Assembly: GCA_050250895.1 (NCBI GenBank)
Contig: JBFWNU010000001.1
Location: 1,000,008-1,064,007 of the forward strand
DNA: 64,000 nt
Source: Vulcanimicrobiota bacterium
Lineage (GTDB): Bacteria > Vulcanimicrobiota > Xenobia > Xenobiales > JADMJV01
Reading direction: 5' to 3'
Position 1 is the first letter of the stretch; every line of letters begins with the position of its first letter. Below the pieces are notes generated by a model that worked only from the letters and a program-made list of their open reading frames with translations, had not been told where the DNA came from and did no database searches. Positions 1-64,000 of the stretch are shown piece after piece. A program made the translations under genes and the position numbers.

Positions 1-756
1 ATGTTGAGCACGCTGACCAACCTGCACTTTCCGCCCACGGCAGAATCGCGCCAGAACCTGCTCAACGAAGGCCATCGGTCCGAAGACCTCTTCGTCACGG
101 GCAACACCGTCTGCGATGCCTTGCAAACCATGGTGGCCAACCTGCCCCCCGGCCGCCCACCCGAACTTTCCCACCTGCCGGCCAATTGCCGTATTTTATT
201 GGTAGAGACGCATCGGCGAGAAAATCTCGGGGAGCCGATGCAGGAGATTTGTAGGGCTCTGCGAAGGCTCGTGAAAGATTTCACAAGCGTGGAAATTGTG
301 TTTAGCGTGCACAAAAATCCCCGCGTTCGTGAAGTCGTCTTTCCGGCTCTAGAGGGCCACGAGCGCGTGACTTTGCTCGAGCCGGTGGACTATCCGGTGT
401 TGATCCGGTTGATGCGAGAATCGCACCTGATTCTGACCGATTCGGGAGGAATTCAGGAAGAGGCTCCATCGCTGGGCAAACCGGTCCTGGTCTTACGAAG
501 GACCACCGAACGCCCCGAGGGGGTCGAGGCGGGCGTAGCACGCCTGGTGGGTACCGACTTCGATCAGATCGTAGGAGTGGCGACGAAACTCCTCTCTGAC
601 GACGCCGAGTACGGCAGAATGAGTCGCGTCGCCAACCCCTATGGGGATGGGATGGCCGCTGAGCGGATCGTGGAGGCGATCCTTCACCGTTTTGGTCGCG
701 GACCTCGACCGAGGGATTTCAATCCTTTGACCGGGGGTGCCGCGGTTGGCGGATGA
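1..756 (+). CDS. wecB: UDP-N-acetylglucosamine 2-epimerase (5'-truncated by window edge)
   Basis: Motifs VTGNT, HRREN, LTDSGGIQEEAP, TERPEG and NPYGDG. Confidence 0.95.
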   Translation: MLSTLTNLHFPPTAESRQNLLNEGHRSEDLFVTGNTVCDALQTMVANLPPGRPPELSHLPANCRILLVETHRRENLGEPMQEICRALRRLVKDFTSVEIVFSVHKNPRVREVVFPALEGHERVTLLEPVDYPVLIRLMRESHLILTDSGGIQEEAPSLGKPVLVLRRTTERPEGVEAGVARLVGTDFDQIVGVATKLLSDDAEYGRMSRVANPYGDGMAAERIVEAILHRFGRGPRPRDFNPLTGGAAVGG

Positions 757-1054
757 CGAAGAGCCTGCCAAAGACGATCAACTCGAGCGGGTTGAGCAAA
801 GAATTCAAGAACTGAAGGACCCTCGCAAGAAGGGTGACCGGCAGTTTACTCGCGGAGTGGCGTTAGTCACCTCCCTGGGATTTGTGGTCGTGGGATGCAT
901 TTTCGGCGGCTATCTCCTGGGAGACTACCTGGCCAAACGTTTTGGATCCGAGTTCTATCTCATCCTCTCGCTGCTAGGAGGGTTAGGCATGGCCGGCTAC
1001 GCTGGATACCGCCTGCTGCTGCCCTTCCTTGAGGATGAGAATGACGGTAGTTAG
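737..1054 (+). CDS. AtpZ/AtpI-family ATP synthase accessory protein (ATPase gene 1)
   Basis: Small 2-TM protein (GGYLLGDYL...LLGG) at the head of the atp operon; overlaps the wecB stop. Confidence 0.75.
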   Translation: MPRLADDEEPAKDDQLERVEQRIQELKDPRKKGDRQFTRGVALVTSLGFVVVGCIFGGYLLGDYLAKRFGSEFYLILSLLGGLGMAGYAGYRLLLPFLEDENDGS

Positions 1055-1331
1055 TTTCATAGTAGGTCTGGGTCTGGGTCTGATGCACCTGAGACTCTAC
1101 AAAGCAGGCGTCGAATCGTTGTTGGCTCGTTCCGACCCGAACTCGATTCCGATGGCCGCCCTGCAGGGAACACTTTTTCGATTTCTTATCGTCTGCCTAG
1201 CAGGAATTTGCCTGGGTCAAATCGCACAGTTCGATGCCGCAGCGGTCTTGCTGGGATTCGTGTCCGTCTTCTTTACGCACCGGGCGCAAATGCTCAAGCA
1301 GGCCGTCAGGCCGGAAGGATCGAGAGCCTAA
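1041..1331 (+). CDS. atpI: ATP synthase I-chain-like membrane protein
   Basis: Hydrophobic ~96 aa protein with an 'LFRF' motif directly before atpB; GAGGA RBS before ATG 1041. Confidence 0.7.
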   Translation: MTVVSFIVGLGLGLMHLRLYKAGVESLLARSDPNSIPMAALQGTLFRFLIVCLAGICLGQIAQFDAAAVLLGFVSVFFTHRAQMLKQAVRPEGSRA

Positions 1332-1337
1332 ACAGCC

Positions 1338-2351
1338 ATGCTAACCAACTTTCTTCTGCTGGCCGCTGATACCCACGAGCAGGGTTTCACTCTCCATTAC
1401 CAGTTGATCGTCGGCTCCACCGCCCTGGTGGTGGGCGTGATCGTTCTGCTGGCTCTGATGGCCTTTCCGCAGTTCGGGGTGGTGCCCCGCGGCTGGGGCG
1501 CGGCCTTCGAACACGTCTTTGACTGGATCGACGGGATGGCTCAGGACATGATCGGCCGCGAAGGCCGCCAGTATGTGCCCTTTTTGATGTCGCTCTTCGT
1601 CTTCGTCCTGTTTTCGAACTGGTCGGGCCTGTTGCCCTGGCCGGTGGTCAACTACACCCCCGTGGGCGCCGTCGTTCAGAGTCACGACCACGAAGACGAA
1701 GCCATCCCCCACGAGGGCATCGAAGAAGAGATTCACGACCAGGCTCACGCCCAGAACGTCACCTTCGAGGCCCCCTCGGCTTCTTACAACACCACCCTGG
1801 CCCTGGCCCTCATCTCGTTTTTCGCCTTTAACTTCTACGGACTGAGAAAGCGAATCTTCCCGCCCAAGCACGTCCATCATCACCACGAAGAGGCCCACGA
1901 TCACCCTCACCACCACGCTCCCGGTGGCATTTTAGGCCTGGGCGAGTGGATCGCTCACTTCTGGCAGCCGACCCCGATGCTCTATCGCAGCCTCGACGGC
2001 GGAATGAAACTGCTGTGCATTCCCCTGGGGCTGCTCTTCATCTGTCTGAACATCATCGAAGAGTTCGCCCGCATCCTGTCGTTGTCGATCCGACTTTTCG
2101 GCAATATTTCGGGCGAGCACCAGGTGAAGACCAGCCTCATCGCCACCATGCAGATGTTCTTGACCAGCGCGTTCACGGCTCTCACCTCGGGCAGCCCGCT
2201 GTTTTTGTTCTGGGGAATGGTGGCCGGATTGATCTGGATGGCCTCGGCCTTCGCCACCTGCCTGGGCGCTCTGGCCGGTTTCATCCAGGCCATGATCTTC
2301 GCGGTTCTTTCGCTGGTCTATATCGCCCACGCGGTGGCCGACGAGCACTAA
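1338..2351 (+). CDS. atpB: F0 ATP synthase subunit a, with two His/acidic-rich insertions
   Basis: LSLSIRLFGNI (essential Arg), FIQAMIF..L..VY and SNWSGLLP. Confidence 0.95.
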   Translation: MLTNFLLLAADTHEQGFTLHYQLIVGSTALVVGVIVLLALMAFPQFGVVPRGWGAAFEHVFDWIDGMAQDMIGREGRQYVPFLMSLFVFVLFSNWSGLLPWPVVNYTPVGAVVQSHDHEDEAIPHEGIEEEIHDQAHAQNVTFEAPSASYNTTLALALISFFAFNFYGLRKRIFPPKHVHHHHEEAHDHPHHHAPGGILGLGEWIAHFWQPTPMLYRSLDGGMKLLCIPLGLLFICLNIIEEFARILSLSIRLFGNISGEHQVKTSLIATMQMFLTSAFTALTSGSPLFLFWGMVAGLIWMASAFATCLGALAGFIQAMIFAVLSLVYIAHAVADEH

Positions 2352-2361
2352 AAAAAGTTAA

Positions 2362-2382
2362 GGCCTCCCTTGCGGGGAGGCC
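2362..2382 (+). other. Intercistronic stem-loop between atpB and atpE
   Basis: GGCCTCCC-TTGCG-GGGAGGCC with an 8-bp stem and no downstream U-tract on the + strand. Confidence 0.6.
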
Positions 2383-2418
2383 CCTCAAATCAAGACCTGA
2401 CACACTCTAGGAGGATAG

Positions 2419-2739
<321 letters not shown>

Positions 2740-2759
2740 GAGTCTGAGGAGTCGCCCCC

Positions 2760-3257
2760 ATGGAGATGATTTGGTCAATTCTCGAAGGTCTACACTTCGA
2801 GTCGACGACCTTCTTCTGCCAGGTTGGTCTGTTCTTTCTCATGCATTTCTTGCTGACCGGGTTGGTCTACAACCCGATCATGGAGATTCGCAATGAGCGC
2901 GACGCCAAGATCGGCGGCCGTCTGGCCGAAGCCGAACAGAAAGCGGCCGCGGCCAGACGCCTGAAGGAAGAGTTCGAAGCCAAGATTCGCGAGGCCCGTC
3001 TCGAGGGTCAAGCGCTGGTCGCAGAAGAGACTGCCAGGGCCGAGCAAGCTCGCAAGGCCAAGGTGGACGAAGCTCGCGAACAGGCCGGCTCGATTCTGGC
3101 CGAAGCCCGCACCAAAGCCGCCGAGCAGCGCGAAGCTGCCCTGGCTACGGTCGAGCAGCAAGTTGAGCACGTCTCGGTCGTCATCGCCAAACAGATCCTT
3201 CGTGGGTCGCTCGCGCCGGAACACAGCCAGGTCGCCGAGGCCAAGCTGGGAGGCTAG
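2760..3257 (+). CDS. F0 subunit b'-like
   Basis: N-terminal TM, YNPI...ERDAKI, Ala/Glu coiled coil; position in the operon. Confidence 0.85.
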   Translation: MEMIWSILEGLHFESTTFFCQVGLFFLMHFLLTGLVYNPIMEIRNERDAKIGGRLAEAEQKAAAARRLKEEFEAKIREARLEGQALVAEETARAEQARKAKVDEAREQAGSILAEARTKAAEQREAALATVEQQVEHVSVVIAKQILRGSLAPEHSQVAEAKLGG

Positions 3258-3260
3258 ATT

Positions 3261-3764
3261 ATGTGGGGATTTGCACCGGACCAAATATTCGCGTGGGGCG
3301 TTAGTGTCGTCAACTTCGCCATCATGTTCGTCCTCTTTCGGCTGGTGGTTATCGAGCCGATGTTCGAGGCCGTGGACCTGCGCGAGAAGAAGGTTCGCAA
3401 CCGGTTGGCCGAGATCGACGACATCTTGAACGAGGCCAGCGCCATGCAGGTCAAGTACGAAGAACAGATGGAGAATCTCGACGACGAACTGGCCAAGGTC
3501 CGCGACTCGGCGGCGGCCACCGTCAAGCGGACGGTGGCGCGCATCGAGGAGAAGGCCGAATCCGAGGCAACTTATATCCTCGATAAGGCCAACCGAGAGG
3601 CGAGCTCGCTCCAACGCGAGGTCGAAGCGGAGCTGCGCGAGCGCATCACCGCCGGAGCCATCGCGCGGGCCCGCACTCTGTTGGAGAAGGCCATCGACAA
3701 AAAGACCCAGAGCCTGACTATGGAACACGTCGTGGACAAGGTAGGTGAGCTCAGTGCTACTTAA
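3261..3764 (+). CDS. atpF: F0 subunit b
   Basis: VNFAIMFVL TM followed by a coiled coil; immediately before delta. Confidence 0.85.
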   Translation: MWGFAPDQIFAWGVSVVNFAIMFVLFRLVVIEPMFEAVDLREKKVRNRLAEIDDILNEASAMQVKYEEQMENLDDELAKVRDSAAATVKRTVARIEEKAESEATYILDKANREASSLQREVEAELRERITAGAIARARTLLEKAIDKKTQSLTMEHVVDKVGELSAT

Positions 3765-4299
3765 AGCCGTTGCTCGACGCTATGCCGAGGCCATCTACGC
3801 GATGGCCAAAAAGGCTGGCAATATCGACGTCCAGCTGCAAGAGCTGATCAAGGTTCGCGAGATCCTCAAAGGCCATGAGGATCTCAAGAGAGCGATCGAA
3901 GTGCCCACTTTGCCTGACCAGGTGAAGAAGAGCATCCTCGACAAGCTCTTGAAGAAGCGGGTCAGCAAGACCACTCTGCACTTTCTGTTCGTGCTCGTGG
4001 ACAAGAGTCGCGAGGTCTATCTCGAGCCGATCATTTCGGCCTACGAGCAGATCCAGCGGGACGAGAATCGCGTGGTCGAGTGCCACGTGCGCGTTCCGCG
4101 AGCCCCGACGAAGAAGCTCGAAGCCAGCCTGGTCAAACGACTCGAGGACTTCACCGGCAAAGCGGTGGAACTGGTGATTCACGAAGACGAGACCATGCTC
4201 GGTGGTATGGTCATCACCATCGGCGATCGCATCATCGATGGTAGCATCGAAACACAATTGGCACAGATTCAGGAACGACTCGCCAAAATCGGGTCGTGA
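3745..4299 (+). CDS. atpH: F1 subunit delta
   Basis: ARRYAEA and LGGMVITIGDRIIDGSI. Confidence 0.95.
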   Translation: MSSVLLKAVARRYAEAIYAMAKKAGNIDVQLQELIKVREILKGHEDLKRAIEVPTLPDQVKKSILDKLLKKRVSKTTLHFLFVLVDKSREVYLEPIISAYEQIQRDENRVVECHVRVPRAPTKKLEASLVKRLEDFTGKAVELVIHEDETMLGGMVITIGDRIIDGSIETQLAQIQERLAKIGS

Positions 4300-4317
4300 C
4301 GGTAGGAGGAGTTTAGG

Positions 4318-5844
4318 ATGTCCATTCGCTCTGAAGAAATCAGCGACATTCTCGTTCAGGAAATCGAGGGATACAGCCCCGACGTCAAAGACCTTCCGTA
4401 CGGAACGGTCATTCAGGTGGGCGATAGTATCGCCACCATTTACGGCCTTCGCGACGCCCGCGCCGGCGAGCTTTTGAGCTTTGCCCAGGGCCAGCTCGGA
4501 ATCGCCATGAACCTCGAAGAGGACACCATCGGTTGTGTGATCATGGGCGATGACTCCGAGATCAAGGAAGGCGACCGCGTCGAGAGCACCGGACGTATCG
4601 TCGAGGTTCCCGTGGGTGAAGCCATGTTGGGCCGGATCGTGAATGCTCTGGGCGAGCCCATCGACGGCAAAGGTCCCATCAACACCACCGAAAAGCGAAC
4701 CATCGAGTTTACCGCTCCCACTGTGCCCGAGCGCCAACCGGTCCACGAACCCCTGCAGACGGGCGTCAAGGCCATCGACGCGCTGATTCCCATCGGCCGC
4801 GGTCAGCGCGAGCTGATCATCGGTGACCGCCAGACCGGTAAGACCGCCATCGCCGTCGACGCGATGATCAACCAGAAAGACACCGATGTGCTGTGTGTCT
4901 ATGTGGCTATCGGTCAGAAGACCAACAACGTGGCCGCGGTAGCCGAATCGCTGCGCGAGTCGGGAGCCCTCGACGGCAAGACCGTCATCGTGGCCGCCAA
5001 CGCCAACGAGTCTCCCTCGATGCTGTATCTGGCCCCCTATACCGGCTGCGCCATCGCCGAACAGTTGATGTACTCGGGCAAACACGTGCTCATCATCTAT
5101 GATGACCTTACCAAGCACGCCAAGGCCTACCGCGAGATCTCGCTGCTGCTACGCCGCCCTCCCGGCCGCGAAGCCTATCCCGGCGACGTGTTCTTCTTGC
5201 ACTCTCGTCTGCTCGAGCGGGCTGCCAAGCTGTCGGATGCGATGGGCAAAGGCTCGATGACCGCCCTACCCGTGATCGAAACCCAGCTGGGCGACGTTTC
5301 TGCCTACATTCCCACCAACGTCATCTCGATTACCGACGGCCAGATCTTCCTGGATACCGACCTCTTCTATCAGGGCATTCGCCCCGCCGTAGACGTGGGC
5401 ATCTCGGTCTCGCGCGTGGGCGGTTCGGCGCAGGTGAAGGCCATGAAGAAAGTGGCCGGTCCGCTGCGTCTTGACCTGGCCCAGTATCGCGCTCTGGCCG
5501 CCTACGCCAAGCTGTCGGCCGACGAGCTCGACAAAGCCAGCCGCGACCAGCTGGCCCGTGGCGCCCGCATCACCGAGGTGCTCAAGCAAAAGCAGTTCGA
5601 ACCGATGCCGGTCGAGCGTCAGGTGGCCATCCTTTACGTGGCTACCCAGGGCCACCTCGACGACATCGAGGTGGAAGATGTCAAGCCGTTCGAACTCGGC
5701 TTCCATGACTTCATCGCCGAGAAGTACCCTGAAATTCATAAGACTCTGCGCGAGAAGAAGGCCATCGACGACGACCTCGAGGCCAAGCTCGTAGAAGCCA
5801 TCGCAGCCTACAAGAAGGAGTTCTTGGACACTCGCTCCGAGTAA
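4318..5844 (+). CDS. atpA: F1 subunit alpha
   Basis: GDRQTGKT and [12 protein letters not shown]. Confidence 0.99.
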
Positions 5845-5854
5845 AAGGTAGAAG

Positions 5855-6715
5855 ATGTCGAGCATTCGCGATCTCAAGCGACGCATCAAGTCGGTGCGCA
5901 ACATCCAGCAGATCACCAAGGCCATGAAGATGGTCGCGGCTGCGCGTATTCGCAAGGCCGAAGAGCAGCTCAAAGCGGCCCGGCCTTATGCTGAAAAGCT
6001 CAAAGAGGTTGTCACCGACCTGACCTCTCAGATGGAGGACATCCTCCACCCTCTGATGGAGTCGCGCCCGGTCAAGCGAGTCGCTTATCTGGTCGTCAGT
6101 TCTGATAAAGGCCTGTGCGGTGCCTACAACAACAACTTGCTGCGCATGGCCTGGAGGGACCTGTCGGACGAGAACGGACTTCCTCACGACCTGATCGCGG
6201 TGGGAGCCAAGGTCAACAAGTATCTGGCCCGCCGTAAGGTGCAGCCCACCGTGGCCCGCACCGGCTGGAGCCCTGACTTCGTCCTGGCCCAAGAATTGGC
6301 CGACACGCTGTCCGACTGGTTCATCAACGAACAGGTCGATCAAGTGGTAGTCTTCTACACTCGCGCCGTGTCGGCCATGACCCAGGAGCCGCTGCGCGAG
6401 GTGATCCTGCCTCTGACCAACGTGGCCGACGCAGACCGGGCCGAGGCTCTGCCCTATGAATTCGAGCCCTCGGCCGAAGTCGCCCTCAACATCTTGCTAC
6501 CGCGCTATCTGCGCATGATCATCTACAAGATTCTAATGGAGGCCAAGGTGTCCGAGTTGGGGTCGCGACTCAAAGCCATGAGCAACGCTACCGACAACGC
6601 CGACAAATTGGCCGGAGAATTGACCCTGGAGTTCTTCCGACTCCGACAAGAGAGCATCACCCGCGAGATCCTCGAGATCTCGGGCGGTGCCGAAGCTTTG
6701 AAGGCGTCTAGTTAA
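5855..6715 (+). CDS. atpG: F1 subunit gamma
   Basis: ITKAMKMVAAA, SDKGLCG and RQESITREILEI. Confidence 0.98.
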   Translation: MSSIRDLKRRIKSVRNIQQITKAMKMVAAARIRKAEEQLKAARPYAEKLKEVVTDLTSQMEDILHPLMESRPVKRVAYLVVSSDKGLCGAYNNNLLRMAWRDLSDENGLPHDLIAVGAKVNKYLARRKVQPTVARTGWSPDFVLAQELADTLSDWFINEQVDQVVVFYTRAVSAMTQEPLREVILPLTNVADADRAEALPYEFEPSAEVALNILLPRYLRMIIYKILMEAKVSELGSRLKAMSNATDNADKLAGELTLEFFRLRQESITREILEISGGAEALKASS

Positions 6716-8586
<1,871 letters not shown>

Positions 8587-8629
8587 AATCGCCGCGCCTC
8601 TCGAACCGCACCTGAGGGGTGATTTGGAA

Positions 8630-9904
8630 ATGGCAAGACTGGTAATTTCAGGCCCGACTCCCTTACGAGGAAGCCTGCCGGCAAGCGGCGCCAAGAACGC
8701 GGCTCTGCCCATCATCGCGGCTTCGATCCTGGCCCAGGGCCGGGTCGTGCTCGAGCGCGTACCCAACATCAGCGACGTCTGGTGCATGGCCGACATTTTG
8801 CGCGGCATGGGGGCCCAGGTCGACTATAACGGCGACGGTCGCATGGTGCTCGACACCTCGAAGGTCAACACGGTCGCGCCTCATGAGCTGGTACGCAAGA
8901 TGAACGCCTCGTTCGACGTGGCCGGACCGCTGCTGGCCTGCTATGGCGAAGCCGAAGTCTCGCTGCCGGGCGGCTGCCGGCTGGGCCCGCGCCCGGTCGA
9001 CCTGCACATCATGGGCTTTCGCAAACTGGGTGCCGAAGTCACCTCGGAGCGGGGCTTCGTCAAAGCTCGGGCCAAAAGGCTGGTGGGCGACCGCATCGTC
9101 TTTCCCAAGGTCAGCGTCGGGGCCACCAAGAACTGCCTGATGGCAGCCACCCTGGCCGAAGGCGAGACTCTGCTCGAGAACTGCGCTCGCGAGCCCGAGA
9201 TCGTGGATCTGGCCAACTTTCTCATCAAGATGGGAGCCAACATCCAGGGTCACGGCTCCTCGTCCATCACCATCAAAGGCGTCAAGCGCCTGCACGGGGT
9301 CGAATATCATATTCTGGCCGACCGGATCGAGGTCGGCACCTACCTGATCGGGGCGGTGGTGACCGGGGGAGACCTGACCATCGAGGATTGTGTCCCCGAG
9401 CACGTGGCCTCGCTGCTGGACCGGCTGCGCGAAGCCGGCCAGGAAGTCACCGTTTGGGACAAATCGGTGCGAGTCAAGCACGTTCATCCCATCAAGCCGC
9501 TGGAAGTGGCCACCGCGCCCTACCCCGGCTTTCCCACCGATCTGCATCCCCAGATGGTGACGATGATGACTCTGGCCGACGGCGCCAGCATTTTGCAAGA
9601 GACCATCTTTTCGGGTCGTTTCATGTATGCCATGGAACTGGTCCGATTGGGGGCCAAGCTCAAGGTGTCGGACCGCCAGGTGTTGGTGCGGGGAACCGAT
9701 CGCCTCTTCGGCGTCCCTGTGGATGCCCCCGACATCCGCGCCGGCGGGGCCCTGGTGCTGGCCGCCCTGGCCGCTGAGGGCGAGACCGTGATCTCGGGGG
9801 TTCGCTATATCGACCGCGGCTATCAAGAGATCGAGAGCCGGCTTTCGTCGGTGGGTGCTCACATCCGTCGTCTCGAGCAGCCGCTCACGCCTGTCCCCAA
9901 CTAG
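8630..9904 (+). CDS. murA: UDP-N-acetylglucosamine 1-carboxyvinyltransferase
   Basis: GAKNA, LPGGCRLGPRPVDLH (catalytic Cys), PYPGFPTD and DIRAG; start set at ATG 8630 after GAGGGG. Confidence 0.97.
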   Translation: MARLVISGPTPLRGSLPASGAKNAALPIIAASILAQGRVVLERVPNISDVWCMADILRGMGAQVDYNGDGRMVLDTSKVNTVAPHELVRKMNASFDVAGPLLACYGEAEVSLPGGCRLGPRPVDLHIMGFRKLGAEVTSERGFVKARAKRLVGDRIVFPKVSVGATKNCLMAATLAEGETLLENCAREPEIVDLANFLIKMGANIQGHGSSSITIKGVKRLHGVEYHILADRIEVGTYLIGAVVTGGDLTIEDCVPEHVASLLDRLREAGQEVTVWDKSVRVKHVHPIKPLEVATAPYPGFPTDLHPQMVTMMTLADGASILQETIFSGRFMYAMELVRLGAKLKVSDRQVLVRGTDRLFGVPVDAPDIRAGGALVLAALAAEGETVISGVRYIDRGYQEIESRLSSVGAHIRRLEQPLTPVPN

Positions 9905-9910
9905 GGCGCG

Positions 9911-10864
9911 GTGCGGCTCGCTGTCGATCTCGGCACCTCGCGTCTGAGGGTGATGGACGCGCGCCGCCAGTTGTTGCTCGACTGGCCTTCGTTGGTGGCC
10001 TTCGAAGCCGACAGCCTCAAGGTGGTAGCCGTCGGAGACGAGGCCCAGCCACTCGAAGGCAAGACCCCCGACTCGATCCGCTGCGAGTGGCCGCTCGAAG
10101 ACGGCGTCATCACGCGCCTCGAGGTCGCCGTGGCCCTGCTGACCAAAGCGCTGCGAGAAGTGGCCGGCCGTCTCAATCGCCCTGATCTGGTCCTGGGCGT
10201 TCCGGTGGGAGCGACCCGCATCGAGCAGCGAGCCTTCGAGCAAGCGGCCAGCGAGGCCGGAGCCCGACGGGTTCATCTGATCAGGCACCCGCTGGCTGCG
10301 GCCCTGGGCGCCGAACTGGACCAATCGGCCGGCCAGGGTCACCTGCTGCTCGACCTGGGCGGCGGTTGTTGCGACCTGGCCGTGGTGGCTCACGGCCACG
10401 TCGTGGTGGGAAAGACCCTCAGACTGGGCGGGCGCCGCCTCGACCGGGCCCTGGTTCACAACATCCGCAAGCAACAGAACCTGCTCTTGAGCCGGCTCAC
10501 CGCCGAAAAGGTCAAGCGCGAGCTTGCCTCGGCCTTTCCCGTCCGGGAAGAGGCTCAGCTCGAGGTCCACGGGCGTGACCTGGTCAGCGGGCTGCCCGCC
10601 AGTCGTAAGCTCGACGGCCGCCAGGCTCGGGAAGCTCTCGAGCCGGAATTGACCGGGTTGCTCGACGAACTCAGACAGCTGCTAGAGTCGACCCCGCCCG
10701 AGTTGTGCGGCGACATCCACGCGCATGGGTTCAGCCTGATGGGGGGTCTGAGCCAATTGGCGGGATTGGACCTCTTTCTGTCTGAAACCATGGGACTGGA
10801 ACCACACTCGGTGGACGAGCCCCAGCTGGTCCTAGTGCGCGGACTAGCCAGCTATCTCCAGTAG
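9911..10864 (+). CDS. Divergent MreB/Mbl-like actin-fold protein
   Basis: AVDLGT, PLEDGVI, DLGGG, GGRRLDRAL, TAEKVKRE and LESTPPEL. Confidence 0.85.
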   Translation: MRLAVDLGTSRLRVMDARRQLLLDWPSLVAFEADSLKVVAVGDEAQPLEGKTPDSIRCEWPLEDGVITRLEVAVALLTKALREVAGRLNRPDLVLGVPVGATRIEQRAFEQAASEAGARRVHLIRHPLAAALGAELDQSAGQGHLLLDLGGGCCDLAVVAHGHVVVGKTLRLGGRRLDRALVHNIRKQQNLLLSRLTAEKVKRELASAFPVREEAQLEVHGRDLVSGLPASRKLDGRQAREALEPELTGLLDELRQLLESTPPELCGDIHAHGFSLMGGLSQLAGLDLFLSETMGLEPHSVDEPQLVLVRGLASYLQ

Positions 10865-12241
10865 CGGCAGGGCGAACACAAAACGAGCCCCCTGGTGAGG
10901 CTTGCTTTCAATCCAGATGTCTCCCAAGTGAGCCTGGACGGTCTGCCGGCAGATGGCCAGACCCAGCCCGGTCCCACCCTGATGACGCGAACGATCCTGG
11001 TCGACCCGATAGAATCGATCGAAGACCAGCTTTTGCTCCGCTGGCGAGAGCCCGACCCCGTTGTCTTGAACCCACACCAGCACCCGCTCGGCCTGACGCT
11101 CGGCCCCGACCTCGACCCGCGGCGAGGTCTGGTCGACCACGGCTCGCAGGGCATTGTCGACCAGATTGGTCAAGACCTGGCCCAGGCGGTGGCGGTCGAC
11201 CGTGACTTGAAGCTCGTGAGCAATGGCGATGCGTAGCACTCCGGGACTGCGCTGGCTCAGGGCGGCCAGGGCTTCTTCAGCCAACTCGCGCAAGACGACG
11301 GGCTCACAGCGCAGGGCTACCTCTCCTTCGCCGCGGGTCAGGGTCAGCATATCGGTCACCAGCCGCTCCATCCTGGCCACCTCGCCAGCGATCAGGCCCA
11401 CGAAGCGAGCCGCCAACTCGGGCTGCTCGAGAGCCCCGTCCGAGAGCGCCTCGGACAGGGCCCGGAGCGACGCGATCGGGGTCTTGAGCTCATGCGAGGC
11501 GTCGGAGACGAACTGGGTCAACAATCGTCGGTGGTCCTCGAGCCGCTCGGCCATCTGGTCGATGTCGCGCCCGAGCCGCCCCAACTCGTCGTAGCGCCTC
11601 AGGTCGAGGCGATGGCGGTAGTCGCCCTGCGAGACCCGTTCGACCCCTTCGGCCAGGCGGGTGAGCGGGCGGGTCAGAAACGAGCCCAGCAAAAGGCTGA
11701 CCACCAGCGCCAGCAGGCTGGCCCACAGTCCCACCACCACCAACTGGTAGCGCAGGTCCTCAAGCAGTTCGTCGAGCCAGTCGAGGGGGCGCGAGGCATA
11801 GACCGCTCCAACCAGCTTTCCGTTGGCTCGCATGGGCACGGCCACGAACAGGCGGCCCTGGCGCACTTCGTGCCGATAGCGACCATTGAGGGCCTCATAG
11901 ACCTCGGGCAGGTCACGCACATTGGCCCGCCCGTCCGGGTTCGAATCCTCCAGCACGTCACCGCGCCAGTTGACGAAACAGAAACGGGCTCCCAGGTCCT
12001 GAGACAGCCGCATCATCTCGCCAGCGATCAGCTTGCGCTCGGACTGGGTCAGGGCCACCTCGTCCATATGCGTACCCATCAGGCTGGCGATCGACTCGGC
12101 GTGGGAGCGAAGGTTGGCTTCGGCCGTATCCAGAAAGCGAGCGCGCAAGGTACCGAAGAGAAAAAAACCCGCCAGCACCAGGGCCGCCAGGGTCGAAGCC
12201 AGCAGGGCCAGAGTCAGGGGAACGCGGACACTACTCTTCAA
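10844..12241 (-). CDS. Sensor histidine kinase (2 TM, HAMP, HisKA, HATPase)
   Basis: DASHELKTP, NLVDNA, DNGVG and GTGLGL. Confidence 0.95.
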   Translation of the reverse strand: MKSSVRVPLTLALLASTLAALVLAGFFLFGTLRARFLDTAEANLRSHAESIASLMGTHMDEVALTQSERKLIAGEMMRLSQDLGARFCFVNWRGDVLEDSNPDGRANVRDLPEVYEALNGRYRHEVRQGRLFVAVPMRANGKLVGAVYASRPLDWLDELLEDLRYQLVVVGLWASLLALVVSLLLGSFLTRPLTRLAEGVERVSQGDYRHRLDLRRYDELGRLGRDIDQMAERLEDHRRLLTQFVSDASHELKTPIASLRALSEALSDGALEQPELAARFVGLIAGEVARMERLVTDMLTLTRGEGEVALRCEPVVLRELAEEALAALSQRSPGVLRIAIAHELQVTVDRHRLGQVLTNLVDNALRAVVDQTSPRVEVGAERQAERVLVWVQDNGVGLSPAEQKLVFDRFYRVDQDRSRHQGGTGLGLAICRQTVQAHLGDIWIESKPHQGARFVFALPLLEIAG

Positions 12242-12899
12242 ATCGGTAGCCGACCCCTCGCACGGTGGTGATGCGGTCGATGGTCAGCTTGTCTCGCAGC
12301 CGGCCCACGGTCACATTGACCACTCTGGCCTCGCCCTCGTAGTCATAACCCCAGACCTTCTCGAGCAACTGCTCGCGGCTGAGCACCTGACCGCGATGCC
12401 GCATCAAGACCACCAGCAGGTCGAATTCGCGCGGTGAGAGTTCCAGTGGTTGACCGGCCAGCACCGTCTCGCGCCGGCCCAGGTCGACCTTGAGACCCTG
12501 GCTGACCAGCAAGCTGGTTTCGCCCCGACGGCGCTCGCGCCGCAAGTGAGCCTTGACGCGAGCCACCAGTTCGCGCGAGCTGAACGGTTTGGTCAGATAG
12601 TCATCGGCCCCCACTTCGAGGCCGACCACCCGGTCGATCTCTTCGTCCCGGGCGCTCAAGAGCAGAATCGGCTGGCTGTAGCCGTCGGCCCGCAAGGCCT
12701 GGCAAACCTCGAGGCCATCGAGTCCGGGCAGGTTGATGTCAAGCAAGATCAGCTCGGGGGGCGAGTTGCGCACCAGTTCGAGAGCTTTGGGACCGGTGTC
12801 GGCCGACCAAACGAGATAGCCGGCCTTCTCGAGCTGAAATCGCACAGCCTCGACCAACGCTTGTTCATCGTCGACGACCAGCACAGTGGCTCGCTGCAT
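12231..12899 (-). CDS. OmpR/PhoB-family response regulator
   Basis: VVDDE, LLDINLPGLDG, GADDYLTKPF and TVRGVGYR; start reassigned to ATG 12899. Confidence 0.95.
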   Translation of the reverse strand: MQRATVLVVDDEQALVEAVRFQLEKAGYLVWSADTGPKALELVRNSPPELILLDINLPGLDGLEVCQALRADGYSQPILLLSARDEEIDRVVGLEVGADDYLTKPFSSRELVARVKAHLRRERRRGETSLLVSQGLKVDLGRRETVLAGQPLELSPREFDLLVVLMRHRGQVLSREQLLEKVWGYDYEGEARVVNVTVGRLRDKLTIDRITTVRGVGYRFEE

Positions 12900-12927
12900 C
12901 GAGTCTATTTCGGTTCGTTGCCGTTTT

Positions 12928-12955
12928 GTGTCCTGCCCGTGTCCGGGTTGAGACC
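12928..12955. promoter_or_regulatory. Three direct repeats with an 11-bp period; candidate OmpR-family binding site
   Basis: GTGTCC (12928), GTGTCC (12939) and GAGACC (12950) in the 77-bp divergent intergenic region. Confidence 0.5.
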
Positions 12956-12976
12956 CGGTCGAGCTAGGCTGAGACC

Positions 12977-14380
12977 ATGACAAAACAACTCGAACACACT
13001 CTGACCAGCTTCCTGATGGCTTGCTGGTCATGGACCCTGGCCCACCCGGGTTTACTCCTGCTCCTGGTGGCCATCATCCTTTTGTGGCGACGCCTTGAAC
13101 CGCAGGCGGCCGCCCGGCTCCTTCGGTGGAGCGCCCTGACCGTGGTCCTGGTCGTGCTGGTCAAGCTGCTGGTGAGCGTGGGCTGGGCCACCCTCGACCG
13201 CTTCGACCAGAGTCGTAACGCGCTCTATTCGACGGGCCAGACCGATTCGGGCCAGGACACCATTCAATACGCACCTTCAGCCGCTGTCGAAGAGATCGCT
13301 ACTCGCCAGCAGAGTCTCTATTTCTCGCCCCGCGCCTTCGAGATGTCCGGGCTGGCCGCCTTACCCGGGTGGAACGGCCAGGATGTGGTCGAGTCGCCCT
13401 CGATCATCGACATCGAAGATCGCCTCGAGCAATCGGGTCAAACCACCTGGGTGCGTCGCAAACTGGTCTTCCGCAGCTATCTCGGGGTGCCCCTCGAGTT
13501 GAGCGACCTGAAACTGGACCTTCGCTTCGTGCCCGACTCGGTGGCGTATCAATCCCACTTCCAGGCGAGCTATCTATTCCACAATCCTCTCGACCGCAAA
13601 GCCCGGCTCCGTTTCAACTTTCCTTTGCCCCTCAATAGCGGAACCCTCAATGACTTCCAGATGACCGTCAATGGAGAGAAGTCGCCGGCCATCTGGGAAG
13701 GCGAGGTCGAGGCCGGTGGACAGGTCAAGGTCGAGGTTTCTTACCGCAACCGGGGCCGGCGTTCCTGGACCTATTCGCCCACCCAACAGCGGGCCAGCAT
13801 CGGGCAATTGACCCTGAAACTCACCTCTGACAACCAGGAGATCAAGTTTCGCCGAGACAGCCTCTTTCCCACCGACGGCAGCGCCGGCGATTGGCACTGG
13901 AAACTCTCCGACGTCATCACTTCGCAAGACATCAGCCTCTTCTTTCCCACCACCTCCAAACGCGAACGAATGGCCAGGGTGCTCGAGTTTGCCCCCCTGG
14001 GAATGGTGCTGCTGCTGGTGCTGGCGATGATGGTGAAAGAACACGACCCGGGTAGGTTGGCTTTGCTGGCCCTGACCTACGCCGGCTCGCTCGTGCTCAC
14101 CAGTTACCTCTGGACCTATCTGGGCTTCACCGCCGCCGTCACCCTCGGCGCCCTGGTGGGAGCCGGCGTCACCGCGGCCACCCAACAAAACCGTCTACTG
14201 GTGGCGGCCTTCGCACTGTGGCTCTGCTTCTGCTGGTCGGGGCAGACGGGGCTGCTGCTGACGGTGGCGGGATTGGGGGCTCTGACCTGGTGGGGACAAA
14301 CCGGCAATCTGGCGGTCAACTCTGGCAACAAACACGCCACCCAGGTCAGCTCCCCATCAGCCACGCTCGATAGTCTATAG
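12977..14380 (+). CDS. CreD-like inner membrane protein
   Basis: N-terminal TMs, a large beta-rich soluble domain and about 5-6 C-terminal TMs; divergent from the two-component pair. Confidence 0.55.
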   Translation: MTKQLEHTLTSFLMACWSWTLAHPGLLLLLVAIILLWRRLEPQAAARLLRWSALTVVLVVLVKLLVSVGWATLDRFDQSRNALYSTGQTDSGQDTIQYAPSAAVEEIATRQQSLYFSPRAFEMSGLAALPGWNGQDVVESPSIIDIEDRLEQSGQTTWVRRKLVFRSYLGVPLELSDLKLDLRFVPDSVAYQSHFQASYLFHNPLDRKARLRFNFPLPLNSGTLNDFQMTVNGEKSPAIWEGEVEAGGQVKVEVSYRNRGRRSWTYSPTQQRASIGQLTLKLTSDNQEIKFRRDSLFPTDGSAGDWHWKLSDVITSQDISLFFPTTSKRERMARVLEFAPLGMVLLLVLAMMVKEHDPGRLALLALTYAGSLVLTSYLWTYLGFTAAVTLGALVGAGVTAATQQNRLLVAAFALWLCFCWSGQTGLLLTVAGLGALTWWGQTGNLAVNSGNKHATQVSSPSATLDSL

Positions 14381-14440
14381 CCGCGGGTCTCTACTCGATT
14401 CGAGGGGTCCCGCGAGGATGCGTGGAAGACCACCTGAGCA

Positions 14441-15706
14441 GTGCCTAGATATCGTTATGTAGCCGTCGACCCTGAAGGGACGACGCACCGGGGCGAGGTC
14501 GATATCTCCGAGCTGGAAGCGGTGCTGGGACGAGCAGCGCGCGGCTGGAAGATCCTTGATGTCCAAGAAGTCGGGGGGGCGGCCTCACCAGCCGAGCGCC
14601 CGCGCCAGGCCAGCCCCTCCACTGCCTCCAGTTCTGTCTCTGCTGAACCAGAGACCCCGCCGTTCTGGGCTCGAAGCCGGGTGCCGTCGAGAGTGGTGGC
14701 GACCTTTCTGCAGCAACTCGGCATGGCCTTGAAGAATGGCGTTTCGCCGGGTCAGGCCATCCATCTGCTGGCCCAGGAGTCTGAGTTTCCTCAGTTCCAG
14801 CGAGTGGTCGAGCAGATCCTTGACGACATCACCATGCGGGGGCGCTCGCTTTATCTGGCCATGGCGCGCCACCCCAAGGTCTTTCCCGCCACCTGCTTGA
14901 TGCTGGTGCGCTCGGGCGAAGAAGGGGGCGATGTGGCCGGTCGCCTGGAGCGGGCGAGCGATCTCATCATGCGCTCCAGCGACCGCGAAAAAGAGGTGCG
15001 CCGCGCTCTCAGCGGCCCCATGGTCACCGCCTCGATGGGAATCGTCATGCTGTTCGCGGTGGTGCGCTTCGTGGTCCCCCAGATACTTCAGCTCTACAAC
15101 GACATGGATGCCGACTTGCCCTGGATCTCGAGGCTGTGCATCATGGTGGTTCACATCCTCAACCACCCCCTGACCCTGGTCGGTCTGGGCGTGACCGCCA
15201 TCGGAGTCTACGTCTTCCGGAGCACCCTGCGCGAGATGCTGTTCGAGACCGGTCTGTTGATCCCCGGAGTGGGCGAACTGCTCGGTAGCTTTCTCGGCTC
15301 GCAATTCTGCGAGGTGCTGGCCTACCTTTATCGCGACGGCATTCCCATCGGACGGGCCATCGGCATGCTCGAGAAAACCGCCGAGTTCAAGCTGCACGCC
15401 CGCTATTTGCGCCTGTGTCGCAAACGTCTCGAGAATTCGGGCAGCCTCAGCGAGGCCGTTTGCGAGATCCCCTATTTTCCGCGCATGCTCCACTCGCTGG
15501 CGGCGGTGGCCGAAGAGACTGGTAGCACCGACACTCTCTTCGCTACGGGCGCTCGCATGATGGAAGAAGAGGTCGAGCTGGTCTTGACGCAATTGGTGAC
15601 CATCATCGAGCCCGTCACCGTATGCGTCCTCGGAGTGGCCACCGGCTTCTTCTTTATCGGACTCTTCTTGCCCGTCTACGGGATTCTCTCCAAGCTCGGC
15701 GGCTGA
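14441..15706 (+). CDS. Type II secretion F / PilC-family platform protein
   Basis: MPRYRYVAVD...G start, two GspF repeats (GEEGG, AEETG), IIEP and FLPVY. Confidence 0.92.
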   Translation: MPRYRYVAVDPEGTTHRGEVDISELEAVLGRAARGWKILDVQEVGGAASPAERPRQASPSTASSSVSAEPETPPFWARSRVPSRVVATFLQQLGMALKNGVSPGQAIHLLAQESEFPQFQRVVEQILDDITMRGRSLYLAMARHPKVFPATCLMLVRSGEEGGDVAGRLERASDLIMRSSDREKEVRRALSGPMVTASMGIVMLFAVVRFVVPQILQLYNDMDADLPWISRLCIMVVHILNHPLTLVGLGVTAIGVYVFRSTLREMLFETGLLIPGVGELLGSFLGSQFCEVLAYLYRDGIPIGRAIGMLEKTAEFKLHARYLRLCRKRLENSGSLSEAVCEIPYFPRMLHSLAAVAEETGSTDTLFATGARMMEEEVELVLTQLVTIIEPVTVCVLGVATGFFFIGLFLPVYGILSKLGG

Positions 15707-15743
15707 CGAAGGAACCGGCTTTCGGTCTGCCAAAGCCATTCGG

Positions 15744-18104
15744 GTGGAAGCCGACATTCGCATTCTGGTGCTCGAAGACGATGCGGTCATGCGCGAGACT
15801 TTGCGAGAGGCCCTCGAAGAAGAGGGTTATCAAGTCGAGGCCGTAGCCTCGGGTGTGAAGGCCATCGAACAAGCCCGCGGGTCGGCCTTCGACCTGATCG
15901 TAGCCGACGTTCGTATGGAAGGTATCGACGGCCTCGACACCATCGAGCAGGTGCGCGACATCGCACCCGGCATTCGCAGCCTCGTGGTGACCGGCTACTG
16001 CAACGAGGCCGACACCATTCGCGCTCTCAAGTTGGGGGTGGGAGACTACATTCAAAAGCCGTTCCAGCTTCAGGACTTTCTCGACTCGGTCCGCCGACAA
16101 GTGCTGCAAAAGAAAGTCGATAGCGAGCGCCAGGCCGACCGCCAGGCTTTTGCCCGGGCCCTGCGCCTGGCTCTCGAGGCGCGCGCCCGCCTGTACGACC
16201 TCGAAGTCGGCGGGTGCTATCCCAAGGTCGAGGGGCTGCAGAAGCTGGGCCCCTGGGCGCGAGCCCTGGCCCAAGAATCGGGCTTGAGCGACGAAGAGTG
16301 CCTCAGGGTCGAGATCCTGGCCTATCTGCGGGGGCTCGAGAGCCAGCAGCCCGACTTCTCGCTCGAGGGCCTGGAGGACTCTCTCGACGAGAACACCCGG
16401 GCCGCTCTGGGCCAACTTCGCCACGCTTCGCCCGAACTGGTACAGGCCCAACTGGCAGCCGCCATCCTGGCTTTCGGAGCCCTCGAGGAAGCCGACGCCG
16501 AAAGCTTGCTAGAAAGCGCCATTCCTCCCCTTTGGGTCGAGAGCTTGCAGCGTCTGGAAAGCGAGGGACCAAACCAGACCCAGCCTCGCCGGGGCGGACA
16601 GTCCGGCTCGCGCCGCCGGGGTCTGCTGGCCCTGGGTCAGGCCCTGGAGGGCCGCGGCGACGGCGACGGGGCGGCCACCGCCTATCAGGCCGTGATCAAA
16701 GAATCGGAAGAAGGCGCCGAGACCATCGAGGCCCGTCTGGGCCTGGCTCGCCTGGCCCGCCAATCCGGCCAGCGCCTTGAGGCCCTGGAGGAGGCCCGCC
16801 GGGCGGTCGAGAGCGCCGCCCGCCAGGGACCCAACAGTCTGGCCCTGACGCAGGTCGAGGCTGCCTTTCTGGCTTTCGAGCAAGACCGGCAATGGGCTGT
16901 CGACCAGTTGACCCGGGCCCGGGCCGGCTTCGAAAAATTCGGCCAGGCGGCCGGACTGGCCAAGGTGGATCTGGCCCTGTGGGTGGCCCGTGGCGACGGC
17001 CAGGCCGCTCCCGGCGAGGCCCTGCGCCGCCTGACCCTGCCGCTCAACAGTGATGAACTTGCACTGTGTGCCCGCTGGCTGGCGCCCCAACTGCTGGAAC
17101 GGTGTCCCGACCAGAGCGAGGCCGAGCAGGCTCTTTTTCAGATTGCCCGGCTCTTTCCCGGAGAGCTACAACGCATGTTGCACCGGCGCCAACTCTCGGC
17201 CGGGGCCCGGGCTAACCTGGTGCCGGTGCTGGCCCGGGCCGGCGGGGCGGCGGCCGCTGGCCTGCTCGAACTGCTCAGCCAGGATGGCGACCCCGACGTG
17301 CTAGCCGCCCTCCAGCGCCACAAGCCGGGGGCTGAATCGGGGCTGCCGCTAATCCGCCTGTATACGCTGGGGGCTTTCGCCATCTATCGCGGTGAAGAGC
17401 GAATTCCCGACAAGACCTGGCGCCGCAAGAAGAACCGCCTGTTTCTGGCTCGGTTGGCGGCTGCCCCAGGAGCGGTCCCGGAAGACGTCTTGATCGAAGA
17501 GTTCTGGCCGGGCGATCCCGATAAGGGCCGGCAGAACATCTACTCGGCCACCTCGGTGGCCCGCAAGTGCCTGGCTCCTTCGGACGGCGAGCGGCTGGAA
17601 GTGGTCGATCGCTCGGGCCTGGGCCTGAGTTTGTCGACGCAAATCCCGCTCTGGCACGATCTCAGCGAAGTTCAGGGCGAATTCGAACAAGCCCGCCGCT
17701 GCCAGGATGCCGACCGGGTCCAGGAGAGCTATCCCCATCTCAAGCGCGTCCACAAGCTCTACCGAGGTCCCTATCTAGAGGGCTGCTTCATGGACTGGGC
17801 CGTCGACATCCGGCGCAACCTCGAGCACCTGCTGTTGCAGACCTTCGGCCGATTGTGCGGCTGGCTCGAAGAACAGCGCCGGGGCGACGAGCTCGGCGAG
17901 TTCTCGCGCTGGATGCTCGAGGTCGACCCCTGCTCGCAGCAGGCCCACGTATCGCTGATGCGCTCGCTACTGCTGGAGGAACGTCCTGAGGAGGCGGTCA
18001 GACATTTCGAGCGGGCTCGCTTGACGCTGGCCCGCGAACTGGCCATGGAACCCTCCATCGAGCTACTGCGCGAACACCAGCGCGCCCTGCTGAGCCTCGA
18101 CTAA
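15744..18104 (+). CDS. Response regulator: REC + TPR/HEAT-like helices + SARP/BTAD domain
   Basis: LEDD...ADVRMEG...KPF; C-terminal LYTLGAF, EEFWP, LYRGPYLEG and EPSIEL. Confidence 0.85.
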   Translation: MEADIRILVLEDDAVMRETLREALEEEGYQVEAVASGVKAIEQARGSAFDLIVADVRMEGIDGLDTIEQVRDIAPGIRSLVVTGYCNEADTIRALKLGVGDYIQKPFQLQDFLDSVRRQVLQKKVDSERQADRQAFARALRLALEARARLYDLEVGGCYPKVEGLQKLGPWARALAQESGLSDEECLRVEILAYLRGLESQQPDFSLEGLEDSLDENTRAALGQLRHASPELVQAQLAAAILAFGALEEADAESLLESAIPPLWVESLQRLESEGPNQTQPRRGGQSGSRRRGLLALGQALEGRGDGDGAATAYQAVIKESEEGAETIEARLGLARLARQSGQRLEALEEARRAVESAARQGPNSLALTQVEAAFLAFEQDRQWAVDQLTRARAGFEKFGQAAGLAKVDLALWVARGDGQAAPGEALRRLTLPLNSDELALCARWLAPQLLERCPDQSEAEQALFQIARLFPGELQRMLHRRQLSAGARANLVPVLARAGGAAAAGLLELLSQDGDPDVLAALQRHKPGAESGLPLIRLYTLGAFAIYRGEERIPDKTWRRKKNRLFLARLAAAPGAVPEDVLIEEFWPGDPDKGRQNIYSATSVARKCLAPSDGERLEVVDRSGLGLSLSTQIPLWHDLSEVQGEFEQARRCQDADRVQESYPHLKRVHKLYRGPYLEGCFMDWAVDIRRNLEHLLLQTFGRLCGWLEEQRRGDELGEFSRWMLEVDPCSQQAHVSLMRSLLLEERPEEAVRHFERARLTLARELAMEPSIELLREHQRALLSLD

Positions 18105-18108
18105 GGGC

Positions 18109-18801
18109 TTAGGGCAGGCTGGTCAGCCAGTTGCCCAGAGCAGTGATTTCGGCGTCGGAAATGGAGTTGGCGGGATTGTTGACCGGGTCATAGAGAGGAT
18201 CGGTCTCTTCGAAATAGATTTGCATGGCCCCGTAAGTCCCGCCGTAGTTGTCGACCAGCGCCGGGTCGCGAACGGACTGCTCGACGTAGGCGTCGGGGGC
18301 CAATCCTCCGGTCCAACCGGCGGGTCGCGAGCCGATGCCGGTCAGAGGCACCAAACCGGGAGCGTCGGCATAGCCCATCGAGGGCAAGGAGTGGCAACTC
18401 CAACAAGCCAGGCGTTCGAATGCCGCCTGGCCGGGGTCCTTGGGTGGCAGCTTGCTGCGCAAAAAGCGAGTATTCCGCGTCCCGTGAGTGGTGTGTCTAA
18501 CCTCGACCTCGACCACCGTCAAGTTAGGGTCGCTGCCGAAATTTGGCTGGGTGGTCACGTTATAGGAATACTCGTTGGCGGGGGGGTCGAAAAAGCCGGA
18601 GGAGGGCCCGACGCTGGGAAAGGGAGCCGTCAGCAGTTCACTCACCTTTGAGTTACTGTAGGAGACCAGTTCTGAGGTCTGGCTCACGTTGGCCGTCTGG
18701 CGGGCTCCCAGGATAAAGAGGTTCATCACGAAGGCAGCCGTGATGAACATCAAAAACATCGCCAGCATCAACTCGGGAATGGTCAGACCGCGACGGCTCA
18801 T
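18109..18801 (-). CDS. PilV/GspI-like minor pilin fused to a class I cytochrome c domain
   Basis: Class III signal SRRG|LTIPE followed by a hydrophobic helix; C-terminal G..AF...CWSCH, YVEQSVRDP, GAM (distal Met candidate) and ISDAEITALGNWL. Confidence 0.85.
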   Translation of the reverse strand: MSRRGLTIPELMLAMFLMFITAAFVMNLFILGARQTANVSQTSELVSYSNSKVSELLTAPFPSVGPSSGFFDPPANEYSYNVTTQPNFGSDPNLTVVEVEVRHTTHGTRNTRFLRSKLPPKDPGQAAFERLACWSCHSLPSMGYADAPGLVPLTGIGSRPAGWTGGLAPDAYVEQSVRDPALVDNYGGTYGAMQIYFEETDPLYDPVNNPANSISDAEITALGNWLTSLP

Positions 18802-19406
18802 ATCGGTTTGTTGACTCCGATCTCCAGCACCACTGGCTTGCCGATCTGATTGACGTAAAGCTCACAGCGCACCACATCGGCACCGCCGACGACCTGGCGC
18901 GAAACCAGAAACTCGCGCACGTCGCGCACCAGGATCTTGCCGGTGGGCAACTGCGAGGGTAGCGGACTCAAACTATAACTGTCATAGACCATCTTGCGCA
19001 GGCTTCCCGGAGAGGTGGCTGTGGCCGGGACGAACCAGTAGCCCGTGATGATCGAATCGGGGAAACCCGGATAGCCCTCGCGACGATGCCATCCGCTGAT
19101 GCGAAACTCCTGAGTCACATCCGCCCGAGTCGGAGTCGAGGTCAGCGCCGTCGGGGGCAAGCCGAGGGAAAGGCTCAAAGCCGCCTGGGGGTCAGCCGTA
19201 CTCACGTCGCGGGCGATCTCGTCGAGAGCCATGGTGGCTTCGCGAACCGCTTGCACTTTCTCCGAAGAGCGGGCCTGGGTGCGAAATCCCAACACCAGGG
19301 CACGCCCCACCATGGTCATGAAGATGGCCATCAGAGCCCCGGCGACCAGGACCTCGATGAGACTGATACCGCGACTCTTAACGTTGATCATCGTAGAGCT
19401 TCGCAT
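18798..19406 (-). CDS. PilW/GspJ-like minor pilin
   Basis: KSRG|ISLIEVLVA prepilin motif and ALDEIARDV helix; ATGA overlap with the next gene. Confidence 0.85.
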   Translation of the reverse strand: MRSSTMINVKSRGISLIEVLVAGALMAIFMTMVGRALVLGFRTQARSSEKVQAVREATMALDEIARDVSTADPQAALSLSLGLPPTALTSTPTRADVTQEFRISGWHRREGYPGFPDSIITGYWFVPATATSPGSLRKMVYDSYSLSPLPSQLPTGKILVRDVREFLVSRQVVGGADVVRCELYVNQIGKPVVLEIGVNKPI

Positions 19407-19803
19407 ATCCTCCCAGCGGCATCACCAGACGCCGTTCGGTCACCACCGAACCGTCCTCGGCCAGGATTCGCCCCGTGACCGCATAAGTGTTGGGATCGCT
19501 CAGAGCCTCGATCTCGAACTCTTCGGTGGCCGACAAAGTCACCACCACGGGATTGCCCGGGGCCCCATAGATGGGGGCCGTGCGCGGGGTCTGGCGGTCG
19601 AGATAGTTGTAGTACTCGATGCCGGAGCGGGCCAGCGCCTGGGCTCTGGCCTCGGCTTGCTGGTGGCGTTGAAAACCCAGGTCTCGCTGAACATAGGTTA
19701 GAAAGCCTAGCCCTAGCAAGAGCAATAACGAGATCAGGCCGAGGGCCGTGATCAGGGCCGCGCCACGCGCCCCCCACTGGCTCTTCCCACGCATGCCTGT
19801 CAT
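19378..19803 (-). CDS. PilX/GspK-like minor pilin
   Basis: RG|AALITAL (no Glu5, typical of PilX/GspK) and A..LA.SG.EY. Confidence 0.8.
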   Translation of the reverse strand: MTGMRGKSQWGARGAALITALGLISLLLLLGLGFLTYVQRDLGFQRHQQAEARAQALARSGIEYYNYLDRQTPRTAPIYGAPGNPVVVTLSATEEFEIEALSDPNTYAVTGRILAEDGSVVTERRLVMPLGGYAKLYDDQR

Positions 19804-19876
19804 TTTATCAGATTCCCGTCGAATTTGCAGCCACCCCTAGACGGGACGGGGCCAACTGGATGTCAAAGCATGGGTT

Positions 19877-20560
19877 ATGCGATGGACCGCCTGGCTCCTA
19901 CTTTTGGCCGTGCTGACGGGCTGCTCTGGCGGCCCGGTCGAACAGCCCCAGAGCCGCGCGACTCCAGAGGCGGCGGTTACGGCGGGGCTCACCTCCGGCG
20001 GACCTGACCTGGCCCCCCTCCCCCCCGCGCCGGCCCACGGTGGGAGCGGCGGGGTCTCGCGGCCAGACGATCCTCCCATCGACTACCATTCCCCTCCGGT
20101 CGACTCGGCCCAGTTTCCGGCCGGCCAGCGCCCTGAGTCTGACCAGACGCCCCCTCCCAGCGAAGAGAGCCCCGAGCAGTGGCGCCAAAACCACAAGGTC
20201 CAGGCCCGGGGGCTGAAGGCCTATCCTGACCTGCTTGGCTATGACCAGGTCGTGGCCAAGTTTCCGCCCGGTTCGTCCATGGCCTCGGTGGTGCGGGGCG
20301 AGAAATTGTACACCAGCTATTGCAAGCAGTGTCACGGAACCGAAGGGTTGCCCGACAAGAAAAGCGAGCTGTTAGCCCGCTATCGCATGGCCGATCTGCG
20401 CCAGCCCCTGACCTACAAATTCGGTTCCGACGAGCGGGCTGTATACCGCAGCATCGCCTTCGGTGTGCCCAGCGCCCCGATGGGCTACTTCAAAGAGTTG
20501 CTGACCGACCAGGATATCTGGGATCTGGTCTACTACCTGCAGAGCAAGACCGGGGGCTAA
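19877..20560 (+). CDS. Lipoprotein mono-heme cytochrome c with Pro-rich linker
   Basis: Lipobox LTGC, about 80-aa Pro/Ser-rich linker, GEKLY...CKQCH, APMG and LTDQDIWDLVYYL. Confidence 0.9.
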   Translation: MRWTAWLLLLAVLTGCSGGPVEQPQSRATPEAAVTAGLTSGGPDLAPLPPAPAHGGSGGVSRPDDPPIDYHSPPVDSAQFPAGQRPESDQTPPPSEESPEQWRQNHKVQARGLKAYPDLLGYDQVVAKFPPGSSMASVVRGEKLYTSYCKQCHGTEGLPDKKSELLARYRMADLRQPLTYKFGSDERAVYRSIAFGVPSAPMGYFKELLTDQDIWDLVYYLQSKTGG

Positions 20561-22992
20561 CCCTCGGCCAGCACCGGCAGGGCCACCGTGAAGGTAGCGC
20601 CCTGGCCGGGCACCGACTCGACGCTGAGTTCGCCCTGATGGCCACTCACCAACTGATGGGTCACGGACAAGCCCAGCCCGGTGCCCTTGCCCACTTCTTT
20701 GGTGGTGAAAAAAGGCTCGAAAATCCGGGCCTGGACCTCGGGTGCGATACCCGGACCGCTGTCGCGAACCTGCAACAGGACCCGGCCCTGTCGCTGCCCG
20801 GTGCGAATCTCGATGAGCCCTCCTCCGGCCATGACCGCGTCACGAGCGTTGAGCACCAGGTTGGTAATGACCTGCTGCAGTTCGTTCTTATTGGCCAGCA
20901 CCTGAGGCACCGCCTCGAGCTGGTCACGCACCTCGACACCCTCCTGACGAATCTGGCCCCCCAACAGCTCGAGGGTGTCGCGCACCACTTCGTTGACATC
21001 GACCGGCTTCTTGCCTGGGCCGGCCTCACGCGAGTAATAGAGTAGCTTGGCGATGATCTCCTTGGCATTCTGAGCGGCCTGCTCGGCCGTAGCGAGGCGC
21101 TTGGGGACCTTCTCGAACTTCTCCTTATCGAGGCTGCGCCGGGCCATCTGCAGCTGCAACATGACCGCCGCCAGAGGCGAATTGAGTTCGTGGGCGATGC
21201 CAGCGGCCAGCTGGCCTACGGCAGCCAGCTTGCTTGATTGAATCACCTGGGCCTGGGATTCTTGAATCTGGCGTCGGGCCTCGAGCACATCTTGATAGAG
21301 CTGGCAATTGCGCAAGATGACGGCCGCGTGCACAGCCGTCAGATAGAGCATATCCAGGCCCGCCTGGTCAAAGACCGAAGGCTGACTGTGCACCACCAGC
21401 AAGGCCCCTACCACCGAATCCTCCAGCACCATGGGCACGATCAGCAAGCTGGCGAAGTCCCGGTAAGGTGTTCCGAAACGGGATTCACCCACGTTTTCGA
21501 ACAGTAGCGGTCGCTGGCTCTGGCTGACAGCCTGGCACAACTCGGCGATAGCCTGAGGATTCCAGCCCTCCTGACCCGGCCAGATACGAGTCGGGCGACC
21601 ATCCGGCTCGAGGATAGCGCCGGCCTGATGCACCAGAGTCTCCTCGATCAACAGCTGGAGCCGCTCCAACACGTCCTCTCGTCGCAGTGTGCTGCCCAGG
21701 GCTCGCGAGCCGTTGAGCAGCAGGTCCAGTCGCTGATTCCAGGCGGCCAGCTCCTGATTGGCCGAGGCGTGCAACTCGAGGGCATCTTGCAACTCCTGAT
21801 AGTTGCGGGCCGCCTGCAGAGCCACCGAGGCCTGGTCGGCGATAATGGCCAGCAGATGCCGTTGCTGCTTGGACACCTGTAAGGGCCGCCTATCACCTAG
21901 ATAAAGAACGCCCTGTTGATAGATGGGCAGGGCCACCGCCCAGGCCTCGCCCTCGAGCAGACGCGGTCGCGACAGATGCTCGGCCCGGCCCTCGATGATC
22001 AGCCCCCGCTGCCAGCATTCATCGACCACCGGCTCGCTCAACTTGAGCAACGAATAGTCACGCAGTCGGTCCTCGCGAGGGCTGTGATAGCAGACCGGAA
22101 CCGGACCCAATCCCTGATTGAGGAAGATGGCGACCGTTTGACAGCCGAGCGTGCGCCGCACCATCTCGACGGTGGTGTTCAACACGCCCTGAACCTCGAG
22201 GCTACGGGCGAACAGATGCGAGAGCTCTTCCATGAGCACCCGTTCCTCGACCTTGTGGGCCAGGGCGTCCTGGTTCTCTTCTAGCCTGGCCTTGACTTGC
22301 TCGAGCTTGCGCTTGTCTTCCTTCTGCTCGCGCTCCATCACCGCCATGCGTCGAGTCTCGCGCACCTGGAGGGCCTGGGCAGCCACGAAGTGGAAGACGG
22401 AAAAAAGCGGCAGGGTCCAGAGAAAATTGACCAGGCCCCCACCCAGAAAGAGGGCCAGCGCGACTCCCGTCACCACCTCGCCCAGGGCCAACTGCAAGCG
22501 GACAGGCCCATAGGCGGCCAACTCCTTGAGGTCAAACCCTTCATCCTCGATCGCTAGTAGACTCGGCACCAGGCGGGTCGTGCCGAGGTAGACCAGTCCG
22601 GCTCCCAGACCCGCCCAGGCCCCCAGCGCAGCGGTGGTCATCAGGGTCACCACCACCAGGGCGGCCAGGGCCGGAAAGATATCGGCCACCGATTCACGCC
22701 AGATCGCCGCGGCCCGCGGCCCGCCTCGCCCTAGAGCTCGTCCCCCCACCCCTACCACCACCAGCGCGGTGGCGGCGGCCGCGCCCTGGGTCAAAGCCGT
22801 GGCAAGATAGGCTGCGAACGCAGTGCTCAGAAAGCCGAAACAGGGCGTGCGCACCGCCGTCAGCTCGAGCGTCAACGCCAGGGCCACCAGGACCACCAGA
22901 TCCACCCCGCCGCTGGGGTGCTCTGACAGACAAAAGCACAGCACCGCCAGGGCTATACTTAAGAAAGTGAAGAACCCCAGACGGGGAGTCAC
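20557..22992 (-). CDS. Membrane histidine kinase with two GAF domains
   Basis: Multi-TM N-terminus, two GAF-like repeats, AGIAHELNSP, NLVLNA and FEPFFTTK...GTGLGL. Confidence 0.93.
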   Translation of the reverse strand: MTPRLGFFTFLSIALAVLCFCLSEHPSGGVDLVVLVALALTLELTAVRTPCFGFLSTAFAAYLATALTQGAAAATALVVVGVGGRALGRGGPRAAAIWRESVADIFPALAALVVVTLMTTAALGAWAGLGAGLVYLGTTRLVPSLLAIEDEGFDLKELAAYGPVRLQLALGEVVTGVALALFLGGGLVNFLWTLPLFSVFHFVAAQALQVRETRRMAVMEREQKEDKRKLEQVKARLEENQDALAHKVEERVLMEELSHLFARSLEVQGVLNTTVEMVRRTLGCQTVAIFLNQGLGPVPVCYHSPREDRLRDYSLLKLSEPVVDECWQRGLIIEGRAEHLSRPRLLEGEAWAVALPIYQQGVLYLGDRRPLQVSKQQRHLLAIIADQASVALQAARNYQELQDALELHASANQELAAWNQRLDLLLNGSRALGSTLRREDVLERLQLLIEETLVHQAGAILEPDGRPTRIWPGQEGWNPQAIAELCQAVSQSQRPLLFENVGESRFGTPYRDFASLLIVPMVLEDSVVGALLVVHSQPSVFDQAGLDMLYLTAVHAAVILRNCQLYQDVLEARRQIQESQAQVIQSSKLAAVGQLAAGIAHELNSPLAAVMLQLQMARRSLDKEKFEKVPKRLATAEQAAQNAKEIIAKLLYYSREAGPGKKPVDVNEVVRDTLELLGGQIRQEGVEVRDQLEAVPQVLANKNELQQVITNLVLNARDAVMAGGGLIEIRTGQRQGRVLLQVRDSGPGIAPEVQARIFEPFFTTKEVGKGTGLGLSVTHQLVSGHQGELSVESVPGQGATFTVALPVLAEG

Positions 22993-23879
22993 GAGGCAGG
23001 CTCTCGCCAGATGCGGTTGTAAAGTTGCTCGAGGGCGGGCGAGTGCTCGCGCAAAGCCACACTGCGAGCATACAAGAAGGCGGCCAGCTTGAGCTGCTCG
23101 GGCGAGACGACCGAGTTGAGTACGTTGCGATAAAGACAGGCAAAGTCGTTGGGAGCCACCTGGCTGGATTTGACCACCGCGTACATGTCCGTGTTCGAAA
23201 GGGCCTGGATGAACTCGGTGACTTGCTGGTATCCGCCCGCCAGCTGGCTGAACTCGCTACCCGTGGTAGCACTGTTTTGCAACAGCCCTTCGCGCTTGAC
23301 CTCGAGGATGTGGACCTTTTCCCAACTGGCCCGAGCCTGGTCGGGTCCCAGGAGGCGCGAGCGCACCCCGACGTAAAAACAGCGGAACGCCTCTTCGCGT
23401 TGGGTCTCGAGCGAGTTTTGCCCGGTGCGCGCCGCCGCCTGGGTCACCGCCTCGACCATCTTGCGCGCACCGGCTTTGACCTTGTCGAACAGCTGAGAAT
23501 AACGGCTGCGTTCTTGCTCGGCCGAGAGCACCCGCTCGACAGCCGCGAGAAAGTCGTCAAGAGAGAACGGCTTATGAAGGTAGTCCTCGGCCTGCACCTT
23601 CATGGCCCGGGTGGGCGCGTCCTGACTAGCATAACCGGTAATCACGATGGAGCGGGCATTGGGCTGCAGAGCCTTGAGGCAACCCAGGCACTCGATGCCA
23701 TCCATCCCTTCCATGCGCACGTCAGCCACCATCAAGTCAAAGCGATGCATCCGAGCCAACTCGAGGGCAGCTTTGCTGCTGGGGGCGGCGAAGACGGTGT
23801 AGTCTTCCTCCTCAAGGGCTTCTTCGAGAGTTGCCCGCAGAATGTCGTCGTCTTCGAGGACCAGGATTCGATGTGCCAC
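22989..23879 (-). CDS. Response regulator (REC + unknown C-terminal domain)
   Basis: LEDD, ADVRMEG.DG and KPF; 4-bp overlap with the kinase. Confidence 0.88.
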   Translation of the reverse strand: MAHRILVLEDDDILRATLEEALEEEDYTVFAAPSSKAALELARMHRFDLMVADVRMEGMDGIECLGCLKALQPNARSIVITGYASQDAPTRAMKVQAEDYLHKPFSLDDFLAAVERVLSAEQERSRYSQLFDKVKAGARKMVEAVTQAAARTGQNSLETQREEAFRCFYVGVRSRLLGPDQARASWEKVHILEVKREGLLQNSATTGSEFSQLAGGYQQVTEFIQALSNTDMYAVVKSSQVAPNDFACLYRNVLNSVVSPEQLKLAAFLYARSVALREHSPALEQLYNRIWREPAS

Positions 23880-24022
23880 GCTGGCAAGTTCTCATCGGCC
23901 GGCCCCCGTCCCTCCGCTGCAGGACGGTTACAATCTGTTTACATTCGCCAGTCAAAAGGCAGCCGCCGATCAGATGGGGTTGATATTCTCAGCTTAGAAA
24001 TCGATCTGGAGGGTATCGAAAG

Positions 24023-24763
24023 ATGTGCTACGCCAATCTTAGCTTAAATCTCAACTTCGGCTTCGGCCCCGGTGGCTGCGTCACGCCGCCCCACCACCAC
24101 GGTCCCCACCATCATCATCACGGTTCTCAAGGTCCCCATCACCACCATCCCGGACCCCACGGTCCCCATCACCACCATCCCGGACCCCACGGTCCCCATC
24201 ACCACCATCCCGGACCCCACGGTCCCCATCACCACCACAGCGGCAATCTCAGCGACGCGGTGGTGGGCCACAAGCCTGGTTTCTTCGGCTGCCGCGATAC
24301 GAAGGGCTACGGCCTCGACCTCAACAACAACGGCCGCTATGACGCCGGCCGTGACGGAGTGCTCGGTTTTGACTTCAATCGCAACGGCCAGATCGACCGT
24401 AAGGAGATCGAGCGCTCTCGCGAAGCCCTGAAGGCCTTCGGCGGCAACTATGACCTCAACGGCGACGGCCGCACTTCGCTGTGCGAAAAGATGCGCGGCA
24501 ACTCTCTGCAGAAACGCATGCAGGGCATCGACACCAATCATGACGGCCGCTTGAGCGCCGGTGAAATCGCCAGCGGTGGAGGACGCGTGCTAGTCGACCA
24601 GAACCGCGACGGCAACTTCTCGCCCAACGAGTCCTTCAGCCCGTTCAACATTCCGACCCCCGGCTTCGGTCGCGGTCGACTAGACTTCGTCGATCCGCAA
24701 TACAATCACAACCAGGTAAGCCACGGTTGGTCCTGGGGCCACCCGCCCTACTTCGGTTGCTAG
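24023..24763 (+). CDS. His/Pro/Gly-repeat protein with multiple EF-hand-like Dx[DN]xDG loops
   Basis: GPHHHHPGPH repeats; DLNNNG, DFNRNG, DLNGDG, DTNHDG and DQNRDG; GGAGG RBS. Confidence 0.8.
   Translation: MCYANLSLNLNFGFGPGGCVTPPHHHGPHHHHHGSQGPHHHHPGPHGPHHHHPGPHGPHHHHPGPHGPHHHHSGNLSDAVVGHKPGFFGCRDTKGYGLDLNNNGRYDAGRDGVLGFDFNRNGQIDRKEIERSREALKAFGGNYDLNGDGRTSLCEKMRGNSLQKRMQGIDTNHDGRLSAGEIASGGGRVLVDQNRDGNFSPNESFSPFNIPTPGFGRGRLDFVDPQYNHNQVSHGWSWGHPPYFGC
24101..24237 (+). repeat. 30-bp intragenic tandem repeat
   Basis: GGTCCCCATCACCACCATCCCGGACCCCAC perfect at 24131, 24161 and 24191; partial at 24221; degenerate at 24101. Confidence 0.95.
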
Positions 24764-24772
24764 TCCAGACAC

Positions 24773-24792
24773 GCCCCGGCAGCCGCCGGGGC
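24773..24792 (+). terminator. GC-rich hairpin after the His-repeat gene
   Basis: GCCCCGGC-AGCC-GCCGGGGC with only a weak U-tract. Confidence 0.5.
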
Positions 24793-24840
24793 ACTGTCTG
24801 CTTCTAGGGGCGAGCGCGGCCCGCAGCGAAGGGGCTCGTA

Positions 24841-26172
24841 ATGGAAGTCATACACCTTCCCCCCGGCATGGTGGGTTATCTCAATTGCCTGTGGTGGGGC
24901 GAGAGCGACCAGACGGAGCAGCAAGAGGAGTTTCGCGCCCTCTGGCAGGCAACCAGGGCCTGGTTCGAGTTCAATTCAGCCTACTGCCTCGACGAGGGCG
25001 AGAGTCGTGATTTCGAGAACTTCGAAGTGGTCTGGCAAGAAGTGATCGCCGAACTCGACCAACGCGAGCCCAGCCTGGAGCGACTGGTCCCGCCCCTGTA
25101 TCAGGCGATTAGACTCATGAACCAGATTAATCGCCACCGCCAGACCCCTCACTTCTCTTCCCTGGCCGCCGTCAACGAAGTTCTCATGGCCGGCGCGGCC
25201 CTGGCCTCCGGGCGAGGGCAGCCCCGCGCGCTGGCTGAGCGTCTGCCCCTGGCCCAGGAGTATCTCGGCAATCTCAAGGCCATGCTCGCAGCTCGCCGGG
25301 AACGCATTCCGGCCGAGGCCCTGGCCGAACTCGAGAAGGGCTTTGGTTGGTGTGATCAAGCCCTCAAGAGCCTGACTGCCGCCCGCGTCAAAGAAGGACT
25401 CGAGCTGCTCAAGGCCGGCGCCAGCCTGGTCGAGTTTCTGGTCGATTGGGACATCCAGGCTCAGCAGCAGTTTCGCCAGCGCTACTCACGCTTCAACATC
25501 CCGCTCATCGGGCCAGACCTTGAACTGGGCCTCGAGAGCGCCAGAGACGGTGAGCGAAGGCGTTGGGCTCGGGGGGTGCGCCACACCCTCAACGACCTGG
25601 TTCCTCGCCTGGAAGAATTCTGGGAAATGACCGGTAACTGCCTGTTACTGCCGGCCGACTCTCGAGTCGAACTGGTCACCGAAGCCAGCGTCATGATCGA
25701 AGAACTCAAGGCCGCTTTGGCCAACCTGACCGACCAGGAAGTAGCCGCGGAAGAGGCCCTGGCGGGTTACGAGCAGGCCCTGGAAGCCTGTTCGGAAGTG
25801 TTTACGGCCGTGCAAGCGGCCGCTTTACGCGGCGAGCACCTGCGAGGCTCCCTGGCCGGAACCTACCACGAACTCTTGCGCGGGGTGTTGGCCGGCAGCG
25901 TGCCCGATGCGGCGGTAGCCGAACTGCTCGACACCGCTCCTCCCGAGCCGGGTTGGAAGGTAGCCCCACATCTTGAGGCCTACCTGGAGGGAGGCCCCGA
26001 AGAGTGTCTTCTCGAGGCAGCTACTGCCTTGCACCAGGCCAATCCCAAACCCGAGACGGCCAACCAACCGAGCTGGCGAGAATGCGTCTATTGCGGTCAT
26101 CAAAATCCGTTGCAGGAAGCCTTCTGCCAATCGTGCCAGGGCTTGCTGGTGAGCCTGGCTCAACTGGCCTAA
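24841..26172 (+). CDS. Hypothetical helical protein with C-terminal zinc ribbon
   Basis: 443-aa ORF ending CVYC-x10-CQSC. Confidence 0.7.
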   Translation: MEVIHLPPGMVGYLNCLWWGESDQTEQQEEFRALWQATRAWFEFNSAYCLDEGESRDFENFEVVWQEVIAELDQREPSLERLVPPLYQAIRLMNQINRHRQTPHFSSLAAVNEVLMAGAALASGRGQPRALAERLPLAQEYLGNLKAMLAARRERIPAEALAELEKGFGWCDQALKSLTAARVKEGLELLKAGASLVEFLVDWDIQAQQQFRQRYSRFNIPLIGPDLELGLESARDGERRRWARGVRHTLNDLVPRLEEFWEMTGNCLLLPADSRVELVTEASVMIEELKAALANLTDQEVAAEEALAGYEQALEACSEVFTAVQAAALRGEHLRGSLAGTYHELLRGVLAGSVPDAAVAELLDTAPPEPGWKVAPHLEAYLEGGPEECLLEAATALHQANPKPETANQPSWRECVYCGHQNPLQEAFCQSCQGLLVSLAQLA

Positions 26173-26987
26173 GCGCGCCCGCGCCGGCCGTAATGGCGGG
26201 CCCACTCGCGGCGGGCAACCCGGGTCAACAAAGGACGCTCGAGCATGGAATAGGCCTCTTCGTAAAGCTCGAGGGCCAACTGAAACCAGTGATTGCGCTC
26301 GCCCAGCCACCAGTTCAGGTCGCGAGCCAGAGCCAGGGCGGCCCCGGGGGCGCCGACTTTGACGGCCCCGCGGCCCGCATTACGAATCTTGTCGTAGTCA
26401 CGATTCTCGATCAAGAGGCGACGGAATTCGTGGTGCATCAGGCTCAGAGGAGCGGGCTCTTCAGGAACCACCAGGCCTAGCTGGTCGGCTGTCCAGTAAG
26501 CCGACTGAGAACGCCGCCGGGTCTGCAACTCTTCGAGATCCTGGGCCGGCTGACCCCAGCCCAACTGGTCAAGCCACTCACAGCGAGAGCCACTCTCTTC
26601 CGTCAGGCGGGCGAAGAAGCCCTGGAGAGTCTCCGACACCACCCCGCAACTCTCGCAATCTTCGATCGCCAGGCGGCCGACGAATAGCTCTTCACCTTGA
26701 TAACGGTCGGGATCGTCGACTACGAACCCATAGTAGTGGGGCTCGCGACCCGAGCGCAGAGCAAAGGGAAAAAACTCTGGTGGCATCTGCGGCTCTCGCA
26801 ACGATACCGGAGAGCCGCCGAGAAACGGAAACAGCGGCCCGCCTAGTTCGAGGCCCAGAAGTGCGAAGGCCAGGTGGGGAGCCCTCGGATTCTGCTCTAA
26901 GGCCGCCTTGACCAACGTCACAAATGCATCTGGCACCCGAAATCCGAACGCGTCGGTCAGATTTTCAACATTAGGCTCGAGTTCCAT
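26169..26987 (-). CDS. HPF1/DUF2228-like protein
   Basis: FGFxxPDxF, LxLxGP, PPEF, HYYGFxxDDP, GxPGxALxLxRDL and AYxxLxRxxL in the family's order. Confidence 0.6.
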   Translation of the reverse strand: MELEPNVENLTDAFGFRVPDAFVTLVKAALEQNPRAPHLAFALLGLELGGPLFPFLGGSPVSLREPQMPPEFFPFALRSGREPHYYGFVVDDPDRYQGEELFVGRLAIEDCESCGVVSETLQGFFARLTEESGSRCEWLDQLGWGQPAQDLEELQTRRRSQSAYWTADQLGLVVPEEPAPLSLMHHEFRRLLIENRDYDKIRNAGRGAVKVGAPGAALALARDLNWWLGERNHWFQLALELYEEAYSMLERPLLTRVARREWARHYGRRGRA

Positions 26988-27026
26988 CGCCGGTGACTTC
27001 GACGCCGCCAGCGATTGCGCCTGTTG

Positions 27027-27485
27027 CTATCGACCCGTCGAGCCTAAACCGCCCCGCTCGGTGGGAGTCACCCGGCCGACCTCCAGGTCCACCGTGTAAA
27101 CCTTGTCGATCTTCATCTGGGCGATGCGATCGCCGGGCTCGATGGTGAAGACCGAGCCCGACAGATTGTGGATCAGGACCTTGAGATTCTGCCGGTAGAG
27201 ATGGTCGATGGTGCCCTGGTGCACCACGATGCCGCGGCTGGCCAGACCGCTGCGTCCGCGAATCTGAGCCTCCCAGCCGGGCTCGAGTTCGATAGCCAGA
27301 CCCAAATCGATGGCCTGAGTGGCCCCCACCGCGATCCGCAGAGCGTTGGGGGAGGCCAGATCAAAGCAAGCGTCTGAAGAGTTGGCCTTATTCGGAGCGA
27401 TAGCCCGGGGATGGCGCAATTCAACCACCAGGCGAGTGTCGGTATTCACGAGTGTATCCATGCCCTCGAGTTGAAGAAAACTCAT
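27027..27485 (-). CDS. dut: Trimeric dUTPase
   Basis: ACFDL, RSGLA, GTIDxxYR, GDRIAQ and GGLGSTG; the true start may be the internal Met (MDTL). Confidence 0.93.
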   Translation of the reverse strand: MSFLQLEGMDTLVNTDTRLVVELRHPRAIAPNKANSSDACFDLASPNALRIAVGATQAIDLGLAIELEPGWEAQIRGRSGLASRGIVVHQGTIDHLYRQNLKVLIHNLSGSVFTIEPGDRIAQMKIDKVYTVDLEVGRVTPTERGGLGSTGR

Positions 27486-27521
27486 CGAAACTCCCGCCGA
27501 ACACGGAAACTTCTCTGGTCC

Positions 27522-29852
27522 CTACCGCCCAACCTTATCGAGACCGGCCCGCAGCAAGCCCACCAGGTTGCCCTGACCCCAGTCCCCCCGCACCAGGCGA
27601 TAGCAAAACACCTGAGCCATTCGCAAAATCTGGCGACGACGCGGCTCACCCACCTCGTCGGCCAAACGGCGCAACCGTTCTGGCAGCTCGGGTGGAAACG
27701 GCCAGGGGCAACGCGAGGCCAGCATCTCGATGGGCGACTCACTCTCATAGGCCGCGGGGTGGTTGCGAAGCAGGCCCCAGACCGCTCCCAGAGCCTGATC
27801 GACACTGCGCCCTCCTTTGAGGATGGCCAGATCCACCAGCAAACACAATTTCTCGGGATGGCGCGCAGGCAAACTCAATAGCAGCTGGCTGATGAGTTGC
27901 TCGGCCCGCTCATGCCGCCCCAACTCGATCAGTGCCTCGGCCTCCCAGCGATGCTCTTGTCCGCTCTTTTCGTTAGCCTCATGAAAGGCCTGACTGACCG
28001 CTGGCTCCAGGCTGGTGAGAGCCATCTTCAAGCGGACCGTCTCGAGTTCGCGACCTGAGTCCAGAGCCGCCAATCGAGCGGCCCGCCGCAAGTATTCGAG
28101 GGGCAGGGCGCGGGCCCGGGCAATCTTCCACCACAGCCCGGTGGGCTCAGGGTGATTGCCCAGCACCAGGGCCTGGCGGTAATGCCCGACCGCAGCACTC
28201 GCGTCCGGCAACTCTTCCGGCTTGGCCAGAGCTCCCACCTGGCCGGTCCGTGAGAAAATGGTCAAAGCTTTGAGGCGGCTCCAGAGCTTTTGCCGAGCCT
28301 CGAGATAGATACTATCCCCAAGCAGCTCCGAGGAACGTCCGCTCAACTCGCGGGCGGCCAATAACCGGCTCATTTTTCGTTGGGGACTGTGGCGCAGATG
28401 CGCCAGCCCCACCAGCGCGTAGAGCGCCGGCAAAGCGTCACGGTGCAACTCTTCTAACTGCTCGAACCACTCGGGCTCGCCGCGCTCGAAGTCCAGCACA
28501 CTATAATACGGATAACTCACGAAAGCCGGCCGGGGCACCCGCAAAGCCGACATCAAGGCGTGATAGTAGTAATACTCGGCCTCTACCAGACCACCACGAC
28601 GGGCGAAACTGTCGCCCAAGCGCATCAAGATGGGTAGATGCAGCAGGCTATCGCGGCCAACGGCCTGTTCGAGCGCCGTCTGCAGCCCGTTCATCGCCGC
28701 GTCATCCTCCACCTGGGCCAGGCGTGCGACCACGCGATAGAAGTCCGAAGTCGCCATGCTCGAGCCGTGCTTTCTGGCCAGGCTCGAAAGCCTGAGCGAG
28801 ACCTCTTCGTGACGGTCCAGGGTCACCAGGAGTTCGAGCGACTGCATCAGCAGCCCCATGTTGTCGGGCTCGAACTCGAGGGCTTTCTCGGCCAGACTCA
28901 GGGCTTGACGAGGTGCGGCGGCCTGCAGTTGGCCGGCCAGCTCGATCAGCGAAGGCACCAGACTCTCCACCAGGCGATTCGGCAAGGCCACCAGGCCGGC
29001 CACCAACTCGCCCAAAAAGCGTCGGGCCGCCTTCTCGAGTGCCTGGCTCAAAGGCACCACCCAGTCTCCCGCCCCCAGCTCGAAAGAGAGACTGCGAGGG
29101 AGCGAATCGGCCCAGACCAGCGCCCACATTCCGGCCGGCAACTCAAAGCCGACCGTATAGCCCATTCCCCCCACGACCACCGTCCCGACCGCCAGCCCCT
29201 CCGGACGGGGACCAGCCACCAGCAGTCCGGCATAGCCAAGACCCCACTCCTCGCGCAGCCGTCGAGGCACCTCGCTCAAGTCGAGAGGGACCACCCCGAA
29301 TTCGACCACAGCGTGGTCGGGGCCGAGCTTCCAGGCGGGGTTCAGGAGCTCCCCGTCGACCACCAGCTCTAAAGGAGCCAGGCTGCAGATCTCGCGCAAG
29401 AACTGAGCGTAGCGGCCTTTCTGACGCCAGCTGAAACGGTTGCGTCGCTTGGCCGGCGGACACTCCTCGACCACCGCCTGGCCGTTCTTCCAGACCAGGC
29501 GCAACCCCTCACCAGACTCATAGGTCGCTCCGCAGGAGCGCAAATAGTGGTGAGCCAGGGCCAGGTGGCCCAGCTCTGGGGCCGAGGCCCCGCCCACATA
29601 GAGTAGAAGATTCTCGAGCTGCAATCGATCCGGGCTCTGGCCATCGTGCTCGAACACCCCACCACCCGAGAATTCAGCTCGGTGAGCACCCGCCCCGATA
29701 GCCCAGGAGAGTAAGGTGAAGACGACCTGTTCGGGGTGAGCATACTGGTGCTTGGAGAGCACCTCCAGGGCCCTCTCGGGATTGACGGTGAAGGTGCCGC
29801 TCGAATCGAGGCGACCCTGCGAGCGCAGGTAATCGAGGGGGTCTTCGCTCAA
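27522..29852 (-). CDS. Large hypothetical protein: degenerate GHKL/HSP90-like N-terminus + TPR-like helices
   Basis: DSSGTFTVN...QYxxP and HDG; start set at TTG 29852 (TTGA overlap, GGAGG RBS). Confidence 0.6.
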   Translation of the reverse strand: MSEDPLDYLRSQGRLDSSGTFTVNPERALEVLSKHQYAHPEQVVFTLLSWAIGAGAHRAEFSGGGVFEHDGQSPDRLQLENLLLYVGGASAPELGHLALAHHYLRSCGATYESGEGLRLVWKNGQAVVEECPPAKRRNRFSWRQKGRYAQFLREICSLAPLELVVDGELLNPAWKLGPDHAVVEFGVVPLDLSEVPRRLREEWGLGYAGLLVAGPRPEGLAVGTVVVGGMGYTVGFELPAGMWALVWADSLPRSLSFELGAGDWVVPLSQALEKAARRFLGELVAGLVALPNRLVESLVPSLIELAGQLQAAAPRQALSLAEKALEFEPDNMGLLMQSLELLVTLDRHEEVSLRLSSLARKHGSSMATSDFYRVVARLAQVEDDAAMNGLQTALEQAVGRDSLLHLPILMRLGDSFARRGGLVEAEYYYYHALMSALRVPRPAFVSYPYYSVLDFERGEPEWFEQLEELHRDALPALYALVGLAHLRHSPQRKMSRLLAARELSGRSSELLGDSIYLEARQKLWSRLKALTIFSRTGQVGALAKPEELPDASAAVGHYRQALVLGNHPEPTGLWWKIARARALPLEYLRRAARLAALDSGRELETVRLKMALTSLEPAVSQAFHEANEKSGQEHRWEAEALIELGRHERAEQLISQLLLSLPARHPEKLCLLVDLAILKGGRSVDQALGAVWGLLRNHPAAYESESPIEMLASRCPWPFPPELPERLRRLADEVGEPRRRQILRMAQVFCYRLVRGDWGQGNLVGLLRAGLDKVGR

Positions 29853-30778
29853 AACGGTTGTCCCTCCACCACGAATCGTCGCCACCCAGCCAGCAGATGA
29901 CTCATTGCCAGGGTTCCCTCGGCGCTCAGCGCGGGATCTTGACTCTCCACCGCATAGGCCAGCACCCCGAGCCCGTGGGTCAAACCGCGAAAGAAGGCCT
30001 GAGCCCACCAGCGAGGCTCGATCTTTCCATAGGCCCGGGCGAAGCGCCTGCGGGCCCGGCTATCAAACAGGGTCAGGGCCGCGCATAAATCGGTCGAACA
30101 GCGTCCCTGGTGAAGGTCTCCCCAATCGATGACCCCGCTCAGGCGCCCGCCTTCGACCACTAAATGGCGAGAATAAAGATCGCCGTGCAAGAACACCGTC
30201 GGCGCGGCCGGCTCGAGCTCGACCTCGAGCATCTCGAGCCATTCCGCCCGCCGGTCCAGATAGCCGCGGGCAACGAGATACTCGAGCCGGCTCGATGCCT
30301 CCGGGTAACGCCCTTCCCGTCCGAAGCGTCGGCACGGATCGGTGGGCAAAGCGTCCGGCACGACGAGTTGATGCAAACGACCCAGAAAATCCCCGAAATC
30401 CTCGGCCAGCGCCTCGCGCTCGGCCGCCGGCCCGGCCCAACGGTCGACAGTCTGACCCGGTACCAGAGCGTATCCGGCGAAAGGCCAGGGGAACTCGGGA
30501 CTGGGCCGACCCACCCATACCGGAGTCGACAGGCGAGGCTCACCCAGGGCTTCCGCCACCGACGGCAGCCAGCGGATTTCGTTGTCGAGCAACTCGACGG
30601 CCAACTGACGGCGCGGAAAGCGAAAAACACCACGGCCGCCAACCAGATAGGCGGTGTTATCCCAACCCTGACCGAACTCCGCGAGTTCGTGCCCGGCAAG
30701 CTCAGGAAACTGTTGGCCAATCAGCCGCCCGGCCAGGGTTTTGTCGACCACCCGTTCAGGCTTCCAGGGTTGCTCCAT
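29849..30778 (-). CDS. Aminoglycoside phosphotransferase (APH)-family kinase
   Basis: GWDN, VFRFPR, HGDL and GVIDWGD. Confidence 0.9.
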   Translation of the reverse strand: MEQPWKPERVVDKTLAGRLIGQQFPELAGHELAEFGQGWDNTAYLVGGRGVFRFPRRQLAVELLDNEIRWLPSVAEALGEPRLSTPVWVGRPSPEFPWPFAGYALVPGQTVDRWAGPAAEREALAEDFGDFLGRLHQLVVPDALPTDPCRRFGREGRYPEASSRLEYLVARGYLDRRAEWLEMLEVELEPAAPTVFLHGDLYSRHLVVEGGRLSGVIDWGDLHQGRCSTDLCAALTLFDSRARRRFARAYGKIEPRWWAQAFFRGLTHGLGVLAYAVESQDPALSAEGTLAMSHLLAGWRRFVVEGQPF

Positions 30779-30850
30779 GCGCGCCACTTCGCCTCGCCAG
30801 GCGACGAGTCTTTTTGCAGGTCTCACCCGCCGGGTCGAGAACCGGTGGGA

Positions 30851-31642
30851 GTGAATTCGAAACCAGTTGTACTCATTAGCGGAGCCTCTCGCGGCCTGGG
30901 CAAAGCCGTGGCTCTGTGGGTTGCGCGAGCGGGTGGCGACCTCGCCCTCATGGCTCGCTCTCGAGAATTGCTCGACGAAGTCGCGGCGGAGGCAGCCAAA
31001 GCCGGAGCCGAAGTGGAAGTGGCCGCCGCCGATGTGGCCGACCCGGCCGCCTGCGAGGCCTTTCTGGGCCGGGTGAAAGCCCGCTTCGGCCGCCTCGATG
31101 CGCTGGTCAACAACGCCGGAGTCATCGGTCCCATCGGTCCCCTCGAGACCACGGCACCCGCAGACTGGCGCTACGCGGTCGAAGTCAATCTGCTGGGCCC
31201 CTACTACTTGACCCGGGCGGCCCTACCCGCTTTGCGCCAGAGTTCAGGTCGGATCATCAACATTGGTACGGGCGCCGCCACCCAGCCCATCCCCAGCTGG
31301 AGCGCCTATTGCTCGTCGAAAGCCGCCCTGCTGCATTTCTCCCGGGTGGTAGCTAACGAAGAACCCCATTTGACCGTGGTCAACGTGGCGCCAGGCGTCG
31401 TCGAGACCGAAATGCAGGCGACCATCCGCCGCGACGGTCCGGGCCGCATGCCCAAGCAACTGGCCGACTATTTCGTTAGCTTGAAGACGGCGGGCCAACT
31501 CGAACCGCCCGAGGTTCCCGGCAAGGTGATCGCCTGGCTTGCGCTGGAGGCACCCAAGCGCTGGACCGGGGCCGAAGTGAGCTACGACGACCCGCAGCTG
31601 GCGGCCCAGCTGCAGACCAGTGAAGTCTTTGCCTCGCTATGA
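30851..31642 (+). CDS. Short-chain dehydrogenase/reductase
   Basis: GASRGLG, NNAG, YCSSK and PGVVET; start set at GTG 30851. Confidence 0.93.
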   Translation: MNSKPVVLISGASRGLGKAVALWVARAGGDLALMARSRELLDEVAAEAAKAGAEVEVAAADVADPAACEAFLGRVKARFGRLDALVNNAGVIGPIGPLETTAPADWRYAVEVNLLGPYYLTRAALPALRQSSGRIINIGTGAATQPIPSWSAYCSSKAALLHFSRVVANEEPHLTVVNVAPGVVETEMQATIRRDGPGRMPKQLADYFVSLKTAGQLEPPEVPGKVIAWLALEAPKRWTGAEVSYDDPQLAAQLQTSEVFASL

Positions 31643-32991
31643 AGAGATTTCTGTTGGGGTTGCTCGTCTTCCTGGCAGGCCTGGCCCGGGCCGACGACTA
31701 TAGCCAGACCGCCAGGACCATCATCGAGGGCTCTCAGCAGCGCGGCCAACCGTACCAACGGTTAGCCTACCTTTGCGACACCTTCGGGCCCCGGCTCAGT
31801 GGCAGCCAGGCCCTCGAGCAGGCCATCGACTGGGCCTATGCCGAGATGCGCAAAGACGGTCTCGAAAACGTGCGCACCCAGTCGGTCCAGGTCGCCAACT
31901 GGAAGCGAGGCGACGAAAGACTGCAACTGCTGGCTCCGTATCAAGCCGAACTGCCCGTGCTCGGGCTGGGCATGTCGGTGGGCACTCCTGAGGAAGGCAT
32001 CGAGGCCGACTGCCTGGTGGTCTCGTCCTTTGACGAACTCAAGCAGAAGGCCGACCAGGCGGCCGGCAAGATCGTGGTCTTTGACGCTCCCTTCACCAGC
32101 TACGGCCAGACCGTGGCCTATCGCATTCGCGGCGGCATCGAGGCCGCCCGGGTCGGGGCGGTGGCCGCCCTGCTGCGGTCGGTCACTCCAACTTCCCTTG
32201 GCACGCTGCACACGGGAGTGACCATTTACGACGAACAGGTGCCTAAGATCCCTTTTGCAGCCATCACTGTCGAGCAGGCCGAAATGATGCATCGCTGTGC
32301 CCAACGGGGCCAGACCGTGCGAGTGCGCCTGAAGATGCAGGCCGAAACTCTGCCTCCGGCCACCTCTCGCAACCTGATCGGGGAACTGGTGGGCCGCGAA
32401 AGCCCCGAAGAAGTCATCGTGCTGGGAGGCCACATCGACTCCTGGGACGTGGGCCAGGGGGCCCAGGACGACGGCGGCGGCTGCCTGGCCGCCTGGGAGG
32501 CAGTGCGACTGCTCAAAGAGCTGGGGCTACGGCCGCGGCGCACCCTACGCGTCGTGCTTTTCACCAACGAAGAAAACGGCTCTCAAGGGGGCAAAACCTA
32601 TGCGGCCTCGGTAGCCGGCCAGATCAACCAACACGTGCTGGCTATCGAGAGTGACTATGGGGTCTTCCGCCCCACCGGCTTTAGCTTCAGCGGCAACCCC
32701 GAAGCAGCCAGGACCATTCGGGAAGTGGCCGGGTTATTGAGTTCCATCGGCGCCGACACGATCACCGAGCCGGGAGGAGCCACCGATATCCAACCCCTCA
32801 TGGAGCAGGGCGTGCCCGGCCTGGGACTCAGTGTCGAACCGACTCGCTACTTCTACTATCATCACAGTCCGGCCGATACCATCGACAAAGTGGATGAGAG
32901 CGAACTGCGCGCCTGCGTGGCCACCATGGCCGTGATGGCCTATGTGGTGGCGGACATGCCGGTGCGACTGCCTTTCGGATCGGCCAAATAG
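31639..32991 (+). CDS. Secreted M28 peptidase (carboxypeptidase Q-like)
   Basis: Signal peptide, GPRLSGS, HIDSWD, GAQDD, NEE and YYHHSPAD. Confidence 0.92.
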   Translation: MKRFLLGLLVFLAGLARADDYSQTARTIIEGSQQRGQPYQRLAYLCDTFGPRLSGSQALEQAIDWAYAEMRKDGLENVRTQSVQVANWKRGDERLQLLAPYQAELPVLGLGMSVGTPEEGIEADCLVVSSFDELKQKADQAAGKIVVFDAPFTSYGQTVAYRIRGGIEAARVGAVAALLRSVTPTSLGTLHTGVTIYDEQVPKIPFAAITVEQAEMMHRCAQRGQTVRVRLKMQAETLPPATSRNLIGELVGRESPEEVIVLGGHIDSWDVGQGAQDDGGGCLAAWEAVRLLKELGLRPRRTLRVVLFTNEENGSQGGKTYAASVAGQINQHVLAIESDYGVFRPTGFSFSGNPEAARTIREVAGLLSSIGADTITEPGGATDIQPLMEQGVPGLGLSVEPTRYFYYHHSPADTIDKVDESELRACVATMAVMAYVVADMPVRLPFGSAK

Positions 32992-33027
32992 CAGGATTTC
33001 TTCACGTTCATGACAGAATTTTGGCAG

Positions 33028-33498
33028 ATGCGACATTATCTGGCCGCATTGCTCGTGCTCGCTTTCGGCTGGCCTGCTCTGGCCATCCCCGGCGGGGCGC
33101 CCATTCCTCAGGGAGTGGTCAAGTCTTCAGCCCCCCATCGAGAAATCAACGTGCTCAATCGCGACACGCCCGGCCAACAGGTCGATATCTCCTCGAACCT
33201 GGTCGAGGGCAAGACCAATATCGTCGTCTTCTACGCCGACTGGTGACCCTGCAACGAAGGTCCCCAGTTGGTGACCCTGACCGATAGAGACCCCGAGCTG
33301 GTGCTGCTGAAAATCGACATCCAAGAGCCCGGCTCGCCCGTGGCCCGCCAATACAAGGTCGATGTCGTTCCCTACTTTCGTATCTACGGACCCGACCGTG
33401 AACTCATCGCCGAGGGGAAGAAGGCCGAGCGCTGGCTTGACCGGGCGATGCTCAAAGCCAAAGGCAAAGAGATCCCCCCCGAACTCCAAGAGGAGTAG
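33028..33498 (+). CDS. Exported thioredoxin-fold protein; candidate selenoprotein (UGA at 33244-33246)
   Basis: Signal peptide; VVFYADW-TGA-PC continues in frame into KIDI...VARQYKVDVVPYF, so the two track ORFs are one reading frame. Confidence 0.75.
33259..33276 (+). promoter_or_regulatory. Candidate bacterial SECIS hairpin
   Basis: GGTC-C-CC-AGTT-GG-T-GACC; loop starts 20 nt after the UGA and has G at position 2 followed by U. Confidence 0.5.
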
Positions 33499-33554
33499 GA
33501 ATCCTGGAGGATTCCCCGGTCCGGCCACAGAACGGCCGGGCCACGGGACGGGTC

Positions 33555-34625
33555 ATGTCGATGTTAATCAGAAAAACTCTAGCTTTGCTGTGTTTGCTGC
33601 TGGTGCTGGTGGCTCCGGCGCTGGCTCAGGAAGAACCTGACCAGGGGCTTCCAAGGCCGGCTCCGCAAGAACCAGATGAGGGGCTTCTCGACCTCAACCT
33701 CGAGGAACTCCTCAACATGGAGGTTATTCAAGTGACCATTCCCGGTGCTCACTGGCACTGGGAGGGCGACTGGATGGTCGGCTACCAGTACATGCAGCAG
33801 AACTGGGTCGGCCACCTCGAGGGAAGTCGTCGCGTCAGCGACCGCGAGGTCCTCAGCAAGTTTCCGCTCACCCACGAGCGGATGCGAATGGACATGCACA
33901 TGTTGATGTTCATGTACGGCGACAACGACGATCTGACCTACATGGTCATGGTTCCCTACATGGAAATGGACATGCCCCATCTCAGCCGCACCGGTTCGAC
34001 CTTCACCACCCGCTCGGAGGGCCTCGGAGATATCAGCGTCTCGGCCATTTTTCCCATCTTCGACGACTATCCCCACCGCTTGCAGGTCGAAGCCGGAATC
34101 AGCGCCCCCACCGGGCGCATCGACATGGAAGACCTCAACGGCCGGCCTGGCCGGCTGGAATACGCCATGCAGCTGGGTTCGGGCACCTTTGATCTCAAGC
34201 CGGCCCTGACCTATTTGGGCCAAACCGAAGACCTCACCTGGGGCGCCCAGCTCCGCGGCACCGTTCGTCTGGGACAAAATTCGGCCGGCTACCGCCGGGG
34301 TCACGAACTCGGGCTTACCGCCTGGATCTCGCCAGCGCTCTCCAAGTCGTTTAGCCCCTCGCTACGCATCGACGCCATGAAGTGGGGCAACGTTCACGGA
34401 ATCGACCCCAGGATATCTATCACCAATCCGGCCTCGGTGGCGACCCTCCAATCGGGCGAGCGCATCGACCTGCTGCTGGGCCTCAACTATGCGGCCGGCG
34501 TAAACGAAGAAGGTCACGGACACCGTTTCTCGATCGAGGGCGGAATGCCCATCTATCAACACCTGCGCGGTCCCCAGCTGCGCTCAGACTGGAGAATTGG
34601 AGGAGCCTGGCAATGGACTTTCTAA
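33555..34625 (+). CDS. Met/His-rich outer-membrane beta-barrel ('transporter', Phenol_MetA_deg-like)
   Basis: Signal peptide, HxHxxGxWM, GLGDI, SAPTG, MQLGSGTFD and C-terminal WQWTF. Confidence 0.75.
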   Translation: MSMLIRKTLALLCLLLVLVAPALAQEEPDQGLPRPAPQEPDEGLLDLNLEELLNMEVIQVTIPGAHWHWEGDWMVGYQYMQQNWVGHLEGSRRVSDREVLSKFPLTHERMRMDMHMLMFMYGDNDDLTYMVMVPYMEMDMPHLSRTGSTFTTRSEGLGDISVSAIFPIFDDYPHRLQVEAGISAPTGRIDMEDLNGRPGRLEYAMQLGSGTFDLKPALTYLGQTEDLTWGAQLRGTVRLGQNSAGYRRGHELGLTAWISPALSKSFSPSLRIDAMKWGNVHGIDPRISITNPASVATLQSGERIDLLLGLNYAAGVNEEGHGHRFSIEGGMPIYQHLRGPQLRSDWRIGGAWQWTF

Positions 34626-35119
34626 ATCGGCGGGCGCTCGCGCTTTTGCTGGCTGTGGCCTGCCTGAGCTCTGCCGTGGCCCAGACCCGCGAGTACCAGA
34701 TCAAGACGGCCTTCATCTACAACTTCATGAAGTTCGTGGAGTGGCCAGCCAACAATGGCCCGCTGAGGATCGGGGTGCTCGGCCAGGACCCCTTTGACGG
34801 AGCACTCAAACAGCTTGAGAGTCGCGACGTCGGAGGGCGGGCCCTGGTGGTCGGAACCGTCAAAAGCCCTGAAGACGCCAAGAATTTCCAGGTCGTGTTT
34901 GTAGCCGATCCGACCCAGTCCAGGGCTCTCATCAAAGCCGTCTCGGGCTTACCCGTGCTGACCATCAGCGATGCACCCGGCTTTTCTCAGGCCGGTGGAG
35001 GCATCACCTTCGTGTCCTCCAAAAACCGCATCCGCTTTCAGCTCAACGCGACAGCCCTGCAGAATGCCAAGCTCAAACCGAGTTCCAAACTACTGAGCCT
35101 GGCCTCCGACCTTTACTAG
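34613..35119 (+). CDS. YfiR/DUF4154-family periplasmic protein
   Basis: EYQIKTAFIYNFMKFVEWP, IGVLGQDPF, LTISD and SSKLLSLA; start ATG 34613. Confidence 0.9.
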   Translation: MDFLNRRALALLLAVACLSSAVAQTREYQIKTAFIYNFMKFVEWPANNGPLRIGVLGQDPFDGALKQLESRDVGGRALVVGTVKSPEDAKNFQVVFVADPTQSRALIKAVSGLPVLTISDAPGFSQAGGGITFVSSKNRIRFQLNATALQNAKLKPSSKLLSLASDLY

Positions 35120-35160
35120 TTACTAGAGGCCCCCTATCGCCCCCAGGCGAAACTGTCTCG

Positions 35161-35808
35161 ATGGGATCGGCTCTGCAGAAGTCTCTGGGCTTGCATGCGG
35201 TCATGCTGATCCTCTTATGGTTACTCTACCCTGGCGCCAGTTCCATCGCCGAACCCCCAGAAGAACTGTTGGTGGTCCGCCCCGTGGCCATCTCGTCGCC
35301 CCCAAAGCCGCCCCCCTTGCCGGCCCCTGCTCCGCTCGAGCCGCTAGTCTCGCCAGCCGGGAGGCCCAGGCAAGACCAACCCCGGCCCGAACCCGAGAAA
35401 CCCGCGAAGAAGGTTCCCCAACTGGCCCTCAAGGGGCCCGCCTACCCCGTCCACCATTCCAAGCTGGAAGCCGTTCGCCCAGATCAGGGCCGGCCGCCCC
35501 AGCCCCGGATCCCGAACGACGGCCACAACGCGGCGGCCGGGGAACAGGGCGACGATGCCTATCCGATCTATCATCCTCCGGTTGAAATCTTCCACCAGGG
35601 AACCATGGCCGCCCACTATCTCGAGGCCGAATTCCGTTTGCAGGCCAACGGCAACTTTCGCGTCCGGCTGCTGACCAGCCTGGGCAGTGCCAAATGGGAC
35701 GGGATCGCCTTAGCCACGCTGGAACGCTGGCGTTGGCAGCCGCGCCGGGTCGAGGGCAAGCCAGTTGCTTCTACCGAGGTCATTCGACTCACCACTCAGT
35801 CGCCGTAG
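35161..35808 (+). CDS. TonB-like energy transducer
   Basis: SxxLH TM anchor, Pro-rich linker, and C-terminal SxG...D..A...WRWQP...GKPV. Confidence 0.75.
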   Translation: MGSALQKSLGLHAVMLILLWLLYPGASSIAEPPEELLVVRPVAISSPPKPPPLPAPAPLEPLVSPAGRPRQDQPRPEPEKPAKKVPQLALKGPAYPVHHSKLEAVRPDQGRPPQPRIPNDGHNAAAGEQGDDAYPIYHPPVEIFHQGTMAAHYLEAEFRLQANGNFRVRLLTSLGSAKWDGIALATLERWRWQPRRVEGKPVASTEVIRLTTQSP

Positions 35809-36089
35809 TCGACCACCAGGCCCAGTTTGGAAACCCGGCGCAAACACTCCAGGAAGTGCTCGTCGGTGCCCGGCAAAAGCTCGGCCCAGCGATGGCCGAG
35901 GGCGGTCTCGTACCCTCCCACGGGGATGCGAATGCGAAGGGGATTCAAAAACAGCTTCTCGAGAGCCTGGCGATAGTGGCGATCACGGCAGTCGATCGAG
36001 ACCGTCTCTCCGTCCCAATCGAGCCTGCCCACCGGAAACTCGCCCCGCTTGCGGCCGTCGCGAGCGTTGACCAGGGGATAGATAATCAC
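35796..36089 (-). CDS. Small hypothetical protein
   Basis: 97-aa ORF with a GTGA overlap with the upstream gene. Confidence 0.65.
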   Translation of the reverse strand: MIIYPLVNARDGRKRGEFPVGRLDWDGETVSIDCRDRHYRQALEKLFLNPLRIRIPVGGYETALGHRWAELLPGTDEHFLECLRRVSKLGLVVDYGD

Positions 36090-37402
36090 GCGTTCTGACG
36101 CCGAAAGAGATACTCGAGGTAGTCGTACATCGAGCGGTCAAAGTCGTAGAGATCCTCGCGCGTCCAAAACGGATCGGCGCAGTCGGACTCGGACAGGTAC
36201 GCCTCCACCGATTGGGCGAAATAGCGCACCGGCGAAGTCTCGGCCATGGCGTCCGAGAACTCGTGACCGAGCATGCCTTCCTGGCAGGCCTGGTAGCTGG
36301 CTTTGACAGCGGCCGACTTGAGACTGGCAAAGCCCGAATCGCCCACGGCATGGTCAAAGGCGTGAGCGAAATAGAACAAGACGGGGTGGAAGTGGCGAGG
36401 CGCTCGCAACAAGCACTCCTCTTCGATGACGCAGGTGCGCGAAGTGGGTAGATAGACGGCTCCGACAACCGCTTCGTCCCCGAAAGCCTCTTGCACGCCG
36501 GGATGGTTGGCCAATCCCTGGCCGGCCGGCCAAAGATGAACGCGGATCTTCTCGCTGACGCACAATCGCAACACTCCCAGCCCGAAGCGCCCCAACAGCC
36601 GCTGCAGACGAGCGTAAGCTGGCGAAGTGATGTCACCAGTGATCAGCTGGTTGGTAACCCGAGCCAGGGTCGGCTCGACCTCGAGTTCGGGGCTGGCTGG
36701 AAGCTCATCGGACTCGACCTCGATAGGACGGCAAGTCTCTTCTTCGGCCAGCAAGAATCCGTCCCCATGGTCAAGCAGAGAACTCCACTTGCTCTCTTCT
36801 CGCGGAGCTACCGGCGGGGCGGGCTCGGGCTGTTCAAGCTCCAACTTCTCGGCGGCCGGCGGGTCGGGCTGAGGCCGAGTCTCGGCTTCGGGTGGTTCAG
36901 GCTCGGCCGTGGGCTCATCCGACTCTTCAAAGTCTGGCTCGGCCTCTTCTCCTGACTCGGGATCGGCTTCGTAGCTCTGCCAGCGACCGTTTTCGAGTTC
37001 CTCTACCTGACCCTGGACCTCGGCCAGCGGCCGGCCTGGGCCCGGCTGCTCATCGGAGTGCTCGCCCTCGGACTCGTCGTCGCCCCCGAAGTAGAACTCC
37101 TCACCATCGTCGGGCTCTGGGTGGTCTTCGTAATCCTCGTAGTCTTCGAATTCCTCTTCCCAGGCCTCGGTGAAGGCCTGGGCCTGACTGCCGCTGCCGA
37201 AGAGGTCAGGATCCATCGAGCCGAGCATGTCCTCGTCCATGGCCCCACAATCGGCGGAAAGCTCGGAACTATCCCCGGTGGAGCGCGCCCTACGAGAACG
37301 AAGCTCTCGTTGCAACTGCGTGCGAAGCTGGTCACTCGACTTCTGAGTGTTGTCGATCATATTCCTCTGAGTCGAGGAGATGAGGTTTAGCAGAGGATCC
37401 AA
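36086..37402 (-). CDS. Acidic disordered N-terminus + degenerate ATLF/Pro-Pro-endopeptidase-like zincin domain
   Basis: VLFYFAHAFD replaces VLHExxH; RYFAQSVEAY replaces EYFAES; LxxxDxxMYxYL is retained. Confidence 0.6.
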   Translation of the reverse strand: MDPLLNLISSTQRNMIDNTQKSSDQLRTQLQRELRSRRARSTGDSSELSADCGAMDEDMLGSMDPDLFGSGSQAQAFTEAWEEEFEDYEDYEDHPEPDDGEEFYFGGDDESEGEHSDEQPGPGRPLAEVQGQVEELENGRWQSYEADPESGEEAEPDFEESDEPTAEPEPPEAETRPQPDPPAAEKLELEQPEPAPPVAPREESKWSSLLDHGDGFLLAEEETCRPIEVESDELPASPELEVEPTLARVTNQLITGDITSPAYARLQRLLGRFGLGVLRLCVSEKIRVHLWPAGQGLANHPGVQEAFGDEAVVGAVYLPTSRTCVIEEECLLRAPRHFHPVLFYFAHAFDHAVGDSGFASLKSAAVKASYQACQEGMLGHEFSDAMAETSPVRYFAQSVEAYLSESDCADPFWTREDLYDFDRSMYDYLEYLFRRQNA

Positions 37403-37424
37403 ACCTGTTTCCAGCCCTTCGCGT

Positions 37425-37451
37425 AAAAAGGGGCCGAGTTGTCCCGGCCCC
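37425..37451 (-). terminator. Rho-independent terminator of the S8 gene
   Basis: On the - strand GGGCCGGG-ACAA-CTCGGCCC-TTTTT. Confidence 0.7.
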
Positions 37452-37457
37452 TATGGC

Positions 37458-39161
37458 TTACGCAGCTATATTCTCCGACTCTTTGCCCGGATCCTCGGGC
37501 GCCGGTGCTCCGCCTTCGGGAGGAGCCTCGGGGGCCTCGCCCTCTTTGGGTTCGCCCAGGAGCACTCCGCCGGCCGCCATCGCTTCTTCAATGGCCTTGC
37601 GCAGCAGGGCTTCCTGATCAATCTCGACGCGCTCGCCGGTGGTCGTCAAAGAGACCATCAGAGCCTCGTTGGGATCGACCATGCCGGCGCCCTGACTGTT
37701 GGCGCCCAGTCGCTTGTCGGGCAGCTTGTCGGCGGTGGTGGTCAGAATCTCTTTGACCTGATCGGGAGTCAAATCAGGGTTGGCTTCTAGCATCTGAGCC
37801 ACCACTCCGGCCACGATAGGGGTGGCCATCGAGGTGCCCGGCATTCCAATGTAGGCGCCCGACTCGTCCACCGGCAGTCGCGATGTGGCGTTGAGCAGCC
37901 GGTTGAACTGAGTGTCGGCAGACTCTTCCGACTCTTTGAGCTTCATCACCGTGTCGGGTGACAGGCCCATCAGAAGGAACGTCTCGGCCGGAATGTTCTT
38001 GAGTTCGTCGTGGTTCATCCCAGCATAGTATTTGATCGACTCGTGCATCAGCTTGAACTGCTGAGCCATCGCCTCCTTTGAGGTCATCGGGGCCATCGGG
38101 GCCATAATCGAGACCCCAGGAGCCACCAGGTCAGGCTTTTGCAGTCCCCCGGGAGTCGGGCCACGGCTCGAGAACTCGGCCATCGTGTCGTCGGACGGGT
38201 CGTCAGTGTTGTTGTCGTCGGCAGCACCCACCGTCAGGGCAAAGGGGCTATCGCCAGGAGCGGCGATCGTCTTGCGACCGGGACCCTCGTTGCCGGCGGC
38301 AGCGACCACTACGATGCCGGCCTCGTGAGCAGCTTGAACAGCCTGATTCACCGGATCGTTCTCGTAGTCTTTGCGAGCCGTGTGGCCGAGCGACATGTTG
38401 ATCACCCGAATGCCCATGCGATCCTTGTTTTCGATGGCGAACTGAATGGCTTTGATAATGCTCGAAGTGGCACCGCTACCGTCAGCGCCCAGCACCTTCA
38501 GGCTGAGAATCTTGGCGTCGGGAGCAGGGCCTTTGAAGCGCTCGTCAATCATCCCGGCGGCGGCGGCGTCGCCGGCCACGTGAGTGCCGTGGCCGTTGTC
38601 ATCATACGGAATGGTGCGTCCGTTGACGAAATCGATCTGGCCCAGCAGGCGGTCCTGCAGGTCGGGGTGAGGATGCACGCCCGTGTCGATGACGGCGATG
38701 GTCACGCCCTTGCCGGTAAAGCGGCGGGTCAGGTTGCTGTCGAAACGAGCGTTGGCCATCTCGGGGCGCTGCTTAAACTCTTTGGCCTCCTTGACCTTGG
38801 TGGGGTCGACCTCGCCCGACTCGAAGTCGGAAGGGTCGAAGGGAATGGGGGGCAAGAAGCGATCTTGCTCGTCAGAGACGACGGTGTAACCCTTTTTCTC
38901 GAGCTCCTTGACCTGTTTGTCGGTCAACTCGGCAACGTAGCCACCGATGACTCCGAGCTCTTCTTTGATGGTCACTCCAAAATCCTTGATTTCCTGAGTG
39001 TGAGATACGCCCGACTTGAAAAGCTGGTTCTGCTTGGGCGGCATCACGATGTAGGCGCTCGATCCGGCGCCGGCCGCGTCGAGTTGCACGCGGCCCATCC
39101 CCGCGGCTCCCGTAGGGCGGGTCGGTGTGTTCATTAGCTGGCGAATTCCCTGGAGGTCCAT
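37458..39161 (-). CDS. S8 subtilisin-like serine peptidase (AprX-like)
   Basis: IDTG, HGTH, AAGN and GTSMATP; no Sec signal peptide. Confidence 0.95.
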   Translation of the reverse strand: MDLQGIRQLMNTPTRPTGAAGMGRVQLDAAGAGSSAYIVMPPKQNQLFKSGVSHTQEIKDFGVTIKEELGVIGGYVAELTDKQVKELEKKGYTVVSDEQDRFLPPIPFDPSDFESGEVDPTKVKEAKEFKQRPEMANARFDSNLTRRFTGKGVTIAVIDTGVHPHPDLQDRLLGQIDFVNGRTIPYDDNGHGTHVAGDAAAAGMIDERFKGPAPDAKILSLKVLGADGSGATSSIIKAIQFAIENKDRMGIRVINMSLGHTARKDYENDPVNQAVQAAHEAGIVVVAAAGNEGPGRKTIAAPGDSPFALTVGAADDNNTDDPSDDTMAEFSSRGPTPGGLQKPDLVAPGVSIMAPMAPMTSKEAMAQQFKLMHESIKYYAGMNHDELKNIPAETFLLMGLSPDTVMKLKESEESADTQFNRLLNATSRLPVDESGAYIGMPGTSMATPIVAGVVAQMLEANPDLTPDQVKEILTTTADKLPDKRLGANSQGAGMVDPNEALMVSLTTTGERVEIDQEALLRKAIEEAMAAGGVLLGEPKEGEAPEAPPEGGAPAPEDPGKESENIAA

Positions 39162-39274
39162 TCAACCTGGTCCCTTCTCTGTTTTCTGTGTTCCCCTCGG
39201 AGAGTCTAACCCCAGGTAGGTAACAGCCAAGTGAACAGCCTGTTAACAAGCTCGCGGAAAGGCCAAAGCGACCT

Positions 39275-40552
39275 CTACTGCTGGAGAAGTTCAGGGGCGA
39301 GAAGGCCCACGGCGCGATAGAGTCGACCCAGGGCCAACTGCACGTCAAAGCGCGCTTGAACCTCCTGAGCGCGCGCTTCGACCAGGGCTCGTTGAGCCTG
39401 GCTGACCTCGATCGACGAACCGACTCCCACGCGATAGCGCTCCGAGGCCAGGCGAAACGACTCCTCGGCGGCCAGACGCGCGCTCTCGGCCGCTTCACTA
39501 CGCTGGCGCGACTCTTCCAGGTTGAGCTGACCTTCGGCCACCTGCTGGCGAATCTGCAGTTCCAGCGAATCACGCCGCCCTTTAGCCGCCTCGAGGCTGG
39601 CCTCGGCCAGTTGCACGGCCGCACTCAAGGTAGGCTCGTTGAGGATCGGCACTTCAAGGGTCAGGCCCAGGTTCCAGCTGGTTTGATTGGGCGGAAAACG
39701 ATCGTCGTTCCAATTGTAGCCGCCACTGGTCGCTAGCACCGGCCGATACTCGGCAGACGCCGCCGACACCGAAGAGCGACCGGCCATCACCCGGGCGTCG
39801 GCAGCCACCAGATCGGGACGCTCAGCCAGGGCTCGATCGACCACGGCTCGCTGCCAGTCGGGGTTGGGCAAACTCTGATTCACCAATTCGCGGTCCGGGG
39901 GCCCGGGCAGGCCCATTGCGCCGCCCAGCGCAACCAGCGCCTTTTGATGAGCGTTGCGAGCCTGAATCAGACCCACCCGGGCATTGGCCAGATCGGCCTC
40001 GGCTCGCGTCACCTCGATCTTGGCGCGGGTACCCGCTTCGAGAAACCCCTGGGCCTGCTCGAGCTGAACGCGAGCGTTCTCGAGATTGGCTTCATTGATT
40101 TCCACCGATTGAGCCTCACGCAGGGCTTGATAATAGCTTTCGACCACTCTCAAGGTGAGAGACTGAGCCGAATCTGCCAGATCGGCCCGGGCAGCCAACA
40201 ACTCGAGTTCGGCAGCTCTGACCCGATGGTGGGTCTGGCCGAAATCGGTCAACTGTTGACGGGCAGCAAATCCATAGGAATAAGAGGTCTGCTCGCCCGA
40301 GCGAATGATGTTCTGGCCACCCACCTGACCGCTGGCTCCGCTGCGCCGCACTCCGGCCGTGGCGCTAAAGCCCGGATACCAGTTCGCCGTCGAGCTACGC
40401 AAACGGGCTTGCTGGGCTTCAACGCTACTATCAGCGATGCGCAGGTCCGGGTGATTAGCCAGGGCGGTCAGCACCGCCTCTTGCAAACTCAAGGGCTCAG
40501 CCCAGGAAAGGCTGCTGGTGAGAAGGAGAAAGAAGAACACCAGGCCGCGCAT
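39275..40552 (-). CDS. TolC-family outer membrane protein
   Basis: Signal peptide, LSLQEAV..AL..HP, duplicated OEP repeats and RYRVG. Confidence 0.93.
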   Translation of the reverse strand: MRGLVFFFLLLTSSLSWAEPLSLQEAVLTALANHPDLRIADSSVEAQQARLRSSTANWYPGFSATAGVRRSGASGQVGGQNIIRSGEQTSYSYGFAARQQLTDFGQTHHRVRAAELELLAARADLADSAQSLTLRVVESYYQALREAQSVEINEANLENARVQLEQAQGFLEAGTRAKIEVTRAEADLANARVGLIQARNAHQKALVALGGAMGLPGPPDRELVNQSLPNPDWQRAVVDRALAERPDLVAADARVMAGRSSVSAASAEYRPVLATSGGYNWNDDRFPPNQTSWNLGLTLEVPILNEPTLSAAVQLAEASLEAAKGRRDSLELQIRQQVAEGQLNLEESRQRSEAAESARLAAEESFRLASERYRVGVGSSIEVSQAQRALVEARAQEVQARFDVQLALGRLYRAVGLLAPELLQQ

Positions 40553-40591
40553 CGCCCGAGAGTTATCTACCCGGATCCAGGTTCCTCTTTT

Positions 40592-41569
40592 TTATTTGAG
40601 CAGGCTGCCGCTCAGGTCTTTGGCGATCTGCAGGTATTTGAGGAACTCGCCCCCCAGGGTCTCGCTGTCTTGCGAAATGCGGTTGTAGAGTTCCGTGGTT
40701 ACCGAGTCATAGAGGGCTACGCGAGCTCCGACTTCGGGCAACTCTCTGGCCGAGGCGTCCACCAATTTCGTCGACTCGGCCAAAGCCTCGGCGTAGGTCC
40801 GCACCACCTCGTAGTCGATCTTGGGATTCTGCTTGACTTGCTCGGGCAACTGGTCGACGTGGAGCAGGGCTTCTTGATAGGCTTTCTCCTTGGCCTGTGC
40901 CAGAAAGCCGCCGGCCGATTGAGGAGCCAGTTCATCAAAGCGAGCTCCGATGCTTAGCCCGGCCTCGGCCAGCACCTTGAACTTGGCTTCGGGACCCTTG
41001 ACCTCGACCTTGCTGATCCCTTCGAGATACTCGCGCAAAAGGTCGCGCTGGGCGGCCGGGTCGCCATTGTGGTCGAACTTCTCGAGGGCCTCCCGGGCCA
41101 GATCGGCCATCGGCTTGGCAGCCTCGGACTGCTGCTGGGAAATGGTCTGGAAAATGTGCGTGTAGTAGTTGGCCTCGGCCAGGTCGAAATAGGCGTCCTT
41201 GTTCTGGGTCGAAAGAACCTTGAGGCGCTCGACAGTGGTCTCGGCGGTGGGCAGGGTGCCGTCGCTCTGACCCGGTTGGGTAGTGCTTCCGGTCCCAGGA
41301 ATAGGCACACCAGGCAAGGTGCCTTCGCCGCAGCCCGTCAGCAGACTGGCGCCCACCAGGCCCAAAGCCAGCATTCCCGCCAGGCGCAGGCCCGAGCGAC
41401 GCGCGGTGGGTTCGGTGGCCTCGGTGGGCACCGCCGGCGCCTCCGGGACAGCGCCACTGAGCGTGACCCTCTCGGCCGGTCCGGCCGACTCGGCCGGAGG
41501 GGAAGCGTTAGCGACGGCGCCCCGAACGGGAGCAAAAGCTAGCCTGGTCTGCGAAACTGAGCCTATCAT
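40592..41569 (-). CDS. Hypothetical helical protein / possible lipoprotein
   Basis: RR + hydrophobic stretch + LLTGC lipobox at about residue 79; start uncertain. Confidence 0.65.
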   Translation of the reverse strand: MIGSVSQTRLAFAPVRGAVANASPPAESAGPAERVTLSGAVPEAPAVPTEATEPTARRSGLRLAGMLALGLVGASLLTGCGEGTLPGVPIPGTGSTTQPGQSDGTLPTAETTVERLKVLSTQNKDAYFDLAEANYYTHIFQTISQQQSEAAKPMADLAREALEKFDHNGDPAAQRDLLREYLEGISKVEVKGPEAKFKVLAEAGLSIGARFDELAPQSAGGFLAQAKEKAYQEALLHVDQLPEQVKQNPKIDYEVVRTYAEALAESTKLVDASARELPEVGARVALYDSVTTELYNRISQDSETLGGEFLKYLQIAKDLSGSLLK

Positions 41570-41690
41570 ATCCGCACCCTACCACCACTTCATAAAAAAA
41601 GGCTGAAACAGCGAAAAAACCTTCGAAAGGATTGCCCTGGTCCGATCGCCAACTTGAAATGAAATCCACTCAATTTTCTTGGGAGCCCCT

Positions 41691-44600
41691 TTGTCGAACT
41701 TCGTCCACCTGCACTGCCACACTGAGTACAGCCTGCTCGACGGGTGCAACAAGATTCCTGATATGGTCAGCCGGGCTAAAGAACTCGGCATGCCGGCCGT
41801 GGCCATGACCGACCATGGAGTGATGTACGGCACGGTCCAATTCTACAAGGAGTGCAAGAAACAAGAAATCAAGCCGCTCATCGGCTGCGAGGTCTATGTG
41901 GCTCCTCGCACCATGCAAGACAAGCAACCGGGCATCGACGGTCGCCCCTACCACTTCACCCTGCTGGCTCAAAATCAAGAGGGTTATCGCAACCTGCTGC
42001 AACTGGTCAGCCGCGGCCACCTCGAGGGCTACTACTACAAGCCGCGCGTTGATCGCGCCCTGCTCGAGAAACACTCCAAAGGGCTGGTGGCGCTCTCGGG
42101 CTGTCTGCGGGGCGAGGTCAACGACGCTTTGCTCGAAGACAACTATGACCTGGCCAAAAAGCGTCTGGGCGAGTTGCGCGACATCTTTCAAGACAATCTT
42201 TTCGTCGAACTGATGGACCACGGTCTGCCCGAGCAGAAAAAGACCAACCAGGACCTGATCCGGCTGGCCCGCCACATGAATCTTCCGCTGGTGGGCACCA
42301 ACGACGCCCACTACGGCATGCGGTGTGATGCGTCGGTGCAAGACACTCTGGTCTGCATCCAAACCGGCAAGATGCTCGACGATCCCAACCGAATGAAGTT
42401 CTTCGCGCCCGAGTTCTATCTCAAGAGCGCCGACGAGATGGCCCGGGTCTTTGACGGGCTACCCGAGGCTTTGAGCAACACCCTGGTGGTGGCCGAACGG
42501 TGCAACCTCGACCTGGATCTCTCCACCGTCTACCTGCCCGTCTTTCCAGTGCCCGAGGGGCACACTCCCGAGACCTATCTGCGCGAGCTTTGTCGCGAGG
42601 GCTTCATCAAGCGCTTCGGTACCGCAAACCCCGGCTCCGAGTACCTCGAACGGCTCGAAGTCGAACTCGAGGTGATCAACACCAAAGGCTTCGCACCCTA
42701 CTTCTTGATCATCTGGGACTTCATCAAATACGCTCAGGAGAACGACATCCCGGTGGGGCCGGGGCGCGGGTCGGCGGCCGGCAGCCTGGTCGCCTATCTG
42801 ACCAACATCACGCGTCTGGATCCGCTCAAACACCAGCTGCTCTTCGAGCGTTTCCTCAACCCCGAGCGGACCGAATTGCCCGATGTCGATACCGACTTCT
42901 GCGTCGAGCGGCGTGAAGAAGTCATCGCCTACTGCCGTCGCAAATACGGCGAAGACAAGGTGGCCCAGATCATCACCTTCGGCCGCATGAAGGCCCGGGC
43001 CGCCATCCGCGACGTGGGCCGGGTGATGGACGTGCCCCTGGCCAAGGTCGACAAAGTGGCTAAAACCGTGCCCGAGGGCCCTAAGGTCAAGCTCAAGGAC
43101 GCCCTCGAGTCGCCCGAATTCAAAAAGCTCTACGACGAAGATGCCGAGACCCGCCAGATGGTCGATCTCGCCATCAAGGTCGAGGGAATGGCTCGCAACG
43201 CCGGGATCCACGCTGCCGGTGTCGTCATGTCGAGCCACCCCATCTCGCACATCGTGCCGCTGCAACGCATGAACGGCGACGAGGTGGTGGCCCAGTTCGA
43301 CATGAACGACGTGGCCGAAGTCGGCCTGGTCAAGATGGACTTCCTGGGCCTGCGCAACCTCACCGTGATCAACCACTGCCTCAAGATCATCGAGCGTTCT
43401 CAGGGCAAAACGCTCGACCTCGAGGCCCTGGCCTACGACGACCCGACCACCTACCAACTGCTGGCCGATGCCGACACCAACGGGGTTTTCCAGCTCGAAT
43501 CCGACGGCATGAAGCGCTATCTGCGCCAGCTTCGCCCCGACAAGTTCTCGGACATCGTGGCCTTTCTGGCGCTCTATCGCCCCGGGCCCCTCCAGGGCGG
43601 AGTGGTCGACGAATACATCCGGCGTCGTCACGGCAAGGGCGGACCGGTGGTCTACCCCCACGAACGCCTCGAAGAGATCCTGGCCGAGACCTACGGCTTC
43701 TTCCTCTACCAAGAGCAGGTGATGCTCACCGCCAACATCCTGGCCGGCTACACCATGGCAATGGCCGACGGGCTCCGTAAAGCCATGGGGAAAAAGAAGA
43801 TGGACGTGATGGCCAAGCATCGCCAGATCTTCGTCGAGGGGGCGGTCGAGCGCGGGGTCGACAAAAAGACCGCCGAAGATATCTTCGAGACGATGGAGAA
43901 GTTCGCCGCCTACGGCTTCAACAAGTCGCACAGCGCGGCCTATGCCATCGTCAGCTATCAAACCGCCTATCTCAAGGCCAATTATCGCCGCGAGTATATG
44001 GCAGCCCTTTTGACCAGCGTCATTTCGAGCCTCGACAAGGTGTCGTTCTTCATCAAAGAGTGCACCAACTCGGGCATCGAGGTGCTGGGTCCCGACCTCA
44101 ACGAATCGCAGGCCGAATTCTCGGTCGTGCCGGCCGGGATCCGCTGGGGTTTGGCGGCCATCCGCAATGTCGGCAAAGGCGCCGTCGACTCGCTGCTCGA
44201 GTCGCGAGCCAGGGAGGGGCCTTTCCAGGACCTGGCCGAGTTGTGCTGTCGCGTCGATCTGCGCCAGGTGAATAAGCGCGTCCTCGAAGGCTTGATCAAA
44301 GCCGGGGCCCTCGATAGCTTTGGCGAAACTCGGGCCACTCTCTTGGAGAACATCGACCTCTGTATCGAGCAGGGCCAACGAGCCCAAAGAGAGGCCGAAA
44401 CCGGGCAGTTCTCGCTTTTCGAGGCTCTGGCCCCCAGCAATACCCGCTTTGCCGACCTCGATATCACCCGCAAGCCCGAAATCGAGAAGCGCCAGTTGCT
44501 TGACCTCGAGCGCGAGATGCTGGGGATCTATCTTACCGATTCACCGCTGACCGATGTGCGCGAGGCTTTGCAGCGAAACACCTCTCACCGGATCGCCGAC

Positions 44601-45173
44601 CTGGCCAACGCCGAAGACGGCACCCCGGTCAGCATCGGTGGCATGATCAACTCCGTCCGCAAGATCATGACTCGCTTCAAGACGCCCATGGCCTTTCTCG
44701 AGGTTGAAGACTTCTCGGGCTCGATCGAGGTCAGCGTGCGTCCGGCCGCCTACGAGAAAGTGGCTCCGCTGCTCGAATCGGGCGGTCTGGTAGTGGTCAA
44801 AGGCCGAGCCGAGCTGCGCCAGCGGCGCGGCGAAGAGCAGGAGGAGATCCCTTCTGAAGAGGTGAAAGTCCAGGCCGAAGACATCCTTTGCCTTGAGCGT
44901 TTGGCCGAAGCCGGCCGAGGCGGGGGCAGGGAGAAACCCAAGCCCGGAGTGCACATTCGCGTTCAGCTATTCCAAAGCGAATCTCTACCGCAGCTGCGTA
45001 ATCTTCTGTTGAAACATCGCGGGGGGCAAACCGTTTACCTTCACCTGTGCAGCCCGAAGGGCGAGACTGTGATGCATCTATCGCAGACATTCGGAGTCAA
45101 GCACAGTGATGCGTTCGCCCTGGAGGTACAGACGCTGTTGGGACGAGAGGCGCTATGGGCCGAGGCCAGCTGA
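41691..45173 (+). CDS. dnaE: DNA polymerase III alpha subunit
   Basis: FVHLHCHTEYSLLDG, GRGSAAGS, PDVDTDF and YGFNKSH; no intein seen. Confidence 0.99.
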   Translation: MSNFVHLHCHTEYSLLDGCNKIPDMVSRAKELGMPAVAMTDHGVMYGTVQFYKECKKQEIKPLIGCEVYVAPRTMQDKQPGIDGRPYHFTLLAQNQEGYRNLLQLVSRGHLEGYYYKPRVDRALLEKHSKGLVALSGCLRGEVNDALLEDNYDLAKKRLGELRDIFQDNLFVELMDHGLPEQKKTNQDLIRLARHMNLPLVGTNDAHYGMRCDASVQDTLVCIQTGKMLDDPNRMKFFAPEFYLKSADEMARVFDGLPEALSNTLVVAERCNLDLDLSTVYLPVFPVPEGHTPETYLRELCREGFIKRFGTANPGSEYLERLEVELEVINTKGFAPYFLIIWDFIKYAQENDIPVGPGRGSAAGSLVAYLTNITRLDPLKHQLLFERFLNPERTELPDVDTDFCVERREEVIAYCRRKYGEDKVAQIITFGRMKARAAIRDVGRVMDVPLAKVDKVAKTVPEGPKVKLKDALESPEFKKLYDEDAETRQMVDLAIKVEGMARNAGIHAAGVVMSSHPISHIVPLQRMNGDEVVAQFDMNDVAEVGLVKMDFLGLRNLTVINHCLKIIERSQGKTLDLEALAYDDPTTYQLLADADTNGVFQLESDGMKRYLRQLRPDKFSDIVAFLALYRPGPLQGGVVDEYIRRRHGKGGPVVYPHERLEEILAETYGFFLYQEQVMLTANILAGYTMAMADGLRKAMGKKKMDVMAKHRQIFVEGAVERGVDKKTAEDIFETMEKFAAYGFNKSHSAAYAIVSYQTAYLKANYRREYMAALLTSVISSLDKVSFFIKECTNSGIEVLGPDLNESQAEFSVVPAGIRWGLAAIRNVGKGAVDSLLESRAREGPFQDLAELCCRVDLRQVNKRVLEGLIKAGALDSFGETRATLLENIDLCIEQGQRAQREAETGQFSLFEALAPSNTRFADLDITRKPEIEKRQLLDLEREMLGIYLTDSPLTDVREALQRNTSHRIADLANAEDGTPVSIGGMINSVRKIMTRFKTPMAFLEVEDFSGSIEVSVRPAAYEKVAPLLESGGLVVVKGRAELRQRRGEEQEEIPSEEVKVQAEDILCLERLAEAGRGGGREKPKPGVHIRVQLFQSESLPQLRNLLLKHRGGQTVYLHLCSPKGETVMHLSQTFGVKHSDAFALEVQTLLGREALWAEAS

Positions 45174-45183
45174 GGAGGCCCTT

Positions 45184-45654
45184 TTGCCGCGAGACATCGA
45201 TGCTCTGACCCAGCTCTATACCGCCGCCTACATCGAAGACGACCTGGCGGATGAAATGAGTCGAGCGCGTCGTTTTGGCCGGGACCTCGGTCTGTTGCTG
45301 CTAGAGCCTATTATCCCGGATACGCTGCGTCTGGACATGAACTATCCGGTGCTCAAGCGCCTGGCCCAGACCTGCCGCCAATGCACCCGTCAAGTCGACG
45401 ACGGGGTCCGTCTGGCCAATCAGATCCTGCTCGTACTGCCCGAGACTTCAGCAGAAGGCATCGAGACCATCGCGGGCAAAATCGCAAACAGTTTCGAGGA
45501 GTACACCTTCACCCACTCGAACACCGGCCAGACGTTCGTTGGCAGGTTTCACGACGCTCGAGTGGTGTTTCCGAACGAAATCGAGGATGCTCACCAATTG
45601 GTGGATATGCTCAAGGCTCAACTCAACGAGTCGAAAAACGCGAGCAAAGGATAG
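45184..45654 (+). CDS. Degenerate GGDEF-like domain protein
   Basis: DALTQLY, EMSRARRF, R..D and LPET..EG; no GG(D/E)EF. Start TTG 45184 after GAGGAGG. Confidence 0.7.
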   Translation: MPRDIDALTQLYTAAYIEDDLADEMSRARRFGRDLGLLLLEPIIPDTLRLDMNYPVLKRLAQTCRQCTRQVDDGVRLANQILLVLPETSAEGIETIAGKIANSFEEYTFTHSNTGQTFVGRFHDARVVFPNEIEDAHQLVDMLKAQLNESKNASKG

Positions 45655-45663
45655 GAGTTTACC

Positions 45664-46131
45664 GTGCCACTCCCTCAAGACCGTTTAACCAAGCTGATTC
45701 ACGAAAGTGAACTCGACGAGCAGTTGAACTATGAGATGGAACGTGCTCGTCGTTACGAGTGGGACCTGGGGCTCATTCTGGTGGTGCCGCGACTGCCCGA
45801 GAATAACGCCGATATGATGTATCCCGCCCTCAAGCGCCTGGCACTAGCCTGTAGCTCCATCATGCGGGTGGTGGACCGCGGCATTCGTTGGGGCAACGGC
45901 ATCTTCTTCATCCTACCAGAGACCCCGGCCGAGGGCGTGGATGTGGCCGCCAGAAAAATCCAGGAGGAGTTCGAGCGGACCGAGATTGCCCACCCGACCA
46001 CCGGCGAAACCTTCTTGTGCGGCATGGGCAAATCCATCCGAGTCTACAACGGCAAGCACGCCAAAGCCAATCCTGGTGAGGCCATGGACTTCAAGCAGAT
46101 GAAGCAGGCCATCAAAGAGGGTCTCGAGTAG
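45664..46131 (+). CRISPR. Not a CRISPR element; see the CDS entry for this interval
   Basis: No repeat-spacer structure; entry has no support as CRISPR. Confidence 0.
45664..46131 (+). CDS. Degenerate GGDEF-like domain protein (paralog of the upstream gene)
   Basis: DRLTKL, EMERARRY, YPALKRLA, RWGNGIF in place of RxGGDEF, and LPET. Confidence 0.7.
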   Translation: MPLPQDRLTKLIHESELDEQLNYEMERARRYEWDLGLILVVPRLPENNADMMYPALKRLALACSSIMRVVDRGIRWGNGIFFILPETPAEGVDVAARKIQEEFERTEIAHPTTGETFLCGMGKSIRVYNGKHAKANPGEAMDFKQMKQAIKEGLE

Positions 46132-46134
46132 GCC

Positions 46135-46806
46135 CTAGAGTCGCTGCTGAATGAAGACACGAGTGCTGCCCCAGGAGTAGTTGCGCGACTGTTCGCTCAG
46201 AGTGGTCCAGGCCAACTTCGGTAGCGGGCTACTCAGGGTGACACAGCGAGCCCCGCTTGGTGCTTCGTGCATCAAGGTTTGCAGCGTCTTCCAGGAATCG
46301 TCCTCGAGGGTGGTGGGCGACAAGAAATAGAGAGTGCCTTGAGGCAACGGCCCGTCCAGATAGTTGCGCTGTTCGAAGGTCAGCCCCTCGAGCCCGAGCC
46401 GCCGCACTTGCAGGCTGCATCGATCCACGAAACCGCCCATGACCTCCTGGCCGGAGCCCTGGCAGCCAAAGGCCAGAGCCCCGACGAATAGCAGATTGGC
46501 TCGACCGCATCCGAGTTCTACCAGATGATCCTCGGGACCGGCTCGCAACTCTTGCAACAACTGCCAGGCGGTGAGAATGGGCGTCTCTCCATAGATGCAG
46601 TCGTTCTCGGAGAGCTCACTGGCCCGACCCTCGCGGCGGGCCAACCCGAACGGTCCGCGCGGATACGTCAGCCGGCGAGCCAGCCGCAATCGCCACCACC
46701 AACGTTCTCGCCCCAGGACCCGCGCCTCTTTGAGATCGAGCCTCAGATTGTAGAGGGAGTTCTCGAGTCCCACGCCCAGCAGGGTGAACCACTCACCAAC
46801 CGACAT
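46135..46806 (-). CDS. Class I SAM-dependent methyltransferase (DOT1-like YGE motif)
   Basis: YGETP, ELGCGRA and SWG near the C-terminus. Confidence 0.8.
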   Translation of the reverse strand: MSVGEWFTLLGVGLENSLYNLRLDLKEARVLGRERWWWRLRLARRLTYPRGPFGLARREGRASELSENDCIYGETPILTAWQLLQELRAGPEDHLVELGCGRANLLFVGALAFGCQGSGQEVMGGFVDRCSLQVRRLGLEGLTFEQRNYLDGPLPQGTLYFLSPTTLEDDSWKTLQTLMHEAPSGARCVTLSSPLPKLAWTTLSEQSRNYSWGSTRVFIQQRL

Positions 46807-46877
46807 CCTGGGGCTGTTCGTCTCGGCGGGCCCGATTCATCCCAGGACGTGCCTGGCGAGGCAGCGAAACTGGGCCG

Positions 46878-48005
46878 ATGAACGCCCGCGCCGGCCTGGC
46901 CAACACCCGCACCCTGGTGGTCAAACTGGGCACTTCCGTGTGCCTGAACGAAAAGGGCGCGCCCAACGGCGAGGTCCTGTTGCCCCTGGCCCGCGAGATC
47001 GCCGAGTTGAGACGCCGAGGCCTTCAGGTGGTGGTGGTCAGCTCGGGAGCCGTCGGCATGGGCCGCGCCCTCGATGTGCACGGTCAAATCGGCAATCAGA
47101 ACCTGGCTCAGAAACAAGCCCTGGCCGCTCTGGGTCAGGTAGAACTGATGAACGTCTATCGTCGCATCTTCGAACTTCTGGGGGTACTGGTTGCCCAGGT
47201 GCTCCTAACCCGACGCGATCTCGACAGCCGCGAACGCTACCTCAACGCTCGCAACACTCTGCTGACTCTGTTGCGAGCCGACGTGCTGCCGGTCATCAAT
47301 GAAAACGACTCGGTGGCCACCGACGAGATTCGCTTTGGCGACAACGACATTCTGGCTTGCCTGGTCGGCTCGGTGGTAGAAGCCGACCTGGTGGTCAACC
47401 TTACCCAAGCAGAGGGCTTGTTGGCCCCGGTCGCGGGAGGCCATCGCGTCGTCCCACAGGTCGCCGGTGTCAGCGACGAGACCTTCAGCCTGGTGGAGGA
47501 AGGTACTTCCCGGGGCGGCACCGGTGGCATGCGTTCCAAACTGCTGGCCGCCCAGGCGGCTGAGGACTATGGTGGAGCCATGGTCATTGCCCGAGCCCAA
47601 GAGCCCAATGTACTGGTGCGTTTGCTAGCCGGCGAAGAACTGGGAACACTCTTTATCCCGCCAGCGCGCAAGCCGCGCAGCCGCAAGCGCTGGCTGGCCG
47701 CCGGTGCGGTCTGCAAGGGCACGCTGGTGGTCGACGCCGGCGCGCGCCAGGCCCTGGTCCACGACGGTCGCAGCTTATTGCCGGTTGGAGTCAAGGCCGT
47801 CGAAGGAGAATTTACGGTCGGCGATGTGGTGGCCATTGCCGACCTCGAGGGCGCCCCACTCGGTCGAGGCCTCACCAACTACAACTCTGAGGACCTGGCC
47901 CGAATCAAGGGCCAGCCAACGCAGGGGCTCGAAGAGATTCTGGGTTTTCGCGGCTACGACGAAGTCATCCACCGAGACAACCTATTCATCAGGAAGGACG
48001 GCTAA
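46878..48005 (+). CDS. proB: Glutamate 5-kinase with PUA domain
   Basis: VVKLGT, SSGAV, NENDSV, FGDND, GTGGMRSK and IHRDN. Confidence 0.97.
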   Translation: MNARAGLANTRTLVVKLGTSVCLNEKGAPNGEVLLPLAREIAELRRRGLQVVVVSSGAVGMGRALDVHGQIGNQNLAQKQALAALGQVELMNVYRRIFELLGVLVAQVLLTRRDLDSRERYLNARNTLLTLLRADVLPVINENDSVATDEIRFGDNDILACLVGSVVEADLVVNLTQAEGLLAPVAGGHRVVPQVAGVSDETFSLVEEGTSRGGTGGMRSKLLAAQAAEDYGGAMVIARAQEPNVLVRLLAGEELGTLFIPPARKPRSRKRWLAAGAVCKGTLVVDAGARQALVHDGRSLLPVGVKAVEGEFTVGDVVAIADLEGAPLGRGLTNYNSEDLARIKGQPTQGLEEILGFRGYDEVIHRDNLFIRKDG

Positions 48006-48388
48006 ATCTGCATCGGAAGACCCAGCACCGACTCGACGATGGTCAATAGTTCGCGGGGTTCGAACGGCTTCTTGACGAAGTAGTCAGCGCCTGACTCCAG
48101 GGTCTGCAAGGCGCTCGAATCTTCCGAACGGGCCGTCAGCATAATCACAGGCAGAGTTTGATTTTGAGGCGAACTTCGCACCGCCTCAAGCACCTCGAGA
48201 CCGGTCATCTCAGGCATCATGAAATCGAGCACCAGCAGATCAAAGCCCCCCGGAGCCAGCAACTCTAGCGCCTCAGCCCCGCTGGCCGCCTGCTCGATCT
48301 CTAACTGGTCACTACCGAGCGTCAGGATGCGGCAAACCATGCGACGGATGGGATGGTCGTCGTCAACGACCAGAATCCTTTTGGCCAC
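48002..48388 (-). CDS. Single-domain response regulator (CheY-like)
   Basis: VVDDD, LDFMMP, LTA and KPF; start set at GTG 48388. Confidence 0.9.
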   Translation of the reverse strand: MAKRILVVDDDHPIRRMVCRILTLGSDQLEIEQAASGAEALELLAPGGFDLLVLDFMMPEMTGLEVLEAVRSSPQNQTLPVIMLTARSEDSSALQTLESGADYFVKKPFEPRELLTIVESVLGLPMQI

Positions 48389-48434
48389 AGCGCACCTCCC
48401 CAATCTAACCCGTTTTGCTTCCTGGTTTTGCCGC

Positions 48435-49193
48435 TTGATCCCTACTTTGTTGGTTTTGGGCTTGCTCCAACGAGGTCTGGCTGCTCCCTCGCAGGTCACG
48501 GGCGTGGTCCTGTCGGTGGAAGGCCCGCGGGTCAGCCTGCGCAGCGCCGATGGGGCAACGATTCAAGTGACCGTCACCAGGCCTCCGGCTAATCTCCAAG
48601 CTGGAGACTTGGTAGAAGTCCAGCCAGGCAATCCGGGCTCGAGGTTGACCATCCGACCTTCTAACTCGAATCCTGGAACAGGCAGGATCTACGCGGTCGA
48701 CCCCAGCCGGAAGATCGTGCAGGTGGATACTGCCCGGGGCCGAGTCGAGCTGACCGTGATACCGGCCACGGTCGTCTTCAAAGAGCACCGGGCCACCACC
48801 TGGCGCAACCTGCATCGGGGTGAAACCGTGGCTTTCGTCCCCCAGGGAGTCAGCCCGAACGGCCCTGTCCTGATCATCTATGACACCACCAGCTACGCCA
48901 TCCGCCTGCTCTCGCCCACCCACGGGGGACTGTTGGCGTGGGGCGAGGTCACTCGAGTCGAGCGCGAAGCCGGCGGCCTGGAGGGCTCGCTCACCCTCGA
49001 GAGCCTCGACGGCGAAAGCATCACGGTTCGATTCGACCAGCAAACGCGTTGGCGGCTCGGAGCCCGCTTCAAGGAACCGGCCGACTTTCAAGATGTTGAA
49101 AGCCTGGTATTCGGGTCCAACAAAAACCAGGCCCGCCTGATCCTCAGCCGCCGGGCCGCCCGCTTTCTCCTCGATAGCTCCCTGGCGCCCTAG
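48435..49193 (+). CDS. Exported protein with three OB-fold-like beta repeats
   Basis: Signal-like N-terminus; repeats of G.V..V...L..GD.V.V type; start uncertain. Confidence 0.6.
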   Translation: MIPTLLVLGLLQRGLAAPSQVTGVVLSVEGPRVSLRSADGATIQVTVTRPPANLQAGDLVEVQPGNPGSRLTIRPSNSNPGTGRIYAVDPSRKIVQVDTARGRVELTVIPATVVFKEHRATTWRNLHRGETVAFVPQGVSPNGPVLIIYDTTSYAIRLLSPTHGGLLAWGEVTRVEREAGGLEGSLTLESLDGESITVRFDQQTRWRLGARFKEPADFQDVESLVFGSNKNQARLILSRRAARFLLDSSLAP

Positions 49194-49263
49194 CGCAAAA
49201 AGAAAAGGCCCCCCAAACTCGGAGGACCTTTCCTACCCATTTGCCTCCCGTGAAGGGAGAGGA

Positions 49264-49812
49264 CTAGCGCTTGTAGACCTGACGCGGGTGGGGTTCAGCC
49301 AACACCGAGTCGACCGGGTCCCAGATGCGCATCTTCAGATCCCAATTGACCTCAGAGTCACTCTCGATTTTCACCACGATGCGCTCATAGTCGTTTCCAT
49401 CGCGGGGAATGCTGTAACGAATGTTACCGCGTGCTTCGGGAAATGCTCCGAGGAGTTTCATGTCGGGAGTGTAGAAGTAAACGCTCAGTTTCTCAGGTCG
49501 CAGGGCGCGATAGCCATGCCCCATGGGAAACACGTCATACAGGCCGAGTCGAGGAATGATCTCATACCGCATGCGGTGAGATTCAATCTCCCAATACTTC
49601 CCGTTGATCGCGTCGAACGTCACGTAGCTCTTCGGATAGAAGAAGAAGTTAGTGACGTGGGACGGATACTGGTACACTTTGTACCGGTAAGGTCCATGCT
49701 CGGTGATGTCAGAGCGTGTGCCCAAGTCGTCTTCCGCCGCGGCGGGAGAGAGACAAAAGAGCCCTACGGCCACGACGGCAGCGAACACCGACAACAAAGA
49801 TTTACATCTCAT
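49264..49812 (-). CDS. Secreted hypothetical protein (aromatic-rich)
   Basis: Signal peptide ending AAA|E; start set at ATG 49812. Confidence 0.7.
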   Translation of the reverse strand: MRCKSLLSVFAAVVAVGLFCLSPAAAEDDLGTRSDITEHGPYRYKVYQYPSHVTNFFFYPKSYVTFDAINGKYWEIESHRMRYEIIPRLGLYDVFPMGHGYRALRPEKLSVYFYTPDMKLLGAFPEARGNIRYSIPRDGNDYERIVVKIESDSEVNWDLKMRIWDPVDSVLAEPHPRQVYKR

Positions 49813-49983
49813 CCGGGCCTTCTCCTTGTCGATATTTTCCTTCGAGAAGGCAGAGGCCGAAACCCCAGTCCCCTCGATATCTTGAATTTCCATCAGAAAT
49901 CCAGAGATTCCCCTCCAGTTTCAACGGGACCCAGAAAACTCCTTCCCCCTTCCCCTGGGGCGGCGATGCCTTTATTTAAAGAC

Positions 49984-50910
49984 TTAGCGCGCCTTTCCAA
50001 GAAAGTCCTGGTCTTCAGCATAAGAGACTATCGAACATCCTTCCGCTTGAAGCAGCTTCAAAAGTGTGGTAAAGGCGTTGACGTCACCGTCGTAGAGAAA
50101 TCGGACCAGGTTGCCCGTCTGGGTCGAAACCGACAGGTGATACACTTGCTCATTGCGCTCGAGAAATCGCACGGCCGCCCGAAACCCCGCCTCGAACTGA
50201 ACCTGCATCATCCTGAAGTTCACCAGCTTGGGCAACAGGTCCCTGACGCGCCCACAAGCCAGCACTCGATCAGCCACCAGGATGCAGACATGACTGCACA
50301 GTTCCGACAACTCGGCCAGCGTCTCGGAGCACAACACCAGGGCCCGCCCGCGCCCCCTCAACTCGGACAAAATCTCGACCAGCTGGGTCCGTTCGGCACG
50401 CTCGAGCTTGACCAGACAATCGTCCATCAAGAAAAGGTCGGGATCATGGATGAGGGCCCGGGCCATTCCCAACCAGCGACGAGAACCGTAACTCATGGTC
50501 GAGACGAGCTTGTCCTGAAAGCCGTCCAGCCGAACCAGCCGAAGACATTCGCGAATCAAGTAGGGTCGGTAGTGAAGATCGACCTCGAAGGCCTCGGCAA
50601 AAAACTCGAGATACTCCTGACAGGAAAGCTCTTCATAAACTCCCGGCGTGCTCGAGACATAGCCGGTCAGGCTGCGAGTGCTCGGACCTACCGGCCAGCC
50701 ACAGATCTCGACCTTCCCGGTAAAATCCGTGCGCAGCCCCGCCAATATCGCCAGCAGGCTCGACTTGCCCGAACTCGGGGGGCCCACCACGCCCATCACC
50801 TGACCGGCCTCGAGGCGAAAGTCCAGACCCTCTGGCTCACGCCCCCTCACCGTCTTGAGCACTAGACCGCTAACGTCGAGTATGGGAGAATCGGGAGATT
50901 TACGGCTCAA
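49984..50910 (-). CDS. ABC-2-type ATP-binding protein with degenerate motifs
   Basis: Walker A GPPSSGKS; signature MSYGS; Walker B FLMDD; H-loop CSE. Confidence 0.85.
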   Translation of the reverse strand: MSRKSPDSPILDVSGLVLKTVRGREPEGLDFRLEAGQVMGVVGPPSSGKSSLLAILAGLRTDFTGKVEICGWPVGPSTRSLTGYVSSTPGVYEELSCQEYLEFFAEAFEVDLHYRPYLIRECLRLVRLDGFQDKLVSTMSYGSRRWLGMARALIHDPDLFLMDDCLVKLERAERTQLVEILSELRGRGRALVLCSETLAELSELCSHVCILVADRVLACGRVRDLLPKLVNFRMMQVQFEAGFRAAVRFLERNEQVYHLSVSTQTGNLVRFLYDGDVNAFTTLLKLLQAEGCSIVSYAEDQDFLGKAR

Positions 50911-52633
50911 GGTGATGAATCACGATGCTGTCCAGTTCGCTCACCTTCAAAGCCGTGTTCAAGCGGTCGCGCATCGCTTCCACCTGATCGTCGGCCAGAG
51001 ACTGGTTGGCCGTCACCGTGATGATCCGCCCTCCCCCGGGCTTGGACTGGACCTGGATGGTCACTCCAAAATCGCGCTCCAGAGAGGTCACCGGGTCTAC
51101 CACAGCCACTTGAGGAACCGCCCCGGCCCCGGACTGCCGCCCAGAAGCACGAGCCCCGGGAACACCCAGACTATCTTCGACTCCGATATTACTGACCACG
51201 TTCGGTTTGGCACTGGCCACCGGAGCACTGCGAGGAGCGTTGGCGTGATAGCTGGCCCCAGAACTCGTCTCTCCCACCGCCATCCCGCTCACCGTCTCGC
51301 TGGCCGGGGTCTGAGCCGTTTCGCGTCTCCCTTGATAGCCGGCGCTGAGCTTGGCGCGTTCATTGGCAGGCTCGTCGCGGCGAACCTCGCTTTCGACGCT
51401 CTTCTTGGGCTTTAGGGCCGAGACGGCATTGCCGGTTTGGTCCCGCTCGTCGGCGAACTGGTCGGCCCCGGGCTGGCTGGCAGCCGGTGCGGCAGCCGCA
51501 ACCTTGGCCTCCTGCGCTTTTGGCGTTTCGGGCATCTTCTTGACGGCCGGAACGCGGGGCTTGATCACGGGCTCGGGCAGCTTCTCGAGGTCGAATTCCT
51601 CCTCGTCTCCCTCAAGAATCCCATCATCCATCTGACCGGCTACCACCCGCCGGCGGCGGGTATAGTCCACGGCCGGAAGCAACTCTGCGTCCTTGTCTTG
51701 CGGGGCGTCTAGATCCTCAGCCAACTGTTCTTCGCGAGCCATCTTGGCGCGAGACTTGTAGCGCTCGGGCACGACCACGGCCACTTCCTTGGCCTGGGGC
51801 TCGTCGGTCTTGGCGGTCGACTCGGCCGGGGGCGACTTGAGCTGCTCCAGCGCCTCTCGAGCCCGCGTCTCCTCGTCGCTGGTGACATACAGGCCCTCGC
51901 CTTTGACCGCATACTTGACCTTGTGGTCGAGCAACTGGCGAGCCTGCTTGCGCAACTCCTCGGGATTCTCCGAGTCGGACACCCGCACCCCGAAGGTCAG
52001 TGGCTCAGGGGCCTCGGCCTCGGGACTGGGACGAGTCATGGTGGCCACCCCGGGCTCGGCTGTAGGCCTGTTCTTGTTGGTATAGACCATGCCGAAACAA
52101 AGCGCCACCAGACAAGTGGCTACGGCCACGAACGGCTTGGGATTAAGCGTACCTAGAGCGGCCAGCAAGCGCGGCCACCAGCCCACCTCTCGCTTCTCTT
52201 TGGCCGGGGTACCGTGATTGGCCAGGAAAGCCTTCCGGAGCGCCTCTGGCATGGACCCGGGACTAGCTTCGCCAGCCTCAGCCCGGGCCATTTCCTGGTC
52301 GAGCTCGCGCAACAGCACAGCTTCTCTCTGGGCCGAAGGAGAGTCCGCCAGTTTCAGCCGCAGAGACTTGCGCTCGTCGGGCGATAGATCGTCGGCCTGA
52401 TAGACTAGCTTGAGTAACTCGTCGGGAGTCACCACCGCCTCGGGCAGGCCGTGGCCAGCGATGCGATAAGCCGCCCGCAGCGACCCAATCGCCTCTTCGA
52501 TGCCCGCCAACTCCTCGGCCGCTCCACTGTCGGTCCGCAACAGTTCTTCTACCTCTTCGGCCTCGGCAGGGTTGAGCACCCCTTCGAGGTAGGGCACGAA
52601 TCGCTCGGATAGTTTATCTTGGTCCGATTCCAC
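50900..52633 (-). CDS. Membrane-anchored anti-sigma factor candidate
   Basis: N-terminal YLEGxLxxxE anti-sigma-like helices and a single TM; directly downstream of the ECF sigma. Confidence 0.7.
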   Translation of the reverse strand: MESDQDKLSERFVPYLEGVLNPAEAEEVEELLRTDSGAAEELAGIEEAIGSLRAAYRIAGHGLPEAVVTPDELLKLVYQADDLSPDERKSLRLKLADSPSAQREAVLLRELDQEMARAEAGEASPGSMPEALRKAFLANHGTPAKEKREVGWWPRLLAALGTLNPKPFVAVATCLVALCFGMVYTNKNRPTAEPGVATMTRPSPEAEAPEPLTFGVRVSDSENPEELRKQARQLLDHKVKYAVKGEGLYVTSDEETRAREALEQLKSPPAESTAKTDEPQAKEVAVVVPERYKSRAKMAREEQLAEDLDAPQDKDAELLPAVDYTRRRRVVAGQMDDGILEGDEEEFDLEKLPEPVIKPRVPAVKKMPETPKAQEAKVAAAAPAASQPGADQFADERDQTGNAVSALKPKKSVESEVRRDEPANERAKLSAGYQGRRETAQTPASETVSGMAVGETSSGASYHANAPRSAPVASAKPNVVSNIGVEDSLGVPGARASGRQSGAGAVPQVAVVDPVTSLERDFGVTIQVQSKPGGGRIITVTANQSLADDQVEAMRDRLNTALKVSELDSIVIHHLEP

Positions 52634-52696
52634 GTTCTACCATCTCACATTCCCGGCTTCTGCCAACTTTGTCGCAAACCGGAGACGTACATTCCC

Positions 52697-53296
52697 CTAA
52701 ACTTTTTCTTTCTTCTCGAGTTTCGCCCTCAGCTTGGTCAGGCATCGTTTGAGTCGCGAACAAACCGTGCCCAGCGGCAGTTCGAGGATGTCGCAAATCT
52801 CGTTGTAAGACAACTCACGATAGTAGCGAAGCTTGATGATCTGCTGGCAGTCGCCGCCCAGGGCTTCGAGGCAATCCATCACTCGTCCGGCGTCGTCGTC
52901 CGACATCACCAACTCCTCGGGTCCAGGACCCGGCTCCACCGCCAACGCACGCGGCCCGTCCTGATGACCCTTGCCCTCTTCCAGCTCGTAGCCGAGTTCT
53001 TCCTGACCCCGTTTGAGCGCGGTCTTGCGACGCAAATTCGAAATGCACCGGTTGCGAGCCAGGCGATCGAGAAAGGTTCCGAGTTTGGCATCACCACGAA
53101 AACGAGGCAAACTGCGAACGAGTTCAAGAAAGACCTCTTGAACGGCGTCCTCGACCTCGTTTACGGAAAACCCCCATCGCTTCCACCCGATGACTCGACG
53201 AACCCGTGAATAATAGCTCTTGTAGAGCATCTCCCAGGCGGTGGAATCACCATCGAGACAGCGCTGGATCAACTCAGCCTCGCTAGGTTTGGTCAT
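52697..53296 (-). CDS. ECF RNA polymerase sigma factor
   Basis: EDAVQEVF and LSYNEI..IL.LPLGTV.SRL.R. Confidence 0.95.
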   Translation of the reverse strand: MTKPSEAELIQRCLDGDSTAWEMLYKSYYSRVRRVIGWKRWGFSVNEVEDAVQEVFLELVRSLPRFRGDAKLGTFLDRLARNRCISNLRRKTALKRGQEELGYELEEGKGHQDGPRALAVEPGPGPEELVMSDDDAGRVMDCLEALGGDCQQIIKLRYYRELSYNEICDILELPLGTVCSRLKRCLTKLRAKLEKKEKV

Positions 53297-53431
53297 GGTG
53301 CACTGGCCCAGGATTTTTGGACTTTAGCGATCGATTCCTCCAACTCGCGATCGAACAAACCGGAGGAGATACGATCCTGCCAGAGAATAAGAGGCGTGCG
53401 CTCGTGACGGGCGCTCCAAGAGGAGGAAAGA

Positions 53432-54193
53432 ATGTTAGGAGATACGATCACACTCGCCTATAACATGAGAGAGGGGGAGTCTCTGCGTTATAAGACCGAG
53501 GTCCTCTCCGAGCAAACCATGAAAGAGGATGGCAAATCGCCTCAAACCGGCACTTCCCTCCTCGAGATGACCATGTTGCAGGCGGTCAAGCAAGTCACCC
53601 CCGATGGCCAGATGAAAGTGGCTGTCACCATCGAGAGTGGCTCAATAAAGAAAGACGGCCAGGTAGCTCCCCTGCCTTCGGTCGGTCAGACCATTAACAT
53701 CGTGATGGAGAAGTCGGGCAAAATCGTCCAAACCGACGTGCCCTTCCCCTTCAGCCAACCGGCCTTCCCCACCGATCCCGTCGGTATGAACCAGAGCTGG
53801 ACCGGCAAGTCCGAGATGGACATCCCTTTGTATGACGACGCTGGCAACGAGACCGGCAAGAAACAGGTCACGCTCAACTACGAGTACACCCTGGGCGGCT
53901 TCGAGCATCAACTCGGCTACGAAACCGCCGTCATCAATGTGAAGTGTCCATCCACCAGCATCGAGCTTCAAGAGGGCATCACCCAGACCATTAAAGCCAA
54001 CGGTGTCACCAACTTCGGCCACAAACAGGGCCGCTTGATTCGGTCCAAGGTATCCACCGAGACCGAGATCACAGCCCCTGGCGCCACTGTCGGCACCAAG
54101 ATCAAAGTGAACGTAGAATTGGTAGACGCCAGCAGCGGTCCTAGCGAGGGCGGCGGCGGCATCGGCTCCGACGAGCAGTTCATCATCCGCTAA
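53432..54193 (+). CDS. Hypothetical beta-rich protein (DUF6263-like)
   Basis: LxYxxxxG.SLRY and FPxxPVxxxxSW; GAGGAGG RBS. Confidence 0.65.
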   Translation: MLGDTITLAYNMREGESLRYKTEVLSEQTMKEDGKSPQTGTSLLEMTMLQAVKQVTPDGQMKVAVTIESGSIKKDGQVAPLPSVGQTINIVMEKSGKIVQTDVPFPFSQPAFPTDPVGMNQSWTGKSEMDIPLYDDAGNETGKKQVTLNYEYTLGGFEHQLGYETAVINVKCPSTSIELQEGITQTIKANGVTNFGHKQGRLIRSKVSTETEITAPGATVGTKIKVNVELVDASSGPSEGGGGIGSDEQFIIR

Positions 54194-54210
54194 TCCCGGA
54201 TCGACAACCG

Positions 54211-54242
54211 AAAAGAGAGAGAGGCCTGTCTCTCTCTTTTTT
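54211..54242. terminator. Bidirectional-type Rho-independent terminator
   Basis: AAAAGAGAGAGA-GGCCTG-TCTCTCTCTTTTTT. Confidence 0.85.
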
Positions 54243-54310
54243 CATTTAACGCTCTTGTGACGCCGGGGCGGTAAAGTTTCCTCAGTGAGATGAGATTGGT
54301 TGGACCTAAC

Positions 54311-54341
54311 GCCCCGGCGAAAGCCGGGGCTTTTTCTTTTT
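54311..54341 (+). terminator. Second terminator with no upstream CDS (candidate sRNA or leader end)
   Basis: GCCCCGGC-GAAA-GCCGGGGC-TTTTTCTTTTT. Confidence 0.8.
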
Positions 54342-54442
54342 CCACCGAGGTTTCCTGACTTCATTGCATCCGCTGCCGAGCACTATACGCCTCACCCCTC
54401 AACTTCTCAGGGATGCGAAGCTTTCATTCCGGCGGGCCGCCA

Positions 54443-54880
54443 GTGTGGCTCGCCAGTGGCGCGCCTGAGAAATAAACCGCGGAGATCAGATCAGGGGGCG
54501 GTGGGTGAGCGTCCTGGCGACCACCTGGTGCCGCACCGCCGCCGTCAGCCTGGGTGGCTCGACCACGGGGCCGGCCGACTTCCGCACGGAAGAGCAACCT
54601 CGACCGAGTACGGCGCTACCACGTGCCGAATCCGGCACCAACTGGTGCCGTACCCGTACCGCCGCGGCAGCCTGGGTGGCTCGATCACGGTCGCGGGCAA
54701 GCCGACTTCCGCGCGGAAGAGCAACCTCGACCAAGTACGGCGCTACCAAGTGCCGAATCCGGCACCACCTGGTGCCGTACCGCCGCCGGCCGCCGGCCAG
54801 CCTGGCTAGTGGGTAGTTCGGCGACGGTCGCGGGGCAAGCCGACTTCCGCACGGAAGAGGGGAAGAGCAAACTCGCCCGA
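54443..54880 (+). repeat. Non-coding element: ~78-bp head + about 3 tandem palindrome-rich units of ~120 bp
   Basis: Units start at 54520, 54637 and 54764; hairpins CTTCC-GC(A/G)C-GGAAG, GTGCCG-AATC-CGGCAC and GGCACC-N4-GGTGCC. Confidence 0.9.
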
Positions 54881-54930
54881 CCTCCCCGCGGAAGCCGCGG
54901 TTCGTCTTAAACCTTGAGCCAGACAGCGCA

Positions 54931-54967
54931 AAACAAAAAAGGCCCCACTCGAAACGAGTGGGGCCTT
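54931..54967 (-). terminator. Rho-independent terminator of SLH porin gene 2
   Basis: On the - strand GGCCCCACTCG-TTT-CGAGTGGGGCC-TTTTTT. Confidence 0.9.
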
Positions 54968-54979
54968 CCTAGACAAGGC

Positions 54980-57703
54980 CTAGAACTTCACTGACACCGA
55001 CGAGGTGATCTGGATGCCTTCCCAACTGAAGGGATGGACAGCCTGAGCACCGTTGTTGATGTTCAGTGAGGGCAGGGTAGGATTGCTGAAGACGTAAGCC
55101 GGAACGTGGTCCTTGAAGCTGTAGTAGCGGGCATCCGCACTCCAGATCACGTCATCGTGAATCTCCCAGTCGAAGCCAATCTCGGGCCAGGTTTCGGTGA
55201 TGTCAACGTTGTTAAAACGGGTCTGACCAGAAGCCTCGGCAAAGAGGTTGTCTACGCCGAGCGGGTCGAGATGGCCGTAAATGTCGACATTGGTGAAACC
55301 GATGCGGCCGGTGAAGTCTTCGGAGAAGTCGTAATCAGCCTCGACATGCCAACCGACGAACGACAGGTCCACGAAGTTCTGGTTCTCGGCTTGGGTGCCG
55401 GCACCAGGGAATCCGAGGTTGCGCCCGATGGCCTGCATGTTGCTGGCACGCTCGAAGTCGAGCCACTTGAATCCACCTTTGAGGGTAAATCCGCGGTTGT
55501 TGTTAGCTTCGTCGAACAGCCACTTGTGGCCGGCCGAGAAGTAGAGGTTCTCGACTTTACCCTTGTTGTCTTCGAGGGGCACGGCGAACGCGTTGCCGCC
55601 AGAAGCAGCGAACGTGGCCGGGTGATAACCGCCGAAGAGGGGCTCCATCCAACCGGGCGAGAAGCCGAGCACCGGGGTGTTGGGCGTGCCTGGAGCGATG
55701 GAATTGGTCGAAAAACGGACATCCTGCAACGAGCTGACCTTCTGGGTCAGGTTACCGTACTCGATGCTGGCCCGACCGGTGGGCCGGAACTTCCAGGTCG
55801 CCTTGGCCCGGAAGCCCTCACGGTTGTGAGGCAGAGCCTTGGTGTTGTGCAACGAGTAGAGGTTGTTGAAGTAGTGGAAGTCCGGAGTGTGCCACAAAGG
55901 CGTCGAGATTCCACCGATGGTGGGAATCTGAATCAAGAAGGGCGAGTAACGGGGATCGACAGACAGGTAGTGGATGTCGACATCGAGGTCACCGTTCAAC
56001 AGAAGGGCACTAGCACCGAGCTTGAAGGCGTCGCCGTCAGCTGAGTAGCTGGAGTTCTTCTGGGGACGGTACTCGGAGTGACCGTACTCACCATAGATCT
56101 TGGGCTGAAACTCGTTATCGAACTCATAGGAGAATCCGATACCATAGCTGGTCTGGTCCTGAGGACCAACACCACCGACGTTGGGGACGCCCTGCGGAAG
56201 CAGGCCGGCGTTTACGGCGGCGGCCAGAGAGCCGTCAGCATTGAACACGGCGTTGGTGGGCACCGGGCGAACGTCGCCCGTGCTGCCAATACCGCCCACG
56301 TTCAGGCTGCCAACTCCACCGATCTGGTTCACGTAGAATCCGTTGGGATTGACCCAGTTCACCAGGGTGTTCAGGTTCGGGTTCTGAATCAGACCCACGG
56401 TCCGAGCCGCTCCGTTAGAAGCGTCATCGGCGGCGTGCAAAAAGTTGAAGCTGATGTGACCGCGCTCCTGATGGAAACGCAGCGCCAGCTTCAGACCTTC
56501 GGCGTGACTGAAGTAGGAAGCACCGACGCCCGGCGTGCCGGGGGTGACCGAACCGGTGTTGCCGTCAGGCAAAACCGTGCCCATCACCTGCCACTCGATG
56601 TTCATGTCTTCTTCGTCATCGATGGGGAACTCGCCGTCGACCAGGAAACCGTAGTTTTCCAGGTGCTCCGGCCCGTACTGATTGGGGTTGAGCATGCCGA
56701 CGTAGATCGAGTCGTTGAACTCGTGCTCGGAATAGGCGCCCAGAATCAGCTTGGTCTTGCTAGGATGGTGCTCGATCCAGAAGCGGTCGAGGGTCATCCG
56801 AGTGAACGGCTGATTGTTGAGCGGCTGAACACCGGCGAAACCGTTGACCGAAGTCGCGGTAAAGTTGTTCGACAGGTAGGGAGCCTGAACACCATAGTAG
56901 GCATCCACGATGGCATCGCCCTGCGAACTGTATGCGCTGAACTCGGCGCCAGCATCAATCTCGTCGTTGATCTTGATGTTGAGACCGAGAATACCACGCA
57001 TGGTGAAACCGGTCCCGCTGGTGAGCGGACGGCCGGTTTGCCAGTTGGTGGTGGTCAAGGCACCCGTTGCAAACGGATTGAAGACGGGAACGGGCCGCTG
57101 CATGGTCGGCGGGCCGCCCGGGGCTTCAGCCGGCACGGGGGCCGGGAAGCCTGGCAACAGGCCACCGGCTGCAACCGTCGAGCCAACGGCGGCATTATAG
57201 TCAAGGGTGTTGAAAGTGATGCCGGGCAGCAAACTGCGCATGGCATCGCGACCGGAATTCCGGAAGCTCTGGAAAGCTACGCGGGTGTCCACGGAGCCGT
57301 AGAACGTGATGCGCTCGAGTTCGGTAACTCGCTTGTCGATGCGACCGACGTTCTCCTCAAGATTTGTAACACGAACGCCGAGGGCGTCCAGTTCTTCGCG
57401 CAAGGCGTCGGCAAGTTTCCTGAGTTCCTCGAGCTCAGCTTTGGTTGCAAAGGTCGCGTGCGCCTGCTCCATCTTGGCCAGCAGGCGGGCAACGATCATG
57501 GCAACTTCCCAACGGGAAGCGGCCCGATCACCTTTGAACGTTCCATCCGGATATCCCTCGACCAGACCCTTAGCCGCCAAAGCGGCCACAGCGTCCTTCG
57601 CCCAGTGGGCGTCGGGAACATCCGGAAACAGCGGAGCCGAGAAAGCAGGACCAACAAGCGCGACACAAAGCAGCGTTACTATCGCAGCGATATGACGTCT
57701 CAC
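54980..57703 (-). CDS. OmpM/SlpA-like protein: SLH domain + coiled coil + large outer-membrane barrel (paralog 2)
   Basis: Signal peptide, FPDVP..HWA..AV..L...G.VEGYPDGTFKG, heptad coil and C-terminal VSVKF; start GTG 57703 after AAGGAGG. Confidence 0.88.
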   Translation of the reverse strand: MRRHIAAIVTLLCVALVGPAFSAPLFPDVPDAHWAKDAVAALAAKGLVEGYPDGTFKGDRAASRWEVAMIVARLLAKMEQAHATFATKAELEELRKLADALREELDALGVRVTNLEENVGRIDKRVTELERITFYGSVDTRVAFQSFRNSGRDAMRSLLPGITFNTLDYNAAVGSTVAAGGLLPGFPAPVPAEAPGGPPTMQRPVPVFNPFATGALTTTNWQTGRPLTSGTGFTMRGILGLNIKINDEIDAGAEFSAYSSQGDAIVDAYYGVQAPYLSNNFTATSVNGFAGVQPLNNQPFTRMTLDRFWIEHHPSKTKLILGAYSEHEFNDSIYVGMLNPNQYGPEHLENYGFLVDGEFPIDDEEDMNIEWQVMGTVLPDGNTGSVTPGTPGVGASYFSHAEGLKLALRFHQERGHISFNFLHAADDASNGAARTVGLIQNPNLNTLVNWVNPNGFYVNQIGGVGSLNVGGIGSTGDVRPVPTNAVFNADGSLAAAVNAGLLPQGVPNVGGVGPQDQTSYGIGFSYEFDNEFQPKIYGEYGHSEYRPQKNSSYSADGDAFKLGASALLLNGDLDVDIHYLSVDPRYSPFLIQIPTIGGISTPLWHTPDFHYFNNLYSLHNTKALPHNREGFRAKATWKFRPTGRASIEYGNLTQKVSSLQDVRFSTNSIAPGTPNTPVLGFSPGWMEPLFGGYHPATFAASGGNAFAVPLEDNKGKVENLYFSAGHKWLFDEANNNRGFTLKGGFKWLDFERASNMQAIGRNLGFPGAGTQAENQNFVDLSFVGWHVEADYDFSEDFTGRIGFTNVDIYGHLDPLGVDNLFAEASGQTRFNNVDITETWPEIGFDWEIHDDVIWSADARYYSFKDHVPAYVFSNPTLPSLNINNGAQAVHPFSWEGIQITSSVSVKF

Positions 57704-57889
57704 AACGTCTGCCTCCTTTGTTAGGTTCGTTCTGACAAGACAGGAGAGCGTCGCGCGAGCTTCTCGAAGTTTCCTCTGCGACCCAGAGACCCTATCCCCA
57801 TCAAAACCACTCCAATGATCTCGCCCCCCCACAAGGATGCCAATCCAGGCCGGTTAGCCTCTACCACATACCAGGTGGTTGAGCGAGTT

Positions 57890-57914
57890 GAAAATTGAGA
57901 AAAGCTCAATTTTC
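57890..57914. promoter_or_regulatory. Perfect AT-rich inverted repeat; candidate operator
   Basis: GAAAATTGAG-AAAAG-CTCAATTTTC, about 190 bp upstream of paralog 2. Confidence 0.6.
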
Positions 57915-58026
57915 CGGCTTGACCCCTTCGTCGCAGATTTCCCCTTCTCCTCTAGGAGGAACGAGAACTTTGATACTGGCCCAAATCGTGTTGACCGGCC
58001 CGCCCCGTAGTTCAAGACGCCGCCGG

Positions 58027-58276
58027 CCAGGTGGTGCCGTCCTCGGGCGAGGTTTGCTCTTCCGTGCTTCCGTGCTTGAGCGCCTGAGAGTGGTCTCCAT
58101 ATTGATAGGGATCGGGCAACCACCGAGCCACCGCCGTTTTGAGCACCCCGTTCGATGGGGCAAACCCCAAACCCATAAATTCGCCAGGACGCTCACCCCA
58201 CGCCCCCCCACAACCCTCTCCGTGCTCTCCCGATCTCCGCGGTCGATTTCTCAGGCGCCCCACTGGCGTGCCACAC
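58027..58276 (-). repeat. Inverted partial copy of the 54443-54880 element
   Basis: Reverse complement of 58181-58276 matches 54443-54520; reverse complement of 58027-58067 matches the unit motifs GCACGGAAGAGCAA.CTCG.CCGA and GGCACCACCTGG. Confidence 0.85.
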
Positions 58277-58349
58277 CGACCTGTGCTTCGACCACGCGCC
58301 GCGCCGCCACGACAGACGCGCTTCAGGCACCGCTTACCTGGTGGGGTCT

Positions 58350-58384
58350 AAAAAATAAAAAAAGAGCCCGCCGAAGCGGGCTCT
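58350..58384 (-). terminator. Rho-independent terminator of SLH porin gene 1
   Basis: On the - strand AGAGCCCGC-TTCG-GCGGGCTCT followed by a long T-tract. Confidence 0.9.
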
Positions 58385-58405
58385 CCTATCCAGTTTGGCC
58401 TAGTA

Positions 58406-60973
58406 TTAGAACTTGACGCGGAACTGGGTGCTGACCTGCCAGCCATTCCACTCGAACGGGTTCTGAGTGCGGCCGATGGCGTCGTTGGTCAGGGTCGTAG
58501 GAACGTTGCTGCCGCTGTCCGTGCTGTAGTAGCGGAAGTCCATGTTCCAGGTGGTGTTTTCCGACACGTCGTAGTCGAACCCGATGAACGGGATGAACTG
58601 ATCGCTGTCGATATTGGTGAACGTGCTGCTGCCGGTGGAGATGGCGAAGTTGTTGTAAACACCAGCCGGGTCGTAGTGACCGTCGATGGTTACGACATCA
58701 GCACCGCCACGGAGCGTCCACTGGTCGCTGGCTTCCCAAGCGACTTCGCCGTGGATGTTCTGAACGTTCAGGTCGATGTGGTTCTGGCTGCCGCCGAAGC
58801 CGGGGGCCAGGCTGGTGCGACGGAGATACTCGTTGCGCTCGAAGCCCAGGTCGAGTTTGACCCGAGGATCGTCGAACTTGTAGGTCACGCCGAGACCATA
58901 CTGGTCGTGGCTACCGGAGGGATTCTCCAGGGGCTGCAGGCTGTTGGTGAACGAGTTACCCGAACCGGCGCCATAGATGGCGGGGTGAGCGTAACCGGCG
59001 AACACCGGGTCGATGAAACCAGGGGACATACCGATGACGACGTTGGTCGGGGCACCATTGCCCAGGCCATTGGTCAGCACGCGGACGTCATAGAGGCTGG
59101 TCTCTTTCTGGTCCAGGAAGCCGAGCTTGGCCCAAACGGCGCCGCGACGCTCAGCAAAGCGCCAGGTGCCTTTGAGGCGGAAACCTTCACGGTTGTGAGG
59201 GTATTTCTCGGTGTCGTGGAGCGAGTAGAGGTTGGTGAAGTAGTGAATGTTGGGGAGACGAACCACGCCCAGCCCGCCGTAAGACAGGATGAAGGGGTCG
59301 TAGGTCGCATCCACGGTCAGGTACTCAGCCGCGATGTCCAGGTCGCCGTCGAACAGGTTGGCGCCGACGCCGAAGCGGACAGCGTCACCGTCCACGTCGT
59401 AGGACGAGTTGCGGTTAGGCTTGTAGACCGAGTGGGCCCAGTCAGCGTTGATGTAGACCTGGTCGCCATCAGCGATGTCCCACTTATATTCGCCGGAGAT
59501 ACCGTAGCTGTTCATCGACTGGGGGCCGAGGCCGCCGCCGGCGCCACCGATGCTGTTGTCAGCAACGGTGTTCCAACCAGGAATCGGGCGCTGATCGACG
59601 GTCGAGCCGAAGCCGCCGTTGATCTGGTTAAACTGCGAGGTCTGCGCGGCGAAGAAGCCGGGCGGGTTGACCCACTGCAGCGGGGTGAAACCGGTGGAAC
59701 CGGCGTAGTCGACGTTGACGGGGAAGAAACCACCGCCACCGACGCCACCGACGGTCAGAGGAGCACCAGCGGCCGACTCTTGAGCCACGCGGGCAAAGTT
59801 GACTTTGACGTAGCCACCCTCGAACTCGAGAGCAGCGTCAGCGCCGAGCAGGAAGTTTTCGTAACCGATGAAGTTGGCGCCGGTAGCGGCGTCACCCAGG
59901 CGGGTGCCGAGAACTTCCCAGTGGAACACACCCCAGTCCTCGAGGTCTACGTGACCGCTGAGGTCGAAACCATAGCTGTCGTTGTAGCGAGAACCGAAAG
60001 CGCTGGGATTGTACTGGCCGGCGTAAATGACGTCGTCCAGCATATCTTCACCGAAAGCACCGAGAACCAACTTGGTCTGGGACGGGTTGTGAACCACCCA
60101 GAAGTTGTCCAGGTTCATGCGGGTGAAAGGAGCGTTGGTGAGGTTCTGGCCGGTAGCGAAGCTCGCACCGGTGAACGGGTTCGAAAGGAACGGAGCCTGA
60201 GCGCCCCAGAAAGCGTCGACAACGGCGTCGCCCTGGGAACTGTAGGCCGAGAACTCAGCGCCGGCGTCGATGTCTTCGGAAACGCGGATGCGCAGACCGA
60301 GGACAGCGTTCATGGTGAAGCCGGTACCGTTGGTGAGAGGACGACCGTTACGGAAGTCGATCACCGGGAGAACACCGTTGACGGCCGGATTGAGGGCGGC
60401 GCCGCCGCCACTGCCGACGAGGGTGTTATAGTTGAGGAAGCCGGTGGTGCCGATGGGGCCGGGGCCGGGCACGGCAACATTGCCGCCGCCGTTGCGCAGA
60501 CCGTCGTTATCAAAACGACCGCCATTGCTGAACGACTGGAACACGGCAACCGCTTCGACTTCACCATAGAAGGTGATCCGCTCGAGTTCGGTGACTCGCT
60601 TGTCGATGCGGCTAACTTTCTCTTCGAGGTTGGTCACGCGCACGCCGAGAGCGTCGAGCTCTTCACGGAGGGCGTTGACCAGTTTGCGCAGTTCTTCTAG
60701 CTCTGCCTTGGTAGCGAAGGTAGCGTGAGCTTGCTCCATCTTCGCCAGGAGACGAGCGACGATCATCGCTACTTCCCAGCGGGTAGCAGCGCGGTCACCT
60801 TTGAACGTCCCGTCGGGATAACCTTCGACCAGACCCTTAGCAGCGAGAGCCGCTACGGCGTCTTTGGCCCAGTGGTTATCGGGCACGTCGGGGAACAAAG
60901 GAGCCGACATCGCCGGCAGCGCCATGGCAAAAAGCAGCACAGAAGCAACTAGCGACAGTACATGTCTCTTCAT
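58406..60973 (-). CDS. OmpM/SlpA-like protein: SLH domain + coiled coil + large outer-membrane barrel (paralog 1)
   Basis: Same architecture as paralog 2; C-terminal FRVKF; AAGGGAG RBS. Confidence 0.9.
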   Translation of the reverse strand: MKRHVLSLVASVLLFAMALPAMSAPLFPDVPDNHWAKDAVAALAAKGLVEGYPDGTFKGDRAATRWEVAMIVARLLAKMEQAHATFATKAELEELRKLVNALREELDALGVRVTNLEEKVSRIDKRVTELERITFYGEVEAVAVFQSFSNGGRFDNDGLRNGGGNVAVPGPGPIGTTGFLNYNTLVGSGGGAALNPAVNGVLPVIDFRNGRPLTNGTGFTMNAVLGLRIRVSEDIDAGAEFSAYSSQGDAVVDAFWGAQAPFLSNPFTGASFATGQNLTNAPFTRMNLDNFWVVHNPSQTKLVLGAFGEDMLDDVIYAGQYNPSAFGSRYNDSYGFDLSGHVDLEDWGVFHWEVLGTRLGDAATGANFIGYENFLLGADAALEFEGGYVKVNFARVAQESAAGAPLTVGGVGGGGFFPVNVDYAGSTGFTPLQWVNPPGFFAAQTSQFNQINGGFGSTVDQRPIPGWNTVADNSIGGAGGGLGPQSMNSYGISGEYKWDIADGDQVYINADWAHSVYKPNRNSSYDVDGDAVRFGVGANLFDGDLDIAAEYLTVDATYDPFILSYGGLGVVRLPNIHYFTNLYSLHDTEKYPHNREGFRLKGTWRFAERRGAVWAKLGFLDQKETSLYDVRVLTNGLGNGAPTNVVIGMSPGFIDPVFAGYAHPAIYGAGSGNSFTNSLQPLENPSGSHDQYGLGVTYKFDDPRVKLDLGFERNEYLRRTSLAPGFGGSQNHIDLNVQNIHGEVAWEASDQWTLRGGADVVTIDGHYDPAGVYNNFAISTGSSTFTNIDSDQFIPFIGFDYDVSENTTWNMDFRYYSTDSGSNVPTTLTNDAIGRTQNPFEWNGWQVSTQFRVKF

Positions 60974-61143
60974 GGCTTTACTCCCTTATAGAGTTTAATA
61001 TCGTGCCTGGAAGAGCCGAGTCGTCTCGAAGATTACGCTGAGCATCTAATGTTACCTCAAACGCGCCTTTCGATGGCCTCGACCACCCCAGAACACTTTC
61101 CACAAAACGAGAATGAATTTCATCCTCGCCAAAGTAGACCTTA

Positions 61144-61172
61144 TTTATAATCTCCGAACCGGAGAAGGTCAA
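61144..61172 (-). promoter_or_regulatory. Sigma70-type promoter for paralog 1
   Basis: TTGACC-N17-TATAAA on the - strand, implying a ~160-nt 5' UTR. Confidence 0.65.
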
Positions 61173-61388
61173 GTGCGAAACAATGTTCGCGTATATGTTT
61201 ACGCCCCACGCGGTCTTCCCTTCTGTGGAGACGAATTTTTTTCACTTTTCCCCCGATAGCGCCGAAGTTTCGACGACTATCTTGGGCGTTCCTTCTTGAC
61301 CCAAGGATTGAATATTCCCGTGCCCACAACGTTTGGCCGAGAACATCGAAATTATTATCGAACAGCTCTTCCCCAGAAAGCTCAGAAG

Positions 61389-62523
61389 CTAATCATCCAT
61401 GTCGGCGCCACCCGGCTGGGGCTCGCGACCGAGTCTGGCGCAGGCCTCGAGGAAAGCCCGCATGAAAGGGTTGAGGTCTCCGTCGAGAACGGCCTGGACG
61501 TTGGACTCCTCTACTCCCGTGCGGCGATCCTTCACTACACTATAAGGATGGAGCACATAGTTCCTGATCTGATGACCCCAGGCGGCATCGGTGTTCTCGC
61601 CCCTGAGATCGGCCAGCCTTTCCGTGCGCGATTGCTGCTCGAGTTCAAACAGCCTGGCTTTGAGAATCCGCATGGCCGTGTCGCGGTTGGCATGCTGAGA
61701 ACGCTCGTTTTGGCAGGCGACCACCAGACCGGTGGGCAGATGGGTGAGCCTCACCGCCGAGTCGGTCTTGTTGACATGCTGTCCCCCCGCCCCAGACGAG
61801 CGAAAAGTGTCCACCCTGAGGTCTTCGGCCCGCACCTCGACCTCTTTGGCCTCTTCAATCTCGGGCACGATATCCACTTTGGCAAAGGAGGTGTGACGCC
61901 GTCGGGCCTGGTCAAACGGAGAGATCCGCACCAGGCGATGAACCCCGCGCTCGGAACGAAGGCGTCCATAAGCCTGAGGCCCCGTGATAAACACGGTCGC
62001 CGAATGGATGCCGGCCTCGGCGGGAGACGAATCGGCCAGTTCCACCTTGAAACCCTCCGCCTCCCCCCAGCGCAGATACATGCGCAAGAGGATCTGAGCC
62101 CAATCCTGGGCATCGGTCCCTCCCGAGCCGGCATGAATGGTCAAGATGGCCGGAGATTCGTCGAACTCGCCCGACAGCAGAGCGGTGGTCTCGGCCCTCT
62201 CGAGCTCTCTTTCGAGGCGCGCCGAGGTCTGTTCGACCTCAGCCATCTCCTCGGCCTTGTCTTCGTCGGCCAGATCGAGATAGACCTCGAGTTCCTGAAT
62301 GCGCTCGGAAAGCGAGTTCCAGGTCTCGACGCGCCCTTTGTGACGTCCGAGTTCAGAGACCAGACGACGACCCTTTTCGGGATCATCCCAGGCATCGGGA
62401 GCCGATAGCCGGCTTTCTAGCTCGTCTACCTTCTGTTGACTGAGTTCCAGGTCAAAGATATTCGCGCATCCGGGACATGCGGGCGCGAAATTCCTCCAAC
62501 CGACCTTCGTACTGACTGAGCAC
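61389..62523 (-). CDS. prfB: Peptide chain release factor 2 with programmed +1 frameshift
   Basis: GTG 62523 after AGGAGG, 23 codons to CTT-TGA-C (62457-62451), then +1 frame DLE...AWDDP...SPF...GGQ. Confidence 0.97.
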
Positions 62524-62555
62524 GATTTCCCTCCTAAGAGCCAGGCCTTGAGATC

Positions 62556-64000
62556 CTATCCCTCATCGGGATAGTGACACTTCTTCCACTTCTTGCCACT
62601 GCCGCACCAGCACGGATCGTTGCGACCAATCTTCTTGCTGACCCGGCGGAAGGTGTTGCCCCGGCCCGAGTCGTCGCGATTGGTGCCAGTGACCCGCACC
62701 GACCGTTCTGCCTGCACTTCCTGGTCCGACTTGACCTCGAGCTTGAAGAGGTAGCGGACAGTGTCTTCCAGGATGCGATGCTTGAGGGCCTCGAACATCT
62801 CGAAGGCTTCTTTGATAAACTCGAGCTGCGGGTCCTTCTGACCGTAGCCGCGCAGCCCGATACCCTCCTTGAGCCGGTCGATGGACTGAAGGTGGTCGAT
62901 CCACTTCTGGTCCAGTGTCTGCAACAAGCACCACTTTTCGAAGGCGCGGGTCGTCTCTTCGCCGAGGGCCTCTTCCTTGGCATCGTAATAGTCCCGAGCC
63001 CAGCGGCACATCAGGTCGACCATTTGTTCCCGCGTCTGACAGCCTTCCAGTTCCTCGAAGGTGGCTTCTTCGGGCAGGTTCAAGACCTCGATAGCGTCAT
63101 CCCACAGCCCGTCGATATCCCACTGGTCCGGTGGCAACTCGGAGGAACAGTTGGCCCGCGCCCAAGCTTCTACCAGGGTCCGCACGAAGTCGTAAATGTG
63201 GGGCTTGAGTTCCTCGCCGGCCAGGATACGGTCGCGCTCCTCATAGATGATGCGGCGCTGCTCGTTCATGGTGTCGTCGTAACGCAAGACGCTCTTGCGA
63301 ATATCGAAGTGGTGTCCTTCGACCTTCATCTGGGCGTTCTCGATGCCCTTGGTGACCATCTTGCTCTCGATGGGAACGTCGTCTTCGACCTTGAGCCACT
63401 CCATGGCGTTCTTGATCCGCTCCGAGCCGAACAGGCGCATCAATTCGTCGTCGAGCCCCACGTAAAAACGAGAAGAGCCCGGGTCGCCCTGACGGCCGGA
63501 ACGTCCACGGAGCTGGTTGTCGATGCGGCGGGATTCGTGACGCTCAGTGCCGATGATACACAGGCCGCCGGCCTCTTTTACCCGCTTGGAGTCCTCGGGG
63601 TTGGGGGGGTTACCCCCCAGCACGATGTCCACCCCGCGGCCGGCCATGTTGGTGGCGATGGTGACGGCCCCAGGGCGCCCGGCTTGAGCGATGATCTCGG
63701 CCTCGCGCTCGTGGTGCTTGGCGTTGAGGACCTCGTGCTTGATTCCCTTGCGGGTGAGGTAGGCCGACAGCTTCTCGGACTGCTCGATGGAACGAGTACC
63801 CACCAACACCGGGCGCCCGGCCTGATGATTCTCGATGATGTCACCAAGAACGGCCTCGAACTTGCATTTCTCGTCTTTGTAGATCAGGTCCGGATAGTCA
63901 ATACGAGCGATCGGCTTGTTGGTCGGAATGACGACCACGTCGACGCCGTAGATCTCGCGAAACTCGCGCTCTTCGGTGGCGGCGGTTCCGGTCATTCCGG
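62556..64000 (-). CDS. secA: Preprotein translocase SecA (N-terminus beyond window)
   Basis: ATNMAGRG, ERHESRRIDNQLRGRSGRQGDPG and SEC-C GRNDPCWCGSGKKWKKCH. Confidence 0.99.
   Translation of the reverse strand, partial: GMTGTAATEEREFREIYGVDVVVIPTNKPIARIDYPDLIYKDEKCKFEAVLGDIIENHQAGRPVLVGTRSIEQSEKLSAYLTRKGIKHEVLNAKHHEREAEIIAQAGRPGAVTIATNMAGRGVDIVLGGNPPNPEDSKRVKEAGGLCIIGTERHESRRIDNQLRGRSGRQGDPGSSRFYVGLDDELMRLFGSERIKNAMEWLKVEDDVPIESKMVTKGIENAQMKVEGHHFDIRKSVLRYDDTMNEQRRIIYEERDRILAGEELKPHIYDFVRTLVEAWARANCSSELPPDQWDIDGLWDDAIEVLNLPEEATFEELEGCQTREQMVDLMCRWARDYYDAKEEALGEETTRAFEKWCLLQTLDQKWIDHLQSIDRLKEGIGLRGYGQKDPQLEFIKEAFEMFEALKHRILEDTVRYLFKLEVKSDQEVQAERSVRVTGTNRDDSGRGNTFRRVSKKIGRNDPCWCGSGKKWKKCHYPDEG

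Follow-up and report, generated by a model that had tools for sequence, protein, structure and literature searches.

The tip complex of T2SS and T4P is nucleated by GspI and GspJ. The locus described here, whose proteins are called A, B, C, and D after their genes, resembles GspI-GspJ-GspK and XcpV-W-X (3ci0, 2ret, 5bw0, and 3nje) in that residues 35-119 of C take the GspI fold and residues 45-202 of B the GspJ fold, the third subunit, A, is devoid of Glu+5 as is GspK, and the three genes overlap within one operon. It differs from the T2SS tip in the gene order, which is K-J-I, in the heme domain carried by the I-type subunit, and in A, which is not a full-length GspK, being only 141 aa long and without the alpha-domain. 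Moreover, the queries used turned up no homologue of GspG, GspH, GspE, GspD, GspC, GspL, or GspM in the cassette, and the cassette pilins do not reach the NCBIfam cut-offs for GspI, GspJ, and GspK.

Modular pilins are widespread according to Raynaud et al. 2021, in whose catalogue 264 architectures are listed (PMC8179133). In Streptococcus sanguinis, PilB bears a vWA module and PilC a lectin module, and their exposure at the tip has been proposed (PMC8179133). Similarly to these proteins, C comprises a pilin module with a class III signal, a short linker, and a grafted domain known outside filaments, i.e., the features by which Raynaud et al. 2021 define a modular pilin. Unlike in the catalogued modular pilins, this domain is a c-type heme domain; IPR009056, IPR036909, PF00034, and PF13442 are absent from Dataset S1 of PMC8179133. 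Its carrier is of the I type, while the I-like PilA of S. sanguinis is presented in PMC10191384 as not modular. Further differences from the S. sanguinis modular pilins are the dedicated platform gene and the additional cytochrome of the cassette.

A cytochrome c encoded together with minor pilins is known from Myxococcus xanthus, in which the gene for TfcP, a monoheme protein, belongs to an operon with minor pilin and PilY1 genes (Herfurth et al. 2022, PMC8833165). As described in PMC8833165, TfcP is a soluble protein bearing a type I signal, its heme has His/Cys ligation and a potential of about -310 mV, and its C-terminal helix is charged; it forms no part of the pilus, acts on the calcium binding of PilY1, stabilises PilY1.1, and is reported there only from Myxococcales. 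The present locus is similar in encoding a cytochrome c with minor pilins, TfcP being functionally tied to the priming/tip complex, and, as TfcP shows, the encoding of a cytochrome c among minor pilins does not imply electron transport (PMC8833165). Nevertheless, C is fused to a pilin, D is a lipoprotein, the ligands are canonical in both, and no PilY1 gene was seen. Membership of the TfcP family was rejected for both proteins, C having a class III signal and a Met ligand, and D a lipobox and Met or His.

Membrane-tethered monoheme cytochromes, such as Rhodobacter c_y, Paracoccus c552, and the Gram-positive lipoprotein c551, shuttle electrons between bc-type complexes and oxidases and are not known to be linked to pilin genes. 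D is like them in that its class I heme domain hangs on a long flexible linker with a lipid anchor, and the structure of the Paracoccus c552 soluble domain plus linker (3m97) is among the fold matches of C (Z 5.8). The bindosome of Sulfolobus is archaeal, has a sugar-binding cargo, and is served by its own ATPase. Compared by description, it and the present cassette would share functional periplasm-side proteins with class III signals and reliance on a small dedicated type IV-like assembly system in place of a long pilus (for the bindosome assembly system see PMC3047682).

The literature searches returned no described heme-bearing pilin and none with this architecture. Studies of the part played by type IV filaments in extracellular electron transfer have mainly set conductive pili against cytochrome filaments. 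With its canonical c-type heme domain fused to a pilin, the present architecture adds a third arrangement to these two. It also takes the notion of modular pilins beyond binding modules, to a redox cofactor, in a compact and testable system of five genes.

Organisation and occurrence of the cassette

The window, i.e., the whole stretch of 64,000 nucleotides that was analysed, comes from a little-known soil/sludge bacterium of the Vulcanimicrobiota (Eremiobacterota). The features of the cassette are collected in Table 1.

Table 1. Genes, modules, and the intergenic gap of the cassette, in positions of the window; a slash marks the predicted cleavage site of a class III signal.
Feature	Position	Strand	Description
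Gene A	19378-19803	-	141 aa; GspK-like minor pilin, N-terminus only; ...WGARG/AALITALG
Gene B	18798-19406	-	202 aa; GspJ-type minor pilin (by fold of the model); class III signal ...KSRG/ISLIE
Gene C	18109-18801	-	230 aa; GspI-type pilin (by fold of the model) + predicted cytochrome c; MSRRG/LTIPE
Gene C, pilin module	18442..18801	-	residues 1-120; class III signal, alpha1 helix, four-stranded sheet; GspI type
Gene C, heme module	18109..18441	-	residues 121-230; predicted class I cytochrome c
Gene D	19877-20560	+	227 aa; lipoprotein cytochrome c
Divergent gap between A and D	19804-19876		73 bp
GspF/PilC-type platform gene	14441-15706	+	421 aa; two T2SSF domains

Genes B and A overlap by 29 nt and genes C and B by 4 nt, and 2403 bp separate the platform gene from the end of C. 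This layout agrees with the preliminary description, which had reported three overlapping minus-strand pilin-type genes with class III signals, a divergent gene for a lipoprotein cytochrome c with an LTGC lipobox and a CKQCH motif, and a pilC/gspF gene 2.4 kb beyond the triplet. The gap between A and D presumably holds a shared promoter. In this genome, a gene coding for a response regulator with TPR and BTAD domains lies between the platform gene and the triplet, and genes for a GAF histidine kinase and a response regulator are located downstream of D. These regulators and a 467-aa membrane protein encoded nearby were rejected as parts of the module, as no orthologue of any of them was found in the 17 relatives' loci, where the regulators have matches to their receiver or kinase domains only (E 1e-6 to 1e-10) and the 467-aa protein none.

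HMMER searches of 1.84 billion representatives yielded 46 matches at E<=1e-3. CxxCH is present in 31 of the 32 that were examined; 30 of these are fusions, whole or cut at the 5' end, and one (P0020) is a fragment with the cytochrome alone, while the lone exception (P0029) is an unrelated repeat protein. Among 301 genomes of the phylum, 17 have a full-length match to C, and these belong without exception to the families f1, f2, and f4; the five-gene module occurs at 18 loci in 16 genomes of one Vulcanimicrobiota (Eremiobacterota) class. At these 18 loci the K-like A and the J-type B are each retained at 17, the GspF-type platform gene at 16, and the lipoprotein cytochrome D at 15; the remaining flanking genes are not common to the loci. 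An assembly chimera or a one-off fusion, against which the preliminary description had cautioned, is ruled out by the recurrence of the fusion in 16 genomes with intact frames, and both the architecture and the neighbouring cytochrome, for which it had suggested a search in other genomes, are found in relatives.

Word-indexed protein searches returned only C itself for C, two matches for B, and seven for the C-family profile, none of them named, and all ten sequence clusters listed for the family are singletons (10/10). The ESM Atlas gave no usable match, and a search of sequencing runs gave five, none RNA, each with at most 0.07 of the sampled words. A weak 57-residue match at an Actinomycetota MAG locus (L019, E 8e-4) comes from a single-peptide-pattern search in which two loci were returned and which has no bearing on independent pilin-cytochrome fusions in other phyla.

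Proteins of the cassette

C consists of two modules, both confidently folded in the AF2 model (mean pLDDT 91.2) and joined by a linker at about residues 117-122. The first opens with a short basic leader whose last residue is Gly(-1), and then comes the predicted mature N-terminus (MSRRG/LTIPELMLAMFLMFITAAFVMNLF) with a hydrophobic alpha1N segment of ~20 residues, and its Glu+5 (E10) is conserved in at least 90% of the 27 aligned family members. A helix spans residues 8-58 and the strands lie between residues 67 and 116. In VIA-align comparisons made with the AF2 model, residues 35-119 match GspI 3ci0_I with Z 9.9 (rmsd 2.6, 79/83 residues), and the pilin part matches EpsI 2ret_A with Z 9.8 and XcpV 5bw0_B with Z 8.3; Foldseek pairs C with 2ret_A with a probability of 1.00 and TMt of 0.71. 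The fold accords with the pilin body of ~120 aa claimed earlier for this protein. C reaches no NCBIfam family at E<=0.1, the gspI model TIGR01707 included, and because of that it is, judged by its model, only a structural homologue of GspI, outside the curated gspI sequence model. Foldseek run with the whole C model gave nothing at E<=0.001, and the top rows, mostly tyrosine phosphatases with rmsd >11, were disregarded.

The second module of C has CWSCH at residues 133-137, a distal Met193, and a terminal helix at 216-228, and its C-terminal end reads ...SDAEITALGNWLTSLP. C133, C136, H137, and S176 are invariant (27/27 family members, 21-44% identical to C), and M193, Y172, and P180 are conserved in at least 90% of these 27. 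The HMM comparison of 18109-18801 proposed in the preliminary description turned out marginal for both halves of this lone sequence, with Cytochrom_C (PF00034) on residues 123-229 at E 8.9e-4 and 21.0 bits against a cut-off of 21.3, and N_methyl (PF07963) at E 0.052 and 13.6 bits against 21.2; yet the pattern in C is, on the evidence of the alignment, not due to chance, because its key residues are conserved across 27 divergent family members. Profile searches of the PDB matched C to 7zs0 (E 2.8e-18, with the Met ligand region aligned), cytochrome c555 (7e-14), and the cytochrome c domain of caa3 subunit II, 1w2l (3.8e-13), and by fold the heme module is matched by 1w2l (Z 8.6) and 7zs0 (Z 8.4). 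Its nearest paralogue in the genome is the cytochrome c of a caa3 oxidase operon, encoded between coxIII and Caa3_CtaG, and its nearest outside matches are cytochrome c domains of oxidase subunit II; the stand-alone paralogues have 136-192 aa. The module is, as far as sequence can tell, a canonical His/Met class I cytochrome c, for which heme attachment is predicted, and the complete class I cytochrome c previously noted at the C-terminal end is upheld.

The leader of B (KSRG/ISLIEVLVAGALMAIF) is followed by a Glu+5 (E18) conserved in at least 90% of 16 sequences. Two Pfam families are found under their cut-offs, N_methyl with E 4.3e-4 (20.2 bits versus 21.2) and ComGE with 1.8e-3, and the NCBIfam gspJ model gives E 0.056 only, far under its cut-off. 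The AF2 model (pLDDT 87.3), with a helix at residues 16-70, matches XcpW 3nje_A with Z 10.7 (rmsd 2.9, 118 aa), EpsJ 2ret_B with Z 10.6, TTHA1219 with Z 9.9, and GspJ 3ci0_J with Z 9.4, the next match having 7.1; by the fold of this model, B is a GspJ-type minor pilin. The leader of A (GARG/AALITALGLISLLLLLG) also ends in Gly, and Glu+5 is missing, as in GspK-type subunits. NCBIfam T2SS_GspK matches A with E 3.2e-5 and 23.6 bits against a cut-off of 130, aligning residues 13-65 with model positions 2-54 of 307, and Pfam, N_methyl included, gave no match to A. Of the GspK/J/I tip-type triplet initially suggested, the J and I assignments stand by the folds of B and C, and the K assignment is reduced to a GspK likeness confined to the N-terminal 53 residues of A. 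The Verru_Chthon cassette family was rejected for A and B, the likeness being restricted to the N-terminal helix (23.8 bits versus 256.5 for B, 13.4 versus 332.3 for A).

D has the lipobox LTGC (Cys16), a Pro/Gly/Ser-rich low-complexity tether of ~115 residues, and a CcoP/c6-like heme domain with CKQCH at residues 149-153, matched by Pfam Cytochrom_C PF00034 with 2.6e-9 (38.7 bits, above the cut-off) and Cytochrome_CBB3 PF13442 with 9.3e-9. C149, C152, and H153 are invariant in 15/15 sequences and the lipobox Cys is conserved in at least 90%, while the sixth-ligand position is occupied by Met in 12 of the 15 and by His in three. In 15/15 paired loci, the heme domain of C is acidic, with net charges of -3 to -19, and the heme domain of D is basic, with +2 to +7, a count in which the pairs come from related genomes and are not independent samples, acidic cytochromes being, moreover, common. 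A survey of 17 c-type domains encoded in this genome gave a net positive charge for just two, D and one more, C being the most acidic of the set. These features suggest that D may be the redox partner of C and may exchange electrons with it.

The platform protein, with a Pfam T2SSF match of 8.3e-47, scores 161 bits with TIGR02120 GspF versus a cut-off of 424. It is one of 71 GspF-like proteins encoded in the genome. Against the cassette-linked orthologues of relatives it scores a median of 257 bits; of its 70 in-genome paralogues the best (251 bits) belongs to a sister cassette, the next has 133 bits, and the median is 84. As judged from these scores, the platform is specific to the cassette and co-inherited with the module. 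In the sister cassette, which has the same gene order and a sister GspF, the same I-type pilin carrier is fused to an NHL propeller; this makes C a "modular pilin" with a new module, and is as expected of a displayed module.

In phmmer searches, the 18 loci gave no match to two PilB/GspE-type ATPases, to PilT, to either of the two secretins, or to PilD, all taken from this genome, and no further class III-signal or pilin-like ORF of at least 90 aa was found there, so no major pilin. Hence the cassette itself gives no sign of filament building, and none of the 18 loci holds a complete T2SS or type IVa pilus system; ATPase and secretin genes exist elsewhere in the genome. The maturation genes expected from the earlier work are present, namely a single Peptidase_A24 (PilD) gene (G000:C1:2278795) and, for c-type cytochromes, CcsA and ResB homologues of System II (G000:C4:181746-183592).

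Possible working of the cassette and alternative explanations

The five genes may encode a type IV filament module composed of a platform, K/J/I minor pilins of which the I-type one carries the heme, and a tethered lipoprotein cytochrome as its partner, a reading to which we give a probability of about 0.5. The three prepilins would enter the inner membrane and be cut after Gly(-1) by the single PilD, as the signals and the pilD gene suggest, and heme would be attached to CWSCH on the periplasmic side by System II, whose CcsA/ResB genes are in place, as are the motif and the Met ligand of C. The I and J subunits would then pair and K would join them, as in the GspI-J-K and XcpV-W complexes, and the resulting priming/tip complex would sit on its own platform; the folds and the co-inheritance of the platform are observed, and the binding is presumed. 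With the help of an ATPase encoded in trans, and perhaps of a shared major pilin, this complex would be lifted on a stub or short filament; the acidic heme domain, possibly displayed at the filament tip, would thereby be kept at a distance from the inner membrane and brought nearer to the outer membrane or the cell surface. The basic heme of D, swinging on its tether, would carry electrons between the pilin heme and respiratory enzymes of the membrane. The kinship of the heme module with the cytochrome c of the caa3 operon suggests a high-potential carrier able to feed an oxidase. Rather than a conductive wire, such a device would be a point of redox contact that spans the periplasm or is exposed at the surface. 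Of the roles considered in the preliminary description, bulk extracellular electron transfer is unlikely, by reasoning on energetic grounds, if all electrons had to pass a single heme at the tip of a long, retractile pilus, and a short periplasm-spanning stub or a sensing role would fit better. If the heme is displayed and active, the module offers a natural scaffold for redox centres on filaments.

A bolder and rather doubtful extension is that, in the large-genome Vulcanimicrobiota, dozens of co-inherited platform-plus-tip cassettes act as 'cartridges' sharing a few ATPases and two secretins, each with its own I-pilin module, and that the heme here sits at the distal end of a type IV filament and is charged or discharged by D. 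If that were true, the protein would serve as a 'contact electrode' or redox probe reaching over the periplasm or past the outer membrane, and would be the first pilin to carry electrons via a bound cofactor.

It is unlikely, all things considered, that C serves as an anchor only, remaining unpolymerised with its pilin part holding a respiratory cytochrome at the outer face of the inner membrane, so that C and D feed caa3. The paralogue in the caa3 operon and the oxidase subunit II domains as the nearest outside matches are what such an arrangement would lead one to expect, as is the lack of a major pilin, ATPase, or secretin at any of the 18 loci, and membrane-anchored cytochromes c_y and c552 and Gram-positive lipoprotein cytochromes are analogues of it. 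However, a plain anchor has no need for J-type and K-like pilins (17/18 loci) or for a dedicated co-inherited platform (16/18), nor for the complete GspI fold that the pilin body of C retains, and the NHL propeller on the same carrier suits display more than respiration.

We regard it as quite improbable that the heme is structural, as in TfcP, stabilising a binding or chaperone domain for the tip complex or a ligand, in which case the cassette would be an adhesion or secretion device with no electron transport. TfcP is itself a cytochrome c required for pili and judged no electron carrier (PMC8833165), and the known modular pilins mostly bear binding modules according to PMC8179133, the NHL propeller of the sister cassette being a typical binding fold as well. 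Yet TfcP, as described in PMC8833165, is set apart by its His/Cys ligation, type I signal, charged C-terminal helix, unfused state, and restriction to Myxococcales, whereas the canonical ligands are kept here, His/Met in C and Met or His in D, both proteins are akin to working electron carriers, and cytochromes of opposite charge travel together. If the heme is inert after all, this would be a second independent case, after TfcP, of a cytochrome recruited to pilus-tip biology.

Least probable of all is a heme that senses the periplasmic or external redox state, or a small ligand, and thereby controls the coupling of the tip and platform cartridge to the shared motors, for although a choice among 71 GspF-like platform genes must somehow be made and response regulator-TPR-BTAD and GAF histidine kinase/response regulator genes lie nearby in this genome, those genes are syntenic in 0/17 of the relatives' loci, the conserved partner D is left unexplained, and six-coordinate His/Met hemes are typically carriers, not ligand sensors.

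The five-gene module also points to a very large and unexplained multiplication of cassettes that combine a platform with minor pilins. The phylum in which this is seen has a single cultured member, described in PMC9758169 as diderm and piliated.

Genes of the cytochrome cassette

Three overlapping pilin-type genes of the minus strand (A, B, and C), a divergent lipoprotein cytochrome c gene (D), and a GspF/PilC-type gene, referred to as the platform gene, form a five-gene cassette, and the ORF listing confirms the positions that the preliminary description assigned to the triplet, D, and the platform. The class III-type leaders described there are also found in A, B, and C, each having a basic leader ended by Gly and followed by a hydrophobic helix. 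In C, a pilin body of ca. 120 residues precedes a C-terminal domain with CWSCH at positions 133–137. As a single sequence, C scores 21.0 bits with the Pfam family Cytochrom_C (cut-off 21.3) and 13.6 bits with N_methyl (cut-off 21.2) and has no family match in NCBIfam; D gives a clear match to PF00034 (2.6e-9). The NCBIfam matches of A (GspK, positions 2–54 of 307) and B (ComGE, XpsI, GspJ, GspI, and Verru_Chthon protein C) are N-terminal and below threshold.

Features of the cassette, its surroundings, and related loci (G000, the genome of the window, with its contigs C1 and C7; locations without a prefix refer to the window)
Feature	Location	Strand	Description
Multi-pass membrane protein	12977-14380	+	467 aa; directly upstream of the platform gene
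Platform gene	14441-15706	+	T2SSF family, 8.3e-47; end 2403 bp from C
Response regulator-TPR-BTAD	15744-18104	+	786 aa; separates the platform gene from the triplet
C, predicted I-type pilin-cytochrome c	18109-18801	-	230 aa; leader MSRRG|LTIPE
B, predicted J-type pilin	18798-19406	-	202 aa; leader KSRG|ISLIE
A, putative K-like pilin	19378-19803	-	141 aa; leader GARG|AALIT
D, lipoprotein cytochrome c	19877-20560	+	227 aa; start 73 bp from A; lipobox LTGC, Pro/Gly/Ser-rich stretch of ~115 residues, CKQCH
Membrane GAF-GAF histidine kinase	20557-22992	-	after D
Response regulator	22989-23879	-	after D
246-aa ORF	24023-24763	+	His-rich repeats and Asp-rich loops
Closest paralogous cassette	G000:C1:2690299-2693522		outside the window; order K129, J191, I395, GspF364 (aa)
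caa3-type oxidase operon (L049)	G000:C1:172900-180300		189-aa cytochrome c between coxIII and Caa3_CtaG
Expansion of GspF-like genes, example positions	G000:C1:2275667-2276893; C1:2692428-2693522; C7:19322-21812
D orthologues with His	L024:7759-8322 (G005); L025:11424-12101 (G007); L028:7352-8077 (G015)		PPHG in place of P.MG
Weak match to C (L019)	CAWFSH010000010.1, 8001-8153		Actinomycetota MAG contig

The AlphaFold2 model of C (mean pLDDT 91.2, pTM 0.68) comprises a helix at residues 8–58, four strands within residues 67–116, and a helical heme domain. In an all-against-representatives structural search, residues 35–119 resemble GspI from the ETEC GspK-I-J complex (3ci0_I, Z 9.9, rmsd 2.6, 79/83 residues), EpsI (2ret_A, Z 9.8), and XcpV (5bw0_B, Z 8.3), and residues 119–230 the cytochrome c domain of caa3 oxidase (1w2l, Z 8.6) and the Kuenenia diheme cytochrome Kustd1711 (7zs0, Z 8.4). 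For the heme domain, searching PDB sequences with a profile leads to the same conclusion, with 7zs0 (2.8e-18) and 1w2l (3.8e-13) found by both approaches and a cytochrome c555 construct at 7e-14. Foldseek by itself gave no match at E ≤ 0.001; its sensible rows, all at E > 0.001, were the same EpsI and a chain of the Xcp pseudopilus. The model of B (pLDDT 87.3) is closest to XcpW (Z 10.7), EpsJ (Z 10.6), TTHA1219 of Thermus (Z 9.9), and GspJ (Z 9.4), the next match reaching only 7.1. On the basis of these fold matches B is predicted to be a J-type pilin and C an I-type pilin fused to cytochrome c, and A, judged by its N-terminus only, appears to be the K-like member of the triplet.

Conservation of the fusion and of its gene neighbourhood

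The pilin–cytochrome fusion is real and conserved. HMMER found 46 matches to C at E ≤ 1e-3 among 1.84 billion representative proteins, 17 of them at ≤ 1e-10. CxxCH is present in 31 of the 32 homologues examined from this set: 30 are whole or 5′-cut pilin–cytochrome fusions of about 200–300 aa, P0020 (130 aa) is a fragment that has the motif but comprises the cytochrome part only, and P0029, the one devoid of it, is a repeat protein unrelated to C. When C is aligned with 26 homologues (21–44% identity to C), no substitution occurs at C133, C136, H137, and S176, and E10 (Glu+5), Y172, P180, and M193 are conserved in at least 90%. This pattern indicates selection on the pilin signature, on the motif for heme attachment, and on the distal Met. 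The combination of a pilin and a class I cytochrome c in one gene, noted initially in a single sequence, is thus kept in relatives and recurs in at least 17 genomes of the phylum, being neither unique to this genome nor an assembly chimera. Searching a word-indexed protein collection with the C-family profile added nothing new, the first outside match being cytochrome c oxidase subunit II. A weak match outside the phylum, L019, obtained in a contig scan with a single peptide pattern (39% over C residues 75–131, E 8e-4), may be due to chance.

The genome of the window, 9.5 Mb in 17 contigs, belongs to Vulcanimicrobiota (= Eremiobacterota), of which 301 genomes were surveyed with the C-family profile, taking the best 10 candidates per genome. 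Matches spanning both halves of C occur in at least 16 of them, and a seventeenth genome, G003, carries a 296-aa form with a long linker. The fusion is found in at least 13 of 16 genomes of family f1, at least 2 of 5 of f2, and at least 2 of 3 of f4; among the best 10 candidates per genome, f3 has matches to the pilin half only, and f15 (207 genomes) and f20 (22 genomes) have no C-family match.

Synteny was analysed by phmmer with the proteins of the window at 18 loci from 16 genomes, G040 being excluded since its 2.3-kb contig is too short. The K-like and the J-type gene are each present at 17 of the 18 loci, the GspF-type gene at 16, and the lipoprotein cytochrome c gene at 15, so that the association of the triplet with pilC/gspF and with the neighbouring cytochrome, first noticed in the window, extends to relatives. 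The misses concern L034 (the second copy in G010), L031 (on a contig of 9 kb), L040 (at the end of a contig), and G001, in which GspF is absent within 9 kb of the cassette. The remaining neighbours vary among relatives (helicase, argH, acyl-CoA dehydrogenase, kinase). Queries from the window's genome revealed no homologue of the PilB/GspE-type ATPase, PilT, secretin, or PilD at any of the 18 loci, nor was a further class III-signal ORF of at least 90 aa found there; hence, the conserved unit consists of five genes, without a motor, a channel, or a major pilin. C is a conserved GspI-type modular pilin whose heme domain is canonical, and a J-type and a K-like pilin, a dedicated platform, and a tethered cytochrome c are inherited along with it.

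Platform expansion and the NHL sister cassette

A search of the whole genome for pilD and cytochrome c maturation genes, proposed in the preliminary description, revealed one prepilin peptidase and the genes of System II. Two secretins are encoded as well, and the T2SSE-domain matches number 32, none of them in the window; about nine are full-length PilB/GspE-like. Against these few peptidase, secretin, and ATPase genes stands a very large expansion of the GspF/PilC type: the genome has 149 T2SSF-domain matches, which an ORF survey assigned to 71 GspF-like genes, and 211 pilin-like ORFs. Pilin-like ORFs occur inside 6 kb of 54 of the 71 platforms, and most platforms have one to three of them. 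Among the pilin-like ORFs of at least 240 aa, CxxCH occurs in C only. The expansion is common to the large-genome families, with at least 34 T2SSF matches in each of f1, f2, f4, f11, and f19, and at least 46 in f1, f2, and f19; f15, with 0–8 matches, lacks it.

The closest paralogous cassette shows the same gene order as the cytochrome cassette, and its I-type pilin (L043, 395 aa) is fused to an NHL-repeat beta-propeller. Relatives encode pilin–NHL proteins too, with lengths of 413–431 aa in G018 and G033, and G008 and G019 have similar ones. Against the cassette-linked GspFs of relatives, the median score of the GspF of the cytochrome cassette is 257 bits; among its 70 in-genome paralogues the NHL-cassette GspF reaches 251 bits, the next one 133, and the median is 84. 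These scores indicate that the platform was inherited together with its pilins and that no fewer than two different modules have been placed on one carrier.

Modular pilins are well established as a class, of which Dataset S1 of PMC8179133 holds 264 architectures; none of these includes any of the cytochrome c entries that were sought. C fits this class as a modular pilin whose additional module is a redox one, set within a dedicated platform-plus-tip cassette, and its heme module distinguishes it from the catalogued architectures. Full-text searches covering literature outside subscription journals, with few supplements, yielded no description of a pilin–cytochrome fusion.

The two cytochromes and their putative interplay

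The nearest in-genome relative of the C heme module (30% identity, E 1e-10) is the 189-aa cytochrome c of a caa3-type oxidase operon, which also codes for a fused CtaA–CtaB (COX15 + UbiA, 632 aa), a lipoprotein CoxII–cytochrome c, CoxI, CoxIII, and Caa3_CtaG. This placement points to the descent of the module from a family of high-potential carriers serving an aa3-type oxidase. D belongs to a CcoP/c6-like group with the lipobox Cys and CxxCH conserved; its sixth-ligand position is occupied by Met in 12 of 15 sequences and by His in three. In the sub-lineage of G005, G007, and G015, to which the three belong, this suggests ligation of the His/His type and a potential that is lower. The heme domain of C is net acidic at all 15 paired loci (−3 to −19, mean −8.1) and that of D net basic at all of them (+2 to +7, mean +3.7), although these pairs come from related genomes and are not independent cases. 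Among the 17 c-type domains of the genome surveyed, C is the most acidic, and a net positive charge occurs in just two, one of them D. Such a pattern is expected for an electron-transfer pair.

Of the redox filament put forward in the preliminary description, the conserved pilin–heme fusion, co-inherited with the J-type and K-like genes, the platform, and D, holds, and the remainder is conjectural. PilD would process the pilins, heme would become attached to C, and the I, J, and K proteins would assemble on the platform into a priming or tip complex, which trans-encoded parts could extend and in which the heme of C may exchange electrons with D. We assign this reading as a whole a probability of about 0.5. 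A long, retractile pilus with a single heme at its tip is unlikely to carry a useful current; a short stub bridging the periplasm, or a contact point or probe at the surface, is more plausible. The sole cultured member of the phylum has been described as diderm and piliated (PMC9758169).

Alternatively, the pilin part could merely anchor a respiratory cytochrome in the membrane, an arrangement made unlikely by the presence of the platform and of the J-type and K-like genes. A structural role of the heme has a parallel in TfcP of M. xanthus, a soluble His/Cys cytochrome c whose gene is grouped with those of minor pilins and which, as described in PMC8833165, stabilises PilY1.1, the pilus itself being devoid of TfcP; for C such a role is improbable, as its heme ligands are canonical and its charge is paired with that of D. 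Least probable of all is a heme sensor gating assembly, since the regulator genes of the window show no synteny, having at the 17 loci of relatives no orthologue but only receiver- or kinase-domain matches (E 1e-6 to 1e-10).

Apart from the histidine kinase and response regulator genes located after D, the cassette is accompanied by two further ORFs without homologues at the cassette loci of relatives. The 467-aa membrane protein belongs to no Pfam family, giving only VIT at E 0.039. In the 246-aa ORF, four almost identical repeats rich in His (PGPHGPHHHH) precede five loops that are rich in Asp and resemble the EF-hand/dockerin type (DLNNNGRYD, DFNRNGQID, DLNGDGRTS, DTNHDGRLS, and DQNRDGNFS); its product is a candidate for a secreted metal- or calcium-binding protein.
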